From positions 1 to 60,263 of the forward strand of contig CANQZW010000005.1 of NCBI GenBank assembly GCA_947628435.1: DNA of 60,263 bases, written 5' to 3'. Both the position numbers and the translations under genes were made by a program. How positions within the stretch are numbered: the first letter of the stretch is position 1; each line of letters opens with the position of its first letter. This document shows, piece after piece, positions 1-60,263 of the stretch. The notes under the pieces were generated by a model, which was not told where the DNA came from, searched no databases, and saw only the letters and a list, made by a program, of their open reading frames with translations. The stretch is from an uncultured Bacilli bacterium. Lineage in GTDB: Bacteria > Bacillota_I > Bacilli_A > RF39 > UBA660.

Positions 1-77
1 GATATCATTTCTAATAATTTTATTAAAACTAATCAAAAATAACATATTAAATCAGTAAAATACCTAAACTCAAATAA

Positions 78-106
78 TTGACTTATTGTTACATTTATAT
101 TAAAAT
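78..106 (+). promoter_or_regulatory. sigma-A-type promoter of the surface-protein gene
   Basis: TTGACT (78-83), 17-nt spacer, TAAAAT (101-106), about 25 nt upstream of the ATG at 133. Confidence 0.45.
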
Positions 107-132
107 TATATTTAGAATAGAAGGTGTGTTTG

Positions 133-1218
133 ATGAAGAAGTTTTTAAATTTGATTTTATTTATATGTATATTTTGTTTTTGTGGGGTAATAAGGGTTGA
201 TGCTGCTACAATAAAACTTGATAAAACATCAGCTAAACCAGGTGAAAACGTAACCCTAACTGTTAGTGATGCAAAAAGTAATAGTGGATACACATTAGGT
301 TATGATAATACATTACTTGAAATTACTAGTGGTTCGTGTGGTGGATCAAATATTGAAACTGACAAAGTTAAAGATGGATGTAATGTTATTTTTAAGATAA
401 AACAAGCATCACTAACTAGTGATAAATCAGTTTCTTTTACGTTAACTGATAAAGCATCAAGTGAGGAAACTACTCCTATTACGTTAGTTATAAAAGCTAA
501 TACTGTTGTAACAACCCCAACAACGACTACAACCCAAGCCCCTAAATCAAATAATGCAAATTTAAAAACTTTAGAAGTAAAAGCAAATGATGGTAGTGAT
601 GTTGTATTATCTCCAGCGTTTAATAGTGGTGTTTATGATTATACAGCAACGGTTGACGCAACAATTAAAACGATTAATATAAACGCAACTTTAGAAGATA
701 ATAAATCAAATATGATAATTAGTAATAATGCTAATGAAGAGTTAGTTGCAGGAGAAAATAATAAAATAGTTATAACGGTAACGGCCGAAGATGGTGTTAC
801 TAAAAAGGCTTATAATATTAATATTAAAAGGGAAGCTTTGACTGCGGATGCTACTTTAAAATCTCTTGAAATAAAAGAGTGTAAGGATTTTAAATTTAAG
901 GAAGATAAGTTTTCTTATAATGTAAAGGTTGCAAATTCGGTTAATAGTTTAAGTATTGATTATGTTTTATCTTCTTTGGATGCAACCGTTAGTATTAGTG
1001 GTAATAAAAATTTAAAAAATGGTTCTAAGGTTAAGATTTTAGTAACGGCCGAGGATGGTACTAAAAAAGAGTATATATTAAACATAGTTAAATCATTAAA
1101 GGTTACTAAGAAAAATGTAAATAATGTAGTTCCAGAAAAGAATCCTTTGATTATAATGGCCTTATCAATGATTGGATTTGGACTTATAGGTGGAATAATT
1201 TATGTAGTTAAAAAGTAA
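133..1218 (+). CDS. secreted surface protein: cohesin-like N-domain, Thr-rich linker, two cadherin-like beta-sandwich modules, C-terminal TM anchor
   Basis: ORF track 124-1218. The GTG at 124 overlaps the SD AGAAGGTG; the ATG at 133 has about 7-nt spacing. Signal peptide MKKFLNLILFICIFCFCGVIRVDA. Linker TTPTTTTTQAPKS. Two ~90-aa modules (NANLKTLEV..YNINIKRE and DATLKSLEI..YILNIVK). Tail is a hydrophobic helix plus KK. Confidence 0.7.
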   Translation: MKKFLNLILFICIFCFCGVIRVDAATIKLDKTSAKPGENVTLTVSDAKSNSGYTLGYDNTLLEITSGSCGGSNIETDKVKDGCNVIFKIKQASLTSDKSVSFTLTDKASSEETTPITLVIKANTVVTTPTTTTTQAPKSNNANLKTLEVKANDGSDVVLSPAFNSGVYDYTATVDATIKTININATLEDNKSNMIISNNANEELVAGENNKIVITVTAEDGVTKKAYNINIKREALTADATLKSLEIKECKDFKFKEDKFSYNVKVANSVNSLSIDYVLSSLDATVSISGNKNLKNGSKVKILVTAEDGTKKEYILNIVKSLKVTKKNVNNVVPEKNPLIIMALSMIGFGLIGGIIYVVKK

Positions 1219-1235
1219 GGTAAACCTTACTTTTT
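1211..1235. terminator. bidirectional intrinsic terminator shared by the surface-protein gene and sigK
   Basis: AAAAGTAAGG-TAAA-CCTTACTTTT perfect 10-bp stem with A/T runs on both sides, lying between convergent stop codons. Confidence 0.7.
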
Positions 1236-1922
1236 ATCATTTTTAATAAATTCTCTTAAAATTTTGGTAAGAGCTCTTTTTTCTATTCTAGATACGTAGC
1301 TTCTTGATATTTTAAAATCTTTAGCAATTTGTTTTTGTGTTTGTTCTTTTTGATTATAAAGGCCATATCTTTTTATTATTATTTCTTTTTCTCTATCAGT
1401 TAAAACATCTATGAATTTGTATAATAATTTTATATTATCTTGTAAATCTATGTCACTAACGTAATCTGGATTAGGGGTTTTTAAAATATCTAAAAAAGAT
1501 ATTTCATTTCCTTCTTTATCAAATCCTACTGATTCGTTTATGCTTATGTTTTTAGCATTTTTTTTATTTGATCTATAAAACATTAGTATTTCATTTTCTA
1601 CGCATCTTGCAGCATAAGTTGTAAGTTTTGTTCCGTTTTTATTTGAAAACGTATCAATTCCTTTTATTAAGCCGATTGTTCCAATGCTTATTAAATCGTC
1701 GATATCATCTTTACCATTATCATATTTTTTTACGATGTGTGCAACTAATCTTAAATTATGTTCAATAAGCTTATTTCTTGCATTTTTATCACCATTAAGC
1801 ATTTGATTTATTAATTTATCTTCTTCTTGTTTAGTAAGTGGATCAGGAAAGGTTTTGCTACCATAACTTCCTGTACCAATTAAGATACCTTTTATTATTT
1901 GTGTAATAATACTTAAAAACAA
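1227..1922 (-). CDS. sigK: RNA polymerase sporulation sigma factor pro-sigma-K (uninterrupted)
   Basis: Strong similarity to B. subtilis SigK as I recall it: IEHNLRLVAHIVKKY, DLISIGTIGLIKGI, KLTTYAARCVENEILM, DKEGNEISFLDIL, ISRSYVSRIEKRAL. The track start (GTG 1931) is inside the SD AGGAG. The TTG at 1922 lies 8 nt after the SD, giving a ~20-aa pro-sequence ending ..GTGS/YGSKTFPDPL, like the Bacillus pro-sigK cleavage site. Confidence 0.9.
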   Translation of the reverse strand: MFLSIITQIIKGILIGTGSYGSKTFPDPLTKQEEDKLINQMLNGDKNARNKLIEHNLRLVAHIVKKYDNGKDDIDDLISIGTIGLIKGIDTFSNKNGTKLTTYAARCVENEILMFYRSNKKNAKNISINESVGFDKEGNEISFLDILKTPNPDYVSDIDLQDNIKLLYKFIDVLTDREKEIIIKRYGLYNQKEQTQKQIAKDFKISRSYVSRIEKRALTKILREFIKNDKK

Positions 1923-1999
1923 ATTTATCACTCCTGATAAATTATATGAAAAAATACACTTTATTTATGTTATAATAAAATCATAAAAGGGGATTAGAT

Positions 2000-2239
2000 A
2001 TGAATAAGAAAAAAGCAGTAAACATTATTTATGTGTTTGTTTTTTGTATTATAATATTAAATACTCTTGTATCATATTTTTCTTATAAGGAAATTTGCGA
2101 TAATAAAAAACCAAAAATAGCAATTAACGAGGTAAGAAAAGATGATAAAATTATATATAATTTATTACTTTATAAGGTAATAGTATATCAAAAAGAAAAT
2201 ATAAGAACGGTTAATCTAAAACTGTTTTTCTTAGATTAA
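2000..2239 (+). CDS. small membrane protein, unknown function
   Basis: 79-aa ORF, SD AAAGGGGA upstream, one N-terminal TM helix. Confidence 0.45.
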   Translation: MNKKKAVNIIYVFVFCIIILNTLVSYFSYKEICDNKKPKIAINEVRKDDKIIYNLLLYKVIVYQKENIRTVNLKLFFLD

Positions 2240-2255
2240 TTTGAAAGGGTAGTTT

Positions 2256-3152
2256 ATGGTAAATATAAGTTTTGATTTTAATTTGTTTAATAATTATTAT
2301 TATTTTTATGAACGTTTGTTAGTTATTCTTTTTTCACTTATCCCATCAGTTATATTAGTAGGTTTTGTATTATACTCTGATAGAAAAAGTAAAGAACCAA
2401 AAAAGAACATTATTATATGTTTATTATCTGGAATTTTAACAATTGCAGTTGCAGGTTATTTTGAAAATTTAATTATGCCATTTTTTTCTAATAACGTTAT
2501 ATTAACGTACGTATGGGCTTTTATTGAAGAGATATCTAAAATAGCAATTTTCTTTTTATTCATTTTTGATAATAAGCATTATGATGATATATATGATGGT
2601 TTAGTTTATATGATGCTTATTGCACTTTCTTTTGCAGGTTTGGAAAATATTATGTATGCTTTTTCAGAAAATACTGTATCAAATAGTATAAGTTTAGCTT
2701 TAATGCGTGATTTTACTACCATACCGCTTCATGTAATATGTGGTATTGTTATTGGATTTTTTATATCTCTTGGTAGTTTTTCTAAAGATAAAAATAAAAA
2801 ATATATTAATTTTAGTTTATGCGTATTAATTCCATCAATTATTCATGGAACATATAATACATTAATGAATTTACTTGGTAATTTAAAAATAGATTATAAT
2901 AATGTTATTCTTGTTATAATTTTTGAGATAATTCCATTATTGGTTATTATGGCTTTGCTTTTTTACATTGCAATTAAATTTTCTAAAAAAGCAATTGATC
3001 TTAATAATATATTTATAAATGATGGTAAATACGATGAAAAATATGATTATTTAATGACTAATAGTGAATATTATAATAGTTATTCTAGAGCTAAAAGAAT
3101 AAAACTATATAAGAAAATAAGTTTGATAAACAAAGAGGATGATATATCATGA
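2256..3152 (+). CDS. PrsW-family intramembrane metalloprotease
   Basis: Polytopic membrane ORF with the FIEEISK (EExxK) and IIHGTYN (HxxxN) motifs characteristic of PrsW-like proteases. Confidence 0.65.
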   Translation: MVNISFDFNLFNNYYYFYERLLVILFSLIPSVILVGFVLYSDRKSKEPKKNIIICLLSGILTIAVAGYFENLIMPFFSNNVILTYVWAFIEEISKIAIFFLFIFDNKHYDDIYDGLVYMMLIALSFAGLENIMYAFSENTVSNSISLALMRDFTTIPLHVICGIVIGFFISLGSFSKDKNKKYINFSLCVLIPSIIHGTYNTLMNLLGNLKIDYNNVILVIIFEIIPLLVIMALLFYIAIKFSKKAIDLNNIFINDGKYDEKYDYLMTNSEYYNSYSRAKRIKLYKKISLINKEDDIS

Positions 3153-3670
3153 TAAAAAGATTTTTACCAGACATATATAAAGAAAATATATTTACCATTA
3201 ATTATGATAAACTTAAAAAAAATGGGATTAAGTGTCTTTTATTTGATTTAGATAATACCATATCCCCTGCAAAGGAAGTAGTATTAGAAGATAAGGTAAA
3301 AAAATTATTTAATAAATTAAAAAAGGATTTTAAAGTGATTTTATTTTCTAATAATTTCCCTAAAAGGGTATGTAAGTTTGGTGATTTTTATTCGGTGGAT
3401 ATTGTGTGTCTTTCATTAAAGCCCTTAACGTATAAATATAAATATATATTAAAAAAATATAATTTTAAAAATACTGAAGTAGCGGCCATAGGAGATCAGT
3501 TATTAACGGATATTCAAGGTGGTAATAAAATGGGATTTACAACGATTTTAGTAAATCCTATTAGTGATATAGATGAAACTGAAACATGGCTTAACAGACA
3601 AATAGAAAAAAAGATATTTAAAGTTTTTGAAGAAAAACAGTATCTAAAAAAAGGAAGATATTATGACTAA
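3149..3670 (+). CDS. yqeG: YqeG-family HAD phosphatase
   Basis: LFDLDNT and IGDQLLTDIQGGNKMGFTTILV motifs; overlaps and precedes yqeH as in Bacillus. Confidence 0.8.
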   Translation: MIKRFLPDIYKENIFTINYDKLKKNGIKCLLFDLDNTISPAKEVVLEDKVKKLFNKLKKDFKVILFSNNFPKRVCKFGDFYSVDIVCLSLKPLTYKYKYILKKYNFKNTEVAAIGDQLLTDIQGGNKMGFTTILVNPISDIDETETWLNRQIEKKIFKVFEEKQYLKKGRYYD

Positions 3671-4676
3671 AAAATGTGCTGGATGTGGTGCTTTACTTCA
3701 AAGTGATGATCCAAAACAAGCGGGATATGTTGATTATAAGTTTTATTTTGATGCGGCCGTTTGCAGAAGGTGTTTTAGGATTAAAAATTATGGGGAATAC
3801 CAAGTTATAGATAAAAATACAAATGATTATAGAAAATTTTTTGATATCGTAAAAAGTAAGAAAGAGCTTGTTTTGTTTTTATGTGATGTTTTATCACTAG
3901 ACGATAGCATAAATGAACTTAATGAATTTAAAGGAAGTGTAATTTTAGTAATTACAAAAATAGATTTATTACCTAAATCTGTAAAACAAGCAAAATTAAA
4001 AAAATATATTAATGAAAATTATGATTTAAACGTAAAGGAAATTATTTTTTTAAGTAGTAAGAAAAATTATAATATTGATTTATTATTTAAATACATAAAT
4101 GAATATAAGAAAAGCGAAAAAGTATATTTAGTTGGTAATACTAATGCTGGTAAAAGTACTTTGATAAATACTTTAATTAAAAGTTTTAATACTAATTTTA
4201 ATAGTTTAATTACAACAAGTGTATCTCCCGCAACTACGCTTGATTTTATAGAGGTTAAATTAAATGATTCTATTACTTTAATTGATACTCCTGGTATTAT
4301 TGATAATAACAGTTTTTTATATAATGAAAAACCAAGTACAATAAAGTTAATATCTTGTAGATCTGAAATAAAACCAAGAACTTACCAAATGAAACCTAAT
4401 CAATCTATTATTATTGATAAGTATGCTAGGATAGATTATTTAAGTGATACAAAAAATAGTTTTACGCTATATTTATCTAACGATGTTAAAGTAAGAAGAA
4501 TAAATATTAATACTAATAGTTATTTAAAAGATTTAAAGTTAAATAGCTTTAATTTAGATGATAATAATGATATTGTAATAAATGGACTTTGCTTTTGTAA
4601 GATAACTAAAAAGGCTAAAGTAAATGTTTACGCAAAAGAAAATGTTAAAGTTTATAATAGAAAAAATCTAATATAA
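3663..4676 (+). CDS. yqeH: ribosome biogenesis GTPase YqeH
   Basis: N-terminal zinc ribbon CAGCG..CRRC, circularly permuted GTPase motifs (ITKIDLL, GNTNAGKST, DTPG). Confidence 0.85.
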   Translation: MTKKCAGCGALLQSDDPKQAGYVDYKFYFDAAVCRRCFRIKNYGEYQVIDKNTNDYRKFFDIVKSKKELVLFLCDVLSLDDSINELNEFKGSVILVITKIDLLPKSVKQAKLKKYINENYDLNVKEIIFLSSKKNYNIDLLFKYINEYKKSEKVYLVGNTNAGKSTLINTLIKSFNTNFNSLITTSVSPATTLDFIEVKLNDSITLIDTPGIIDNNSFLYNEKPSTIKLISCRSEIKPRTYQMKPNQSIIIDKYARIDYLSDTKNSFTLYLSNDVKVRRININTNSYLKDLKLNSFNLDDNNDIVINGLCFCKITKKAKVNVYAKENVKVYNRKNLI

Positions 4677-4740
4677 ATTTCTTGACAAAATAGTTTTATA
4701 ATATTATTATATCTTAATATTTTTGTAAGGGATGTTGTAT

Positions 4741-5439
4741 ATGAATAAAAAACAAAAATCAGTTGGAAACATTAATAAATATAATGTTTTTGTAATGGGT
4801 AAATTAAATGAAAAAACGTTAACAGAGTTTTTAAATAACCCAAGTTTGGATAAGTTTGATTCGAGATCTGAGGAGTTTTTTAAAGATGGTATAAATATGG
4901 GTTATTGGTTTGGATTAAATATGGATCGTATTATTTTTTCTGAAAATAAGTTATGTGTTGAAATAAAAAAACAATATGAATTAAAAAAGAAAAGAGATAA
5001 ATCAAGAAATATAATTTTTAAAAGAAAGTATAAGTATGAGTTTTATGCATTAAAAGATTTAAATAAATTTAATCGTAATAATGATTTAATTTTTAAAGAT
5101 GGATCAAAAATTGGAAAATGGTTAAAAGAAAATAAAAGAGATATTTTATCATCTGATGCTTTAATAGATAAACATATAAAAAAGCAGTATGAAAATTATT
5201 TAAAATTCAAGCGTTTAGAATTAGAATTTTTAAACGCACCAATAGATAAATTTTCACAATATAAATGTGTTAAATTTATGTCAGGAGCAATAATGAATTT
5301 TTGGTGGGAATGTAATATGGATATAATTCTATCATCAACGGATGAAATTTCTAATAATATAAGAACACAGTATGAGAAGTATTGTTCCTCTTATGGTAAA
5401 AATAACGATCAAAAAGAAGCTTTTATAAAAAAATTATAA
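4741..5439 (+). CDS. hypothetical protein with three internal ~70-aa repeats (possibly helicase-associated-domain-like)
   Basis: Repeats: FFKDGINMGYWFGLNMDRIIFS..IKKQYE / IFKDGSKIGKWLKENKRDILSS..IKKQYENY / FMSGAIMNFWWECNMDIILSS..IRTQYEKY. ATG 4741 chosen because ATG 4732 overlaps the SD AAGGGA. Confidence 0.55.
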   Translation: MNKKQKSVGNINKYNVFVMGKLNEKTLTEFLNNPSLDKFDSRSEEFFKDGINMGYWFGLNMDRIIFSENKLCVEIKKQYELKKKRDKSRNIIFKRKYKYEFYALKDLNKFNRNNDLIFKDGSKIGKWLKENKRDILSSDALIDKHIKKQYENYLKFKRLELEFLNAPIDKFSQYKCVKFMSGAIMNFWWECNMDIILSSTDEISNNIRTQYEKYCSSYGKNNDQKEAFIKKL

Positions 5440-5501
5440 GCTTCTTTTTTTTCGACATTAATTTTAAATATATTATCTTAATATGTAATTGGGTGATGAT
5501 T

Positions 5502-5960
5502 ATGAAAAAAACTTTTTTATGGATTTTTATAGCTTTAATATCAGGCGCAATATTAGGAAAATTAACATTTGATAAATATGAAAATTTAGATGTTAAGCCA
5601 GTAATTAGTTTAGATAAAAACGTTTATATGTTAAAATACGGAACGTATTCTAATTTAGATGAGATGCAAGATGATGTAACTACAATAGATAGATACGTTT
5701 ATATAGAAGATAATAACGAGGTTAAGGCTTATGTAGCTATTTGTACTACTAAAAAAAATATAGATAAAATAAAAGATATATATTCAAATAAAAACATTAA
5801 TTTAACAACCGAGAAAGTTAATATTGATAATAGTGAGTTTATACAAAATTTAAACGAATATGAAAAATTATTAGATGCGACTGATGATGAAAAATCATTA
5901 TTAATGATACAAAATCAAATTTTATCAAGCTATGAAAAGATGGTAGTTAATAATGAGTGA
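5502..5960 (+). CDS. membrane-anchored protein, possibly SPOR-like domain
   Basis: N-terminal TM helix, then a beta-alpha-beta-like segment (VYMLKYGTYSNLDEMQDD..AYVAICTTKKNIDKIKDIY). Start set by SD GGGTGA plus 5 nt. Confidence 0.4.
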   Translation: MKKTFLWIFIALISGAILGKLTFDKYENLDVKPVISLDKNVYMLKYGTYSNLDEMQDDVTTIDRYVYIEDNNEVKAYVAICTTKKNIDKIKDIYSNKNINLTTEKVNIDNSEFIQNLNEYEKLLDATDDEKSLLMIQNQILSSYEKMVVNNE

Positions 5961-6645
5961 TGTACTAATTAAACAAATTCCTGTTAGTGAAAGACCAAGA
6001 GAAAGATTAATTAAGTATGGCGCAAAAAGTTTGTCTACTGAGGATTTAATAGCAATTATTATGAAAACAGGAACAAAGGATTATTCGTCAAAATATTTGG
6101 CATCACAAGTGTTAAAATTAGTTAAAAATGTCTCGGATTTAAAAAACATAACATTAAATAATTTAATAAAAATTAATGGAATAGGAGTAGTTAAAGCAAT
6201 AGAATTTATCGCAGCATTAGAATTAGGTAGAAGAGTTTATGATGAGGTTTTACTTGAAAACAATTTGAAATGTAACAGTGCACAAAAAATATATAAACAT
6301 TTTAGATCAGAATTATTAGGAGTTAATCAAGAATATTTTTTTTGTTTATACTTAGATCAAAACAAACATTTAATTGATAAAAAATTATTATTTAAAGGTA
6401 CTTTAAATAAAAGTCTTATTCATCCAAGAGAAATATTTAAATGGGCTTATTTATCATCAGCGGCATACATAATATGTGTTCATAATCATCCGTCTGGAAA
6501 CGTTATTCCTTCTAGTGAGGATATTAATGTTACTGATGCTTTAGTTAAAATAGGAAAATTACAGGGTATTTTTGTTATTGATCACATAATAATAGGTAAT
6601 AATAATTATTATAGTTTTTATGAAAATGATGTATTAGAAAGGTGA
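5953..6645 (+). CDS. radC: RadC-family JAB-domain protein
   Basis: HhH segment plus JAMM-like motif CVHNHPSGNVIPSSED. Confidence 0.9.
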   Translation: MSDVLIKQIPVSERPRERLIKYGAKSLSTEDLIAIIMKTGTKDYSSKYLASQVLKLVKNVSDLKNITLNNLIKINGIGVVKAIEFIAALELGRRVYDEVLLENNLKCNSAQKIYKHFRSELLGVNQEYFFCLYLDQNKHLIDKKLLFKGTLNKSLIHPREIFKWAYLSSAAYIICVHNHPSGNVIPSSEDINVTDALVKIGKLQGIFVIDHIIIGNNNYYSFYENDVLER

Positions 6646-6650
6646 GTAAG

Positions 6651-7433
6651 GTGAAGAAAAAATTAAATACAAATAATAAAAAAGTAAGAAAGAAAATTAT
6701 TTTGTCAATTGTTTTATTAATATTTTTACTTTTTACATCTAGTTGTTTAGTATTAATTGAACGCAACTATTTTTTTGCTGAAAAAATATTTAAAGATGTA
6801 TCAAGTAAAATAAATTCTTACGTAGTTTCTAATTTTTATTCTGTAAATAATTCAAGTTCAAACGTACTTTTATCAAAAATAGAATATCTTCAAAAAGAAA
6901 ATAATGAATTAAGAAATAATTTAAAGTTAGATGAAAAAACGTATGATTATACGGATGCACAAATAATAAATCATACTATTAAAAATTGGTATGATAAAGT
7001 AGAAATTTCAAAAGGCTTTAATGCTGGTATAAAAAAAGATGATGTTGTTATATCAAAACAAGGCTTAGTAGGTTTTGTAAGTAAAGTTTCAAAAAACGCA
7101 AGTGAAGTAAGTTTAATTACAAGTGTATCAGATAAGAAAATGTTATCAGTTCTAGTGCAAACGTCTTACGGTAATTTATCTGGGGTTCTTAAGGATTATG
7201 ATTTAAAAAAAGGCTTGTTTAAGGTTACGGATGTTATGAGTAAAAATCCTATATTAGCAGGAGATAAAGTTGTTTTATCTGGATATGATAATGATTTATA
7301 TAAAGGAATATATATTGGTATGGTAGTTAAAGAACAAACAAGTAATTATGGTCTTAGTAAAACTTTGTGGGTAGAATCAAGTGTTAATTTTGATGATTTA
7401 CTATTTGTTCAAATAATAAAGGAGAAAAAATGA
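6651..7433 (+). CDS. mreC: rod shape-determining protein MreC
   Basis: TM helix, coiled coil (LQKENNELRNNL), beta-rich C-domain, position before mreD. GTG 6651 lies 5 nt after SD AGAAAGGTGA. Confidence 0.8.
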   Translation: MKKKLNTNNKKVRKKIILSIVLLIFLLFTSSCLVLIERNYFFAEKIFKDVSSKINSYVVSNFYSVNNSSSNVLLSKIEYLQKENNELRNNLKLDEKTYDYTDAQIINHTIKNWYDKVEISKGFNAGIKKDDVVISKQGLVGFVSKVSKNASEVSLITSVSDKKMLSVLVQTSYGNLSGVLKDYDLKKGLFKVTDVMSKNPILAGDKVVLSGYDNDLYKGIYIGMVVKEQTSNYGLSKTLWVESSVNFDDLLFVQIIKEKK

Positions 7434-7915
7434 TAATTACGATTATATTATTTATAATATCTATTTTACTTGAGGGTGTATTACCTAATATATTAAGAAA
7501 CATTACACCTTTTTTTGTAATTTGTGTAATTATATTAGGTAGTATATATAATAATAATCAAGATAAATTTTATTTATCGTGTTTTGTTTTTGGAATTATT
7601 TATGATCTTATTTATACAAACTTTATTTATTTACATGGTTTTATATATCTTTTTTTAGCATGGATTTCATTTTCTTTGTTAAATAAAAAAAGTGGATTTA
7701 TAAAGATCTTTCTTACTTATTTTTTACAAATGTTTATATATGTTTTTATATTGGTGTTATTTACTTTCTTTTATGGGCATTATGATTTTTATAAAATAAT
7801 TCATATATTATGTGATGGTATAATTGTAAATATAATATATTTTTTATTAGTTTATTTAACATACTTTGTCATTAATTGTATATTTAAGAATACAAACAAA
7901 AAATACTCATATTAA
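7430..7915 (+). CDS. mreD: rod shape-determining protein MreD
   Basis: 161-aa polytopic membrane ORF overlapping the mreC stop. Confidence 0.7.
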   Translation: MIITIILFIISILLEGVLPNILRNITPFFVICVIILGSIYNNNQDKFYLSCFVFGIIYDLIYTNFIYLHGFIYLFLAWISFSLLNKKSGFIKIFLTYFLQMFIYVFILVLFTFFYGHYDFYKIIHILCDGIIVNIIYFLLVYLTYFVINCIFKNTNKKYSY

Positions 7916-7932
7916 TGAATTAGGTGATTAAT

Positions 7933-8541
7933 ATGATAAGTAAAGATTCATTTAATAAAATAAATAAAGTAAAAGCTACTGATGAAAAAAATAATAGTTT
8001 TTTAAAGAAAATTATCTTTTCAACAACAGTTAAAATTTTAATTATTATAATACTTTTTTTATCATCTCTTATATATATAAAACAAAGTGATAAAAATAAA
8101 AAAAATTATGAGAAAATAGTTTATAATAATTCACTTTCTTTTGCAAAAATTTATAATGTTTATAAACAATATTTAGGAGATGTTATACCATTTAAAAATA
8201 CTATGAAAGATGATGCTAAATTAGTTTCTTCTGAAAAAATAGCATATGAAAAAATACAAAAAGAAAATAATGGGTATATGTTATTAGTTTCTAATAATTA
8301 TGTTGTTCCAACAATTAAAAGTGGGATAGTAATTAAAGTAGATGAAAAAGGTTTATATAAAACACTTATAACGATTCAAGATAAAAATGGACTTAATATT
8401 ACATATGGATGTTTAAATAACCTTAACGTTAAACTATATGATTATGTAGAAAAAGGAGAAATATTAGGTAGTGCTGATAAAAAATTATATTTAATTTTTG
8501 AAAAGGATGATAAGTATTTATCTTATGAGGAGTATATATAA
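7933..8541 (+). CDS. spoIVFA: SpoIVFA-like protein (degenerate LytM/M23 domain)
   Basis: TM helix plus C-terminal LytM-like beta segment (GIVIKVDE..GLNITYGCLNNLNVKLYDYVEKGEILG). Sits immediately upstream of spoIVFB as in Bacillus. Confidence 0.55.
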   Translation: MISKDSFNKINKVKATDEKNNSFLKKIIFSTTVKILIIIILFLSSLIYIKQSDKNKKNYEKIVYNNSLSFAKIYNVYKQYLGDVIPFKNTMKDDAKLVSSEKIAYEKIQKENNGYMLLVSNNYVVPTIKSGIVIKVDEKGLYKTLITIQDKNGLNITYGCLNNLNVKLYDYVEKGEILGSADKKLYLIFEKDDKYLSYEEYI

Positions 8542-9301
8542 GAAAATAGAAATTAAAAAAGAACTTTTAATATTGCTTTTTTTAGCATTTATTTCAGGTT
8601 TATTTAGAGATGTTTTAATCTTTTTTATGGTTATTTTTATACATGAACTAGGGCATATTACAAGTTCATTATTATATAATTGGAAAATTAAAAAGGTAAG
8701 CTTTGGAATTTGTGGTGGGTATATTACTTATGATGAAAAAATAGATAAATCGTTTAAAGAAGAATTTTTAATTGCCATATCTGGTTTTTTATTTCAAATT
8801 CTGTTTTATTTAATCGCATACTTTTTCTATAATAATAACATAATAGATATAAAATTAATGATGCTTATAAAAAAATATAATTATGGTATTTTCATATTTA
8901 ATATTCTTCCTATTGTACCTCTTGATGGTTCTAAAATAATAAATGTCATATTAAATATTATTTTTCCATATAAAAAATCTCTTAAGTTAACTTTTTTACT
9001 TTCTTTTTTATGTATTGTTTTAGTAACTTTATATATGGTTTTTTTTGGAATTAAATTAGAATTAAGTTATTTAGTGATTTTATTATTTTTATTAAAAAAG
9101 ATAATTGATTTATATAAAGATATTCCAAATTTATTTAATAGGTTTTTGTTTGAAAGATATGCATATCCAAATAAAAATAATAAAATAAATATTATTAAGG
9201 GGTGTTTTTTAAACAAATTAAAAAGGCAAACAACTAGCGTTTTTATAATAAATAAAAAAAGATATAAAGAATCTGAAATACTATCGAAAGTATTTGACTA
9301 A
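8498..9301 (+). CDS. spoIVFB: SpoIVFB site-2 metalloprotease (pro-sigma-K processing)
   Basis: HELGH in a TM helix and NILPIVPLDGSKI (NxxPxxxLDG) motif. True start uncertain: TTG 8498, ATG 8507 or ATG 8525. Confidence 0.8.
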   Translation: MKRMISIYLMRSIYKKIEIKKELLILLFLAFISGLFRDVLIFFMVIFIHELGHITSSLLYNWKIKKVSFGICGGYITYDEKIDKSFKEEFLIAISGFLFQILFYLIAYFFYNNNIIDIKLMMLIKKYNYGIFIFNILPIVPLDGSKIINVILNIIFPYKKSLKLTFLLSFLCIVLVTLYMVFFGIKLELSYLVILLFLLKKIIDLYKDIPNLFNRFLFERYAYPNKNNKINIIKGCFLNKLKRQTTSVFIINKKRYKESEILSKVFD

Positions 9302-9324
9302 TTTATTTATGTATGATAAAATTA

Positions 9325-9425
9325 ATTCGTTTGAATGAACTTCTTGTTCTTCAACCACACAGAAAAGGTTTAAAGTAAACAATTATGTACCTTAATGGTG
9401 AGTCTATTAAATGAGAAGGAGGAAT
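9325..9425 (+). promoter_or_regulatory. structured leader of the rplU-prp-rpmA operon (L21-leader-like)
   Basis: Hairpins TTGAATGAAC-TTCTT-GTTCTTCAA and AAGGT..ACCTT in the 128-nt gap before rplU. Firmicute L21 operons are known to carry a conserved leader. Confidence 0.4.
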
Positions 9426-9429
9426 AAAT

Positions 9430-9729
9430 ATGAAAGCAGTTATTGAAACTGGTGGTAAACAATATCGTGTTGAAGAAGGCTCAGTTATATACGTTGAAAA
9501 ATTAGACGTAGAAGCTGGAAAAACATATACTTTTGATAAAGTAATTATGGCTGGTGATAAAGTTGGAACTCCATATGTTAAAGGAGCTAACGTAGAAGCA
9601 AAAGTAGAAAAACATGGTAAACAAAAAAAGATTGTTATTTTTAAGTATTTACAAAAGAAAAGCTCTCATAAAAAACAAGGTCATCGTCAACCATATACTA
9701 AGCTTACAATTACTAAAATTAACGCCTAG
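9430..9729 (+). CDS. rplU: 50S ribosomal protein L21
   Basis: [25 protein letters not shown].. canonical L21 N-terminus. Confidence 0.95.
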
Positions 9730-9744
9730 TTATTGGTGATTTAT

Positions 9745-10047
9745 ATGATAAAAATAAAAATAAATAAGGATAAAAATTATATTAAAGAAGTAATTATATC
9801 TGGACATTCTCTTTATGATGATTATGGGAAGGATATAGTTTGTGCATCCGTTTCTAGTATTGTTATAACAAGTGTTAACCTAATTTTAAAAATTGATAAA
9901 ACAACCATAAAAGTTAAACAAGATAACGGATTAATACATGTAAACGTATTAAAAAATGAAGAAATAGTTGATAAGATTTTACGAAACATGATTGACATGT
10001 TAGAAGAATTATCAAAAGATTATGAAAAAAACGTTAAAATTATATAG
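9745..10047 (+). CDS. prp: ribosomal-processing cysteine protease Prp (YsxB)
   Basis: Lies between rplU and rpmA. SGHS and DIVCASVS catalytic His/Cys motifs. ATG 9745 is 5 nt after GGTGA. Confidence 0.85.
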
Positions 10048-10061
10048 AGGAGGTGCTTTTA

Positions 10062-10343
10062 ATGTTAAAGTTAAACATTCAATTATTTGCACACGTTAAA
10101 GCTCAAGGTTCAACTCATAACGGACGTGATAGTGAAGGAAGAAGACTAGGAGCAAAAGCTGCTGATGGTGAACTTATTCAAGCAGGATCAATTATATATC
10201 GTCAAAGAGGAACAAAAATTTATCCTGGTGTTAACGTAGGAATGGGAAAAGATCATACGTTATATGCTTTAATTACTGGTTATGTTAAATTTGAACGTAA
10301 GGGTAAAGATAAAAAACAAGTAAGTGTTTATATAGAAAAATAA
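10062..10343 (+). CDS. rpmA: 50S ribosomal protein L27 with cleavable N-terminal extension
   Basis: [30 protein letters not shown]; the extension ending in FA is the Prp substrate motif. Confidence 0.95.
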
Positions 10344-10434
10344 TTCTACTTTTGTAGAGTTATTTTTAGTTTAATTTATTAATACGTATTATTTTAATTA
10401 GAAATATGTTAAAATCTTTATGAGGTGAAATATT

Positions 10435-11070
10435 ATGCGTTATAACATTGTAAAAGATGCTAATAAAATTATTGATAATAGTGAATATTTAATAAAAAAT
10501 CCTGAAAATTATAAAGGAAAATGGAAAGAGGTATTTGGTAATAATAACCCAATTTGCTTGGAGCTTGGAATGGGTAGGGGTAGCTTTATTATTGATATGG
10601 CAAAAAAACATCCAAACATAAATTATATAGGTTTGGAATTAGATAAATCACAAACTGCTACTGCTATAAAAACGATAGGAAATCAAAAAATAAATAATTT
10701 AAAAATGATATGTAAAGATGCTCATGATTTACTTTGTTTTTTTGGAAAAGAAATAGATACAATTTATTTAACATTTTCTGAGCCATGGCCGAAAAAACAA
10801 GATGAGAAAAAAAGGTTTACTCATGAAAGTTATTTAAAAATATATGATAGAATATTTAAGAAAAATAAACACATAATTTTAAAGACGGATAATAAAATAC
10901 TATTTGCATCAGCATTAGAAAGTTTAAGTAAGTACTGGTATGTTTTTGATAAGGTAAGCCTAGACTTACATAATGATGAAAGAAATATAGATAATATAAT
11001 GACTGATTTTGAAAAACAATATTTTAAAGAACATAGAAAAATATATTATTTGGATGCATCTTTTAAATAA
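10435..11070 (+). CDS. trmB: tRNA (guanine46-N7)-methyltransferase
   Basis: LELGMGRGSF SAM motif and FSEPWPKK motif. Confidence 0.85.
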   Translation: MRYNIVKDANKIIDNSEYLIKNPENYKGKWKEVFGNNNPICLELGMGRGSFIIDMAKKHPNINYIGLELDKSQTATAIKTIGNQKINNLKMICKDAHDLLCFFGKEIDTIYLTFSEPWPKKQDEKKRFTHESYLKIYDRIFKKNKHIILKTDNKILFASALESLSKYWYVFDKVSLDLHNDERNIDNIMTDFEKQYFKEHRKIYYLDASFK

Positions 11071-11101
11071 AATTTAAAATATAATAAAGGGAGAATTTTA
11101 T

Positions 11102-12370
11102 ATGTTTGTTGATGAGGTTATAATAAAGGTTAAGGCAGGTAATGGTGGAGATGGTTGTACTGCCTTTAGAAGAGAAAAATTTATTCCTGATGGAGGGCCA
11201 TACGGTGGAAACGGTGGTAAGGGAGCAAGTATTATTTTTAAAACTGATTTAGGTCTTAGAACCCTTTTGGATTTAAGGTATCAAAAATTAATTAAGGCAC
11301 CAAAGGGTGCTAACGGGGAAGGTAAAAATAAAAATGGTAAAAAAGCAGAAGATATTATTATAAAGGTTCCCGTTGGAACTACGGTTAAAGATATGGATAC
11401 TGGCTTAATTATTGCAGATTTAACTAAAGAAAACGATAGTGTTGTAGTTGCAAAAGGTGGTCGTGGTGGTCGTGGTAATACTGCTTTTGCAACTGCTAGT
11501 AATCCTGCTCCTAATTTTTCTGAACATGGCGAAGAAGGGGAAGAAAAACAATTAAAAATAGAGTTAAGACTTTTGGCAGATGTTGGATTTGTCGGTATGC
11601 CATCAGTAGGAAAATCAACTATTTTATCTAAAATTTCTAGATCTAAACCTAAGATAGCTGCCTATCACTTTACAACGTTAAATCCTAATTTAGGAGTTGT
11701 AAAAACAATTGATGGTAGGACTTTTGTTGCAGCGGATTTACCAGGTTTAATAAAAGGTGCATCGCTAGGTGAGGGTTTGGGTGATAAGTTTTTAAAACAT
11801 ATTGAAAGAACGCGTGTTATAGCACACGTTATTGATATGTCTGGATTAGAAGGAACCGATCCGATAGAAAGTTATGAAATAATTAATAAGGAGCTTAAAG
11901 ATTTTAGTGATAAATTAATAAAAAAACCACAAATTGTTATAGCTAATAAAATGGATTTAGAAGGTGCTAAAGAAAATTTAAAACGTTTTAAAGATAAATA
12001 TAAAATAGATGTTTATGAAGTAAGTGCAATAACTAATAAAGGATTGGATAAAGTATTAGTTGCCTTAGCAGATGAACTAGATAAAATAAAACAAATACCT
12101 TTATTTGAAGATGATGCTTTTGAATCCCACGTACTATATAAGTTTAAAAAGGAACAACCATTTACCATAACCAAAGACAATGATATATATGTAGTAAAAG
12201 GAAAAGAAGTAGAAAAGTTATTTAAAATGACTAAGTTTACTGATGAAGGAGCAATTAGGTTTGCAAGAAAATTAAGAGCTATGGGAATTGATGATAAGCT
12301 TCTTGAGATGGGAGCTAAGTATGGGGATAAAGTACAAATAATGGATTTAATATTTGAATTTAAACAATAA
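11102..12370 (+). CDS. obg: GTPase Obg
   Basis: MFVDEV..KAGNGGDG Obg fold, GMPSVGKST, DLPGLI, NKMD, C-terminal OCT domain. Confidence 0.95.
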   Translation: MFVDEVIIKVKAGNGGDGCTAFRREKFIPDGGPYGGNGGKGASIIFKTDLGLRTLLDLRYQKLIKAPKGANGEGKNKNGKKAEDIIIKVPVGTTVKDMDTGLIIADLTKENDSVVVAKGGRGGRGNTAFATASNPAPNFSEHGEEGEEKQLKIELRLLADVGFVGMPSVGKSTILSKISRSKPKIAAYHFTTLNPNLGVVKTIDGRTFVAADLPGLIKGASLGEGLGDKFLKHIERTRVIAHVIDMSGLEGTDPIESYEIINKELKDFSDKLIKKPQIVIANKMDLEGAKENLKRFKDKYKIDVYEVSAITNKGLDKVLVALADELDKIKQIPLFEDDAFESHVLYKFKKEQPFTITKDNDIYVVKGKEVEKLFKMTKFTDEGAIRFARKLRAMGIDDKLLEMGAKYGDKVQIMDLIFEFKQ

Positions 12371-12481
12371 ATTAAAGTAATATAATAAAATATTTATATT
12401 CGTTTACAAGTTATGTTATCATAGCTTGTTTTTTAATTCAATTTATTATAAAATTATGTTAGATACTAAAGGAGGGATTTT

Positions 12482-14365
12482 ATGGAAAATAAGAATTTAA
12501 ATGATGAAGAAGAAGTTCTTGATTTCGAAGATAAAAACCCTCAAGAAGAAATAGAAATGTTAGACTTTGAAAAAGATGAGCAAGTATCCAATCAGATAGA
12601 TGAAATGTTAGATTTCATAGATGTTGAAGAGGTAAAAACAAATGATAAAACATCTGATAATTTAGAAAGTTTATTAGATAGTATTGAACCAAAAAATAAT
12701 AATACTAAAGTAGAAATAGATGGATCAGAAGAAAAGTTAAATGAGTATAAACCATCATTAAAAGATTTTAATATTAAAAGTGCTAAAACAAGAAAAATAG
12801 TAAAAAAATCAATGTTATATATTATTATAGTTATGCTTTTAGGCTTTGAGTTTTTTATTAATAAAACAGGTGAGGTTTTAAATAATTTAAGAGTATATGC
12901 AAGTGATAATCAACCGATTAGAATAATTCAAAATAATAAGTATGGTTATATTGATTATACTGGTCAAAAGGTAGTTAATCCAAAGTATTCATATGGTGAG
13001 GAATTTGTAAAAGGATATGCAATAGTTAAAAATTCTTCTAATTTACCGCTTATTATTAATAAAGGTGGTAAACAAATCGTACCAACTGGAGTTTATTTTT
13101 CTATATATAGGGCAGGAAATGATATAATTGCATCAAAAGTTACTAAAAAAGGTTTAAAATACGGAATATTAGATGCTGATTTAAATATAAAAACTGATTT
13201 TAAGTATGACATGATATCATATTTAGGAGATTTATATACTTATACTAATGGTAATAGTGTTGGTATTATTAATTTAGATGGTAAAGATATATATAAGTAT
13301 AAATTAACAAATTCTGATGATAAAACAATTGATGTTTCGCCTTGTAAAGTTACGTCTGATTCATATCAAAGATATGCGGTTGTAAAAGTTAATTCTTCTT
13401 CTTTAATTGTTAATATAAAAGATGGAAGTGTTGTGTCTTCTGCAACACTTAATAAACTAATTCCTGAAGAAAATAATGTGTTTTATGAGGTAATGCCAAA
13501 TAAAAGTAAAAGATATATATACGTAGAAAATAATAAGGTATTATTAGAATCAGATGATTATACAAGTTTAGCGATAAACTCAATTTCATCTGGAGTTTTA
13601 AGAGCACTTACCACTGATTATAAATATGAATTTATAAGTACTAAAACAATGGAACAAATAAAAAAAGGTTTATCTATTAATGACATATATTATGCGGATA
13701 ATGTGTTTGCTTATTTTGATCAAGATAAGAAAAATAAAAAATCATTAGTTTTGGTAAAAAAAGGTGAAATATATAAAACTATCGAAAGTAATTTTGTAAT
13801 AGAAAAACCATTTAAAAATGGTGTTGCAGTTATTAAGTTTGAAGATGGTCTTTATGGATATTTAAATGAAGATGGTAATTTAATTACGAATGAAAAGTTT
13901 ATTGAAGCTGGTGAGTTTGATTCTTATGGTGAGGCAATATGTAAAACAAATAATGGATATGGTGTTATAAATAAAAAAGGTAAAGTTATAATAAAGTTTG
14001 AAAATGAATTTATAAAGATGGCATCTGGAAAAGTAAAGAAAAAAAGCGTTTCTGGTGGTAATAACGTTTTTTATGCCGTAAGAAAAAATAATAGATATGC
14101 TTTATATAATTCAAATGGTAAACGAGTTAATAAAAAATTTTATAACGATATAGAATTTGATGAAAATTATCCATTATTTAAAGCAGCAACTGATGCAGAA
14201 GATTTAATAATAACGTCTGAGAAATTAGAAAAGATTAATCTTACATCGTTTAATAGTGACTATAAAGCTTATGATAATTATATAATAGTAAAAAATGAGT
14301 ATTATAATTATAGTGGAAAATTAATTTATGTTGATAATTCAAAAAAAGAGGATAGTGGTGATTAA
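12482..14365 (+). CDS. membrane-anchored WG-repeat protein with acidic LDF-repeat N-terminus
   Basis: Cytoplasmic EVLDFED / EMLDFEKD / EMLDFIDVEE repeats, one TM helix, then many YGYID.TGK / YGYLNEDGN / YGVINKKGK repeats (KWG/WG type). Confidence 0.75.
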   Translation: MENKNLNDEEEVLDFEDKNPQEEIEMLDFEKDEQVSNQIDEMLDFIDVEEVKTNDKTSDNLESLLDSIEPKNNNTKVEIDGSEEKLNEYKPSLKDFNIKSAKTRKIVKKSMLYIIIVMLLGFEFFINKTGEVLNNLRVYASDNQPIRIIQNNKYGYIDYTGQKVVNPKYSYGEEFVKGYAIVKNSSNLPLIINKGGKQIVPTGVYFSIYRAGNDIIASKVTKKGLKYGILDADLNIKTDFKYDMISYLGDLYTYTNGNSVGIINLDGKDIYKYKLTNSDDKTIDVSPCKVTSDSYQRYAVVKVNSSSLIVNIKDGSVVSSATLNKLIPEENNVFYEVMPNKSKRYIYVENNKVLLESDDYTSLAINSISSGVLRALTTDYKYEFISTKTMEQIKKGLSINDIYYADNVFAYFDQDKKNKKSLVLVKKGEIYKTIESNFVIEKPFKNGVAVIKFEDGLYGYLNEDGNLITNEKFIEAGEFDSYGEAICKTNNGYGVINKKGKVIIKFENEFIKMASGKVKKKSVSGGNNVFYAVRKNNRYALYNSNGKRVNKKFYNDIEFDENYPLFKAATDAEDLIITSEKLEKINLTSFNSDYKAYDNYIIVKNEYYNYSGKLIYVDNSKKEDSGD

Positions 14366-14367
14366 AA

Positions 14368-14526
14368 ATGGATAATGATATGATGTTAGTTGATGTATCA
14401 GAAGAAAAGAAAAAAACTGATAAATTTATGATAGGAATATACATTTCTCTTATTGTACTTATAATATTAGGTTTAATTGTTTATTTTTTCGGATATGAAT
14501 TTTTAAAACCATATATTAAAGTGTAG
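14368..14526 (+). CDS. 52-aa single-pass membrane micro-protein (below the ORF-track cutoff)
   Basis: ATG 3 nt after the upstream stop. MDNDMMLVDVSEEKKKTDKFMIGIYISLIVLIILGLIVYFFGYEFLKPYIKV. Its TAG lies 8 nt before the sortase ATG, so packing is tight. Confidence 0.45.
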   Translation: MDNDMMLVDVSEEKKKTDKFMIGIYISLIVLIILGLIVYFFGYEFLKPYIKV

Positions 14527-14534
14527 GAGGAAAA

Positions 14535-15176
14535 ATGAAAAAGTTAATAGCTAAAATAAACAAAGAAAAAGTATTTGACGTAATAATAGTATTAATTGTT
14601 ATTGCATTATACGTTTGTGTTGCACTTTTCATATATAGTAATTTTAGAGAAAGAAAAAGAAAAGAAGTTAAAACTAATATAATTAATAAGGTTGATGAGC
14701 AAATAAATGAAATTAAGGCTAATCAAGCACAAGAAGATAATGGTTCAATTCCAAAACAAATTACCGTAACTTATAGTGGTATTAATTATACCGTACTAGG
14801 AAAAATAAGAATAAAAAAAATAGGCATATACGAACCAATATTAAAAGAAAATACTAAAGAAGCATATGATGCATCTGCGGTTAAAATATCGGGGCCTAAT
14901 TTAAATGAAAAAGGTAATGTCTCTATTGGTGGCCATAATTTTATGCGAGGTAATTTCTTTATTAAAATTAATAAATTAGTTAAAGATGACATAGTAACAA
15001 TTACGGATTTATCTGGAACGAGTATCAATTATTATGTATATGATTCTGGTGTTACATCAATTGATGATGTAAGTTATCTTGCTCAACCTACTGATAAAAA
15101 TGAAATGATTGTAACTTTAGTAACATGTACAAAAGGTGGTAAACAAAGATATTTTGTAAAAGCTAAAGCAAAATAA
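14535..15176 (+). CDS. sortase-family transpeptidase
   Basis: N-terminal TM anchor; catalytic His (IGGHNF), TLVTCT Cys motif and downstream Arg (QRYFV). Confidence 0.85.
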   Translation: MKKLIAKINKEKVFDVIIVLIVIALYVCVALFIYSNFRERKRKEVKTNIINKVDEQINEIKANQAQEDNGSIPKQITVTYSGINYTVLGKIRIKKIGIYEPILKENTKEAYDASAVKISGPNLNEKGNVSIGGHNFMRGNFFIKINKLVKDDIVTITDLSGTSINYYVYDSGVTSIDDVSYLAQPTDKNEMIVTLVTCTKGGKQRYFVKAKAK

Positions 15177-15177
15177 T

Positions 15178-15204
15178 AAAAACACGATTTATATCGTGTT
15201 TTTT
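15178..15204. terminator. bidirectional terminator (sortase operon / DUF192 gene)
   Basis: AAAACACGAT-TTAT-ATCGTGTTTT with flanking A/T runs; the DUF192 stop codon lies in the loop. Confidence 0.7.
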
Positions 15205-15461
15205 GGTAGTTCATATATGTTTTTAGTATTTTTAGGCGCTATTAATATTTTATTTGGTTTTACACTTTTATAAGTCTTTATTATGTTATCATTTATGTCA
15301 GTTGCAATAATATCTATTTGTTCTTTCATAAAAAAAGTATGAATTGATCTACAATTTTTAAATAAAAGTCCGTAATTAATATTTTTTTTAAACATTAAAC
15401 CCATTAATCGTTGTTTAAATGTTTTAGCAACTTTTATATTTAAATTATTAAACTTTAACAT
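15189..15461 (-). CDS. DUF192 (COG1430) family protein
   Basis: KVAKTFKQRLMGLMFKK..GLLF..SIHTFFMKEQIDII pattern typical of DUF192. Confidence 0.65.
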   Translation of the reverse strand: MLKFNNLNIKVAKTFKQRLMGLMFKKNINYGLLFKNCRSIHTFFMKEQIDIIATDINDNIIKTYKSVKPNKILIAPKNTKNIYELPKNTI

Positions 15462-15604
15462 GTTATCACCAGTTTAATATTATCATACATTAATTAATAA
15501 TACAATTATTGCTTTACGTTACTAATATATATTTTGTTTTAACATTGACAAAATATGATATAAAATGTTAAACTAATAGTAGTTAAAAATAAGGGTGTGA
15601 GAAT

Positions 15605-15799
15605 ATGAATAAAGTAGGAAATAAAGGTCAAGCATTAGTTGAATACGTACTAATAATTGCATTAGTTACGGTTATTGCTGTTAGTTTAATAAAGGTCTTT
15701 GGTGGCTATTTAAAGGACTCTATTACCAAAACTTCTTGTGAGTTAGTAGGAGAAACATACGTAAAGGGAAGTAATCCAGGAGAGGGTAAGTGTAAATAA
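15605..15799 (+). CDS. flp: Flp-family type IVb (Tad) prepilin
   Basis: MNKVGNKG/QALVEYVLIIALVTVIAV: Gly at -1 and Glu-Tyr at +5/+6 of the Flp G/XXXXEY processing motif, followed by a hydrophobic helix. 64 aa with two Cys in the C-terminal part. Confidence 0.7.
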   Translation: MNKVGNKGQALVEYVLIIALVTVIAVSLIKVFGGYLKDSITKTSCELVGETYVKGSNPGEGKCK

Positions 15800-15852
15800 A
15801 GATGTTTTAGTCTTTATTAGTTAAAAAAAAATAATTTTTTTTAAAAAAGATA

Positions 15853-15881
15853 TTGTAATATTTTGTCGATTATGGTATTAT
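15853..15881 (+). promoter_or_regulatory. sigma-A-type promoter with extended -10 in the flp downstream gap
   Basis: TTGTAA (15853-58), 17-nt spacer, TGgTATTAT (15873-81). Confidence 0.4.
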
Positions 15882-15887
15882 TAAATT

Positions 15888-16000
15888 GTCAGTTAGATGT
15901 ATTAACTGATGAAGTAAAGGTAGTAAATGTAGTAACCAGCTTATGTTGTATTTAGCTGGAAGTAGTAGAAGCAATTCTGAAGTATGGAATTGCTTTTTTT
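15888..16000 (+). ncRNA. candidate ~113-nt small RNA (three hairpins, last one an intrinsic terminator)
   Basis: Hairpins at 15888-15910 (GTCAGTTA/TAACTGAT), 15936-15959 (CCAGCT/AGCTGG) and 15968-16000 (GCAATTC-N9-GAATTGC plus T7). Single-stranded GUAGUA-rich linkers. No ORF. Confidence 0.35.
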
Positions 16001-16117
16001 ATTTTAATTTACCTTATTATTTAATATAATAAATACAAATAATTTTATTAAATATTAGAAAAATAAAAAAATATTAATACCTTAAGATATTAATATTAAA
16101 TATAAATATATAATTTT

Positions 16118-16411
16118 TTAATTTTGTTTTTTATTTAAATTACTAACTAGACTTTTACAAATACTTTTTCTTGTTTTAATAATTCCATATTCATTATTTA
16201 TATTTGATAAAATCGCATTTGCAATTATAACTACATTTTTACTTAAAAGTTTTTCGTCATTATTAAACTTACTATAATTATCAATAAAATAATTTAAAAT
16301 TCTTCCTAATTTAGGTAGCTCATTTTCATAAACATCTTTATCATTATATAAAATAAATAAATTATTGTAATTATCATATACATCATTACTTATTTTACTT
16401 TCAATATACAT
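16118..16411 (-). CDS. hypothetical protein
   Basis: 97-aa ORF downstream of sigG on the same strand; no recognisable motif. Confidence 0.45.
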   Translation of the reverse strand: MYIESKISNDVYDNYNNLFILYNDKDVYENELPKLGRILNYFIDNYSKFNNDEKLLSKNVVIIANAILSNINNEYGIIKTRKSICKSLVSNLNKKQN

Positions 16412-16463
16412 AATATCTTCCTTTCAAAAATAATAAGTATAGTTTACAACATTTATTTATAAA

Positions 16464-17249
16464 TTACAATATCTTTTTTTTAATATCATCAATAGCACCT
16501 TTTTCTAATCTAGAAACCTGTGCTTGACTAATTCCTATTTCTTCTGCTATTTCCATTTGTGTTTTTCCAAATAAATACCTATTTGTTATTATATTTTTTT
16601 CTTTTTCTTTTAGATTATCAATTGCATCTGTTAAAGATATTACCAAATCCCAATTAGAACTTTTTTCCTTTTTTGATTCTAATTGATCTTCAAGATAAAT
16701 GGTATCTCCACCATCATTATAAATTGGCTCAGCCATACTAACAGGATCTTTCATTGCATCAAGAGCAATTATTACATCTATTTCTTCAACCCCTAATTTT
16801 TTAGCAACATCATAATTGTTTAATTCATGACCAGTTAACATAAAATGTTCTTCTTTTAATTTAAGTATTTTATATGCTAAATCCTTTAAACTTCTTGAAA
16901 TTCTAAGATTACTATTATCTCTTAAGTATCTTCTTATTTCTCCTAATATAAGTGGTACTGCGTAGGTTGAAAATCTAACGTTATGAGATAAATCAAAGTT
17001 ATCAATAGCTTTCATTAAACCAACACAACCTATTTGAAATAAATCATCCATGTTATCAGTTCTGTTTTGATATCTTTTAAGAATTGATAAAACTAATTTT
17101 AAATTTCCAAGTGCAAGTTTATCTCTAGCAGATGAGATTCCATTTTTTAGTTCTTTAAAGAGTTTTATTTTTTCATCTTCTTTTAATACGTTAATTTCAC
17201 TTGTATTAATCCCTGTTATTTCTACTTTGTGTTTTGCTATAATAATCAC
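16464..17249 (-). CDS. sigG: forespore sigma factor sigma-G
   Basis: Near-colinear with B. subtilis SigG as recalled: KVEITGINTSE, GNLKLVLSILKRY, DDLFQIGCVGLMKAIDNFDLSHNVRFSTYAVPLILGEIRRYLRDN, PIYNDGGD, GKTQMEIAEEIGISQAQVSRLEK. Start codon uncertain because the GTG is too close to the SD. Confidence 0.9.
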   Translation of the reverse strand: MIIIAKHKVEITGINTSEINVLKEDEKIKLFKELKNGISSARDKLALGNLKLVLSILKRYQNRTDNMDDLFQIGCVGLMKAIDNFDLSHNVRFSTYAVPLILGEIRRYLRDNSNLRISRSLKDLAYKILKLKEEHFMLTGHELNNYDVAKKLGVEEIDVIIALDAMKDPVSMAEPIYNDGGDTIYLEDQLESKKEKSSNWDLVISLTDAIDNLKEKEKNIITNRYLFGKTQMEIAEEIGISQAQVSRLEKGAIDDIKKKIL

Positions 17250-17322
17250 ACCTTTCTATACTTTGTAATGCTATGAAAGGTTTTTTTTTATACAATAATT
17301 CATATAATTAATTGGTGATTAT

Positions 17323-17556
17323 ATGCGTTTATCAGATTTACAAAATAAAGATGTTGTTGATATTTTAACTGGTGAGAGAATAGGTAATATTATAGACGTT
17401 GAAATATCTAATGATACAGGTAATATAGTAAAAATGATTATTTATCAAAGAAAAGGAATTATTAGTGTATTAAAAGGTTCAGAAGAAGTATCAATAACTT
17501 GGGATCAAATAAAAAAAATAGGTTCTGATGTTATTTTGGTTAGTAGAAATTTATAA
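17323..17556 (+). CDS. ylmC: YlmC/YmxH-family PRC-barrel sporulation protein
   Basis: MRLSDLQNKDVVDILTGERIGNIIDVEI..G.I..MII pattern, 77 aa. Confidence 0.8.
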   Translation: MRLSDLQNKDVVDILTGERIGNIIDVEISNDTGNIVKMIIYQRKGIISVLKGSEEVSITWDQIKKIGSDVILVSRNL

Positions 17557-17590
17557 ATTGTGGTATACTTAAACTAAAGGAGGTAAAAAA

Positions 17591-18022
17591 ATGGAATTTA
17601 ATAACATTTTAAAAAGTTCGTTTTTGATGATGTTTTTATTTATTATTATTTTATTAATAGCTTTTATAGTATTTAGTATTATAGTAAATTGGAAATTATA
17701 TAAGAAAGCTAACAAACCAGGATGGGCATCGATTGTTCCTGTTTATAACACGATTGTTTTACTTGAAATAATAGGTTATAAATGGTATTACATATTTTTC
17801 TTCTTTTTAGGTTTTATCCCTATTGTTGGAAATATTGCATTGATATTATTCATAATTTCACAAAGAATAAAACTTGCTAAATCATTTGGACAAGAAACTG
17901 CCTTTGGTATTGGTTTATGGCTTTTTTATCCTGTGTTTGCAGCAATCATAGCATTTAATAAAAATATTAATTATGTAGCTCCTATGGTTAATGGAGACAT
18001 TGATTTTAATGATTTGTTTTAA
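17591..18022 (+). CDS. DUF5684-like membrane protein
   Basis: WKLYKKANKPGWASIVPVYNTIVLLEIIG signature segment, 3-4 TM helices. Confidence 0.55.
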   Translation: MEFNNILKSSFLMMFLFIIILLIAFIVFSIIVNWKLYKKANKPGWASIVPVYNTIVLLEIIGYKWYYIFFFFLGFIPIVGNIALILFIISQRIKLAKSFGQETAFGIGLWLFYPVFAAIIAFNKNINYVAPMVNGDIDFNDLF

Positions 18023-18037
18023 AATGTGGAGGATTAA

Positions 18038-19012
18038 ATGAAGGATAAAAGAAATTATTTAAAAATAGCATGTATTATAGAATTTATTTATATTGTATAT
18101 AATTTTTTATATAGTTTAATTTTCTTAAAATTAAATGAAGAGGCTATATCAAACATATTCATGCTAATAATAAGTACTTTCTTTACTGTTATTTTATATA
18201 AAGAATCAACAAAAAGTATTAGTTATTTAAAAAACAATAATCTTAAAATATTAATATGTAGTATATGGTTATTTATATGGTCAATAATACCAGGTGTTTT
18301 AGGTTTTATATTTTTATCTTCTATAAAAGATAAAAAAGAAAACATGTTACCTAAAATAGAATATGAAAAAGCAAGCAAAAAAACGAAGATAAAGTCAATC
18401 ATATTGGTTTTAGGATTTATAATAATTTTATTTGTTTTACCAAAATTTAGTTTTTTAAGTAACATACCATCTTACGTAATTTATATTATCCTTTTAGTTA
18501 TTACGTTAGCTTTTTGTTACAAAAAATTAATAAAAGATTTTAAGATATTTATAAATAATTTTAAAGTATATTTACCATTTATTATTAAAAGATATTTTTT
18601 AATGATTTTGATTATGGTTATAGTTGCGTTACCAATAGTTATTATAAAAAGTGGCGAGGTATCTTATAATCAAAAGATGATAAATAAAATGTTTACCCAA
18701 ATTCCTATTTCAACATTAATTTTATCTTGTATTTATGCACCAATTACTGAGGAAAGTATTTTTAGATTATCTTTAAGAAATATATTTAATAATAAAACAG
18801 TATTTATTTTAGTAAGTGGTATTTTATTTGGCTTATTACATGTTATAAATAATATTACGTCTTTAAGTGATATTTTATATATTTTTCAGTACTCGGTTTT
18901 AGGAATTTGTTTAGCTAAGGCTTATAGTGATTCTAATAATATATTTGTTAGTATATCCATGCATTTTATCCAAAATTTTTTAGCGGGGATAATATCAATT
19001 TTTCTATTGTAA
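18038..19012 (+). CDS. CPBP-family intramembrane glutamic endopeptidase
   Basis: PITEESIFR (EExxxR), FGLLH and HFIQNF motifs in a polytopic membrane protein. Confidence 0.75.
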   Translation: MKDKRNYLKIACIIEFIYIVYNFLYSLIFLKLNEEAISNIFMLIISTFFTVILYKESTKSISYLKNNNLKILICSIWLFIWSIIPGVLGFIFLSSIKDKKENMLPKIEYEKASKKTKIKSIILVLGFIIILFVLPKFSFLSNIPSYVIYIILLVITLAFCYKKLIKDFKIFINNFKVYLPFIIKRYFLMILIMVIVALPIVIIKSGEVSYNQKMINKMFTQIPISTLILSCIYAPITEESIFRLSLRNIFNNKTVFILVSGILFGLLHVINNITSLSDILYIFQYSVLGICLAKAYSDSNNIFVSISMHFIQNFLAGIISIFLL

Positions 19013-19125
19013 AAAGAAATTTTAAGATTTCTTTTTTTATATGTAATATAATTAATAAGAAATATCAATTTAAAATTATTTTTGTTTGTTTATTAAAATG
19101 ATGTTATAATTATATGGGTGATCGT

Positions 19126-19596
19126 ATGAAAAAAAAGATAACTATAATATCTTTTCTTGCTTTTTTAATTGATCAGATAGTAAAAGTGCTAATGTTAAAA
19201 TATATAACAATAGTTAATTTAATTCCAGGCTTTTTATCTTTTATGGTCGTTAAAAATAAGGGAGTAGCATTTAGTATGTTTTGGGGTAATAGATGGTTTA
19301 TTATAATTTTTTCTATATTTTTAGTATTAGCACTAATATGGTTTTTAAATAATGAATACATATGCAAAAAAGAAGATAATTTTATTAAAAATATTGAATA
19401 TGGTATTTTATTTGGTGGTATTTTTGGAAATTTATTCGATCGCATTATAAGGGGATATGTAGTGGATTATATATCACTTAATTTTTTTGGATATTCTTTT
19501 CCAATTTTTAATTTAGCAGATATCTTTATAACGTTTGGAGTATTAATTATGCTATTTTATTCTTTGTTTGAGGAATCTTTTAAAAAAAATAAGTAG
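19126..19596 (+). CDS. lspA: lipoprotein signal peptidase II
   Basis: NKGVAFS and FNLADIFIT motifs. ATG 19126 chosen because the extended -10 TGTTATAAT (19100-08) puts the TSS near the earlier ATG. Confidence 0.9.
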   Translation: MKKKITIISFLAFLIDQIVKVLMLKYITIVNLIPGFLSFMVVKNKGVAFSMFWGNRWFIIIFSIFLVLALIWFLNNEYICKKEDNFIKNIEYGILFGGIFGNLFDRIIRGYVVDYISLNFFGYSFPIFNLADIFITFGVLIMLFYSLFEESFKKNK

Positions 19597-19659
19597 TATT
19601 GTATTTTATTTTTAAATAACATGATATAATATAGCATAGTTATTAGGAAGGAAGTTTTT

Positions 19660-20556
19660 ATGAAATTTACTATAAATATTAATGATGGTATAAGATTAGA
19701 TAAATTTTTAATTGATAAACTTGAAATATCTAGAAGTAAAATTCAAGAAATGATTAAACAAGCACTTGTTTTAGTAAATGGTAAAAAAACTAAAAATAGT
19801 TATATTTTAAAATTAAATGATGAAATTCAAATCGTTGGTAATTTAAAGATTGAAACAGATGTAAATCCAGAAAAAATGAATTTGGATATTTTATATGAAG
19901 ATGATGATTTAATGGTTATTAATAAACCTAGTGGTTTAGTTGTTCATCCTGCCTGTGGTCATTATAGTGGAACTTTGGTAAATGGGCTTTTGTATCATAC
20001 TAACAAATTAAGTTCAAATAATGGAAAAATAAGGCCAGGAATAGTTCATCGTATTGATAAAGATACATCTGGTCTTTTACTTGTTGCGAAAAATGATAAA
20101 GCACATGAAGATTTATCATTACAGTTAAAAAACAAAACGTTATCTAGAACGTATATTGCTTTAGTTAAGGGCCGCATTAATCATGATACGGGGGTAATTG
20201 ATGCACCGATAGCAAGAGACCCACATGATCGTAAGAAAATGTGTGTTGCAAAAGAAAATAGTAAAGAGGCAATAACTCATTTTAAGGTTTTACAAAGATA
20301 TAAAAATTCTAGTTTGCTAGAGTGTAAATTACAAACTGGAAGGACACATCAAATAAGAGTTCATATGGCTTATATAAATCATCCTATTATAAATGATCCA
20401 GTTTATTATAAGGGTTCAAAAGCAACTGATTTTGGACAAATGCTTCATGCAAAACAAATAAGTTTTATTCATCCTAGTACAAAAAAAACAATGACTTTTT
20501 CTTGTGATGTACCTAAGGAATTTAATGATATATTAGAAAAATATAAAAATGAGTAG
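19660..20556 (+). CDS. rluD: 23S rRNA pseudouridine synthase, RluD family
   Basis: S4 domain followed by HRIDKDTSGLLLVAK and GRTHQIRVH. Confidence 0.9.
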   Translation: MKFTININDGIRLDKFLIDKLEISRSKIQEMIKQALVLVNGKKTKNSYILKLNDEIQIVGNLKIETDVNPEKMNLDILYEDDDLMVINKPSGLVVHPACGHYSGTLVNGLLYHTNKLSSNNGKIRPGIVHRIDKDTSGLLLVAKNDKAHEDLSLQLKNKTLSRTYIALVKGRINHDTGVIDAPIARDPHDRKKMCVAKENSKEAITHFKVLQRYKNSSLLECKLQTGRTHQIRVHMAYINHPIINDPVYYKGSKATDFGQMLHAKQISFIHPSTKKTMTFSCDVPKEFNDILEKYKNE

Positions 20557-20567
20557 GAGGTATATTT

Positions 20568-21704
20568 ATGCAAGTATCTAAGCAAAAAAAAGATTTATTA
20601 GTAATGAAAATTCTTCATTATTTTATAACCCAAAAAAATTATAGCCCCGTTATCGTGCATGGCGTTCAAAATGAAATTTGGCTAGAAAATATGGATGAAG
20701 AATTTAGAATAGTTAGAATAGTTATGGGATATATTCATAATGAAGAGCAGCTTAATTATGATAATTATAAGGTAAGTAGGTTAGTAAGACAAATAAAGCT
20801 AAAGACTTTTACATTTAAAATGAACGTAATTAATTTTTATATGGATATAAATAATGATGTTGAATTAATAGATTCAAAAAATAATTTTCATATTAATGTA
20901 AAAAGTGAACTTTCTTTAAAGAAAAATAAAACTGTTAGAAATTATTTTCCAGATATGCCGTTAAAATTAACTTTTAATGAAGAAGGGGCTTTGTTATATC
21001 AAAAAATAAATAATGATATATTAAAAAAGAACATGGATCAAAGTGAGAAGATAAATGATTTATTTACTCCAAAAAAACCAGTTGTAACTAATGTTTTAAT
21101 CGGTATAATTACGTTTTTTATGATAATGATGTATTTGTTTGCAAATGGTTCAACAGACATAGAAACATTATATATGTTTGGTGGGTTAGTTAAAGATTCA
21201 AACCCGATAAGATTAATTACCAGTATCTTTTTACATATTGGAATTCTTCATTATTTAATGAATGTATGGGCACTTAAACTGTTGGGTAATCAAGTTGAAA
21301 AGTTTTATGGTCATATTAAGACTCTTTTGATTTTTATTTATAGTGGAATAATAGGAAATTTACTTACTGTTATTTTAATGAATGAAAATGTAATATCTGC
21401 TGGTGCATCTGGTGCAATATTTGGCCTTATGGGAGCAATTTTATATTTTGCAATTAATCAAAGAACTTATATGGGTGAGGCATTAAAAAAAGAAATATTA
21501 CCCGTTATAATAATAAATATATTTTTAGGATTTTTAGTTTCTGGGATAAATATGTATGCTCATATAGGAGGATTAATAGGTGGTATGTTAATTTCAAGTA
21601 CTTTAGGTATAAAGCATAAAACATCAAAATTTGAAAAAATAAACGGATGGGTATGTTCTATAATATTATTAATAGCACTTGCTTATTTAGCTTATTTTAT
21701 GTAA
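20568..21704 (+). CDS. rhomboid-family intramembrane serine protease (YqgP/GluP-like)
   Basis: Soluble N-domain, then a TM core with GASGAIFGLMG and HIGGL motifs. Confidence 0.85.
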   Translation: MQVSKQKKDLLVMKILHYFITQKNYSPVIVHGVQNEIWLENMDEEFRIVRIVMGYIHNEEQLNYDNYKVSRLVRQIKLKTFTFKMNVINFYMDINNDVELIDSKNNFHINVKSELSLKKNKTVRNYFPDMPLKLTFNEEGALLYQKINNDILKKNMDQSEKINDLFTPKKPVVTNVLIGIITFFMIMMYLFANGSTDIETLYMFGGLVKDSNPIRLITSIFLHIGILHYLMNVWALKLLGNQVEKFYGHIKTLLIFIYSGIIGNLLTVILMNENVISAGASGAIFGLMGAILYFAINQRTYMGEALKKEILPVIIINIFLGFLVSGINMYAHIGGLIGGMLISSTLGIKHKTSKFEKINGWVCSIILLIALAYLAYFM

Positions 21705-21716
21705 GGAAAAGGTATT

Positions 21717-22955
21717 ATGGTTTTATTTAAAATAATTGGTTTAATACTTATTTTAATAGGAATATTACTTATAATTATTATTAATATTTTAGCTAAAAAA
21801 AATAATAATTATCCAACATTAAAAACTAACAAACATAATTTTTGTGTTCTTATTCCTGCAAGAGATGAATCAAAAGTTATTGAGGGTTTGTTAAAAAGTA
21901 TAAAAAAACAATCATATAAAGTAGATATGAAAAACGTTTACGTGATTGTTGAGGATAAAAAAGATAAAACAATTGATATTTGTAGGCGATATAATGCTAA
22001 TTTTTTCATAAGAAAAAGACTTGATTTAAAAACAAAAGGATATGCTCTTGATGAGGGTGTAAAATATATTTTATCTTCTAAAAAAAAGTATGATGCTTAT
22101 TTTATCTTTGATGCAGATAACGTATTAGATAAAGATTACTTTAAAAATATGATACCAATATTTGATAAAGGTTATGATTTAGCTTGTGGTTATCGTAATT
22201 GTAAAAATAACAAACAAAACGTTGTTTGTGCATCATCAGAACTTACTTTTTCTGTTGTAAATACTGTTTTTAATTTTAAAAAAAATAAAAGTAGCAAAAA
22301 TATAATTTTTTCTGGTACTGGTTTTTATATAAGGGGTTATTTAATTGAAAAATGGGGTAGTTATCCTTTTCATAGCCTAACAGAAGATTACGAATTAAGT
22401 ATTTATGCAACCGTTAATAATTTAACTACATATTATAATATAAATTCAATATTTTATGATGAACAACCAATGAAATTTAAAGACACTATAAATCAAAGAA
22501 CAAGATGGATAAGAGGTTATTTTGATGTTAGAAAATTATATACTAAACAGTTAATTAAAAAAATAAAAAAAGATAATTGTAATTATGGTTCTATAATTGA
22601 TGAGACCTTTGGAATCATACCTTATGTATTTATAATATTAGGACTTATACTCTGGTTTTTCCAAATATTATTCAATCTTATATATAATCTTTTTATTCAT
22701 AATGATTTTTATAAAACCTCATTATTAGAGTTAATTATTTTTATATTTTTTATATATTTTATACTGGTATTAATAACGCTTATAATTATTATATTAGAAG
22801 GAAAGAAAATTAACTTAGATGCTAAAATTAAATTAAAAATATTATTTTATAATCCAATATTTATGATTTCTTATATTTTTTGTGCTATAAAAGCGTTAAC
22901 ATCTAAAAATATATCTTGGAAGAAAATAGAACATGGTAACGAAAAAAAGAGCTAA
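21717..22955 (+). CDS. membrane-embedded processive family-2 glycosyltransferase
   Basis: IPARDE, FDADN and QRTRWIRG (QxxRW) motifs, with flanking TM helices. Confidence 0.8.
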   Translation: MVLFKIIGLILILIGILLIIIINILAKKNNNYPTLKTNKHNFCVLIPARDESKVIEGLLKSIKKQSYKVDMKNVYVIVEDKKDKTIDICRRYNANFFIRKRLDLKTKGYALDEGVKYILSSKKKYDAYFIFDADNVLDKDYFKNMIPIFDKGYDLACGYRNCKNNKQNVVCASSELTFSVVNTVFNFKKNKSSKNIIFSGTGFYIRGYLIEKWGSYPFHSLTEDYELSIYATVNNLTTYYNINSIFYDEQPMKFKDTINQRTRWIRGYFDVRKLYTKQLIKKIKKDNCNYGSIIDETFGIIPYVFIILGLILWFFQILFNLIYNLFIHNDFYKTSLLELIIFIFFIYFILVLITLIIIILEGKKINLDAKIKLKILFYNPIFMISYIFCAIKALTSKNISWKKIEHGNEKKS

Positions 22956-22961
22956 ATTTTT

Positions 22962-23903
22962 TTAGCTCTTTAATATTTTTTCAGTATTTTTAAAATTAAG
23001 TTTAGCTGTTTTATTTAATATTTTACTTCCTTTTTCTTTTACTAATTCTTTTGCAAATGAATCAACGTTTTCTCCAGCACCTTTAGGAACCTTTTTACCT
23101 AACATTTTTGATATTTTATCCATTTGTTTAATAAAAACATATCTACTTATTAAAGAAGAACATGCAACCGATAAGCATTTGTCTTCCGCTTTAGTTGTAA
23201 AATCTATTTTTCTGTAAACATTATCACTTTCTTTTAAATAACTAAAGTAATTTTTAGGATAACAAAACTGATCTATAACTACTTTTTCATAATTATAATT
23301 ATCTTTTTTTAATAATCCTAATATAGCTTTGTTATGTAAAATTGATTTTATTTTATTCATGTTATAAGAAGGATTATTATTATATTCTTCATTAGTATAA
23401 ATAAGTGTTTCATAAGGAATTTTTTTAATTATTAAAGGTACTATTTGAAGTATTTTATCATCAGTTAATTTTTTAGAATCTTTAACACCTAATTCTTCTA
23501 AAAAAGCTATATCATCTTTTTTTACAAAGGATGCTGTAACAACAATAGGCCCAAAATAATCACCCGTACCGACCTCATCAGATCCAACTGAACTTATATA
23601 ATAGTATTTTTTTCTTTCCTCATAAAGTTCTTTTTCATCTTTTTTTTCTTTTTTCTTTTTTTCTTTTTCAACAGGCGCTTTACCATTATTAAGATGTGCT
23701 TCTATATCACGCCACATGTTAGCATCAACGTCCGCACTAATACCTTGAAAAACTACTTTACAAGATTCATAAAGAGTAATAACCGTACCACCTTCATCAG
23801 CTTGAAATATTGCATAATTAGGAGTTTTATCTCTTTTTTTATCCATATAATATTCAATCATTTTTTCTTTTGTATTTTCACTAATTTTAAATGTTATAAC
23901 CAC
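22962..23903 (-). CDS. rnhC: ribonuclease HIII
   Basis: N-terminal TBP-like domain (..ITLYESCKVVFQG) plus DEVGTGDYFGP catalytic motif; GTG start 6 nt after GGAAGTGA. Confidence 0.9.
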   Translation of the reverse strand: MVITFKISENTKEKMIEYYMDKKRDKTPNYAIFQADEGGTVITLYESCKVVFQGISADVDANMWRDIEAHLNNGKAPVEKEKKKKEKKDEKELYEERKKYYYISSVGSDEVGTGDYFGPIVVTASFVKKDDIAFLEELGVKDSKKLTDDKILQIVPLIIKKIPYETLIYTNEEYNNNPSYNMNKIKSILHNKAILGLLKKDNYNYEKVVIDQFCYPKNYFSYLKESDNVYRKIDFTTKAEDKCLSVACSSLISRYVFIKQMDKISKMLGKKVPKGAGENVDSFAKELVKEKGSKILNKTAKLNFKNTEKILKS

Positions 23904-24051
23904 CTATTATCACTTCCTATAAACATTCTAACATAAAATAATTTTATTTAAAATAAAGTACTGACAATTAATGTAAAGCTAAACTTAAAACATGTATTTT
24001 TTTAAATAAATATTATATAATATGATTAGTAAGTAAATAAGGGTGATTAAA

Positions 24052-24360
24052 ATGATAAAACAGGTTAATGAAAAAGAGTTTAACGAAGAAATAAAAAGTA
24101 AAAAAGTTTTAGTAGATTTTTATGCAACTTGGTGCGGACCATGTAAAATGCTTGCACTTGTAATGGAAAAATTTGATAAAAAAAATATTATTCCAATTAT
24201 TAAATTAGACGTAGATGAAGAAAATGAAATAGCAAATAAATATAAAGTTATGTCAATTCCAACACTTATTATTTTTGAAGATAATAAGGAAATAAAAAGA
24301 ACAACTGGATTTTTAACTCTAGAAGAATTAGAAAGGTGGGTTAATGATGAAGAAAAATAA
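24052..24360 (+). CDS. trxA: thioredoxin
   Basis: WCGPC active site, 102 aa; ATG 24052 lies 5 nt after GGGTGA. Confidence 0.9.
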   Translation: MIKQVNEKEFNEEIKSKKVLVDFYATWCGPCKMLALVMEKFDKKNIIPIIKLDVDEENEIANKYKVMSIPTLIIFEDNKEIKRTTGFLTLEELERWVNDEEK

Positions 24361-24820
24361 AGGGTTTACATTAATAGAACTTTTGGCAGTAATCGTAATT
24401 TTAGGAGTATTACTTTCGCTTAGTGCGGTTGCAGTAAATAAAATAAGAAAAAAACAAGAACAAGAAAATACTAAAAACGTAATAAGTAGTATTTTAACAG
24501 GTGCTAAAGAATACATCGGAGATCATCCAGAAGAACTAGATTTTAAACCAGCTTCAGAAGAAATGCCGAGAATTACAGTTAAAGATTTATTAAATCAAAA
24601 TTATGTTGATTTTGATCAAAATAAGTATAGTAGCCTAATAATAAGTAATGGTGGCACTGAAAGAAGAGTCGCAATTAGAAAATGTCCTGATAGTAGTACT
24701 AAATTGACGTATATATTTGATTACTATAATGATGCTAATGTTTTAACTAGATACAACGATTGTGGTTGCAGGAAACAAGAAAATGAATTATCAGAAAAAA
24801 TTTGTACAGGACTCGATTAA
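24344..24820 (+). CDS. type IV pilin / pseudopilin-like protein with prepilin methylation motif
   Basis: MMKKNKG/FTLIELLAVIVILGVLL class III signal. Overlaps the trxA 3' end by 17 nt, with the SD AGAAAGGTGGG inside trxA. Four Cys in the C-terminal region. Confidence 0.8.
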   Translation: MMKKNKGFTLIELLAVIVILGVLLSLSAVAVNKIRKKQEQENTKNVISSILTGAKEYIGDHPEELDFKPASEEMPRITVKDLLNQNYVDFDQNKYSSLIISNGGTERRVAIRKCPDSSTKLTYIFDYYNDANVLTRYNDCGCRKQENELSEKICTGLD

Positions 24821-24836
24821 TCGGGTCTTTTTTTTA
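24808..24836. terminator. bidirectional terminator (pilin / yigZ)
   Basis: AGGACTCGA-TTAA-TCGGGTCTT followed by a T-run; both convergent stop codons lie in the loop. Confidence 0.65.
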
Positions 24837-25377
24837 TTATGTAGTTATCTAATTTTTCTGGATAGTTATTTTCTTCGTATATAAATTCATATATTACGTT
24901 TTTATCAAATTCTTTATATGTTATTTTATAATCTTTTAAAATGTAATTTATGTTATTTATATCTTTATAATCAAATTCTATTTTTATTTTGTATTCTTTT
25001 ATAATTGGTATTATATTATCGTCTTTTATGGCTTCTTTTACTGAATTTGAATATGCTCTTATAAGTCCTGATGCTCCTAGTTTTATACCTCCAAAGTATC
25101 TTATTACAACTGCTAATACGTTGTTTAGGTTTTTATTTTCTAATATGTTTAGCATTGGAATACCTGCGGTATGAGATGGTTCACCATCGTCATTTGCTTT
25201 TTTTTCGCTTCCTATTATGTAAGAGTAACAATAGTGGGTTGCGTCTTTGTATTCTTTTTTTAAATTATCTATTATTTTATTTATCATTTGTTTATTATCT
25301 ACTTTATATATAAAAGTTATAAATTTTGATTTGTTTATAATAATTTCATTTTTAATATTTTCTTTTATTGTAAACAT
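24817..25377 (-). CDS. yigZ: YigZ/IMPACT-family protein
   Basis: KSKFI..ATHYCYSY..DDGEPSHTAGIPML..VVIRYFGGIKLG. The second ATG (25377) follows GGTGA plus 6 nt. Confidence 0.85.
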   Translation of the reverse strand: MFTIKENIKNEIIINKSKFITFIYKVDNKQMINKIIDNLKKEYKDATHYCYSYIIGSEKKANDDGEPSHTAGIPMLNILENKNLNNVLAVVIRYFGGIKLGASGLIRAYSNSVKEAIKDDNIIPIIKEYKIKIEFDYKDINNINYILKDYKITYKEFDKNVIYEFIYEENNYPEKLDNYIIKKRPD

Positions 25378-25467
25378 ATAATAAATCACCAAAAACATTA
25401 TAAATGATTATTTTATTTTTAGCAATTATGTTATATAATGTTAATATGAAGAAAATGGAGATAACGC

Positions 25468-26865
25468 ATGATTAATATAAAAACTGATTCTAGAAAAGTT
25501 AAAAAAGGTGATATTTTTGTTGCACTAAGGGGAATTGTTGGTGATGGGCATGATTTTATTCCCAAGGCAATAGAAAACGGAGCATCTAAGATAATTGCAG
25601 AAGAGGGAAAGTATGACGTTGATTTTGAAATAGTAAAGGATACTAGAGAGTATCTTAATAATTATTTAAAAGAAAATTATAATAAGTATTTAGATGAGAT
25701 GCACATAATTGGAATAACTGGTACTAATGGTAAAACAACTGGAGCTTATTTATTGTATGATGCTTTAAATAAATTAGATAAAAAGTGTTGTTATATTGGT
25801 ACTATCGGTTATTTTAAAGAAACCAAAGTAATGGATATGGCAAATACAACGCCTGAGATAACAGAAATATATGATATGTTAATTAGTGCTTATGATGATG
25901 GTTATAGATATGCTGTTATAGAAGCATCAAGTGAGGGTTTGTTACATAAAAGGTTAGAAACTCTTTCGTTCGAATATGCTATTTTTACTAATTTAACTCA
26001 AGATCATTTAAACATACATGGTACTATGGAAAATTATGCTAAGTGTAAACAAAAGCTATTTAATCAATTAAGAGCAGGCGGAAAAGCAATAATTAATTAT
26101 GATGATCCTAATAAAGATAAGTTTATGTTTGATTATAATACTAACATAACTTATGGTTTTACTGGTGGTGATTATAAGGTAATTGATTATCAGATGAGTA
26201 TTATGGGAACCAGTTTTACTTTTACATCAGACGGTGTTAAACAAAACATTAAAGTGCCTTTAATTGGTAAATATAACATATATAACGTTTTAACAACGAT
26301 TATAATGTTACACGAACTAGGTGTTAGTTACTCAGATATTTATGATACGTTAATGATAATTGATACTCCAAAGGGAAGAATGGATATGATTGAGTATAAA
26401 AATAATAGAATAATCGTTGATTATGCTCATACTCCAGATGCTGTTTTAAACGTAATTAGTACCGTAAAAGAAATTTGTGATGGTCATATTTATACTGTTT
26501 TTGGTTGTACTGGTGATAGGGATAGAACCAAAAGACCTATTATGACTAAAATAGTAACCAATTTAAGTGATAAAGCAATAATTACTTGTGATGACGTACA
26601 TAATGAAGATCCAAACCAAATAGTTTCAGATATGATAAATAATTTACAAAATAATAATTATGAAATTGAATTAGATAGAAAAAAAGCTATAATTAAAGGG
26701 ATAAATCTTTTAAAAACTAATGATGTTTTACTAATTTTAGGTAAAGGTCATGAAGAGGTTATGATTATAAAAGATAATAAAAGAATTCCTTTTAATGATA
26801 AAAGGGTAGTTTTAGATTATCTTGAAACCAAAAGTGTTATTAAAATAGAAAAAATTAATGATTAG
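25468..26865 (+). CDS. murE: UDP-MurNAc-L-Ala-D-Glu:diamino-acid ligase MurE
   Basis: GITGTNGKTT P-loop, Mur ligase central and C-terminal domains (VDYAHTPDA, GCTGDRDRTKRP). Confidence 0.9.
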   Translation: MINIKTDSRKVKKGDIFVALRGIVGDGHDFIPKAIENGASKIIAEEGKYDVDFEIVKDTREYLNNYLKENYNKYLDEMHIIGITGTNGKTTGAYLLYDALNKLDKKCCYIGTIGYFKETKVMDMANTTPEITEIYDMLISAYDDGYRYAVIEASSEGLLHKRLETLSFEYAIFTNLTQDHLNIHGTMENYAKCKQKLFNQLRAGGKAIINYDDPNKDKFMFDYNTNITYGFTGGDYKVIDYQMSIMGTSFTFTSDGVKQNIKVPLIGKYNIYNVLTTIIMLHELGVSYSDIYDTLMIIDTPKGRMDMIEYKNNRIIVDYAHTPDAVLNVISTVKEICDGHIYTVFGCTGDRDRTKRPIMTKIVTNLSDKAIITCDDVHNEDPNQIVSDMINNLQNNNYEIELDRKKAIIKGINLLKTNDVLLILGKGHEEVMIIKDNKRIPFNDKRVVLDYLETKSVIKIEKIND

Positions 26866-26929
26866 ATTTGACAATATCATATTTTTTTGGTATTGTATAA
26901 AACCGTGCAAACAAAATAGGGGGATTTTA

Positions 26930-27772
26930 ATGAGTAGTAAAATGATAAAAAATAAAAAAAGTGATAAAAAAATAGTAGATCAACTTATATTAGATAATTT
27001 ACATTTAGTAAAAGAGCAATTAAATGAGTCAAATTGTGCTAACAATATAAAAGAAGATGTTATGCAAGAAGGGATTTTACTATTAACTTCCTTGATAAAT
27101 GAGTATGTTAATAGTAATATTGATTGTAGTTTACCTAATTATTTAGAAAATAACTTAAGAGTAAACTTTCAATCAATAATTAATAAAAATAAAAATCAAA
27201 GCAAACTTTATTTTAATAATTCAAGTTATACTAATGATTTTCAAAGAAAAATAGAAGATAATGAAATAGCAGAAAAATTGAAAATGTATATTCTTAATAC
27301 TAATGAATTAACTTTTATGCAAAGAACGGTTTTAATGGCTAAGTTAGGATTTATTAATGATTATGAGGTAAGTTTTAAAAATCTTGCAGATTCATTTAAT
27401 TGTACTTATAGTAATATTCATGCTAAGTATGTTGATTCTGTTGGGAAGTTATCAAAAGTAAAGAATTTAGATAAGAAGTGCTGTGAATTTAATGGTTATC
27501 CAAATTTCTTTGATTATTTTAATACTTGTAAAGAAGTTGTTCTTGATACCTTAAAAACACTTCCTTTAGAAGAGGTAAAATTATTAAAGATGGTATGGAA
27601 AGATGATTTCTCATCTATGAATGATCCTAAGAATATTAATATGAGTGAAGATGAAATAAAACAATATTATAATGTAATTGGTAAATTATCTAATTATTTT
27701 AATGATTTAGAAATAACTGATGAATTAATGAATAGGTTAGGTATTAGTTGCTGCTATGTCTTAAAAAAGTAA
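26930..27772 (+). CDS. divergent sigma-70-like / HTH protein
   Basis: LILDNLHLVKE (region-2-like) and LTFMQRTVLMAKLGF..SFKNLADSFNCTYSNIHAKYVDSVGKL (region-4-like HTH). ATG 26930 follows SD AGGGGGA. The upstream part of the track ORF overlaps a TTGACA promoter at the murE end. Confidence 0.4.
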   Translation: MSSKMIKNKKSDKKIVDQLILDNLHLVKEQLNESNCANNIKEDVMQEGILLLTSLINEYVNSNIDCSLPNYLENNLRVNFQSIINKNKNQSKLYFNNSSYTNDFQRKIEDNEIAEKLKMYILNTNELTFMQRTVLMAKLGFINDYEVSFKNLADSFNCTYSNIHAKYVDSVGKLSKVKNLDKKCCEFNGYPNFFDYFNTCKEVVLDTLKTLPLEEVKLLKMVWKDDFSSMNDPKNINMSEDEIKQYYNVIGKLSNYFNDLEITDELMNRLGISCCYVLKK

Positions 27773-27816
27773 AAGACATAGTTTTTTTATGCTATAATGT
27801 ATTTAGGTGATTTATT

Positions 27817-29583
27817 ATGGATAAGATAAGTGAAAAGTTAAAATTATTAACAACCAATCCAGGATGTTATTTAATGAAAGATACTAAAGGAAATATAATA
27901 TATGTTGGTAAAGCTAAGAATTTAAAAAGAAGGGTATCATCATATTTTAATAGAGAGCATACCGGCAAGACAAAGGCTTTGGTTGAAAAAATAAATGATT
28001 TTGAATACATAGTAACAGAAAGTGAAGTAGAATCATTATTACTTGAAATCAACTTGATAAAAAAGTATTCACCAAAATATAATATATTATTAAAAGATAA
28101 TAAATCTTATCCATATATACAAATAACTAATGATGTTTATCCTAGATTAATCATTTCAAGGCCAAGAAAAATAAAAAATCATAAAGGCAAGTTATTTGGT
28201 CCTTATCCTAATGCAAATGCTGCAAGAAAAACAGTAGAATTATTAAATAGAATTTATCCTTTTAGAAAATGTAATACTATGCAAAAAAAATTATGTTTAT
28301 ATTATCACATAGGACAATGTTTAGGTTATTGTGAGAAAAAGATTGATAAAAAAGTAATTAAAAACATGGTAGATGAAGTATCTAGTTTTTTAAAGGGCAA
28401 TTATGATGAGGTAAGAAATAAAATAAAAGATTTAATGAATATCGCATCAAATAATCTAAACTTTGAAAGAGCAATTGAATATAGGCAAATGTTAGAGTAT
28501 ATAGATAAAGTTTTAGAAAAACAAAAAATTAGTTTAAATGATAATATAACAAGGGATGTAATAAATTATTACGTTAAAAATGATTATATATCTTTTCAAG
28601 TTCTTCATCTAAGAGATGGAAAAATAAACATGCGTGATGGAGAGGTGTTTGCTTTAATAGATGATATAGAAGATACTTTATCTTATTTTGTAACCAGTTT
28701 TTATGATAATAAAGAAATTCCAAAAGAGATATTAGTTAGTGATGATTTTGATTTAGAACTTTTAAGTAAAGCATTAAATACAAAAGTTATTATTCCTCAA
28801 AAAGGAATAAAGAAAAAATTGGTTGATATGGCTTATGATAATGCTAAAATTGTTTTGGAAGAAAAATTCGAACTTATAATAAGAGATGAAAAAAGAACTT
28901 TTGATGCTAATGATGCTCTTGGAAAAATCATTGGTATAAATAATTTAAAAAGAATTGAAATGTTTGATAATGCACATTTATTTGGTACTTTTACAGTAAG
29001 TGGTATGGTTGTTTTTATAAATGGTAAACCTGATAAAAAAGAGTACCGAAAATATAAAATAACATCAGATAGTAAAGATGATTATCATACGATGAAAGAA
29101 GTAATTTACAGAAGATATTATAGGGTACTTCATGATAAATTAGAAAAACCTGATTTAATTATTGTTGATGGTGGAATAATACAAGTTAATGCCGCAAAAG
29201 AAGTATTAGATAGTTTATATTTAGATATTCCAATATTAGGACTTAAAAAAAATGATAAACATACTACTACCGCATTAATAAGTGATAAAAAAGAATATAT
29301 GATAGATAAAACCTCAGACGTTTTTCATCTTTTAACTAGAATTCAAGATGAGGTGCATAGATATACAATAAATTATCATAAAGATATTAGAAGTAAAGGT
29401 AGTTTATCAAGTATTTTAGATAACGTACCAGGTATTGGAGAAAAAAGAAAAAAGCAATTACTTAAAAAATATAAAACAATAACTAAATTAAAAAGTTTAT
29501 CTAAAGAAGAATTAGAAGGTATTTTACCATCAAAAGTAGCTTTAGAATTGTATAATTTTTTAAAAGAATATAAAAATAAATAG
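27817..29583 (+). CDS. uvrC: excinuclease ABC subunit C
   Basis: GIY-YIG (GCYLMKD..IIYVGKAKNLKRR), UVR domain, C-terminal HhH. Confidence 0.95.
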   Translation: MDKISEKLKLLTTNPGCYLMKDTKGNIIYVGKAKNLKRRVSSYFNREHTGKTKALVEKINDFEYIVTESEVESLLLEINLIKKYSPKYNILLKDNKSYPYIQITNDVYPRLIISRPRKIKNHKGKLFGPYPNANAARKTVELLNRIYPFRKCNTMQKKLCLYYHIGQCLGYCEKKIDKKVIKNMVDEVSSFLKGNYDEVRNKIKDLMNIASNNLNFERAIEYRQMLEYIDKVLEKQKISLNDNITRDVINYYVKNDYISFQVLHLRDGKINMRDGEVFALIDDIEDTLSYFVTSFYDNKEIPKEILVSDDFDLELLSKALNTKVIIPQKGIKKKLVDMAYDNAKIVLEEKFELIIRDEKRTFDANDALGKIIGINNLKRIEMFDNAHLFGTFTVSGMVVFINGKPDKKEYRKYKITSDSKDDYHTMKEVIYRRYYRVLHDKLEKPDLIIVDGGIIQVNAAKEVLDSLYLDIPILGLKKNDKHTTTALISDKKEYMIDKTSDVFHLLTRIQDEVHRYTINYHKDIRSKGSLSSILDNVPGIGEKRKKQLLKKYKTITKLKSLSKEELEGILPSKVALELYNFLKEYKNK

Positions 29584-29661
29584 ATAAAAATATTTATTTT
29601 TTTTTAATTTTACGAGGGTTTTTATCCTTCTTATATAATAATTAAACTAGAAGGAGGATAA

Positions 29662-30771
29662 ATGAAAAAAATTATATTAATGTTTGTTTTAATTGTCTTT
29701 TTAACAGGTTGTAATACAAAATATAAAAAAGATACTATTAATAAAAAATTAAGTGCCAATTATAAAACAAAAAAAGATTATTATGTTTGTGTAATTACAG
29801 GTGTTAATCATGATGATTATTATAATAATAATTTAAATATTTCTTACGAAGATAATGCTATTAAAAATGAGGTTATAAAAGAAGAAAATAATAATTATGA
29901 TATGAAAGTTGAAGAAATAAAAAATACTACTTATGAAGATGTTATAGAAAATAATAATGAAGTATTAATAAATGATAATGAAATAAGTGATGAAACTAAA
30001 GATACACCTTTAGAAGATGAAGAAATTAAAGAAAAAAATAACGTTGATGTTAAAGAAACTAATCAAAATGAAGAAATAAAAGAAAATAGCACATCTACTG
30101 ATAGTTATGAATCGCAAAAAGAAGAAGTCGCTGATTTAAAAAAATATTATAGTCCAAATGGTAAATATTTAGGAGCCGAAAAAGTTAAAGTAATAGATGT
30201 AAGTTATTATCAAGGAGTAATAGATTGGGATAAGTTTGCAAAAGAATCAGATTGTTATGGTGTTATACTAAGAATAGGATATTATCAGACAATGGATAAA
30301 ATGTTTGAAAGAAACATAAGTGAAATAAAAAGATTAAACATTGCTTATGGTATATATTTATTTAGTTATGCAACAACACTTAACGGTGCTTTAAAAGAAA
30401 CCAATTTTACAATAAATATGATTGATAAATACAATTTAGATCCAACTCTTGGTATATATTATGATATTGAAAGTTGGAGTACTAAAAATAGTAATTCAAA
30501 TAATATTAGTAAACAAAGATATGATGAGATAACACAACTATATGTTAATGGAGTAAGTAATCATATATCTTATAAATATAAAGTAAAAGTATATTCTGGA
30601 AGATGGTATGCAATGAATAGATTAGGTCCTATATCAAAATCATATGTTGATTGGGTAGCAGAGTATAATAGTACATGCAAATATGATGGTTCATATTCAA
30701 TGTGGCAATATACCTCAAAAGGAAGAGTACCTGGTATAAATACAAACGTAGATATAAGTTATTTATTTTAA
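29662..30771 (+). CDS. lipoprotein with acidic low-complexity linker and GH25 muramidase domain
   Basis: Lipobox FLTGC. E/N/K-rich linker. GH25 pattern IDVSYYQGVIDWDKF..GVILRIGY..DIESW..WQYTSKGRVPGI..VDISY. Confidence 0.8.
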   Translation: MKKIILMFVLIVFLTGCNTKYKKDTINKKLSANYKTKKDYYVCVITGVNHDDYYNNNLNISYEDNAIKNEVIKEENNNYDMKVEEIKNTTYEDVIENNNEVLINDNEISDETKDTPLEDEEIKEKNNVDVKETNQNEEIKENSTSTDSYESQKEEVADLKKYYSPNGKYLGAEKVKVIDVSYYQGVIDWDKFAKESDCYGVILRIGYYQTMDKMFERNISEIKRLNIAYGIYLFSYATTLNGALKETNFTINMIDKYNLDPTLGIYYDIESWSTKNSNSNNISKQRYDEITQLYVNGVSNHISYKYKVKVYSGRWYAMNRLGPISKSYVDWVAEYNSTCKYDGSYSMWQYTSKGRVPGINTNVDISYLF

Positions 30772-30879
30772 TATATACAAATGCTTTACATAAAAAAATT
30801 AAAAAAAAATATATAAAAGTATATTTAAGTAAAAATCTGATATAATATATTTGTAAAATAAAAAAAGGAGTAGTAAAAA

Positions 30880-31509
30880 ATGAGAAGTAAAAAAAGTAGT
30901 AAAATAATAATAGGAGTAATAGCATTAATATTATGTGTAGCAGTAGGATATGCCTTATTTTCTGAAACGTTAAACATAGAAGGTACTGCAACTGCAAGTG
31001 GTACTTTTGATATAACAATGACTTGTGAAGATCCACAATTAATTGGAGCAACAGGAGAATGTCAAGTTAGTGATAACACAGTTACAACAACAAGTACACT
31101 TTCAAAACCAACAGATGCTGCAGGATTTGTAATTAAAGTAACAAATAATGGTACGATACCTGCTAAATTAACGAGTATTGATTCTAATAACAATAAAAGT
31201 CAGGATTTATCAAGTAGTGGAAAAGAAGTATATTTTGATGATAAATATTTAATGGCTTATTATGATATCAGAAAATACAATGATGGTACTGATGTTAATG
31301 AATCTGATAGCTATTGCGATGTTGATACTTGTGATGATAGTGCTTTCGAAAATGCAAATATAACATTGCAACCAGGAGAATCTGTTTATTTAATAATAGC
31401 TCATGGTTGGGCTGATTCTCAAGAAGTAGAACAACCAAAATTAGATAATGGTACAGCTACTATGAATTATAATGTAACTTTAAACTTTACTCAAGCAACC
31501 AATGAATAA
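30880..31509 (+). CDS. secreted TasA/camelysin-like protein with SipW-type signal peptide (paralogue A)
   Basis: KIIIGVIALILCVAVGYALFSETLNIEGTATASGTFDI resembles the A-[YL]-F-[ST]-[DE]-T .. GT[FL]D[IL] signature of SipW-dependent TasA-family proteins; beta-rich remainder. Confidence 0.55.
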   Translation: MRSKKSSKIIIGVIALILCVAVGYALFSETLNIEGTATASGTFDITMTCEDPQLIGATGECQVSDNTVTTTSTLSKPTDAAGFVIKVTNNGTIPAKLTSIDSNNNKSQDLSSSGKEVYFDDKYLMAYYDIRKYNDGTDVNESDSYCDVDTCDDSAFENANITLQPGESVYLIIAHGWADSQEVEQPKLDNGTATMNYNVTLNFTQATNE

Positions 31510-31537
31510 AAAATCTAGAAATAGATTTTTTTTATTT

Positions 31538-31566
31538 TTCATAAAATTTACGAGTGTTTTTAAAAT
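31538..31566 (+). promoter_or_regulatory. putative promoter of the small-peptide mRNA (copy 1)
   Basis: TTCATA, 17-nt spacer, TAAAAT; predicted +1 about 10 nt before the 5' arm. Confidence 0.35.
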
Positions 31567-31652
31567 AAAAGAAGAATGATTAAAGTGAGGGCACCTATAA
31601 ATTGGGCTAGTTACTTTCCACTTTTTCTTTAATAAGAAGGGTGGTGATGCTT

Positions 31653-31733
31653 ATGAAAAAAGAAATAACATTTCTTAAAGTAATAATCATCCTTTTAATT
31701 TTTTTATTAGTAATACTAATATTTAAAATATAA
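31653..31733 (+). CDS. 26-aa hydrophobic peptide, candidate type I toxin (copy 1)
   Basis: MKKEITFLKVIIILLIFLLVILIFKI. SD GGGTGGTGA 5-6 nt upstream, buried in hairpin 31618-31644 (CCACTTTTTCTT / AAGAAGGGTGG). An alternative ATG lies at 31647. Confidence 0.5.
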   Translation: MKKEITFLKVIIILLIFLLVILIFKI

Positions 31734-31814
31734 AATAAAAGTCACTATCCCAAGGGGGTAGTGACTTTTCCAAAAAACAATGGAAAGTAATCTAGCCTAG
31801 TAGGTTGCTCTCAC
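31728..31814 (-). ncRNA. candidate ~85-nt antisense RNA (antitoxin), copy 1
   Basis: Predicted +1 at 31814, 7 nt after the minus-strand TATAAT. Ends at the bidirectional terminator and overlaps the stop codon of the peptide ORF. Confidence 0.45.
31737..31769. terminator. bidirectional intrinsic terminator inside the cassette (copy 1)
   Basis: AAAA-GTCACTATCCC-AAG-GGGGTAGTGAC-TTTT. The U-tract is longer on the minus strand (TTTTATTTTATATTTT). Confidence 0.7.
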
Positions 31815-31821
31815 TAAATAT

Positions 31822-31850
31822 ATTATATAATATTAGTAAACATATGTAAA
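31822..31850 (-). promoter_or_regulatory. near-consensus sigma-A promoter driving the antisense RNA (copy 1)
   Basis: Minus strand reads TTTACA (31850-45), exactly 17 nt, TATAAT (31827-22). Confidence 0.6.
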
Positions 31851-31920
31851 TGATTTTTAAAAAATTATTTACGTATTCTTATAATATTTACTATTTCTAC
31901 AATATGAGTATTAATTAAAA

Positions 31921-32055
31921 TTATTATTGTTGTGATGATGAGATTTCTTCTATGAATTTAATATTAAAATCATAAGAATCTGTTTATTTAATAATGATAT
32001 AGGGGTTATGATATATAATATGACTAAGAGTTTTACTCAAGCAACCAATGAATAA
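31921..32055 (+). pseudogene. decayed 3' remnant of a TasA-like paralogue (psi-B)
   Basis: Retains ..gaatctgtttatttaataat.. and ..ttttactcaagcaaccaatgaataa, matching the 3' end of 30880-31509; no intact frame. Confidence 0.7.
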
Positions 32056-32198
32056 AAAATCTAGAAATAGATTTTTTTTATTTTTCATAAAATTTACGAG
32101 TGTTTTTAAAATAAAAGAAGAATGATTAAAGTGAGGGCACCTATAAATTGGGCTAGTTACTTTCCACTTTTTCTTTAATAAGAAGGGTGGTGATGCTT

Positions 32199-32279
32199 AT
32201 GAAAAAAGAAATAACATTTCTTAAAGTAATAATCATCCTTTTAATTTTTTTATTAGTAATACTAATATTTAAAATATAA
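32199..32279 (+). CDS. 26-aa hydrophobic peptide, candidate type I toxin (copy 2)
   Basis: Matches copy 1 throughout (offset +546). Confidence 0.5.
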   Translation: MKKEITFLKVIIILLIFLLVILIFKI

Positions 32280-32360
32280 AATAAAAGTCACTATCCCAAG
32301 GGGGTAGTGACTTTTCCAAAAAACAATGGAAAGTAATCTAGCCTAGTAGGTTGCTCTCAC
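32274..32360 (-). ncRNA. candidate antisense RNA, copy 2
   Basis: Same promoter (32396-32368), arm and terminator as copy 1. Confidence 0.45.
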
Positions 32361-32479
32361 TAAATATATTATATAATATTAGTAAACATATGTAAATGTT
32401 TTTTCAACAATAAGTTAAAAATATTGACTGGGGGTTAATAATATTATTAATGAGTAAAATAAAAAATAAGAAGGTAGCT

Positions 32480-32688
32480 ATGATGATAGTATTTACGAAA
32501 ACTATTATTGTTGTTATGATGAGATTTCTTCTACGAATTTAATATTAAAATCATAAGAATCAGTTTATTTGTTAATATAACATGGATGGTTCAATTTGCA
32601 AGGAAATCCATAACCAGCATTAGAAGATGGTACTGCAACGTTAAACTATAATATTACTTTAGGATTTACTCAAGCAACCAATGAATAA
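32480..32688 (+). pseudogene. decayed TasA-like paralogue (psi-C) with large internal deletion
   Basis: Upstream region homologous to that of 33117. The 3' end back-translates to stop-PALEDGTATLNYNITLGFTQATNE (compare KLDNGTATMNYNVTLNFTQATNE). Confidence 0.75.
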
Positions 32689-32832
32689 AAAATCTAGAAA
32701 TAGATTTTTTTTAATTTTTTTAAAATTTTTAAAGTGTTTTTAAAATAAAAGAAGAATGATTAAAGTGAGGGCACCTATAAATTGGGCTAGTTACTTTCCA
32801 CTTTTTCTTTAATAAGAAGGGTGGTGATGCTT

Positions 32833-32913
32833 ATGAAAAAAGAAATAACATTTCTTAAAGTAATAATCATCCTTTTAATTTTTTTATTAGTAATACTAAT
32901 ATTTAAAATATAA
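32833..32913 (+). CDS. 26-aa hydrophobic peptide, candidate type I toxin (copy 3)
   Basis: Same ORF (offset +1180 from copy 1). The upstream -35 region is diverged (TTTTAA instead of TTCATA). Confidence 0.5.
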   Translation: MKKEITFLKVIIILLIFLLVILIFKI

Positions 32914-32994
32914 AATAAAAGTCACTATCCCAAGGGGGTAGTGACTTTTCCAAAAAACAATGGAAAGTAATCTAGCCTAGTAGGTTGCTCTCAC
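32908..32994 (-). ncRNA. candidate antisense RNA, copy 3
   Basis: Same promoter (33030-33002), arm and terminator as copy 1. Confidence 0.45.
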
Positions 32995-33116
32995 TAAATA
33001 TATTATATAATATTAGTAAACATATGTAAATGTTTTTTCAACAATAAGTTAAAAATATTGACTGGGGGGGTAATGGTATTATTAACATGTAAAATAAAAA
33101 AAGGAGTAGTAAAAAA

Positions 33117-33752
33117 ATGAAAAAACAAAAGATTACAATAATAGCAGTAATAGCATTAATATTATGTGTAGCAGTTGGATACGCTTTATTTTCTGAAACG
33201 TTAAAAGTAGAGGGTACGGCAACCGCAAGCGGTACTTTTGATATTAAAATGGAGTGTGTAAGTCAGGAAGTGATTGGAGAAGGTGTTGAACAACAGTGTA
33301 GTGTTGATGAAGATAAAAATACTGTAACAACAACAAGTACGCTAAAAAAACCAACAGATGCAGTGGGATTTATAGTTAAAATTACAAATAGTGGAACAAT
33401 AGATGCAAAATTAACAAATATAGAATCGCCAAATAATAAAAGTATGGATTTAACTACTAGCGGAAAGGCGGCATATCTTAATGATAAATATTTAATGGCT
33501 TATTATGATATCAGAAAATACAATGATGGTACTGATGCTAATGAATCTGATAGCTATTGCGATGTTGATACTTGTGATGATAGTGCTTTCAAAAATGCAA
33601 ATATAACATTGCAACCAGGAGAATCTGTTTACTTAATAATAGCTCATGGTTGGGCTGATTCTAAAGAAGTAGAACAACCAAAATTAGATAATGGTACAGC
33701 TACTATGAATTATAATGTGACATTAAGTTTTACTCAAGCAACTAATGAATAG
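33117..33752 (+). CDS. secreted TasA/camelysin-like protein (paralogue D)
   Basis: Same signal and GYALFSETLKVEGTATASGTFDI motif. The 3' ~270 nt are nearly identical to paralogue A, while residues ~45-110 are diverged. Confidence 0.55.
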   Translation: MKKQKITIIAVIALILCVAVGYALFSETLKVEGTATASGTFDIKMECVSQEVIGEGVEQQCSVDEDKNTVTTTSTLKKPTDAVGFIVKITNSGTIDAKLTNIESPNNKSMDLTTSGKAAYLNDKYLMAYYDIRKYNDGTDANESDSYCDVDTCDDSAFKNANITLQPGESVYLIIAHGWADSKEVEQPKLDNGTATMNYNVTLSFTQATNE

Positions 33753-33778
33753 AATAATAAAAAGAAATAAATAAGAAT

Positions 33779-34313
33779 TGAAGTTGTAAGATAAAAGTGT
33801 ACACAAAAAAAGTGTATGCTTTTATTTTTGATATAATTTAAGATGATGATTTGATAAAAATAGAAAAAGATCTAGGGGCATATTCTAAAGAAATGGGAAT
33901 TAGTTTGGGATTACTTTATACATGGATTAAAAAATATGTTAAATAACAAAATAAAAAGAGGATATAAAAACCTCGAAACCATCGTTCACACAGATCAAGG
34001 TACATTATATTCCTCAGTGTCATTTAACAATATATTTAATTCCTACACAGTTACCAGATCTATGTCTAGAGCTGGAACACCAACAGATAATCCAGTTATC
34101 GAATCAAAAAATGGCTGGATTAAGAAAGAAATGTATATTGATTTTGACATAAATAATTATAACACAGTTCAAGAGTTTATTGATGATATTGTATGGGATA
34201 ATAATAATTTTAGACCAGAATATGCTCTTTAATATAAAAACCCAGTTGAATATCGAACCCAACTAGGTTTTAAATAATTACTTTTTAGTGTCTACTTTTT
34301 ATTTACAACTTCA
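33779..34313 (+). mobile_element. internally deleted IS3-family insertion sequence (~535 bp)
   Basis: Imperfect terminal inverted repeats TGAAGTTGTAAGATAAAAGTGTACAC (33779-804) and GTGTCTACTTTTTATTTACAACTTCA (34288-313), with TG..CA ends. Flanked by the direct repeat ATAAGAAT (33771-78 and 34314-21). Contains OrfA HTH and OrfB C-terminal fragments. Confidence 0.75.
33936..34232 (+). pseudogene. truncated IS3-family transposase (C-terminal part of the DDE integrase domain)
   Basis: ..IVHTDQGTLYSS..SMSRAGTPTDNPVIES..NNFRPEYAL, then an in-frame stop, then YKNPVEYRTQLGFK. Upstream fragment DLGAYSKEMGISLGLLYTWIKKY is an OrfA HTH. The N-terminal catalytic region is missing. Confidence 0.8.
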
Positions 34314-34336
34314 ATAAGAATTTATTTCTTTTTATT

Positions 34337-34591
34337 TTAGAACCATCTTCTAGGTGGGTAGTATGGATATGCTCCTGGTGGATAATAGTATGTTGGTCTA
34401 TTATATCCGTATCCGTTATTCCAAAAAGCTGGTGCAATGGCAGCTCCTGTTACACCGCCTAATAAAAACGGAAATACAAAACCTCCGGCTAATCTTTCGT
34501 CATTTGTATTTCTTGTATTTGTACTATTATATGTTGGGATGTAATAATAACCATATGGGGTGGACATATTACTTTGATATTTTTGATTCAT
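34337..34591 (-). CDS. small Tyr/Gly/Pro/Asn-rich protein (spore-coat-like composition)
   Basis: MNQKYQSNMSTPYGYYYIPTYN..GGFVFPFLLGGVTGAAIAPAFWNNGYGYNRPTYYYPPGAYPYYPPRRWF. ATG 34591 lies 5 nt after GGAAGGTGA. Confidence 0.6.
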   Translation of the reverse strand: MNQKYQSNMSTPYGYYYIPTYNSTNTRNTNDERLAGGFVFPFLLGGVTGAAIAPAFWNNGYGYNRPTYYYPPGAYPYYPPRRWF

Positions 34592-34704
34592 CTTAATCAC
34601 CTTCCTTTAAAATAGTATATGTTTTTATAAGTAAAATGACATATATGTGTTATAATTAAATAGTAAATAAATGTTTATTTTTTTAGATTAGGTAGTGATT
34701 TTAT

Positions 34705-36501
34705 ATGGGAAAAATAAAAATAATGGACGATGTTTTAGCTAATAAGATAGCAGCAGGTGAAGTAGTTGAAAAGTGTGTTTCTGTTGTTAAGGAATTGGTT
34801 GAAAATAGCGTTGATGCAAAGGCAGATGAAATTAAAATAGAGGTAGTGCAAGCAGGCACCAAACTTATAAAGGTAACAGATAACGGCTCTGGTATGGATC
34901 ATGATGACGCTGTTGTTGCATTTGAAAGACATGCAACGAGTAAACTTTTAGATGAAATGGGACTTTTTAGAATTTCTTCTTTAGGTTTTAGGGGTGAGGC
35001 TTTACCTTCTATTTCGGCGGTATCACAGATAGTTTTAAAAACATCAACTGGTGATGTTGGAACAAGATTAGAAATTAATGGTGGTAAAATAATTAAAGAT
35101 GAACCCTCAGATGCAAGATTGGGAACTGAAATAACTGTTAAAAATTTATTTTATAACACGCCAGCAAGATTGAAGTACTTAAGTAGTGTTTATACTGAGC
35201 TTGCTAATATATGTGAATATGTAAATAAAATGGCATTATCTTATCCTGATAAAAAATTTACTTTAATAAGTGATGATAAAGTTTTATTAAATACGGATGG
35301 TAGTGGTAATTTACTTAAGGTTATTAAAGAAATATATGGTTTGGATGTTGCAAAAAAGATGATTAAAATATCAGTGTTTAATGATGATTATGATATTGAT
35401 GGGTATATATCTTATCCTGAGGTTACTAGATCATCAAGGTCTCATATGATTACCCTTGTTAATAATAGGGTTGTGAGAAATACTGAATTAAATAGGGCAA
35501 TTAACGATGCTTATCATACTTATAAACCAGAGACTAGATATCCAATTGTAGTACTTAAAATTAGTACTGATCCATCACTTGTTGATGTAAACGTTCATCC
35601 ATCAAAATTAGATATAAAATTTAGTAATTTCGAGGATTTAAAAGAATTAATAAAAAGTGGAATAAAATCCGTTTTAGATAAAACTTTATTGATTCCAAAA
35701 GTGCAAACTAAAAACTTAGATGATGTAACACCTAAGGTAGAATTAGAACAGCTAAATTTACAAAGACAAAACGTAATTAACAATAACATAATAGATTATT
35801 CTATTTTTGATGAACCAGTATTACAAGTTAATGAAGATATAACAAAATATAATCAAAAAGATGATGAAAACTATGATAATGATAAGGTAGAAATTACTAA
35901 AGAAGAAAAAAAGGTTATTATGCCTGAAATGTATCCTGTTGGTCTTGCTAAAGGAACATATATTATATGTCATAATGAATTAGGACTTTATATGATAGAT
36001 CAACATGCTGCAAAAGAAAGAATCAATTATGAGGGTTATTTAAAAGCGTTTGCTAATCCAAAACCAGATAGTATAAAAATGCTTTTTCCAATTACTTTAG
36101 AATTTCCATCAAATGAATTTATAATAATTAAACAAAATATCAATATTTTAAAAGATATGCATTTTGATATTGAACAAAGTGGTATAAACTCTTTTGTTAT
36201 AAAAGAGCATCCAACATGGATTAAACAAGGTTATGAGGATGAATCAATTAAAAAACTTCTAGAGGTATTAATTAGTGAAGAAAAAAATTTCACAATACAA
36301 AAGTTTAGGGAGAAAGCCGCAATTATGCTTAGTTGTAAGATGGCTATTAAAGCAAATATGAATATAAGTATGGCTGAGATGGAGGCATTAATTGATGATT
36401 TAAGACGTTGTGATAATCCTTATACCTGCCCTCATGGTAGACCAACTACCATATTTTATAGTAATTATGAATTAGAAAAAATGTTTAAAAGGGCGATGTA
36501 A
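34705..36501 (+). CDS. mutL: DNA mismatch repair protein MutL
   Basis: IAAGEVVE, DNGSGM, GFRGEAL ATPase motifs; C-terminal endonuclease/dimerisation domain (DQHAAKERI, CPHGRP). Confidence 0.95.
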   Translation: MGKIKIMDDVLANKIAAGEVVEKCVSVVKELVENSVDAKADEIKIEVVQAGTKLIKVTDNGSGMDHDDAVVAFERHATSKLLDEMGLFRISSLGFRGEALPSISAVSQIVLKTSTGDVGTRLEINGGKIIKDEPSDARLGTEITVKNLFYNTPARLKYLSSVYTELANICEYVNKMALSYPDKKFTLISDDKVLLNTDGSGNLLKVIKEIYGLDVAKKMIKISVFNDDYDIDGYISYPEVTRSSRSHMITLVNNRVVRNTELNRAINDAYHTYKPETRYPIVVLKISTDPSLVDVNVHPSKLDIKFSNFEDLKELIKSGIKSVLDKTLLIPKVQTKNLDDVTPKVELEQLNLQRQNVINNNIIDYSIFDEPVLQVNEDITKYNQKDDENYDNDKVEITKEEKKVIMPEMYPVGLAKGTYIICHNELGLYMIDQHAAKERINYEGYLKAFANPKPDSIKMLFPITLEFPSNEFIIIKQNINILKDMHFDIEQSGINSFVIKEHPTWIKQGYEDESIKKLLEVLISEEKNFTIQKFREKAAIMLSCKMAIKANMNISMAEMEALIDDLRRCDNPYTCPHGRPTTIFYSNYELEKMFKRAM

Positions 36502-36502
36502 T

Positions 36503-37372
36503 ATGATAGTAGCAATAGTAGGGCCAACAGGAGTTGGAAAAACAAAAATGTCTATTAATTTAGCAAAAATGTATAATGCTGATATTATATCTTGTGATAG
36601 TATGCAAATATATAAGGGTATGAATATTGGTACTGCAAAAGTAACAGAAGAAGAAAAAGAAGGCGTTACGCATTATTTAATAGATATAAAAGATATTAAT
36701 GAAGATTATTCAGTATATGATTATCAAAAAGATGCAAGAAAAATATTAAATAAATTATTAAGTGAAAATAAAAATGTAATAATAGTTGGAGGAACAGGGT
36801 TATATTTAAAGGCGCTTTTATATGATTATGAATTTAAAGAAAATAATATAAAAAAAGATTATTCATCTTATACTAATGAAGAATTATATAAAATGGTTTT
36901 AAATATTGATAATGAATCTAAAATACATGTTAATAATAGACAGAGATTAGAAAGTTTTTTAAATAATCATACTAAGCCATCAAAACAAAAAAGTAATCTT
37001 ATTTATAATGATGTGATTATAATTGGGCTTACAAGACCAAGAGATGAATTATATGATGCAATAGATAAAAGGGTAGATAAGATGTTTTCTGATGGCTTAT
37101 TAAATGAAGCTAAAGATTTTTATGATAAGAAAATATATAGTAAAGCAATTAATACTGCAATTGCTTATAAGGAGTTATACTTATATTTTGACAATAAGAT
37201 ATCTTTACAAGAGGCATCTTATTTAATAAAAAAAAGATCACGTAATTATGCAAAAAGACAATATACGTGGTTTAATAACCAAATGGATGTTAAATGGTTT
37301 GATGTAGATATTGATAATTTTAATAATACTATCGAAAAAGTAGTAGCGTATATTAAAAATAAAAAGGATTAA
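36503..37372 (+). CDS. miaA: tRNA dimethylallyltransferase
   Basis: GPTGVGKT P-loop, SCDSMQIYKGMNIGTAK, HYLID. Confidence 0.9.
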   Translation: MIVAIVGPTGVGKTKMSINLAKMYNADIISCDSMQIYKGMNIGTAKVTEEEKEGVTHYLIDIKDINEDYSVYDYQKDARKILNKLLSENKNVIIVGGTGLYLKALLYDYEFKENNIKKDYSSYTNEELYKMVLNIDNESKIHVNNRQRLESFLNNHTKPSKQKSNLIYNDVIIIGLTRPRDELYDAIDKRVDKMFSDGLLNEAKDFYDKKIYSKAINTAIAYKELYLYFDNKISLQEASYLIKKRSRNYAKRQYTWFNNQMDVKWFDVDIDNFNNTIEKVVAYIKNKKD

Positions 37373-37380
37373 ATTCCTTT

Positions 37381-38310
37381 TTATTTTGCTTCTTTATAAA
37401 TGTTTTGATTAAATTGATGTTCACTATCTAAATTAAGCATAAGTGTATTAGTATCTATTAAAAAGTACTTATCACTTATCATATCTTGACCGTTAGTTGT
37501 TAAAGGATCATCCCAGGTAAGGTCTAAGTGCCACCAAGAACCTTCTAAATAAACTAAATTCCATACATGGGTATTGGATGATATACGATAATTTTTAACA
37601 TTCATTTTATCTAAAAATAAACTAATTGTATCAGCATATCCGCTACAAATACCAACACCATCAAATAGTACTCCATAGGCCGTTGATGAATTAATATCAG
37701 AAAGGCCGGTGGTATTATTAGAATCATACTTTGTATTATTTATTATGTAATCATGAAATATTTTTATATTTTCTCTTACGTTTTTAGATGGATCATAATT
37801 ATTGTTATATATTTCATCTACTTTATCACTTATTTTTTTTATTTGCTCATCAGTATATCTACTTTCTTTTTTTAATGTTATTTTTCCAGTACTATTAAAA
37901 CTTGTATTAACTTTATTAAAAGTATTAAACGGATGAACAAAATTACTAATATCAGTAAGATAAGTGTTATTTTCAACTATTTTTTTAACATCACTTACAC
38001 AAGATTCATAATCAGGATCACACTTTATGGTATATCTTTGCCATCCGGCATCTAAAAAAGTATATATTGCATTTTTTATATCTTCTTCATTTTTAATATT
38101 AGTATCTTCATATATTTTTAAGTATTCGTAATTTTCTTTTTTTCGATATTTATTATCAACTAAAGTTTGTCTTATTCCTTTAGAAAAATATTTACTATAT
38201 ACGTACTCTAGTTTATTTGATAATAAATAATAATTATTATATATAAGATATAAAACAAGAACTATTATGATTACTTTAAATGCTAGTTTAAATAATTTTT
38301 TAAAATTCAT
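37381..38310 (-). CDS. membrane-anchored transglutaminase-like domain protein
   Basis: N-terminal TM helix; Cys-His-Asp core GICSGYAD .. HVWNLVYLEGSWWHLDLTWDD. Confidence 0.75.
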   Translation of the reverse strand: MNFKKLFKLAFKVIIIVLVLYLIYNNYYLLSNKLEYVYSKYFSKGIRQTLVDNKYRKKENYEYLKIYEDTNIKNEEDIKNAIYTFLDAGWQRYTIKCDPDYESCVSDVKKIVENNTYLTDISNFVHPFNTFNKVNTSFNSTGKITLKKESRYTDEQIKKISDKVDEIYNNNYDPSKNVRENIKIFHDYIINNTKYDSNNTTGLSDINSSTAYGVLFDGVGICSGYADTISLFLDKMNVKNYRISSNTHVWNLVYLEGSWWHLDLTWDDPLTTNGQDMISDKYFLIDTNTLMLNLDSEHQFNQNIYKEAK

Positions 38311-38360
38311 ATTATCACCATAATAATTATATCAGTAAATCATAAAAAAAAGAAGTATGA

Positions 38361-38603
38361 TTACTTCGTTTCGTTTACTTTTTTAGATAAATTTGATTTT
38401 AAACGAGCTGCTTTATTTTTAGTTATTATTCCTTTTCCTAAAGCTTTATCAATTCTTTTGTTAGCAATGTTAAGATTTTCTACACTAGCATCATTTCTTG
38501 CTTTTTTTACTGCGGTTTTCATTGCACCTTTAGGTACTATATTAGATTCATGTTTAACAATATTAACCTTAACTCTTTTTTTAGCACTTTTAATATTTGG
38601 CAT
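38361..38603 (-). CDS. rpsT: 30S ribosomal protein S20
   Basis: MPNIKSAKKRVKV.. canonical S20 N-terminus; the earlier in-frame Met of the track ORF lies upstream of the SD GGAGGTGA. Confidence 0.9.
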   Translation of the reverse strand: MPNIKSAKKRVKVNIVKHESNIVPKGAMKTAVKKARNDASVENLNIANKRIDKALGKGIITKNKAARLKSNLSKKVNETK

Positions 38604-38711
38604 CATTTCACCTCCTGGCGTTTTCATAACTTCTTATAGTTTAACAAAAAATAATTAAAAAATCAATAATAAATACAATTTTTGGTAAAAATAAAAAAGG
38701 GTGATAATTAT

Positions 38712-39722
38712 ATGAACAAAATAGATTTAAAAAAGTATGAAATAAGAACTGATATGGCAATTGATTTAACTGAAAAAGATGAAGAAACATATAAAACAAA
38801 GACTAAGAGTAAAAATGGCGTTAAAATAACCTGGCTAGACTTAAAAGAAAACAATAGTATTGGTAAAAAACCAGGTAATTATTTAACCCTTGAATTTGAT
38901 GATGTAACCGATGATGATGCTAAAAAAAATGTCTCAGAAGTTTTCAAAGAAGAACTTTATTCAATGCTATTAAAACTTGGTTTTAATAAAAATACAAAAA
39001 CTTTAGTTGTTGGTTTAGGTAACATAAAGTCAACACCGGATGCTCTAGGACCAATGGTTTCAGAAAAAATAATAACCACTAAACATCTTTTTGATATGAA
39101 TGTAAACGTAGATGATAAATTTACTAATGTATGTTCATTTTATCCTGGAGTAACTGGAGTAACTGGAATAGAAACCAGTATGTTAGTAAAAGCCGCTAAA
39201 AATACTGTAAATCCAGATTTAATAATTTTAGTTGACGCCCTTGCATCATCTTCAATATCAAGAGTAAATAAAAGTATACAACTATCAGATACAGGTATAT
39301 CACCAGGAAGCGGCATTGGTAATAAAAGAGAAGAAATATCTAAAGATACATTAGGTATTCCGGTTATTGCAATTGGTGTTCCAACCGTTACATCAGCAGC
39401 GGTAATAGTATCTGATACAATTAATTATATGATGAAAAATTATTCATATAATAAAGAATTTTTAAAAAGTAAAGCATCAAAGTTAGTTGCTAAACCAGTT
39501 AATTATTTAAATAAAAAAGTAAGTTCATCACCTTTAGATAAAAAAACCTTTCTTGGTTTGGTAGGATTATTAAGTGAGGATGAACTTATTAAACTAACTA
39601 ATGAGGTTTTAACTCCAATTGGATATAATTTAATGGTAACTCCAAAAGAAGTTGATTTTGTAATAGAAAAATTAAGCGATGTGATTAGTTATGCAATAAA
39701 TCATAGTTTAAATAAAATATAA
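38712..39722 (+). CDS. gpr: spore germination protease GPR
   Basis: IRTDMAIDL, VGLGNIKSTPDALGP, GVTGVTGIETS, VDALAS, ISDTGISPGSGIGNKR, GIPVIAIGVPTV, LMVTPKEVD: colinear with B. subtilis Gpr. Confidence 0.92.
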   Translation: MNKIDLKKYEIRTDMAIDLTEKDEETYKTKTKSKNGVKITWLDLKENNSIGKKPGNYLTLEFDDVTDDDAKKNVSEVFKEELYSMLLKLGFNKNTKTLVVGLGNIKSTPDALGPMVSEKIITTKHLFDMNVNVDDKFTNVCSFYPGVTGVTGIETSMLVKAAKNTVNPDLIILVDALASSSISRVNKSIQLSDTGISPGSGIGNKREEISKDTLGIPVIAIGVPTVTSAAVIVSDTINYMMKNYSYNKEFLKSKASKLVAKPVNYLNKKVSSSPLDKKTFLGLVGLLSEDELIKLTNEVLTPIGYNLMVTPKEVDFVIEKLSDVISYAINHSLNKI

Positions 39723-39788
39723 ATATCTTGTTTCGACAATAAAGCCTTAGTATTTATGTTATTTATATAATACAAGAAGGTGATTGTT

Positions 39789-40694
39789 ATGAGGCAATTT
39801 AAATCAAAGAAAATAAAAAAAAGAAAAAAACATCCTTTCATCTTTATTTTCTTTTTTATATTTTCATATGTTTTTGTGTCTTTTTATATTTCGAAAAATA
39901 GGGCAAATAAAAATATTTTAAATAATAAAAATAATTATATTAATTTTAATTTAGTTAATTTTTTATCTAATAAAACAGACGAAATAATTAATAAACCCGT
40001 TAGTTTACTTAATAATAATATTAAAAATGCATCTTACACAGTTGAAAATAAAAATAAAATAAGCGTAAAAGAAAATATTAGTAAACCTAAAACTGAAAAA
40101 GTATTTAATCCCGTAATATATGTATATAACACTCATCAGTCTGAAAATTATACTGATTATAACGTGGTAGATGCTGCATCATACCTAAGTGATAAATTAA
40201 GTACAAATGGGTATGATACTTATTTTGAACAACAAAGTATAACAACATTTTTACAAGAAAATAGTATGAAGTATTATAAATCATATACCGTATCTAGAAA
40301 GTATTTAGATCAAGCTAAACAAAAGTATCCTGCTATTACTTATTTTTTTGATATTCATAGAGATGCGTTAAGTAAAGAAAAAAGTACGTTATGTGTTGAT
40401 AAAAAAAATTACGCTAAAATATTATTTATCGTAGGTACTGATAATAAATTGTATCAAAGTAATTTAACTAACGCTACAAAACTAAATGAAATAATAAATA
40501 GCATGGTACCTGGAATAACAAAAGGAATAATGCAAAAAGGAGGAAAAGGAGTAAACGGGGTATATAATCAGGATGTATCTTCTAATGTGTTTTTAATAGA
40601 AATTGGTGGAAATAACAATAATAAACAAGAGGTAATAAACTCGATAGATGTTTTAGTAGAGGCGATAAAACAATATATAAGGGGAGTTATATGA
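39789..40694 (+). CDS. spoIIP: stage II sporulation protein P
   Basis: TM anchor; VIYVYNTHQSENY, FFDIHRDA, ILFIVGTDN, FLIEIGG motifs; follows gpr as in Bacillus. Confidence 0.85.
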   Translation: MRQFKSKKIKKRKKHPFIFIFFFIFSYVFVSFYISKNRANKNILNNKNNYINFNLVNFLSNKTDEIINKPVSLLNNNIKNASYTVENKNKISVKENISKPKTEKVFNPVIYVYNTHQSENYTDYNVVDAASYLSDKLSTNGYDTYFEQQSITTFLQENSMKYYKSYTVSRKYLDQAKQKYPAITYFFDIHRDALSKEKSTLCVDKKNYAKILFIVGTDNKLYQSNLTNATKLNEIINSMVPGITKGIMQKGGKGVNGVYNQDVSSNVFLIEIGGNNNNKQEVINSIDVLVEAIKQYIRGVI

Positions 40695-41017
40695 TAAGTT
40701 ATAAAAAACTATTTCATGGTTTTATATGGTTCTTATTTTTTAGTTTTTTAGTATTATATTTTTCACAAGCTAATGGTTATTATGAAGATTTAAATAATAA
40801 AACCACCTCATTAACAGAAGAAAAAATAAAGCAGTTTGAAGAAGATGTAAAAAGTGGTAAAGAAATAAAAGTTGAAAATTATGTAGTAAATGTAAAAAAA
40901 GATTATTCAAATAAAGTATCATCTTTTGGACTTTTTACTTCTAAAGTTTTTGCTAAGTATTTTAAAATTGGAATGAATGGTATATTTGGTAGTATAGATA
41001 AAATGGTTAATGAATAA
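40691..41017 (+). CDS. yqxA: YqxA-like small membrane protein (positional call)
   Basis: 108 aa, N-terminal TM helix, overlaps the spoIIP stop. Same position and size as B. subtilis yqxA. Confidence 0.4.
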   Translation: MISYKKLFHGFIWFLFFSFLVLYFSQANGYYEDLNNKTTSLTEEKIKQFEEDVKSGKEIKVENYVVNVKKDYSNKVSSFGLFTSKVFAKYFKIGMNGIFGSIDKMVNE

Positions 41018-41032
41018 TTAATGAATAATTAT

Positions 41033-41061
41033 TTGACAAAAGAATATAAATCATATATAAT
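41033..41061 (+). promoter_or_regulatory. consensus sigma-A promoter of the trpS leader
   Basis: TTGACA (41033-38), 17-nt spacer, TATAAT (41056-61). Confidence 0.7.
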
Positions 41062-41067
41062 TTAGAT

Positions 41068-41302
41068 ATATTTAAAGCAATGAGCAAGAAAAGTAGCTAA
41101 AATAGATATTAAAGAGAGTAGCTGGTTGGTGTAAAGCTATATAAAAGTTTTAGTAAATGGGCTTGCGAGTGAATACCGAAAGAATGTTTCAAGTAGGCTA
41201 TTTCCGGTGGTTATCCGTTACCTTATAACATATGTATGATGGTACATAGGTGGCATTAAAAGTAAGAATAAAACTCTTATCCTATTTGGATGAGAGTTTT
41301 TT
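41068..41302 (+). promoter_or_regulatory. T-box riboswitch, Trp specifier
   Basis: AGAGA / GCTGGTTGGTG stem I elements. UGG specifier at 41158-60. Antiterminator ATAGG-UGGC-..TAAGA/TCTTA..CCTAT (41246-86) competes with terminator CTCTTATCC/GGATGAGAG plus T6 (41274-302). Confidence 0.8.
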
Positions 41303-41347
41303 ATTAAATTAATTTAATAAAATATAATTGAAAAGAGGATTGATAAT

Positions 41348-42391
41348 ATGAAAAATATTATATTAACAGGTGATAGGCCAACAGGTCCACTTCATATTGG
41401 TCATTATGTTGGGTCTTTAAAAAATAGGGTTAAAGTACAAAATGAGGGAAACTATGATGAAATGTATGTTTTTCTAGCAGATGCACAAGCCTTAACAGAC
41501 AACTTTGATAATCCAAAAAAAATAAAAGATAATATAATTGAGGTTGCATTGGATTATTTAGCGGTTGGTTTAGATCCATCTAAAGTTACGTTTTTTATCC
41601 AATCAATGATACCGGAATTAACAGAATTAACTTTTTATTATATGAATCTTGTTACAATATCAAGATTACATAGAAATCCAACCGTAAAGTCTGAAATAGA
41701 ACAAAAAGGATTTGAAGAAAGCATACCAGCTGGTTTTTTTACATATCCAGTTTCACAAACGGCAGATATAACAGCATTTAAGGCAAATATTATTCCGGTT
41801 GGAGACGATCAACTACCAATGATAGAACAAGCAAGGGAAATTGTAAGAAAGTTTAATTCTATATATGGAAATACTTTGGTTGAACCAAAAGAATTATTAC
41901 CTGAAAATGAGGCTTGTTTTAGATTAGTTGGAATCGACGGAAAAGCTAAAATGAGTAAATCACTTGGTAACTGCATTTATCTAAAAGATTCTGAAGAAGA
42001 AATAAAAAGAAAAGTAATGAGTATGTATACTGATCCAAATCATATTAAAATTGAAGATCCAGGAAATGTTGAAGGTAACACCGTATTTACATACCTAGAT
42101 GTATTTTGTAAAGATGATGATTTTAAAAAATACCTTCCAGAATATAATAATTTAGATGAACTAAAACAGCATTACAAACGTGGTGGTCTTGGAGATATGA
42201 AAATAAAAAGATTCTTAAATGATATTTTACAAGCAGAATTAAAACCAATTAGGGAAAGAAGACAAAAGTACGAAAAAGATATTGATAAGGTATATGATAT
42301 TTTAAAAGAAGGAACAAAAAAAGCTCGTTTAGCAGCATCAAAAACTTTAAAAGAAGTAAAAACAGCTATGGGAATTGAATACTTTAATTAG
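41348..42391 (+). CDS. trpS: tryptophan--tRNA ligase
   Basis: [15 protein letters not shown] (HIGH) and KMSKS motifs. Confidence 0.95.
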
Positions 42392-42523
42392 TAAATAAAA
42401 ATGATATAGTTGTCAAAATAAAGCGAAATGAAAATTTTTCTTGCTTTTGTATAAAAAAACTTGATAAATAAAAAAATTTGATATAATATTAGGCGTTCAA
42501 ATGAACAAAGGGGGAATATTTGA

Positions 42524-43006
42524 ATGGAAAACACTAAAAAAGAAGTAAAAAATATTAAATTCGACTTAGATGAATTAAAAACTATTTCAAGGTGCTTTAA
42601 CGGGCGTTATGCTTATACAAGAAACATATCAAATTCTGAAGATTTAGAAAGCGATTTAAGAAAAGTATTGATTTCTAATAATAAAATTTTAATTAAGGAA
42701 TATATTCGTTTATGCGTTTTTTGTTTACCACAATCTACATTAGATAAGATTATATTTGGTACAAAAGATAAAAATGTAATAGCATTATATTTATTATTAA
42801 AAGGTGATATTAACTTAATAAATCAAATATTTGGAAATATAGATGATTTTTATTCATATTGCTATGCTTGCAAAGAAGAGATTGGTTTTAAAGATAAAGA
42901 TATTATAAAAATAAAAAAGCTAGCTGATACGAACAAATATAATTATGTTGATTCTAACATAGAAGACTATTTAAAAACAATTAATAATTCTAAAAAAAGT
43001 CTTTAA
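42524..43006 (+). CDS. repeat-family paralogue 1 (short form: unique N-terminus plus conserved C-terminal module, no 31-aa repeats)
   Basis: The C-terminal ~95 aa are almost identical to the C-terminus of 43097-44452 (..KDKNVIALYL.LK.DINLINQIF.NID.FYSYCYACKEEIGFKDKDIIKIKKLADTNKYNYVDSNIEDYLKTI..SKKSL). Has its own extended -10 promoter and hairpin terminator. Confidence 0.7.
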   Translation: MENTKKEVKNIKFDLDELKTISRCFNGRYAYTRNISNSEDLESDLRKVLISNNKILIKEYIRLCVFCLPQSTLDKIIFGTKDKNVIALYLLLKGDINLINQIFGNIDDFYSYCYACKEEIGFKDKDIIKIKKLADTNKYNYVDSNIEDYLKTINNSKKSL

Positions 43007-43096
43007 TTAGGACTTTTTTTGTATAGTAGGTCTTTATAATTGACAAATACTTAAAAATATGTAAAATAAAAGTAATTTAAAAAGGAGAAAATTACT

Positions 43097-44452
43097 ATGA
43101 GACTAAAGATAAAAAAATTTATTGATGAAATTAATTCTAAAACCGCTGGTGAAATATATTTTTTTACAATAGATAATCAAAAAAAATTAACAGCCAATGA
43201 TATAAATGAATTAACCAAAGGAGTAATTCGAACTAACTATCCATACGAAGCATACTATATTTATAAGTTTGCAACAGAGGTAGAAGGTTTAACGAAAGAG
43301 AATAAAGATGAATTAACCAAAGGAATAATTAAAGCTAGCTATGCATCCTTTATTTATTCGTTTGCAACAGATGTGGAAGGTTTAACGAAAGAGAATAAAG
43401 ATGAATTAACCAAAGGAATAATTAAAGCTAGCTATGAACCATTCTATGAATTATATAGCATTGCAGAAAGTATTTATAAGTTTGCAAAAGATGTAGAAGG
43501 TTTAACAAAAGAGAATAAGGATGAATTAACCAAAGGAATAATACAAACCAACAATGCAGAATATATTTATTTGTTTGCAACAGATGTAAAAGGCTTAACG
43601 AAAGAAAATAAAGATGAATTAACCAAAGGAATAATTCAAACTAAAGATAAATTATATATTTATGGTTTTGTATTAGATGTAGAAGGTTTAACAAAAGAGA
43701 ATAAGGATGAATTAACCAAAGGAATAATTCAAACTGGCGATGCAGAATATATTTATAAGTTTGCAAGAGATGTAAAAGGCTTAACAAAGGAAAATAAAGA
43801 TGAATTAACCAAAGGTATAATACAAACTAAAGATGAATTATATATTTATAAGTTTGCAGCAGAGGTAGAAGGTTTAACAAAAGAGAATAAAGATGAATTA
43901 ACCAAAGGAATAATTAAAGCTAGCTATGCATTATTTATTTATTTGTTTGCAAGAAATGTAAAAGGCTTAACGAAAGAAAATAAAGATGAATTAACCAAAG
44001 GAATAATACAAACCAACGGTGCATTCAAAGCATACTATATTTATCAGTTTGCAACAGATGTAAAAGGCTTAACAAAAGAAAATAAGAATGAGTTAACTAA
44101 GAAAATTTTAAATTCAGATGATATTAATATAATCAGAAGCTATATTAATTTATGTTTTGAAAAAAATCTAATATCACAAACTACGTTAGAAAAAATGGTA
44201 TTAGAAACAAAAGATAAAAATGTAATAGCCTTATATTTGTTCTTAAAAGAAGATATTAACTTAATAAATCAAATATTTGAAAATATAGATAATTTTTATT
44301 CATATTGCTATGCTTGCAAAGAAGAGATTGGTTTTAAAGATAAAGATATTATAAAAATAAAAAAGCTAGCTGATACGAACAAATATAATTATGTTGATTC
44401 TAACATAGAAGACTATTTAAAAACAATTGATGATTCTAAAAAAAGTCTTTAA
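43097..44452 (+). CDS. repeat-family paralogue 2: ten tandem 31-aa repeats plus the conserved C-terminal module
   Basis: Repeat consensus LTKENKDELTKGIIQTxDxxYIYKFAxDVxG. No signal peptide or TM helix. Own promoter TTGACA-N16-TAAAAT and terminator. Confidence 0.75.
   Translation: MRLKIKKFIDEINSKTAGEIYFFTIDNQKKLTANDINELTKGVIRTNYPYEAYYIYKFATEVEGLTKENKDELTKGIIKASYASFIYSFATDVEGLTKENKDELTKGIIKASYEPFYELYSIAESIYKFAKDVEGLTKENKDELTKGIIQTNNAEYIYLFATDVKGLTKENKDELTKGIIQTKDKLYIYGFVLDVEGLTKENKDELTKGIIQTGDAEYIYKFARDVKGLTKENKDELTKGIIQTKDELYIYKFAAEVEGLTKENKDELTKGIIKASYALFIYLFARNVKGLTKENKDELTKGIIQTNGAFKAYYIYQFATDVKGLTKENKNELTKKILNSDDINIIRSYINLCFEKNLISQTTLEKMVLETKDKNVIALYLFLKEDINLINQIFENIDNFYSYCYACKEEIGFKDKDIIKIKKLADTNKYNYVDSNIEDYLKTIDDSKKSL
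43187..44101 (+). repeat. in-frame tandem repeat array, 93-nt period (variants of 102 and 120 nt)
   Basis: GG(T/C)TTAAC(G/A)AA.GA.AATAA.GATGAATTAACCAAAGG recurs at 43286, 43379, 43499, 43592, 43685, 43778, 43871, 43964 and 44066. Confidence 0.9.
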
Positions 44453-44541
44453 TTAAGACTTTTTTTGTATAGTAGGTTTTTATAATTGACTTTTTTATAA
44501 AAGTATATATAATATACATCTTGTAAACAAGAGGTGTTTTT

Positions 44542-45666
44542 ATGTATGGTATTTATATAAATAAATTTTTAAAAAGTATTGATGAAAAAGGTCGCATTGA
44601 AATATGGAATTTTATTTTAAAGTATCAAAAATCTTTGTCGGAAGATAACATTAATACGTTAGTACAAAGAGTAATAGCATTAAATGATGCTAGATTAATT
44701 TATAGTGTTTCTTTAGAAATAAAAAATTTAAGTATTAAAAATAAGAATGATTTAACAAATGCTTTATTATCAATAAAAAATCCTAAGTATATATATTTGT
44801 ATGCTTGTGATGTTGATTATTTAAGTAAAAATGATATAAAAGCATTATTAAACGTAATAATTGAAATTAATAATGTAAAGTATATATATTTATTTGCCCG
44901 TGATGTTAAAGGTTTAGATAATAAAGAAATTAGTTTATTATTAGATGCAGTAATTAAATCAAATGATAAAGAGTATATTATTAGCTTTGCTTGTAACGTA
45001 GAAAATTTAACTAGGCAAAACATTGATAAATTAACGAAAGCAATAGTAAATACAAAAGATGCAAATAAAATTGTTTCGTTTGCGTGCCGCGTAGAAAATT
45101 TAACTAAGGAAAATAAAGATTTATTAACAAGTGGCGTAGTATCTACTAAAGAACCTAAGGAAATTTATTCATTTGCGTATAACGTAGAAGGTTTAACTAA
45201 GCAGAATATTAACCAATTAACTAAAGCGATAATACTTATTAAAAATGAAAGATATATATATTTATTTTCAAGGGATATTGAGAATTTATCAAATAAAAAT
45301 AAGATGGAATTATTAAAGGCGTTATTACCAATTGCAAAAACTTGCACGATTATAAATTTCTTTGATTGTTGTGTAAGTGATGAATTAATAAAAAGTAAAG
45401 AATTAGAAGAAATTGTAATTTCTTCTAAGAAGATTATTATAATTGCTATTTATTTGTTTAAAACTAAAAATGAAATATTAATAAATAAAATATTTGAAAA
45501 TAGGGCTAATTTTATTTTATATTGTATTTTAAATAAAAAAATAATGAAAATTAGTGATGAAGATATTAAGCAATTTTATAGTAATACTAAGTTTAATTAC
45601 GTAGATGATAACATACAAGATTATTTTGATAATAGAAAAGTTATTAATAAAAAAAGTCATATTTAA
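44542..45666 (+). CDS. repeat-family paralogue 3: about seven diverged 31-aa repeats plus a diverged C-terminal module
   Basis: LSKNDIKALLNVIIEINNVKYIYLFARDVKG / LTRQNIDKLTKAIVNTKDANKIVSFACRVEN etc. C-terminus ..NYVDDNIQDYF.. is homologous to the other two. Confidence 0.7.
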   Translation: MYGIYINKFLKSIDEKGRIEIWNFILKYQKSLSEDNINTLVQRVIALNDARLIYSVSLEIKNLSIKNKNDLTNALLSIKNPKYIYLYACDVDYLSKNDIKALLNVIIEINNVKYIYLFARDVKGLDNKEISLLLDAVIKSNDKEYIISFACNVENLTRQNIDKLTKAIVNTKDANKIVSFACRVENLTKENKDLLTSGVVSTKEPKEIYSFAYNVEGLTKQNINQLTKAIILIKNERYIYLFSRDIENLSNKNKMELLKALLPIAKTCTIINFFDCCVSDELIKSKELEEIVISSKKIIIIAIYLFKTKNEILINKIFENRANFILYCILNKKIMKISDEDIKQFYSNTKFNYVDDNIQDYFDNRKVINKKSHI

Positions 45667-45711
45667 AGACTTTTTTTTCATTGTTTGTTATAATGTTTTT
45701 AAGGTGGTTTT

Positions 45712-47505
45712 ATGAATAAAAAAAACATAAGAAACTTTTGCATAATTGCACATATAGATCATGGCAAATCAACGATTGCAGATAGGATATTAGAAAAAAC
45801 AGGTGCCGTAAGTAAAAGAGAGTTAAAAGATCAGCTTTTAGATTCTATGGATTTAGAAAGAGAAAGAGGAATAACTATAAAATTAAATTCTGTTGAGTTA
45901 ACTTATAAAAAAGATGGTAATGATTACTTACTTAATTTAATTGATACTCCAGGACATGTTGATTTTTCGTATGAGGTATCACGTTCTTTAGCAGCTTGTG
46001 AGGGGGCTTTATTAATTGTTGATGCCGCTCAAGGAATAGAGGCTCAAACGCTAGCTAATTTATATTTAGCATTAGAAAATAATTTAACTGTTATTCCGGT
46101 AATTAATAAAATAGACTTACCTAATGCTGATATTGAAAGGGTAAAAGATGAAATAATTAATACTTTTGGTTTTAAGGAAGATGAAATTATTTTAACCAGT
46201 GCTAAAACAGGAATTGGAATAACAGATCTTTTAGATGCAATAGTAGATAAAATTCCTTCTCCAAAAGGTCTTGACTCATCTAAAACACAAGCATTAATTT
46301 TTGATAGTGTATATGAATCTTATCGTGGCGCTATTATATGGATTAGGGTAGTTAATGGTAAAATAAGCGTTGGGGATAAAATAAAAATGGTAAGTAATGG
46401 TTCGGTATATGAGGTAGTTGAGCTAGGTAAGCATAATCCAAGGGAAATTAAAGTTAATACCTTATCAGCAGGTGAGGTGGGGTATTTATGTGCATCTATT
46501 AAAAGTGTAAGTGATGTTATGGTTGGAGATACGATTACTACCTTAAAAGATAATGCAAATATGCTTCCTGGTTATAAGCATATTAAGTCAATGGTTTTCT
46601 GCGGTCTTTATCCAATTGAGTCTAATAAATATAATGATCTTAAAGATGCTTTAGAAAAATTAAAATTAAATGATGCTTCTTTATTTTTTGAACCTGAGGT
46701 ATCAACCGCTTTAGGTTTTGGTTTTAGATGTGGTTTTCTTGGAATGCTTCACATGGATGTTATACAACAAAGAATAGAAAGAGAGTTTAAAATTGAAATA
46801 ATTGCAACATCACCTTCGGTTGTTTATGAAGTAATTAAAACTAATAATGAAAAAGTAATGGTTGATAATCCAAATAAGATGCCTGATAGAACCGTTATAA
46901 AAGAGATAAAAGAACCTTATATAAAAACTAATATATTTGTACCAAGCTCATTTATTGGACCTGTTATGGAATTATGCCAAAATAAAAGGGGTAATTATAT
47001 AAGTATGGATTATATTAATACTACAAGGGTTAATTTGCATTATGAAATACCATTATCAGAAGTAGTTTATGATTTTTTTGACAAATTAAAATCTTATACT
47101 AAAGGTTATGCATCGTTTGATTATGAAATTATTGGTTATAAAGCAAGCAACTTAGTTAAAATGGATATATTAATAAATAATGAGGCAGTAGATGCACTAT
47201 CGATAATAACGCATAAAGATTTTGCTTACAAAAGAGGTAAAGCTATAACTGAAAACCTAAGAAAGCTTATTCCAAGGCAACTTTTTGAGGTTCCTATACA
47301 AGCGGTAATAGGTGGTAAAGTAATTGCAAGATGTGATATAAAAGCTATGAGAAAAAATGTTTTAGCTAAATGTTATGGAGGAGACATCTCAAGAAAAAGA
47401 AAGCTTTTAGAAAAGCAAAAAGAAGGTAAAAAAAGGATGAAAATGGTAGGTAGTGTAGAAATACCTCAAGAAGCGTTTTTATCAGTTTTAAAAGTAGATG
47501 AATAG
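45712..47505 (+). CDS. lepA: translation elongation factor 4 (LepA)
   Basis: [28 protein letters not shown], LepA-specific C-terminal domain. Confidence 0.95.
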
Positions 47506-47514
47506 GAGTATATT

Positions 47515-47835
47515 ATGTTAAATGAAAAGCAAATTATTATAATGAAGGAAAAAACTAAAATATGTGTTAATGCTTTATTAGGAGAAAAACTAAATCAAAG
47601 GCAAATAGAAGAAAAGTATAAAATACCATCTTCCACCGTTGGAAGATTACTTAATAATGAAGAATTATTAAAAGAAATTTATGGCCTTGATGCCGAGTTT
47701 GTAATTAATGAGATAAAAGAATACCAACAAAAAAACAAAGCAAAAGGACATTCTATGGGTGGAATTATATCCCAAGAAAATAATGGATACATAAAAGGTG
47801 AAAATGGAAAATTTAATGGAAATGGAAGAAAATAA
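47515..47835 (+). CDS. small HTH protein, SpoIIID-like architecture
   Basis: ..LNQRQIEEKYKIPSSTVGRLL.. HTH, followed by ..EIKEYQQKNKAKGHSMGG.. (compare SpoIIID ..VSKSTVHKDL..EILDYHKSIRHLRGG..). Confidence 0.35.
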   Translation: MLNEKQIIIMKEKTKICVNALLGEKLNQRQIEEKYKIPSSTVGRLLNNEELLKEIYGLDAEFVINEIKEYQQKNKAKGHSMGGIISQENNGYIKGENGKFNGNGRK

Positions 47836-48934
47836 ATTACGATCAGCGTATATTCATATACCGTTTTGTAAAAATATATGTAATTATTGTGATTTTTGCA
47901 AAAACTATTATAATGAAAATGTAGTTTTATCATACCTTGAGGCTTTAAAAAAAGAAATTAAAGATAATTATCATAATGAGTTATTAAACACTTTATACAT
48001 TGGTGGGGGAACACCTAGTTGTTTAAATTATAATGAGTTAGATAAGTTATTTGAAATAACTAAACTCTTTAATTTAAGTGATGATTGTGAATTTACTTTT
48101 GAGTGTAATTATGAAGATATAAATGAGATAATGCTTAGTAAGTTAAAGCAAAATAAGGTAAATAGAATAAGTATAGGAATTCAAACGTTTAACCAAAAAT
48201 TTAAACAAATATTAGGTAGATGCATTAATAAAAATAATATGATTTCTAAAATAAATTTAGCTAAAAAATATTTTGATAATATTAATTTAGATCTTATGTA
48301 TGCACTTCCTGGTGAAAACTTAGAAGAATTAAAAAGTGATATTTTAGATATTATTAATATGAAGGTAACACATATTAGCACGTACGCGTTAATGGTTGAA
48401 AATAACACAAAACTAGGTATTAAAAAAATTAAAGAAACTAATGATGAATTACAAAGAAAAATGTATGATATGATTATTGATATGTTATCTAAAAATGGTT
48501 ATTACCATTATGAAATAAGTAATTTTTCAATATTGGGTTATGAGTCAAAACATAATCTTACGTACTGGAATAACCAAAAGTATTATGGTTTTGGAGCAGG
48601 GGCATCTGGTTTTGTTTTTAATATTAGGTATGATAATACTAAAAGTATTTTAAGGTATATAAAAGGAATAAGAAAAATTAATGAAGATGTTATTAATAAA
48701 GCTCAAATGATAAAAGATGAAATAATGCTTGGTTTAAGAAAAATAAAAGGTATTAATAAAAAAGAGTTTAAATGTAAATTTAATATAGATTTTAAAGATG
48801 CTTTTAATGTGGATGATATTATTAAAAACAAATTATTATGTGAAGATGACTCATACATTTACATACCTTCTAAGTACTTATTTGTATCAAATGAAATAAT
48901 TCTTAGAATCCTAAGTAACTCTAACTTGAACTAA
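47804..48934 (+). CDS. hemW: radical SAM heme chaperone HemW (HemN-like)
   Basis: AYIHIPFCKNICNYCDF CxxxCxxC motif, GGGTPS. Start uncertain (ATG at 47804, 47816 or 47822); overlaps the upstream ORF. Confidence 0.85.
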   Translation: MENLMEMEENKLRSAYIHIPFCKNICNYCDFCKNYYNENVVLSYLEALKKEIKDNYHNELLNTLYIGGGTPSCLNYNELDKLFEITKLFNLSDDCEFTFECNYEDINEIMLSKLKQNKVNRISIGIQTFNQKFKQILGRCINKNNMISKINLAKKYFDNINLDLMYALPGENLEELKSDILDIINMKVTHISTYALMVENNTKLGIKKIKETNDELQRKMYDMIIDMLSKNGYYHYEISNFSILGYESKHNLTYWNNQKYYGFGAGASGFVFNIRYDNTKSILRYIKGIRKINEDVINKAQMIKDEIMLGLRKIKGINKKEFKCKFNIDFKDAFNVDDIIKNKLLCEDDSYIYIPSKYLFVSNEIILRILSNSNLN

Positions 48935-48978
48935 ATTATAAAATAGGTTATAATGTTATTATAATATGGAGGTAGGTT

Positions 48979-49320
48979 ATGGATACTAATAGCAAAGATG
49001 AAATGATAGAAGAATTAGAAGAAATTGTAGATGAATCAACCGTTGATGAATCTAATAAAACTAATGAAGAAAATGATAAAACAGCAGTTATTGAAGATAT
49101 TGTAGAAGAACCTTTAAATAGACAAGAAAGTAATGATGATTCTAATAAAATAAGTGATGATAAAGAAAAGCAATATGAAATGGTTGATCAAAGTCTTAAC
49201 CAAAAGAAGAAAAGTAAAGCGCCAATAATAGTTTTATTATCAATATTTTTAATTATTGATATAGCAGCGTTAGTTATATATATTATAGGAGTAGATAAAG
49301 TAATAGAATTTATAAAGTAA
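48979..49320 (+). CDS. hypothetical protein, acidic N-terminus plus C-terminal TM helix
   Basis: 113-aa ORF with SD GGAGGTAGG; followed by hairpin AGCACCA-GTT-TGGTGTT plus a T-run. Confidence 0.5.
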   Translation: MDTNSKDEMIEELEEIVDESTVDESNKTNEENDKTAVIEDIVEEPLNRQESNDDSNKISDDKEKQYEMVDQSLNQKKKSKAPIIVLLSIFLIIDIAALVIYIIGVDKVIEFIK

Positions 49321-49367
49321 AGCACCAGTTTGGTGTTTTTATTTTCTTATATATATTTAATTATTTT

Positions 49368-49394
49368 TTAGCACTCATGTATTGACATTGCTAA
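49368..49394 (+). promoter_or_regulatory. CIRCE operator (HrcA binding site), right arm degenerate
   Basis: TTAGCACTC-N9-CATTGCTAA versus consensus TTAGCACTC-N9-GAGTGCTAA. Confidence 0.7.
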
Positions 49395-49410
49395 AATTAC
49401 ATATTATAAT
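49382..49410 (+). promoter_or_regulatory. consensus sigma-A promoter of the hrcA-grpE-dnaK operon
   Basis: TTGACA (49382-87), 17-nt spacer, TATAAT (49405-10); the -35 lies inside the CIRCE spacer and right arm. Confidence 0.75.
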
Positions 49411-49442
49411 ATTGCTAGACTACTAAAAAAGAAGGTGATTTT

Positions 49443-50432
49443 TTGCTTAATGATAGAAGACGGATGCTATTAAAATTAATAGTAGAAGAGTATATTAAAA
49501 ATGCTAATCCAGTTGGTTCTTCTGGTTTATCTAGTAAACTTAATTGTTCATCTGCAACGATAAGAAATGAGATGGCTTACTTAGAAGAAAACGGATACAT
49601 TGAAAAAACTCATACTTCTTCAGGAAGGATTCCAAGTGAGCTAGGATATAGGTATTATGTTGATAATTTAATGGAATCTAAAAAAATGACGAAAGAAGAC
49701 GTATTAAAGCTTCAACGTATATTTGATAATAAGAGTCTTGTGTTATCAGACGTAATAACAAGAAGTATGGAAATTATTTCAGAAATGATTAATTGTACTT
49801 CACTTGTTTTAGGAGCGGATAGTTCTTATAATAAATTAAAACAAGTTGAAGCAGTTCCTTTTGAAAATAATAAGGTACTTGCAATTGTTATTACTGATAA
49901 AGGTCATGTTGAGCATAAAGAACTTAACGTTGGTGATAATGTTTTGCCTTCTGATGTAAAAAAAGTAGTTGAGTTAATTAATAAGCTTCTTGTTGGTACT
50001 CCTTTAAATGAGGTTAGCAGTAAGTTAGAGTTTGAGATTAAACCAATAATTGGTAATTATGTTAAATCTCATGAAACGTTATATCAAGCCTTTTATAATG
50101 CTTTTAATGAATTCTCATTTAAGAACCATATGCATATGGCCGGAAGAACTAAATTACTTGATTATAGAGAATTTGATAGTGTTGATAAGGTAAAAAACAT
50201 TCTTAATAAATTTGATGATGATAAGATGGTTAAAAAAATAGAGGCAGAAGATAATGATATAAATGTTTATATTGGTCATGAAAATAATTTTGATGATGAC
50301 GTATCAGTTATTAAAACGAAATACAATATAAATGGTGAGGTTGGTACGATTGCAATTGTAGGGCCAAAAAGAATGGATTATGAAAAAGCTGTTACATTAC
50401 TTGATTTTATTAAGAAAAACATAGAAAGGTAA
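49443..50432 (+). CDS. hrcA: heat-inducible transcription repressor HrcA
   Basis: TTG start 7 nt after GAAGGTGA. ..PVGSSGLSSKLNCSSATIRNEMAYLEENGYIEKTHTSSGRIPSELGYRYYVDNL is colinear with B. subtilis HrcA. Confidence 0.92.
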   Translation: MLNDRRRMLLKLIVEEYIKNANPVGSSGLSSKLNCSSATIRNEMAYLEENGYIEKTHTSSGRIPSELGYRYYVDNLMESKKMTKEDVLKLQRIFDNKSLVLSDVITRSMEIISEMINCTSLVLGADSSYNKLKQVEAVPFENNKVLAIVITDKGHVEHKELNVGDNVLPSDVKKVVELINKLLVGTPLNEVSSKLEFEIKPIIGNYVKSHETLYQAFYNAFNEFSFKNHMHMAGRTKLLDYREFDSVDKVKNILNKFDDDKMVKKIEAEDNDINVYIGHENNFDDDVSVIKTKYNINGEVGTIAIVGPKRMDYEKAVTLLDFIKKNIER

Positions 50433-50435
50433 AAT

Positions 50436-52830
<2,395 letters not shown>

Positions 52831-52884
52831 AAGTAGTAAAGTTCTAGTTTGACTAGAACTTTATGCTTAATTAAAGGAGAATAA

Positions 52885-54687
52885 ATGGATAATAAGATAA
52901 AACTAAGAGAAGAAATAGATGATAAGTATAAATGGGATTTAACAACTATTTATGAAAATGATAAAAAATGGGAAGAGGATTTTAAAAAAGCAGAAAAGTT
53001 ATTAGAAAAAATTCCTGCTTACAAAGATATTTTTATAAAAAGTTCTGATAATTTACTTGATTTTTTATCTTTTGACGAAAGCTTAGATAGATTAATAAAT
53101 AAGTTATATTATTATGCTCATTTAAATTATGATTCAAATACTTTAAGTGATAATTATAAAAGAATGAAAGATAAAATAACTAATTTATTTAGTAAGTACG
53201 CTGAGTATACATCTTTTGTTACTCCATCAATATTAAAGTTAGATAATAATACTTTAGAAAAATATTATAAAGATAATCCTTTACTACTTGAGTATAGATT
53301 TATGTTTGATGATGTTATGAGGTATAAGCCTCATACTCTAAGTGAAGAAAAAGAAAATATGATAGCAATATTTTCTAAAGCATTAGATAGTTGTTCTAAA
53401 ACTTATAGTACGTTAATTTATTCGGATATCAAGTTTGAAAATATAAAAGATGAAGATGATAATGAAATAGAATTTAATGATAACGTATATAGTACCTTAA
53501 TAAAATCTAAAAACAGAAGGGTAAGACGTGATGCTTTTATGACCTTATTTAATGGTTATAAAAATTATAAAAATATTATAACGGATTTATTTAATGGTAA
53601 TAAAGAGGCAGAAATAGCTTTAGCTAAAATTAGAAATTATAAAAATGCTGTTATGGCATCACTATTTAATGAAAATATAAATATTGAGGTTTATAACAAC
53701 TTAGTAAAATGTATAAATGATAATATGGGTGTTATCTACAAATATTATGATTTAAAAAAAGAATTACTTGGATTAGATGAATTACATATTTATGATACGT
53801 ATGTAGAATTAATAAAAGATTTTGGTAAAAAATATTCATTTGAAGAAGCTAAAGATTTAGCGTTAAAATCATTAAGCGTTTTGGGTGATGATTATATAAA
53901 AACCATTAAAAGAGCCTTTGATGAAAGATGGATAGATGTATATTATAATAAAGGAAAATGTACTGGTGCTTATTCTTCTGGATTTTATGATACAAACCCG
54001 TTTGTACTTTTAAATTATAAAGGAACGATAGATGATGTTTCAACATTAGTTCATGAGCTTGGACACTCTATGCATACTTATTATTCATGTAAAAATAATA
54101 AATACGTATATTCTCATTATGAAATATTTGTAGCAGAAGTTGCATCTACGGTAAATGAGTTGTTGCTAGCAAATTACATGTTAAAAAATTCTAAAAACAA
54201 AAATGAAAAATTATCAATTTTAAATCATATAATTGATATGTTTAAAGCAACCCTTTATAGACAAACAATGTTTGCGGAATTTGAATATCAAATGTATGAA
54301 AAAAAGCAAAATAATGAGAGTTTAACTTGTGATTATATATCAGATTGTTATTTTGAAATTTTAAAGAAATATTTTGGTAGTAACGTTATTTTAGATGATT
54401 TAATAAAATATGAATGGATGAGAATCCCACATTTTTATTATAATTTTTATGTATATAAGTATGCAACTGGACTTTCTGCAGCATGTTTTATTGTTGATGG
54501 GATTTTAAATAATAAAGAAAACGCAAAAGAAAATTATTTATCATTTTTAAAAACCGGAGGTAGTATGTACCCTCTTGATGCACTTAAAGTAGCAGGAGTT
54601 GATATGACAGATGAAAATGTTATAAAAAGTGCAATTAAAATGTTTGATAAATATATAGATGAATTTAAAAAAGAATACAATAGTTAG
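52885..54687 (+). CDS. pepF: oligoendopeptidase F (M3B)
   Basis: HELGHSMH zinc motif, ~600 aa, M3B-like N-terminal region (KWDL..IY). Confidence 0.85.
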
Positions 54688-54701
54688 GAGGTATAAGCAT
54701 T

Positions 54702-55832
54702 ATGAAGAAAGACTATTATGAGGTACTTGGTGTTTCTAAGAATGCTACTGATGCCGAAATTAAAAGTGCTTTTAGAAAATTAGCTAAAAAATATCATCCA
54801 GATGTTTCAAAAGAAAAAGATGCCGCAGAAAAATTTAAAGAAGCACAAGAAGCATATGCCGTTTTATCTGATAAAGAAAAAAGAAGTAAATATGATCAAT
54901 TTGGTCATGCAGCATTTGATCAAAACGGAGGCTTCGGTGGAGGTTTTTCTGGATTTGAAGATTTTGATGCCTCAGACATATTAAGAGATATATTTGGCTC
55001 TGGCTTTGGTTTTTCATCTTCATCTTCATTCTTTGGAGGTAATGGGGGAAGAAAAAGCAAAAGACCAACTAAAGGCCCTGATATAAGTGTGATTTTTGAA
55101 ATGAGTTTCGAAGAGGCTGCGTTTGGAACTGAGACAACTGTATCTTTAAACATTGAGGATAAATGTCCTTCTTGTGATGGACATGGTGGTACTGGTATTA
55201 AAACTTGTAGTGAATGTAATGGTACTGGTTATGTAAAAGAACAACAAAGAAGTATTTTAGGAGCTTTTATAACTCAAAGACCTTGTCACGTATGTGAAGG
55301 AACGGGTGAGGTTTATACTAATAAGTGTTCGGTATGTAAAGGTACTGGTAAAAAGAAAGTTAAGAAAAACATAATAGTTAAGGTTCCAGCAGGCGTTGAT
55401 ACAGGGGATCATCTAAGAGTATCTGGTAAAGGTCCAGCAGGAGAAAACGGAGGTCCTAATGGTGATGTTTACATTGAAATAAGAGTAAAAGATCATCAGT
55501 TATTTCAAAGAGATGGTAGTGATTTATATATAAATGTTCCACTTACTGTTTGTGAAGCTACTTTAGGGTGCAAAAAAGAAGTACCAACCCTTGATGGTAA
55601 CGTTATTATAAATATTTCACCAGGAAGTCAATCAGGTCAAAAACAAAGAATCAAAGGAAAGGGTCTTAAAAGTCCATCAAGACATACAGTTGGTGATTTA
55701 TACGTGATTTTAAACGTTATTGTTCCTACCAAAATAGATAGAAAGCAAAAAAAGTTATTTGAAGATTTAAATAAAACTAACTTAAAAACCTCTGATTTTG
55801 ATGCATATGATAAATTTGTTAAAAAAAATTAG
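54702..55832 (+). CDS. dnaJ: molecular chaperone DnaJ
   Basis: J domain (KKYHPD), G/F-rich region, four CxxCxGxG zinc-finger repeats. Confidence 0.97.
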
Positions 55833-55930
55833 AAAAATAGATTAAAGAAATAGCTATACAGTTATTTCTTTTTACTATTTTTAAAACTACATGGTATAAT
55901 AATAAAGTATAGTAGAAAGTAGGTTAAAGT

Positions 55931-58240
55931 ATGAAACAAGTTAGTGGTTTAACTAAACAAGAGGTAAAGCAAAGAATAAAAAAAGGTCTTGTTAACTATG
56001 ATACAACTACACCAAGTAAAAGCATTAAACAAATTTTAATTGAAAATACGTTTACTTTGTTTAACTTTATTAATATCGTTTTAGGTATCGCAATTATTAT
56101 TGTTGGTTCTTATAAAAATTTATTATTTTTAGGGGTAGTTATATGTAATACTTTAATAAGCACCATACAACAGGTGCGTGCTAAAAATATGGTAGATAAA
56201 TTATCTGTCATATCATCTAGTAAAGCTAAAGTAATAAGAGACTCTAAAAAAGAAGAAATACATATAAATGAGGTTGTTTTAGATGATGTTATATTATATG
56301 ATCTTGGAGATCAGGTTTTAGCAGATTCTAAGATTTTAAATGGTAGTTGTGAGGTTAATGAGTCTTTTATTACTGGTGAAGCAAAAACTATTTATAAAAA
56401 AGAAGGCGATACACTACTTTCTGGTAGCTTTATAGTAAGTGGTAGTGTAATATCTAAAGTTATTCATGTAGGTATTGATAATTATACATCTGTAATATCT
56501 CGGGATGCAAAGGTAATGAGTAAAGATGTTAATTCCCAAATAATGAAATCTTTAAATAAAATTGTAAAATACGTATCAATTGCTCTTATACCAATAGGAA
56601 TTTTACTTTTATTAAATCAGTTTTCTATTGATAATAATACGACGCAAAGTGCAATTGTATCTGTTGTGGCAGCTTTAATTGGAATGATTCCAGAAGGACT
56701 TATTTTACTTGTTTCGACAGTTCTCTCAATAAGCGTATTAAGGTTATCTAAATATAATGTATTAGTTCAAGATTTGTATTCATTAGAAACGTTAGCAAGG
56801 GTTGATACGTTATGTTTAGATAAAACTGGAACTATAACTGAGGGAAAAATGGAGGTTTATGATGTAGTTGCAATTAACAATTGCAACATGAAAGATATAG
56901 ATTATGCTATGGAGATAATATCAAGTAACTTAAATGATAAGAATCCAACGTTTTTAGCAATAAATGAAAAATATGGTAATGATTGTGAAATAAAAGCTAA
57001 AAAAGTAATTAATTTTTCTTCTGAAAGAAAGTATTCTGGTGTAAAAACTAAAGATTGCACATATTTAATGGGGGCACCAGAATTTATATTAGATGATGAA
57101 ATAAAACCTTTAAAGAAAAAAATAGATGAATTATCGGAAGAAAATAGAGTTTTAGTTTTAGTTAAACAAGAAAATGAAAAAAAACTTGCCATGGCATTTA
57201 TCTTGATAAGAGATAAATTAAGAAAAGAAGTAATTGATACGATAGAGTTTTTTAAAAATAACAACGTAGAATTAAAGGTTATATCAGGTGATAACCCTAA
57301 AACTGTTTCTTCAATTGCAAAGAAAGTAGGTATAGAAGTTAAGTCAGTATTTGATGCTAGTTTAATAAATAATGATACTGATATTAATGAAATAGTTGAA
57401 GAAAATACTATTTTTGGAAGGGTAAAACCTGATCAAAAAAGATTATTAATAAGAGCTCTTAAAAATAATGGACATACTGTTGCAATGACTGGTGATGGAG
57501 TAAATGATGTTTTGGCACTTAAAGAAGCTGATTGTGGTGTTGCAATAAGTGATGGGTCTGATGCTGCAAGAAACATATCAAAATTGGTACTTTTAGATTC
57601 TAATTTTAACGCTATGAAAGAAGTTGTAAAAGAAGGAAGAAGAACAATAAATAACGTTGAAAGATCTGCTACTTTATTTTTATCAAAAACTATATATGCA
57701 TCTTTATTGGCTATATTATTCATAATTATTAATTATAAATATCCTTTTCAACCAATACAAATGACTTTAATAAACGCACTTACAATTGGTGGACCTGCGT
57801 TTGTGCTTGCTTTAGAACCAAATCATGACATAGTTAAAGGAAAATTTTTAATAAATGTTATTAGTAAATCAATTCCAAGTGGTGTTGTAACGGTAATAAA
57901 TATTTTAATTTTGGTAATTTTATCTGATTTATTTAAAATACCAAGTGCTCAAACATCTACTTTAGCAGTTATTATAACAGCTTATACCGCACTTTTATTA
58001 ATATATAAAATAAGTAAACCTCTTAATTTTTTACGTAAAATATTATTTTTAACTATAATAACTATATTCGTAATTACCTTATTAACTCCTAGTGGTATTG
58101 CAATATTTTCTTTAGAATTATTAAGACCTAATTCGATTTTAATTTTAATACTATTAATTTATATAGCAACAAAATTATTTATGACAATAAGTAGATTATT
58201 AAATATTATTATTGAAAGAAAAAGTAATTGGTTTATATAA
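55931..58240 (+). CDS. cation-translocating P-type ATPase
   Basis: ITGEA, DKTGTIT phosphorylation site, TGDGVNDVLALKEADCGVAI hinge, about 8-10 TM helices. Confidence 0.85.
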   Translation: MKQVSGLTKQEVKQRIKKGLVNYDTTTPSKSIKQILIENTFTLFNFINIVLGIAIIIVGSYKNLLFLGVVICNTLISTIQQVRAKNMVDKLSVISSSKAKVIRDSKKEEIHINEVVLDDVILYDLGDQVLADSKILNGSCEVNESFITGEAKTIYKKEGDTLLSGSFIVSGSVISKVIHVGIDNYTSVISRDAKVMSKDVNSQIMKSLNKIVKYVSIALIPIGILLLLNQFSIDNNTTQSAIVSVVAALIGMIPEGLILLVSTVLSISVLRLSKYNVLVQDLYSLETLARVDTLCLDKTGTITEGKMEVYDVVAINNCNMKDIDYAMEIISSNLNDKNPTFLAINEKYGNDCEIKAKKVINFSSERKYSGVKTKDCTYLMGAPEFILDDEIKPLKKKIDELSEENRVLVLVKQENEKKLAMAFILIRDKLRKEVIDTIEFFKNNNVELKVISGDNPKTVSSIAKKVGIEVKSVFDASLINNDTDINEIVEENTIFGRVKPDQKRLLIRALKNNGHTVAMTGDGVNDVLALKEADCGVAISDGSDAARNISKLVLLDSNFNAMKEVVKEGRRTINNVERSATLFLSKTIYASLLAILFIIINYKYPFQPIQMTLINALTIGGPAFVLALEPNHDIVKGKFLINVISKSIPSGVVTVINILILVILSDLFKIPSAQTSTLAVIITAYTALLLIYKISKPLNFLRKILFLTIITIFVITLLTPSGIAIFSLELLRPNSILILILLIYIATKLFMTISRLLNIIIERKSNWFI

Positions 58241-58299
58241 TAATTATTAAGTTAACTTAATTTTTGTTGTTTTGTTAAAATTATTATGTTATAATTTAT

Positions 58300-58527
58300 T
58301 TGTTTTAAAGGCGTTTAAGAAAAAGAGTATGGGTAAAACTATTAAAGAGAGTATGGTAAGGTGAAAGCATACATAGATAATAACCATATAAATGGTTTTC
58401 TAAAGCTGTTTAATCTAATAGGTTAAAACGTTAACTTGCGTTAAGAGTTTAAGAGCTAGATTGGTAATCTAGAACAAAGGTGGTACCGCGGTTATGAATC
58501 GTCCTTTATTTAAGGATGATTTTTTTA
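58300..58527 (+). promoter_or_regulatory. T-box riboswitch, Met specifier
   Basis: AGAGAGTATGGTAAGGTGAAAGC stem I elements. AUG specifier at 58392-94. Canonical T-box AACAAAGGTGGTACCGCGG (58474-92). Terminator AATCGTCCTT-TATTT-AAGGATGATT plus T7. Upstream extended -10 TGTTATAAT (58287-95). Confidence 0.85.
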
Positions 58528-58594
58528 ATGATTATAAAAAATAAAGAATTATGTTTTAAAAGTAAAACAAAATAGTAAAAGGAGAGTGTTAATA

Positions 58595-60139
58595 ATGAAA
58601 AAAAAGTATTATATAACAACTGCAATAGCATATACATCAGGAAAACCACACATAGGAAATACTTATGAAATTGTTTTGGCAGATGCAATTGCAAGGTATA
58701 AAAGAATGAAAGGTTATGACGTATATTTTCAAACTGGTACTGATGAACATGGTGAAAAAATAGAGTTAAAAGCTAAAGAAAAAGGTGTAACACCTAAAGA
58801 GTTCGTTGATGATGTTTCTTTAGAAATAAAAAGAATATGGGATGTTATGAATACCTCATATGATAAATTTGTTAGAACAACTGATCCAAAACACGAAAGA
58901 ATCGTTCAGAAAATTTTTGATAAAATGTATGAAAAAGGAGATATTTATAAAGGCGAATATAAAGGGCTTTATTGCACTCCTTGTGAATCTTTTTGGACTC
59001 AGTCACAATTAGTTGATGGTAAGTGTCCAGATTGTGGCAGAGGTGTAGAAGAAAAAAAAGAGGAAGCTTACTTTTTTAAATTATCAAAATATCAAGATAA
59101 ATTAATTAATTATATTAATGAACATCCAAATTTTATTAAACCTGAATCAAGAAAAAACGAAATGTTAAATAACTTTATTAAACCTGGTTTACAAGATTTA
59201 TGTGTGTCAAGAACGTCTTTTGATTGGGGTATACCAGTTGACATAGATAAAAAACACGTTGTTTATGTTTGGCTTGATGCATTAACAAATTATATTACTA
59301 ACATAGGTTATGATCCTGATGGTTCAAGCGAAGAATTTAAGTATTGGTGGCCAGCTGATCTTCATTTAATAGGTAAGGATATAATACGTTTTCATACCAT
59401 TTACTGGCCTTGTTTTTTATGGAGTCTTGGATTAGAATTACCTAAAGAAGTATTTGGTCATCCATGGCTTTTAACCAATAGCGATAAAATGAGTAAGAGT
59501 AAGGGTAATACCATATACGCTGATGATTTAGTAGAATTATTTGGAGTAGATGCTGTAAGGTATTACGTACTTCATGAAATACCATACGCAAATGACGGGA
59601 ATTTAACTTACGAATTACTAATAGAAAGAACTAATACTGATTTAGCTAATACTTTAGGTAATTTAGTTAACAGAACAATATCAATGGCTAATAAATATTT
59701 TGATGGTGTTGTTAATAATACTAAAGTAAATGAAGAAATTGATAATGAATTAATTAACATGATTAATAAACTTGAGTCTAAAGTAGAAGAAAAAATGGAT
59801 AAATTAGAAATAGGTTTTGCGTTAGATGAGATATTTGATGTGTTAAGACGTAGCAATAAATATATTGATGAGACTATGCCTTGGGTACTTGCTAAAGAAG
59901 AAAATAAAAAAGAAAGATTACAAACTGTTTTATATAATTTGCTTGAATCAATAAGAGTTTGTGCTTACTTTTTAAGACCATTTTTAACTAATACTTCCAA
60001 TAATATATTTAAGCAATTAAATATAAATGATGAAAAACCTTCATTTAATAATGATAATTTGTATACTAATATGAAACCAGAAGTATTATTTGCAAGAATT
60101 GATAAAGATAAAATGTTAGAAGAAATAAATAAAGAATAA
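58595..60139 (+). CDS. metG: methionine--tRNA ligase (short form, no C-terminal tRNA-binding domain)
   Basis: AYTSGKPHIGN (HIGH class), zinc knuckles CTPCESF / CPDCGR, KMSKS. ATG 58595 lies about 8 nt after AAGGAGAG. Confidence 0.95.
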   Translation: MKKKYYITTAIAYTSGKPHIGNTYEIVLADAIARYKRMKGYDVYFQTGTDEHGEKIELKAKEKGVTPKEFVDDVSLEIKRIWDVMNTSYDKFVRTTDPKHERIVQKIFDKMYEKGDIYKGEYKGLYCTPCESFWTQSQLVDGKCPDCGRGVEEKKEEAYFFKLSKYQDKLINYINEHPNFIKPESRKNEMLNNFIKPGLQDLCVSRTSFDWGIPVDIDKKHVVYVWLDALTNYITNIGYDPDGSSEEFKYWWPADLHLIGKDIIRFHTIYWPCFLWSLGLELPKEVFGHPWLLTNSDKMSKSKGNTIYADDLVELFGVDAVRYYVLHEIPYANDGNLTYELLIERTNTDLANTLGNLVNRTISMANKYFDGVVNNTKVNEEIDNELINMINKLESKVEEKMDKLEIGFALDEIFDVLRRSNKYIDETMPWVLAKEENKKERLQTVLYNLLESIRVCAYFLRPFLTNTSNNIFKQLNINDEKPSFNNDNLYTNMKPEVLFARIDKDKMLEEINKE

Positions 60140-60167
60140 AGGATTAAATTAATCCTTTGTTTTTTTG
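60138..60167 (+). terminator. intrinsic terminator of metG
   Basis: AAGGATTA-AAT-TAATCCTT followed by TGTTTTTTT. Confidence 0.7.
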
Positions 60168-60263
60168 TTTGGTTTACATGATATTTTAGGTGAAGTAAAG
60201 TAAATGTTGGAAAAAAGAAAGAGAAAATACAAGTTATAAAATTAATTTGTATTTTTTTAAGAT

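Follow-up and report, generated by a model that had tools for sequence, protein, structure and literature searches.

A candidate type I toxin-antitoxin-like cassette with a predicted convergent small RNA, associated with secreted-protein gene arrays in uncultured rabbit-gut Bacilli

The mRNAs of type I toxins are short (150-400 nt) and encode proteins of 20-60 amino acids that are usually hydrophobic (PMC8594479). For Fst/RNAII of Gram-positive bacteria, which is represented by par of pAD1 and by chromosomal par-like loci, the features compared below were taken from PMC7472228. In the window, by which we mean the whole 60,263-nt stretch of DNA analysed here, we found three copies of a cassette that combines a short predicted mRNA (190-230 nt) for a small hydrophobic peptide of 26 amino acids with a putative gene for a complementary antisense RNA, recognisable at the sequence level by its promoter, 5' domain and terminator. 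This layout agrees with the organisation of Gram-positive type I loci (PMC8594479). We propose, with a probability of about one half, that the cassette is a chromosomal type I toxin-antitoxin-like module of an undescribed family that is restricted to a small clade of low-GC rabbit-gut Bacilli. Type I systems, in which a peptide that is toxic when over-produced is neutralised by an RNA, are hard to detect by homology, and among uncultured, low-GC gut Bacilli of the Mollicutes-like kind they have, to our knowledge, hardly been charted; if validated, the new family would extend type I systems to these organisms.

Six of the seven elements that the original prediction listed for this locus are present in the sequence, with correct coordinates in copy 1. 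We found that the three window copies (Table 1) are 100% identical over 300 nt (31553-31852 in copy 1 and the equivalent stretches in copies 2 and 3), and that the window contains exactly three occurrences of the clamp arm, and shuffled sequence none. These identical copies may have arisen by tandem duplication of units consisting of a secreted-protein gene and a cassette, followed by homogenisation through gene conversion. Using a 19-mer taken from the 3' arm, we retrieved 15 diverged copies from three related uncultured rabbit-gut Bacilli genomes, for a total of 18 copies in four species-level genomes, window included; 13 full copies were aligned for comparison. Each genome carries five or more copies, and several copies per genome are usual for type I systems. 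The copies occupy several unrelated locations, and between species the cassette is 88% identical, compared with 75-81% for the flanking protein-coding genes. Some copies sit at contig ends, and the unit often breaks assemblies. A genome scan with a 17-mer from the 5' arm gave chance matches only, and a metagenome scan with a 19-mer from the Shine-Dalgarno (SD) region returned 10 contigs, none of which holds the cassette. Around the same gene family in other genomes, the small-RNA covariance model found no homologue at 76 loci, and a search for small hydrophobic ORFs likewise found none. Because the cassette is missing from the same-family intergenic regions of more distant genomes, it is a separate addition that does not belong to the regulation of those genes.

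Table 1. Features of the cassette and their positions in the window
Feature	Position	Strand	Remark
Copy 1 of the cassette	elements within 31538-31852		all coordinates verified
Candidate weak sense -10, AATGAT	31575-31580	+	proposed from inspection of the 13-copy alignment
5' arm of the long-range clamp	31585-31620	+	similar in sequence to the convergent small RNA's 5' domain
Anti-SD/SD hairpin (CCACTTTTTCTT / AAGAAGGGTGG)	31618-31644	+	buries the only Shine-Dalgarno sequence
Peptide ORF, 26 codons, MKKEITFLKVIIILLIFLLVILIFKI	31653-31733	+	one transmembrane helix with Lys on both flanks
Shared hairpin GTCACTATCCC/GGGGTAGTGAC	31741-31765, then T4 (to 31769)	both	11 bp, loop AAG
Second local hairpin (UUUCCA...UGGAAA)	31767-31786		includes the GGAAA from the 3' arm
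3' arm of the clamp	31781-31814	+	also template for the 5' domain of the small RNA
Predicted small antisense RNA, about 88 nt	31725-31814	-	covariance model R1, 88.8 bits
Small-RNA promoter TTTACA-17-TATAAT	31850-31822	-	predicted +1 = G31814
Copy 2, whole cassette	32084-32396	+	100% identical to copy 1 across the cassette
Copy 2, 5' arm	32131-32166
Copy 2, ORF	32199-32279
Copy 2, small RNA	32271-32360	-
Copy 2, small-RNA promoter	32368-32396	-
Copy 3, whole cassette	32718-33030	+
Copy 3, 5' arm	32765-32800
Copy 3, ORF	32833-32913
Copy 3, small RNA	32905-32994	-
Copy 3, small-RNA promoter	33002-33030	-
Promoter of downstream secreted-protein gene, TTGACT-G7-TAATGGTATTAT	33058-33081	+	back to back with the small-RNA promoter

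The hydrophobic, single-helix peptide of 26 residues that had been predicted for this locus is borne out by the homologues: the ORF is intact (24-26 aa) in 10 of the 13 full copies. The nine copies with 26 codons contain no indels and show double-step synonymous changes at Leu codons (CTT to TTA and the reverse), and every replacement in the core of the peptide is hydrophobic; the peptide contains neither Pro nor Gly and ends in K-I. This pattern of substitution argues that the hydrophobic ORF is conserved as coding sequence. Searches of Pfam, NCBIfam, PADLOC and PHROGs with the peptide gave no match, searches of protein libraries found no similarity to known toxins, and a look-up of a 30-aa version of the ORF with a GTG start returned no record. 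An SHP/Rgg-like pheromone was also considered and dropped because the neighbours in the window (family genes, a GH25 lysozyme-like gene, uvrC and mutL) include no regulator.

In three copies the peptide gene is disrupted: by a frameshift in an A run, seen in two independent assemblies, by deletion of the SD and start codon, and by another frameshift. The small-RNA module is intact in all three. Two further modules are toxin-less orphans that have lost the peptide gene altogether and are placed directly between tandem family genes, without ORF or 5' arm. Decay of the ORF with retention of the small RNA is what one would expect if the toxin were lost and the antitoxin retained. The same architecture could also operate with no toxin at all, with the ORF encoding a small, non-toxic membrane protein that might, for example, modulate a transporter, a sensor or the neighbours' secretion and that is kept low by a cis-antisense RNA and by folding of its mRNA. 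Many bacterial single-helix proteins of 20-50 residues are not toxic, and both the conservation of the ORF and the usual position of the cassette beside secreted-protein genes fit such a role. However, the presence of at least five copies per genome with tandem amplification, and the recurrent loss of a working ORF beside a retained antisense gene, would be unusual for a housekeeping small protein; unusual, too, are the extreme sequestration of the SD and a strong antisense promoter facing a weak sense promoter, and the cassette is absent beside the same gene family in other genomes. We thus regard a harmless protein as rather unlikely. Were it the case, the locus would still neatly exemplify how a structured, conserved mRNA for a small protein can be partnered by a cis-antisense RNA.

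Two hairpins proposed from the window, one burying the SD and one serving as a terminator shared by both strands, are present and covary across homologues. In the anti-SD helix, which has nine pairs, three pairs show two-sided changes (such as A-U to G-C in three copies), four show one-sided changes that preserve pairing, and 95% of cells are paired; we identified no state in which the SD is exposed. The shared hairpin, which is conserved and sits ten nt past the stop codon of the ORF, has five pairs (helices 7-8) changed on both sides. The covariation score was 0.125, compared with 0.090 ± 0.005 in shuffles and at most 0.045 when partners were slid. The sense-side tail of the shared hairpin reads U4-CC, the antisense-side tail U4AU4AUAU4. 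Since typical terminators in this genome have tails of T5-T9, the hairpin probably stops minus-strand transcription fully but terminates plus-strand transcription leakily. The second local hairpin has 8-10 bp in most homologues and at least six contiguous pairs in 13 of 15 copies, with two-sided changes at stack positions 6, 8 and 9 (UA/AU/GC).

A short ORF with a terminator-like hairpin 10 nt past its end and a further gene beyond might be taken for a leader peptide whose attenuator hairpin controls read-through into that gene. Yet the downstream genes have a conserved promoter of their own, a strong convergent promoter lies between hairpin and gene, and the peptide is conserved as a transmembrane helix with no run of regulatory codons. 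In addition, two copies (L114 and L111) have no gene downstream in that orientation. Attenuation is, in our judgement, extremely unlikely.

The predicted near-consensus promoter on the minus strand, convergent to the peptide gene, is retained with constant spacing in 15 of 16 copies. It matches the consensus at 11 of 12 positions and is the best promoter-like site in the region; in another 20 kb, only two other sites match as well. Among the copies, TTTACA is conserved in 15 of 16, the 17-nt spacer in 15 of 16 and TATAAT in 16 of 16, followed by 7 nt to the G, and variation is confined to the spacer. From these data, we infer that the small RNA is transcribed from this promoter. In folds of 15 homologues, the RNA has a conserved 5' domain followed by two hairpins, one in the middle and the other at the terminator. 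As anticipated, the predicted RNA reaches the peptide gene, where the overlap is confined to the stop codon plus one or two codons before it. Its covariance model also weakly matches the opposite strand at 31585-31708 (+), with 19.3 bits. The small-RNA promoter and 5' domain are the most conserved parts of the cassette, although the invariance of the 5' domain, like that of the 3' arm, is inflated, partly because the 19-mer search pattern came from the 3' arm. When the 5' domain was paired with the 5' part of the mRNA (RNAduplex), z lay between -3.0 and +0.9, and no pairing site was conserved at either the SD or the start codon. Pairing in trans of the Fst/SprA1 type was rejected, as the small RNA showed no significant pairing with the SD or start region.

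The cassette is found in tandem arrays of secreted-protein genes whose promoters contain poly-G tracts. Of 14 small-RNA modules for which downstream sequence is available, 11 have a poly-G promoter of this family within about 80 nt downstream, and the peptide gene accompanies the module in 13 of 15 cases outside the window and 3 of 3 inside. The module is thus tied to the neighbouring promoter about as tightly as to the peptide gene, and may have a function of its own. Structure prediction confidently gives the flanking secreted protein a beta-sandwich fold; this predicted structure has no significant match in the PDB, and searches of Pfam, NCBIfam, PADLOC and PHROGs returned only weak, sub-threshold matches at chance level. 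If the small-RNA gene were the real conserved unit, it could be an insulator upstream of phase-variable secreted-protein genes, where convergent transcription and antisense pairing would destroy read-through, or a regulator acting in trans; the peptide ORF would then be a passenger. The orphan modules, the closeness of the poly-G promoters and the strong conservation of the small-RNA promoter and 5' domain are consistent with this. However, the poly-G promoter is widespread in the secreted-protein gene family, including many genomes that have no module, and the ORF and anti-SD hairpin are under selection of their own. Moreover, no target-like site for the small RNA was found elsewhere in the 60-kb window, none that convinced by eye was seen in the 5' UTRs of family genes, and the invariance of the 5' domain must be discounted for the search pattern. 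We consider it unlikely that the small RNA alone is the conserved unit.

The plus-strand RNA of the cassette folds at -87.6 kcal/mol (z = -9.75), a value reached by none of 200 shuffles; random 233-nt windows of the same genome average -34 ± 7 kcal/mol, and the homologous cassette of a relative folds with z = -8.91. Both the MFE and the centroid fold contain a long-range clamp between the 5' and 3' arms (helices 1-3, 26 pairs), which is 97-100% paired among homologues; its repeats are interrupted by bulges. The clamp of the original prediction holds in part: it folds and its complementarity is kept, but the homologous copies contain no compensatory double substitutions in it, the 3' arm being invariant, and its 3' partner lies downstream of the terminator-like hairpin. 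Because this hairpin and its U4 tail lie inside the clamp, both the clamp and the proposed sense RNA of ~240 nt require read-through of the hairpin; we predict a sense RNA of about 190 nt if it is terminated and of about 230 nt with read-through.

Imperfect inverted repeats of about 35 bp around a 160-bp segment might instead act as DNA, either as a MITE-like element or as an invertible segment that places the peptide gene behind a strong outside promoter. The unit does exist in multiple copies and frequently interrupts assemblies. Like invertible promoters, it is located ahead of genes for surface or secreted proteins, and its minus strand also folds well. The plus strand folds better in all 13 copies, by 10-22 kcal/mol, but a genome-wide control shows a similar strand bias (-6.8 ± 7.5 kcal/mol), and this advantage is weak evidence because it lies only about one standard deviation beyond that bias. 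Speaking against a DNA element are two invariant and four variable wobble pairs, which form only as plus-strand RNA, and an internal orientation that is the same in all 13 full assembled copies from four genomes. The repeats are bulged, with a longest perfect run of 10 bp. A MITE had been named in advance as the reading to adopt if the unit proved to be a dispersed repeat with target duplications; we found a multi-copy unit whose repeats are internal, with conservation running 36-45 nt past both of them, no inverted repeats at the unit ends and no target-site duplication at the one insertion boundary compared. Phage and plasmid collections gave AT-rich chance matches only, and two scans of viral contigs gave zero matches. 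A role of the repeats as DNA is therefore very unlikely.

Two parts of the original type I reading fell away. The proposed sense promoter, TTCATA-17-TAAAAT (31538-31566), matches at 9 of 12 positions, its -10 is not conserved in homologues and it is altered in copy 3; sites of this quality turn up about as often in shuffled sequence (18 found versus 19.4 expected). The candidate -10 that we propose in its place reads AATAAT or AAATAT in homologues and lies 4 nt ahead of the 5' arm, with no convincing -35. Similarly, the proposed switch, in which opening of the clamp would lengthen the SD-blocking helix, is seen in the window copy only: the clamp and the anti-SD hairpin coexist in most homologues. 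The ORF, the SD hairpin, the shared hairpin and the convergent promoter stand, each supported by the comparison of copies.

As a type I module, the cassette might work as follows. An abundant small RNA, perfectly complementary to the 3' end of the peptide mRNA, would overlap it by about 45 nt if the mRNA ends at the hairpin and by about 90 nt with read-through, and the duplex would lead to silencing or degradation of the mRNA, as with RatA, SR4 and SprF. Because the sense-side tail is only U4, part of the sense transcripts would read through into the 3' arm, which could pair with the extreme 5' end and sequester it, akin to the 5' upstream helix of par RNA I and the fbi-tac interaction of hok. 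The small RNA's 5' domain is almost identical in sequence to the mRNA 5' arm, and would thus displace that arm from the 3' arm. Predicted duplex energies would favour this exchange (-63.5 kcal/mol for small RNA and 3' arm, versus -45.0 kcal/mol for the clamp), which would leave the mRNA 5' end exposed to decay.

A further-reaching version of the type I reading, which we hold to be quite doubtful, is that the small RNA is an antitoxin of a new mechanistic type, mimicking its target's own 5' end and competing for a protective 3' arm beyond the terminator, and that the module has been recruited into arrays of phase-variable secreted-protein genes, where it insulates each poly-G promoter. Because the arm competed for lies beyond the terminator, such a mimic would act on read-through transcripts only. 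It would strip the mRNA of its 5'-end protection instead of blocking the ribosome-binding site, and the convergent RNA, including that of the toxin-less orphans, would shield the poly-G promoters from transcription of the upstream gene. The inverted-repeat design, in which the mRNA 5' arm equals the antisense 5' domain and the clamp partner lies past the terminator, is distinctive, and prompts one to ask how antisense competition acts together with leaky termination and 5'-3' locking. The link to tandem, apparently phase-variable secreted-protein genes also points to an unrecognised system of variable surface or secreted proteins.

That the locus represents no described family, as had been surmised, agrees with the database searches: Rfam, Pfam, NCBIfam, PADLOC and PHROGs gave no match. 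Over the whole window, Rfam at gathering thresholds returned only a T-box and an L21 leader, both outside the cassette region, and in a permissive search the best scores in the cassette region were 15-24 bits, against thresholds of 48-120. Several described systems are similar in organisation. Like Fst/RNAII, the cassette has convergent promoters and a shared bidirectional terminator, although its sense promoter is weak or uncertain and its sense U tract only 4 nt long. Unlike Fst/RNAII, it lacks the direct repeats DRa and DRb, through which the antisense RNA is complementary to the translation initiation region; its repeats are inverted, and the small RNA therefore looks like the 5' region of the mRNA instead of being its complement. 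The partner of the mRNA 5' end lies upstream of the terminator hairpin in Fst/RNAII and downstream in the cassette. As for 5' structure, Fst/RNAII has an intramolecular stem-loop that hides the SD and a helix that sequesters the 5' end; in the cassette, the SD hairpin covaries, and a 5'-end helix is predicted whose partner lies past the terminator hairpin and which shows no compensatory changes. The PXXXG motif and charged C-terminal tail of Fst are both absent from the cassette peptide. SprA1/SprA1AS of S. aureus shares with the cassette a short 3' overlap outside the ORF and a hydrophobic peptide (about 30 residues in SprA1); in contrast, the non-overlapping 5' domain of SprA1AS pairs with the SD and start codon, a complementarity that the cassette lacks.

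In hok/Sok and AapA1/IsoA1 of Gram-negative bacteria, the full-length toxin mRNA is kept inert by pairing between its distant 5' and 3' ends, as would be the case here, and is activated by 3' trimming; these systems also occur in several copies per genome. Their antisense RNAs, however, bind the 5' leader or the ORF and are fully overlapped by the mRNA, whereas the antisense gene of the cassette lies at the 3' end; the cassette also has no mok-like overlapping upstream frame, and the peptides are unrelated, with no Pfam match. With the Gram-positive systems TxpA/RatA, BsrG/SR4, BsrE/SR5, YonT/SR6 and SprG/SprF, the cassette shares an antisense gene on the 3' side and an overlap of 3' ends (PMC8594479). 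The overlap covers part of the ORF in those families but only the stop codon and its nearest codons in the cassette, and there is no sequence or Rfam similarity between them. We know of no TxpA/RatA-type family with a 5'-arm mimic. By analogy, duplex-dependent decay would be the likely outcome that the cassette and TxpA/RatA-type systems have in common.

We found every element that the original prediction had assigned to copy 1 of the cassette, the candidate type I toxin–antitoxin unit, in its expected place. Folding of the RNA 31577-31820 gave -87.6 kcal/mol, with the arms (imperfect inverted repeats) paired in the long-range clamp, compared with a mean of -42.9 for shuffles (z = -9.75) and -34 +/- 7 kcal/mol for random 233-nt windows of the same genome. 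The cassette occurs three times in the window at 100% identity, in an array bounded by two paralogous genes of a secreted-protein (flanking) family and interspersed with decayed fragments of such genes. Whereas the cassettes are identical, the fragments are only ~90% alike, and in a second strain of the species copy 1 differs at F24Y and in the spacer 3' of the hairpin; together, these comparisons suggest that gene conversion (concerted evolution) acts on the cassettes within the array.

Coordinates of the cassette elements and neighboring features in the window
Feature	Position	Strand	Remark
Cassette copies	31553-31852, 32099-32398, 32733-33032
5' arm, GTGAGGGCACC...CTTTCCA	31585-31620	+
Anti-SD/SD hairpin, CCACTTTTTCTT / AAGAAGGGTGG	31618-31644	+	Holds the sole Shine-Dalgarno (SD) sequence
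Peptide ORF encoding MKKEITFLKVIIILLIFLLVILIFKI	31653-31733	+
Terminator-like hairpin, GTCACTATCCC-AAG-GGGGTAGTGAC	31741-31765		Between A-rich run and TTTT
3' arm of clamp	31781-31814
Small-RNA promoter, TTTACA-17-TATAAT	31850-31822	minus
Stretch 3' of copy 1	31851-31915
Flanking-family genes	30880-31509, 33117-33752
Gene fragments	31907-31995, 32488-32576
Poly-G promoter	33058-33081		G7 at 33064-33070
Degenerate IS3-like element	33756-34336		rve/rve_3 fragment, 33936-34232
Inverted repeats of that element	33756-33810, 34282-34336		55 nt, 82% complementary
Gene for 87-aa protein	34337-34600	minus
Ribosomal protein L21 leader	9343-9414		Ordinary
T-box leader	58305-58509		Ordinary; upstream of next feature
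Methionyl-tRNA synthetase-like gene	58586-60139

No Rfam family matched the cassette, nor did any sequence in phage, plasmid and viral collections. In a related species, the syntenic locus holds one cassette, 88% identical (surrounding genes, 75-81% DNA identity), with the orthologous gene on one side and what is left of the second paralogue on the other. At the position of the IS3-like element this species has only a bidirectional terminator, and the 87-aa protein, which is Tyr/Pro/Gly-rich with a central hydrophobic segment and received no family assignment, is 74% identical there. A genome scan with a 19-mer of the 3' arm, through which homologous copies were ascertained, located copies, often at contig ends, in three MAGs from uncultured Bacilli of the rabbit gut. 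Within the retrieved loci, which formed the scope of the homology search, nhmmer and a covariance model confirmed 15 copies outside the window's species: 12 full, one cut by a contig end, and two orphans that keep the hairpins, 3' arm and minus-strand promoter and are devoid of the 5' arm and ORF. Around members of the flanking family in more distant genomes (76 loci), the covariance model detected no similar module and there was no small hydrophobic ORF, and a scan of JGI metagenomes returned chance matches only; the module thus appears restricted to this clade. The stretch directly 3' of copy 1 (GATTTTTAAAAAATTATTTACGTATTCTTATAATATTTACTATTTCTACAATATGAGTATTAA), which contains the plus-strand promoter-like TTAAAA-17-TATAAT, recurs 3' of a cassette at an unrelated tig-lon locus in another genome (L111 3786-3850), replacing the poly-G promoter. 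A mobile or invertible element acting at the DNA level is very improbable: conservation extends past both repeats, full copies have a single orientation (13/13), and no target duplication was seen at the one insertion boundary compared.

Comparison of 12 sequences showed 96.8% of cells paired for the proposed pairs, against 42-57% with partners slid, and a covariation score of 0.125, against 0.090 +/- 0.005 in shuffles. In the anti-SD helix, 3 of 9 pairs are changed on both sides and 4 carry one-sided changes that keep pairing; in the terminator hairpin, 5 of 16 are changed on both sides. An extra local hairpin between terminator and 3' arm (UUUCCUAUU...AAUAGGAAA) covaries at three stack positions. 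None of the 26 pairs in the three clamp helices is changed on both sides; they are 97-100% paired, with four variable positions paired via wobble. Because the 3' arm is invariant, in part through selection of the copies with a 19-mer out of that arm, we grade the predicted clamp as conserved complementarity rather than proven covariation. In all copies the plus-strand fold is more stable than the minus-strand one by 10-22 kcal/mol, weak evidence since random windows are biased too (-6.8 +/- 7.5 kcal/mol). A better argument for a plus-strand RNA comes from the wobble pairs, two invariant and four variable, which the opposite strand would turn into A·C mismatches.

The predicted convergent, near-consensus promoter of the small RNA, the putative minus-strand antisense transcript, was borne out at the sequence level: no promoter-like site in the region matches better (11/12 positions), and another 20 kb of the window holds only two sites of equal quality. 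Among 16 copies, TATAAT is kept in all, followed by 7 nt and G, TTTACA and the 17-nt spacer in 15 each, and substitutions are restricted to the spacer. The proposed sense promoter, TTCATA-17-TAAAAT, did not hold up: it is not conserved in homologues, and its 9/12 score is no better than chance. The sole consistent candidate is a -10-like AATAAT/AAATAT, 4-5 nt 5' of the arm, without a -35.

The ORF (24-26 codons; consensus MKKE[IN]xFLKV[IV][IN]ILL...K[IM]) is intact in 10 of 13 full copies. Nine 26-codon copies are free of indels; variable sites number 12/7/10 at codon positions 1/2/3, the second being least variable, two neighboring Leu codons change from CTT to TTA with the residue unchanged, and every replacement in the core is hydrophobic. 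That the ORF encodes a non-toxic small membrane protein under the same regulation is unlikely, and we give hardly any credence to a leader-peptide attenuator. The three disrupted copies, all of which retain the antisense module, carry an A-run frameshift (the same in two independent assemblies), loss of SD and start codon, and a frameshift yielding 42 aa. The A-run case is that of the related species (L098 6769-6783, equal to L018 4769-4783), where the ORF reads ATG-A9-TAA, one A short of other copies; either the frameshift truly inactivates the ORF, or slippage of transcription along the A-run could restore the frame.

Downstream sequence was available for 14 modules, and in 11 of these a flanking-family promoter, TTGAC[CGT]-G(7-12)-TATATGATATTAT, comes next within ~80 nt; its poly-G tract, inside the -35/-10 spacer, is the only G/C run of at least 6 in the 25%-GC window. 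This promoter occurs in 28/76 loci, spread over many gut Bacilli/Mollicutes-like MAGs (L024-L095, ~55 nt upstream of family genes; also L105, L110, L113, L115), and tract length varies between paralogues. The pattern resembles slipped-strand phase variation in a large multigene family. Its many paralogues per genome, often tandem, encode proteins of ~200 aa (550 aa in some loci) with a common N-terminal hydrophobic helix ending G-Y/F-A/S-x-F-S/N. AlphaFold gave a confident beta-sandwich (pLDDT 83.5). The proteins belong to no Pfam family, and the PDB offered nothing significant (TasA fibre 8aur at rank 7, E 0.027, TM 0.33). Linkage to this promoter, together with the orphans, would suit a module that has the small RNA at its core and serves to insulate or regulate phase-variable gene arrays, but the module is missing from the same gene family elsewhere, and we regard this reading as unlikely.

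The hairpin tail is only U4-CC in the sense direction and U4AU4AUAU4 in the antisense direction, while other terminators of this genome have T5-T9 tails; the hairpin thus appears to terminate the small RNA well and the mRNA only leakily. As the 3' partner of the clamp lies downstream of it, the clamp is possible only in read-through transcripts. Since the repeats are inverted, the 5' domain of the small RNA has nearly the same sequence as the mRNA 5' arm; pairing with the mRNA 5' region is not possible, and the duplex with the 3' arm would be perfect, at a computed -63.5 kcal/mol where the clamp reaches -45.0. The clamp would protect the mRNA 5' end, the small RNA would compete for the 3' arm, and the sense/antisense duplex would trigger decay. 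The anticipated switch, in which clamp opening lengthens the SD helix, shows up in the window's copy alone, where the predicted partner of the SD is an ORF-internal segment in the clamp form but the upstream anti-SD in the short form; in most homologues, however, clamp and anti-SD hairpin coexist.

A type I toxin–antitoxin module with a putative toxin is the best fit (probability about 0.5), based on the conserved tiny hydrophobic ORF, the covarying SD-sequestering hairpin, the strong, strictly conserved convergent promoter, the predicted short RNA over the mRNA 3' end, several copies per genome, and repeated ORF loss with the antisense gene kept. Using published features of Fst/RNAII and SprA1 (PMC7472228, PMC8594479), we found neither the direct repeats nor the PXXXG peptide of Fst/RNAII in the cassette, and both systems differ from the module in that its small RNA is unable to pair with the mRNA 5' region. 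With these defining Fst/RNAII features absent and no sequence match to any other toxin–antitoxin family, the cassette would be a new type I family with a variant RNA design, sharing its layout with Gram-positive families that have 3'-side antisense RNAs (PMC8594479).
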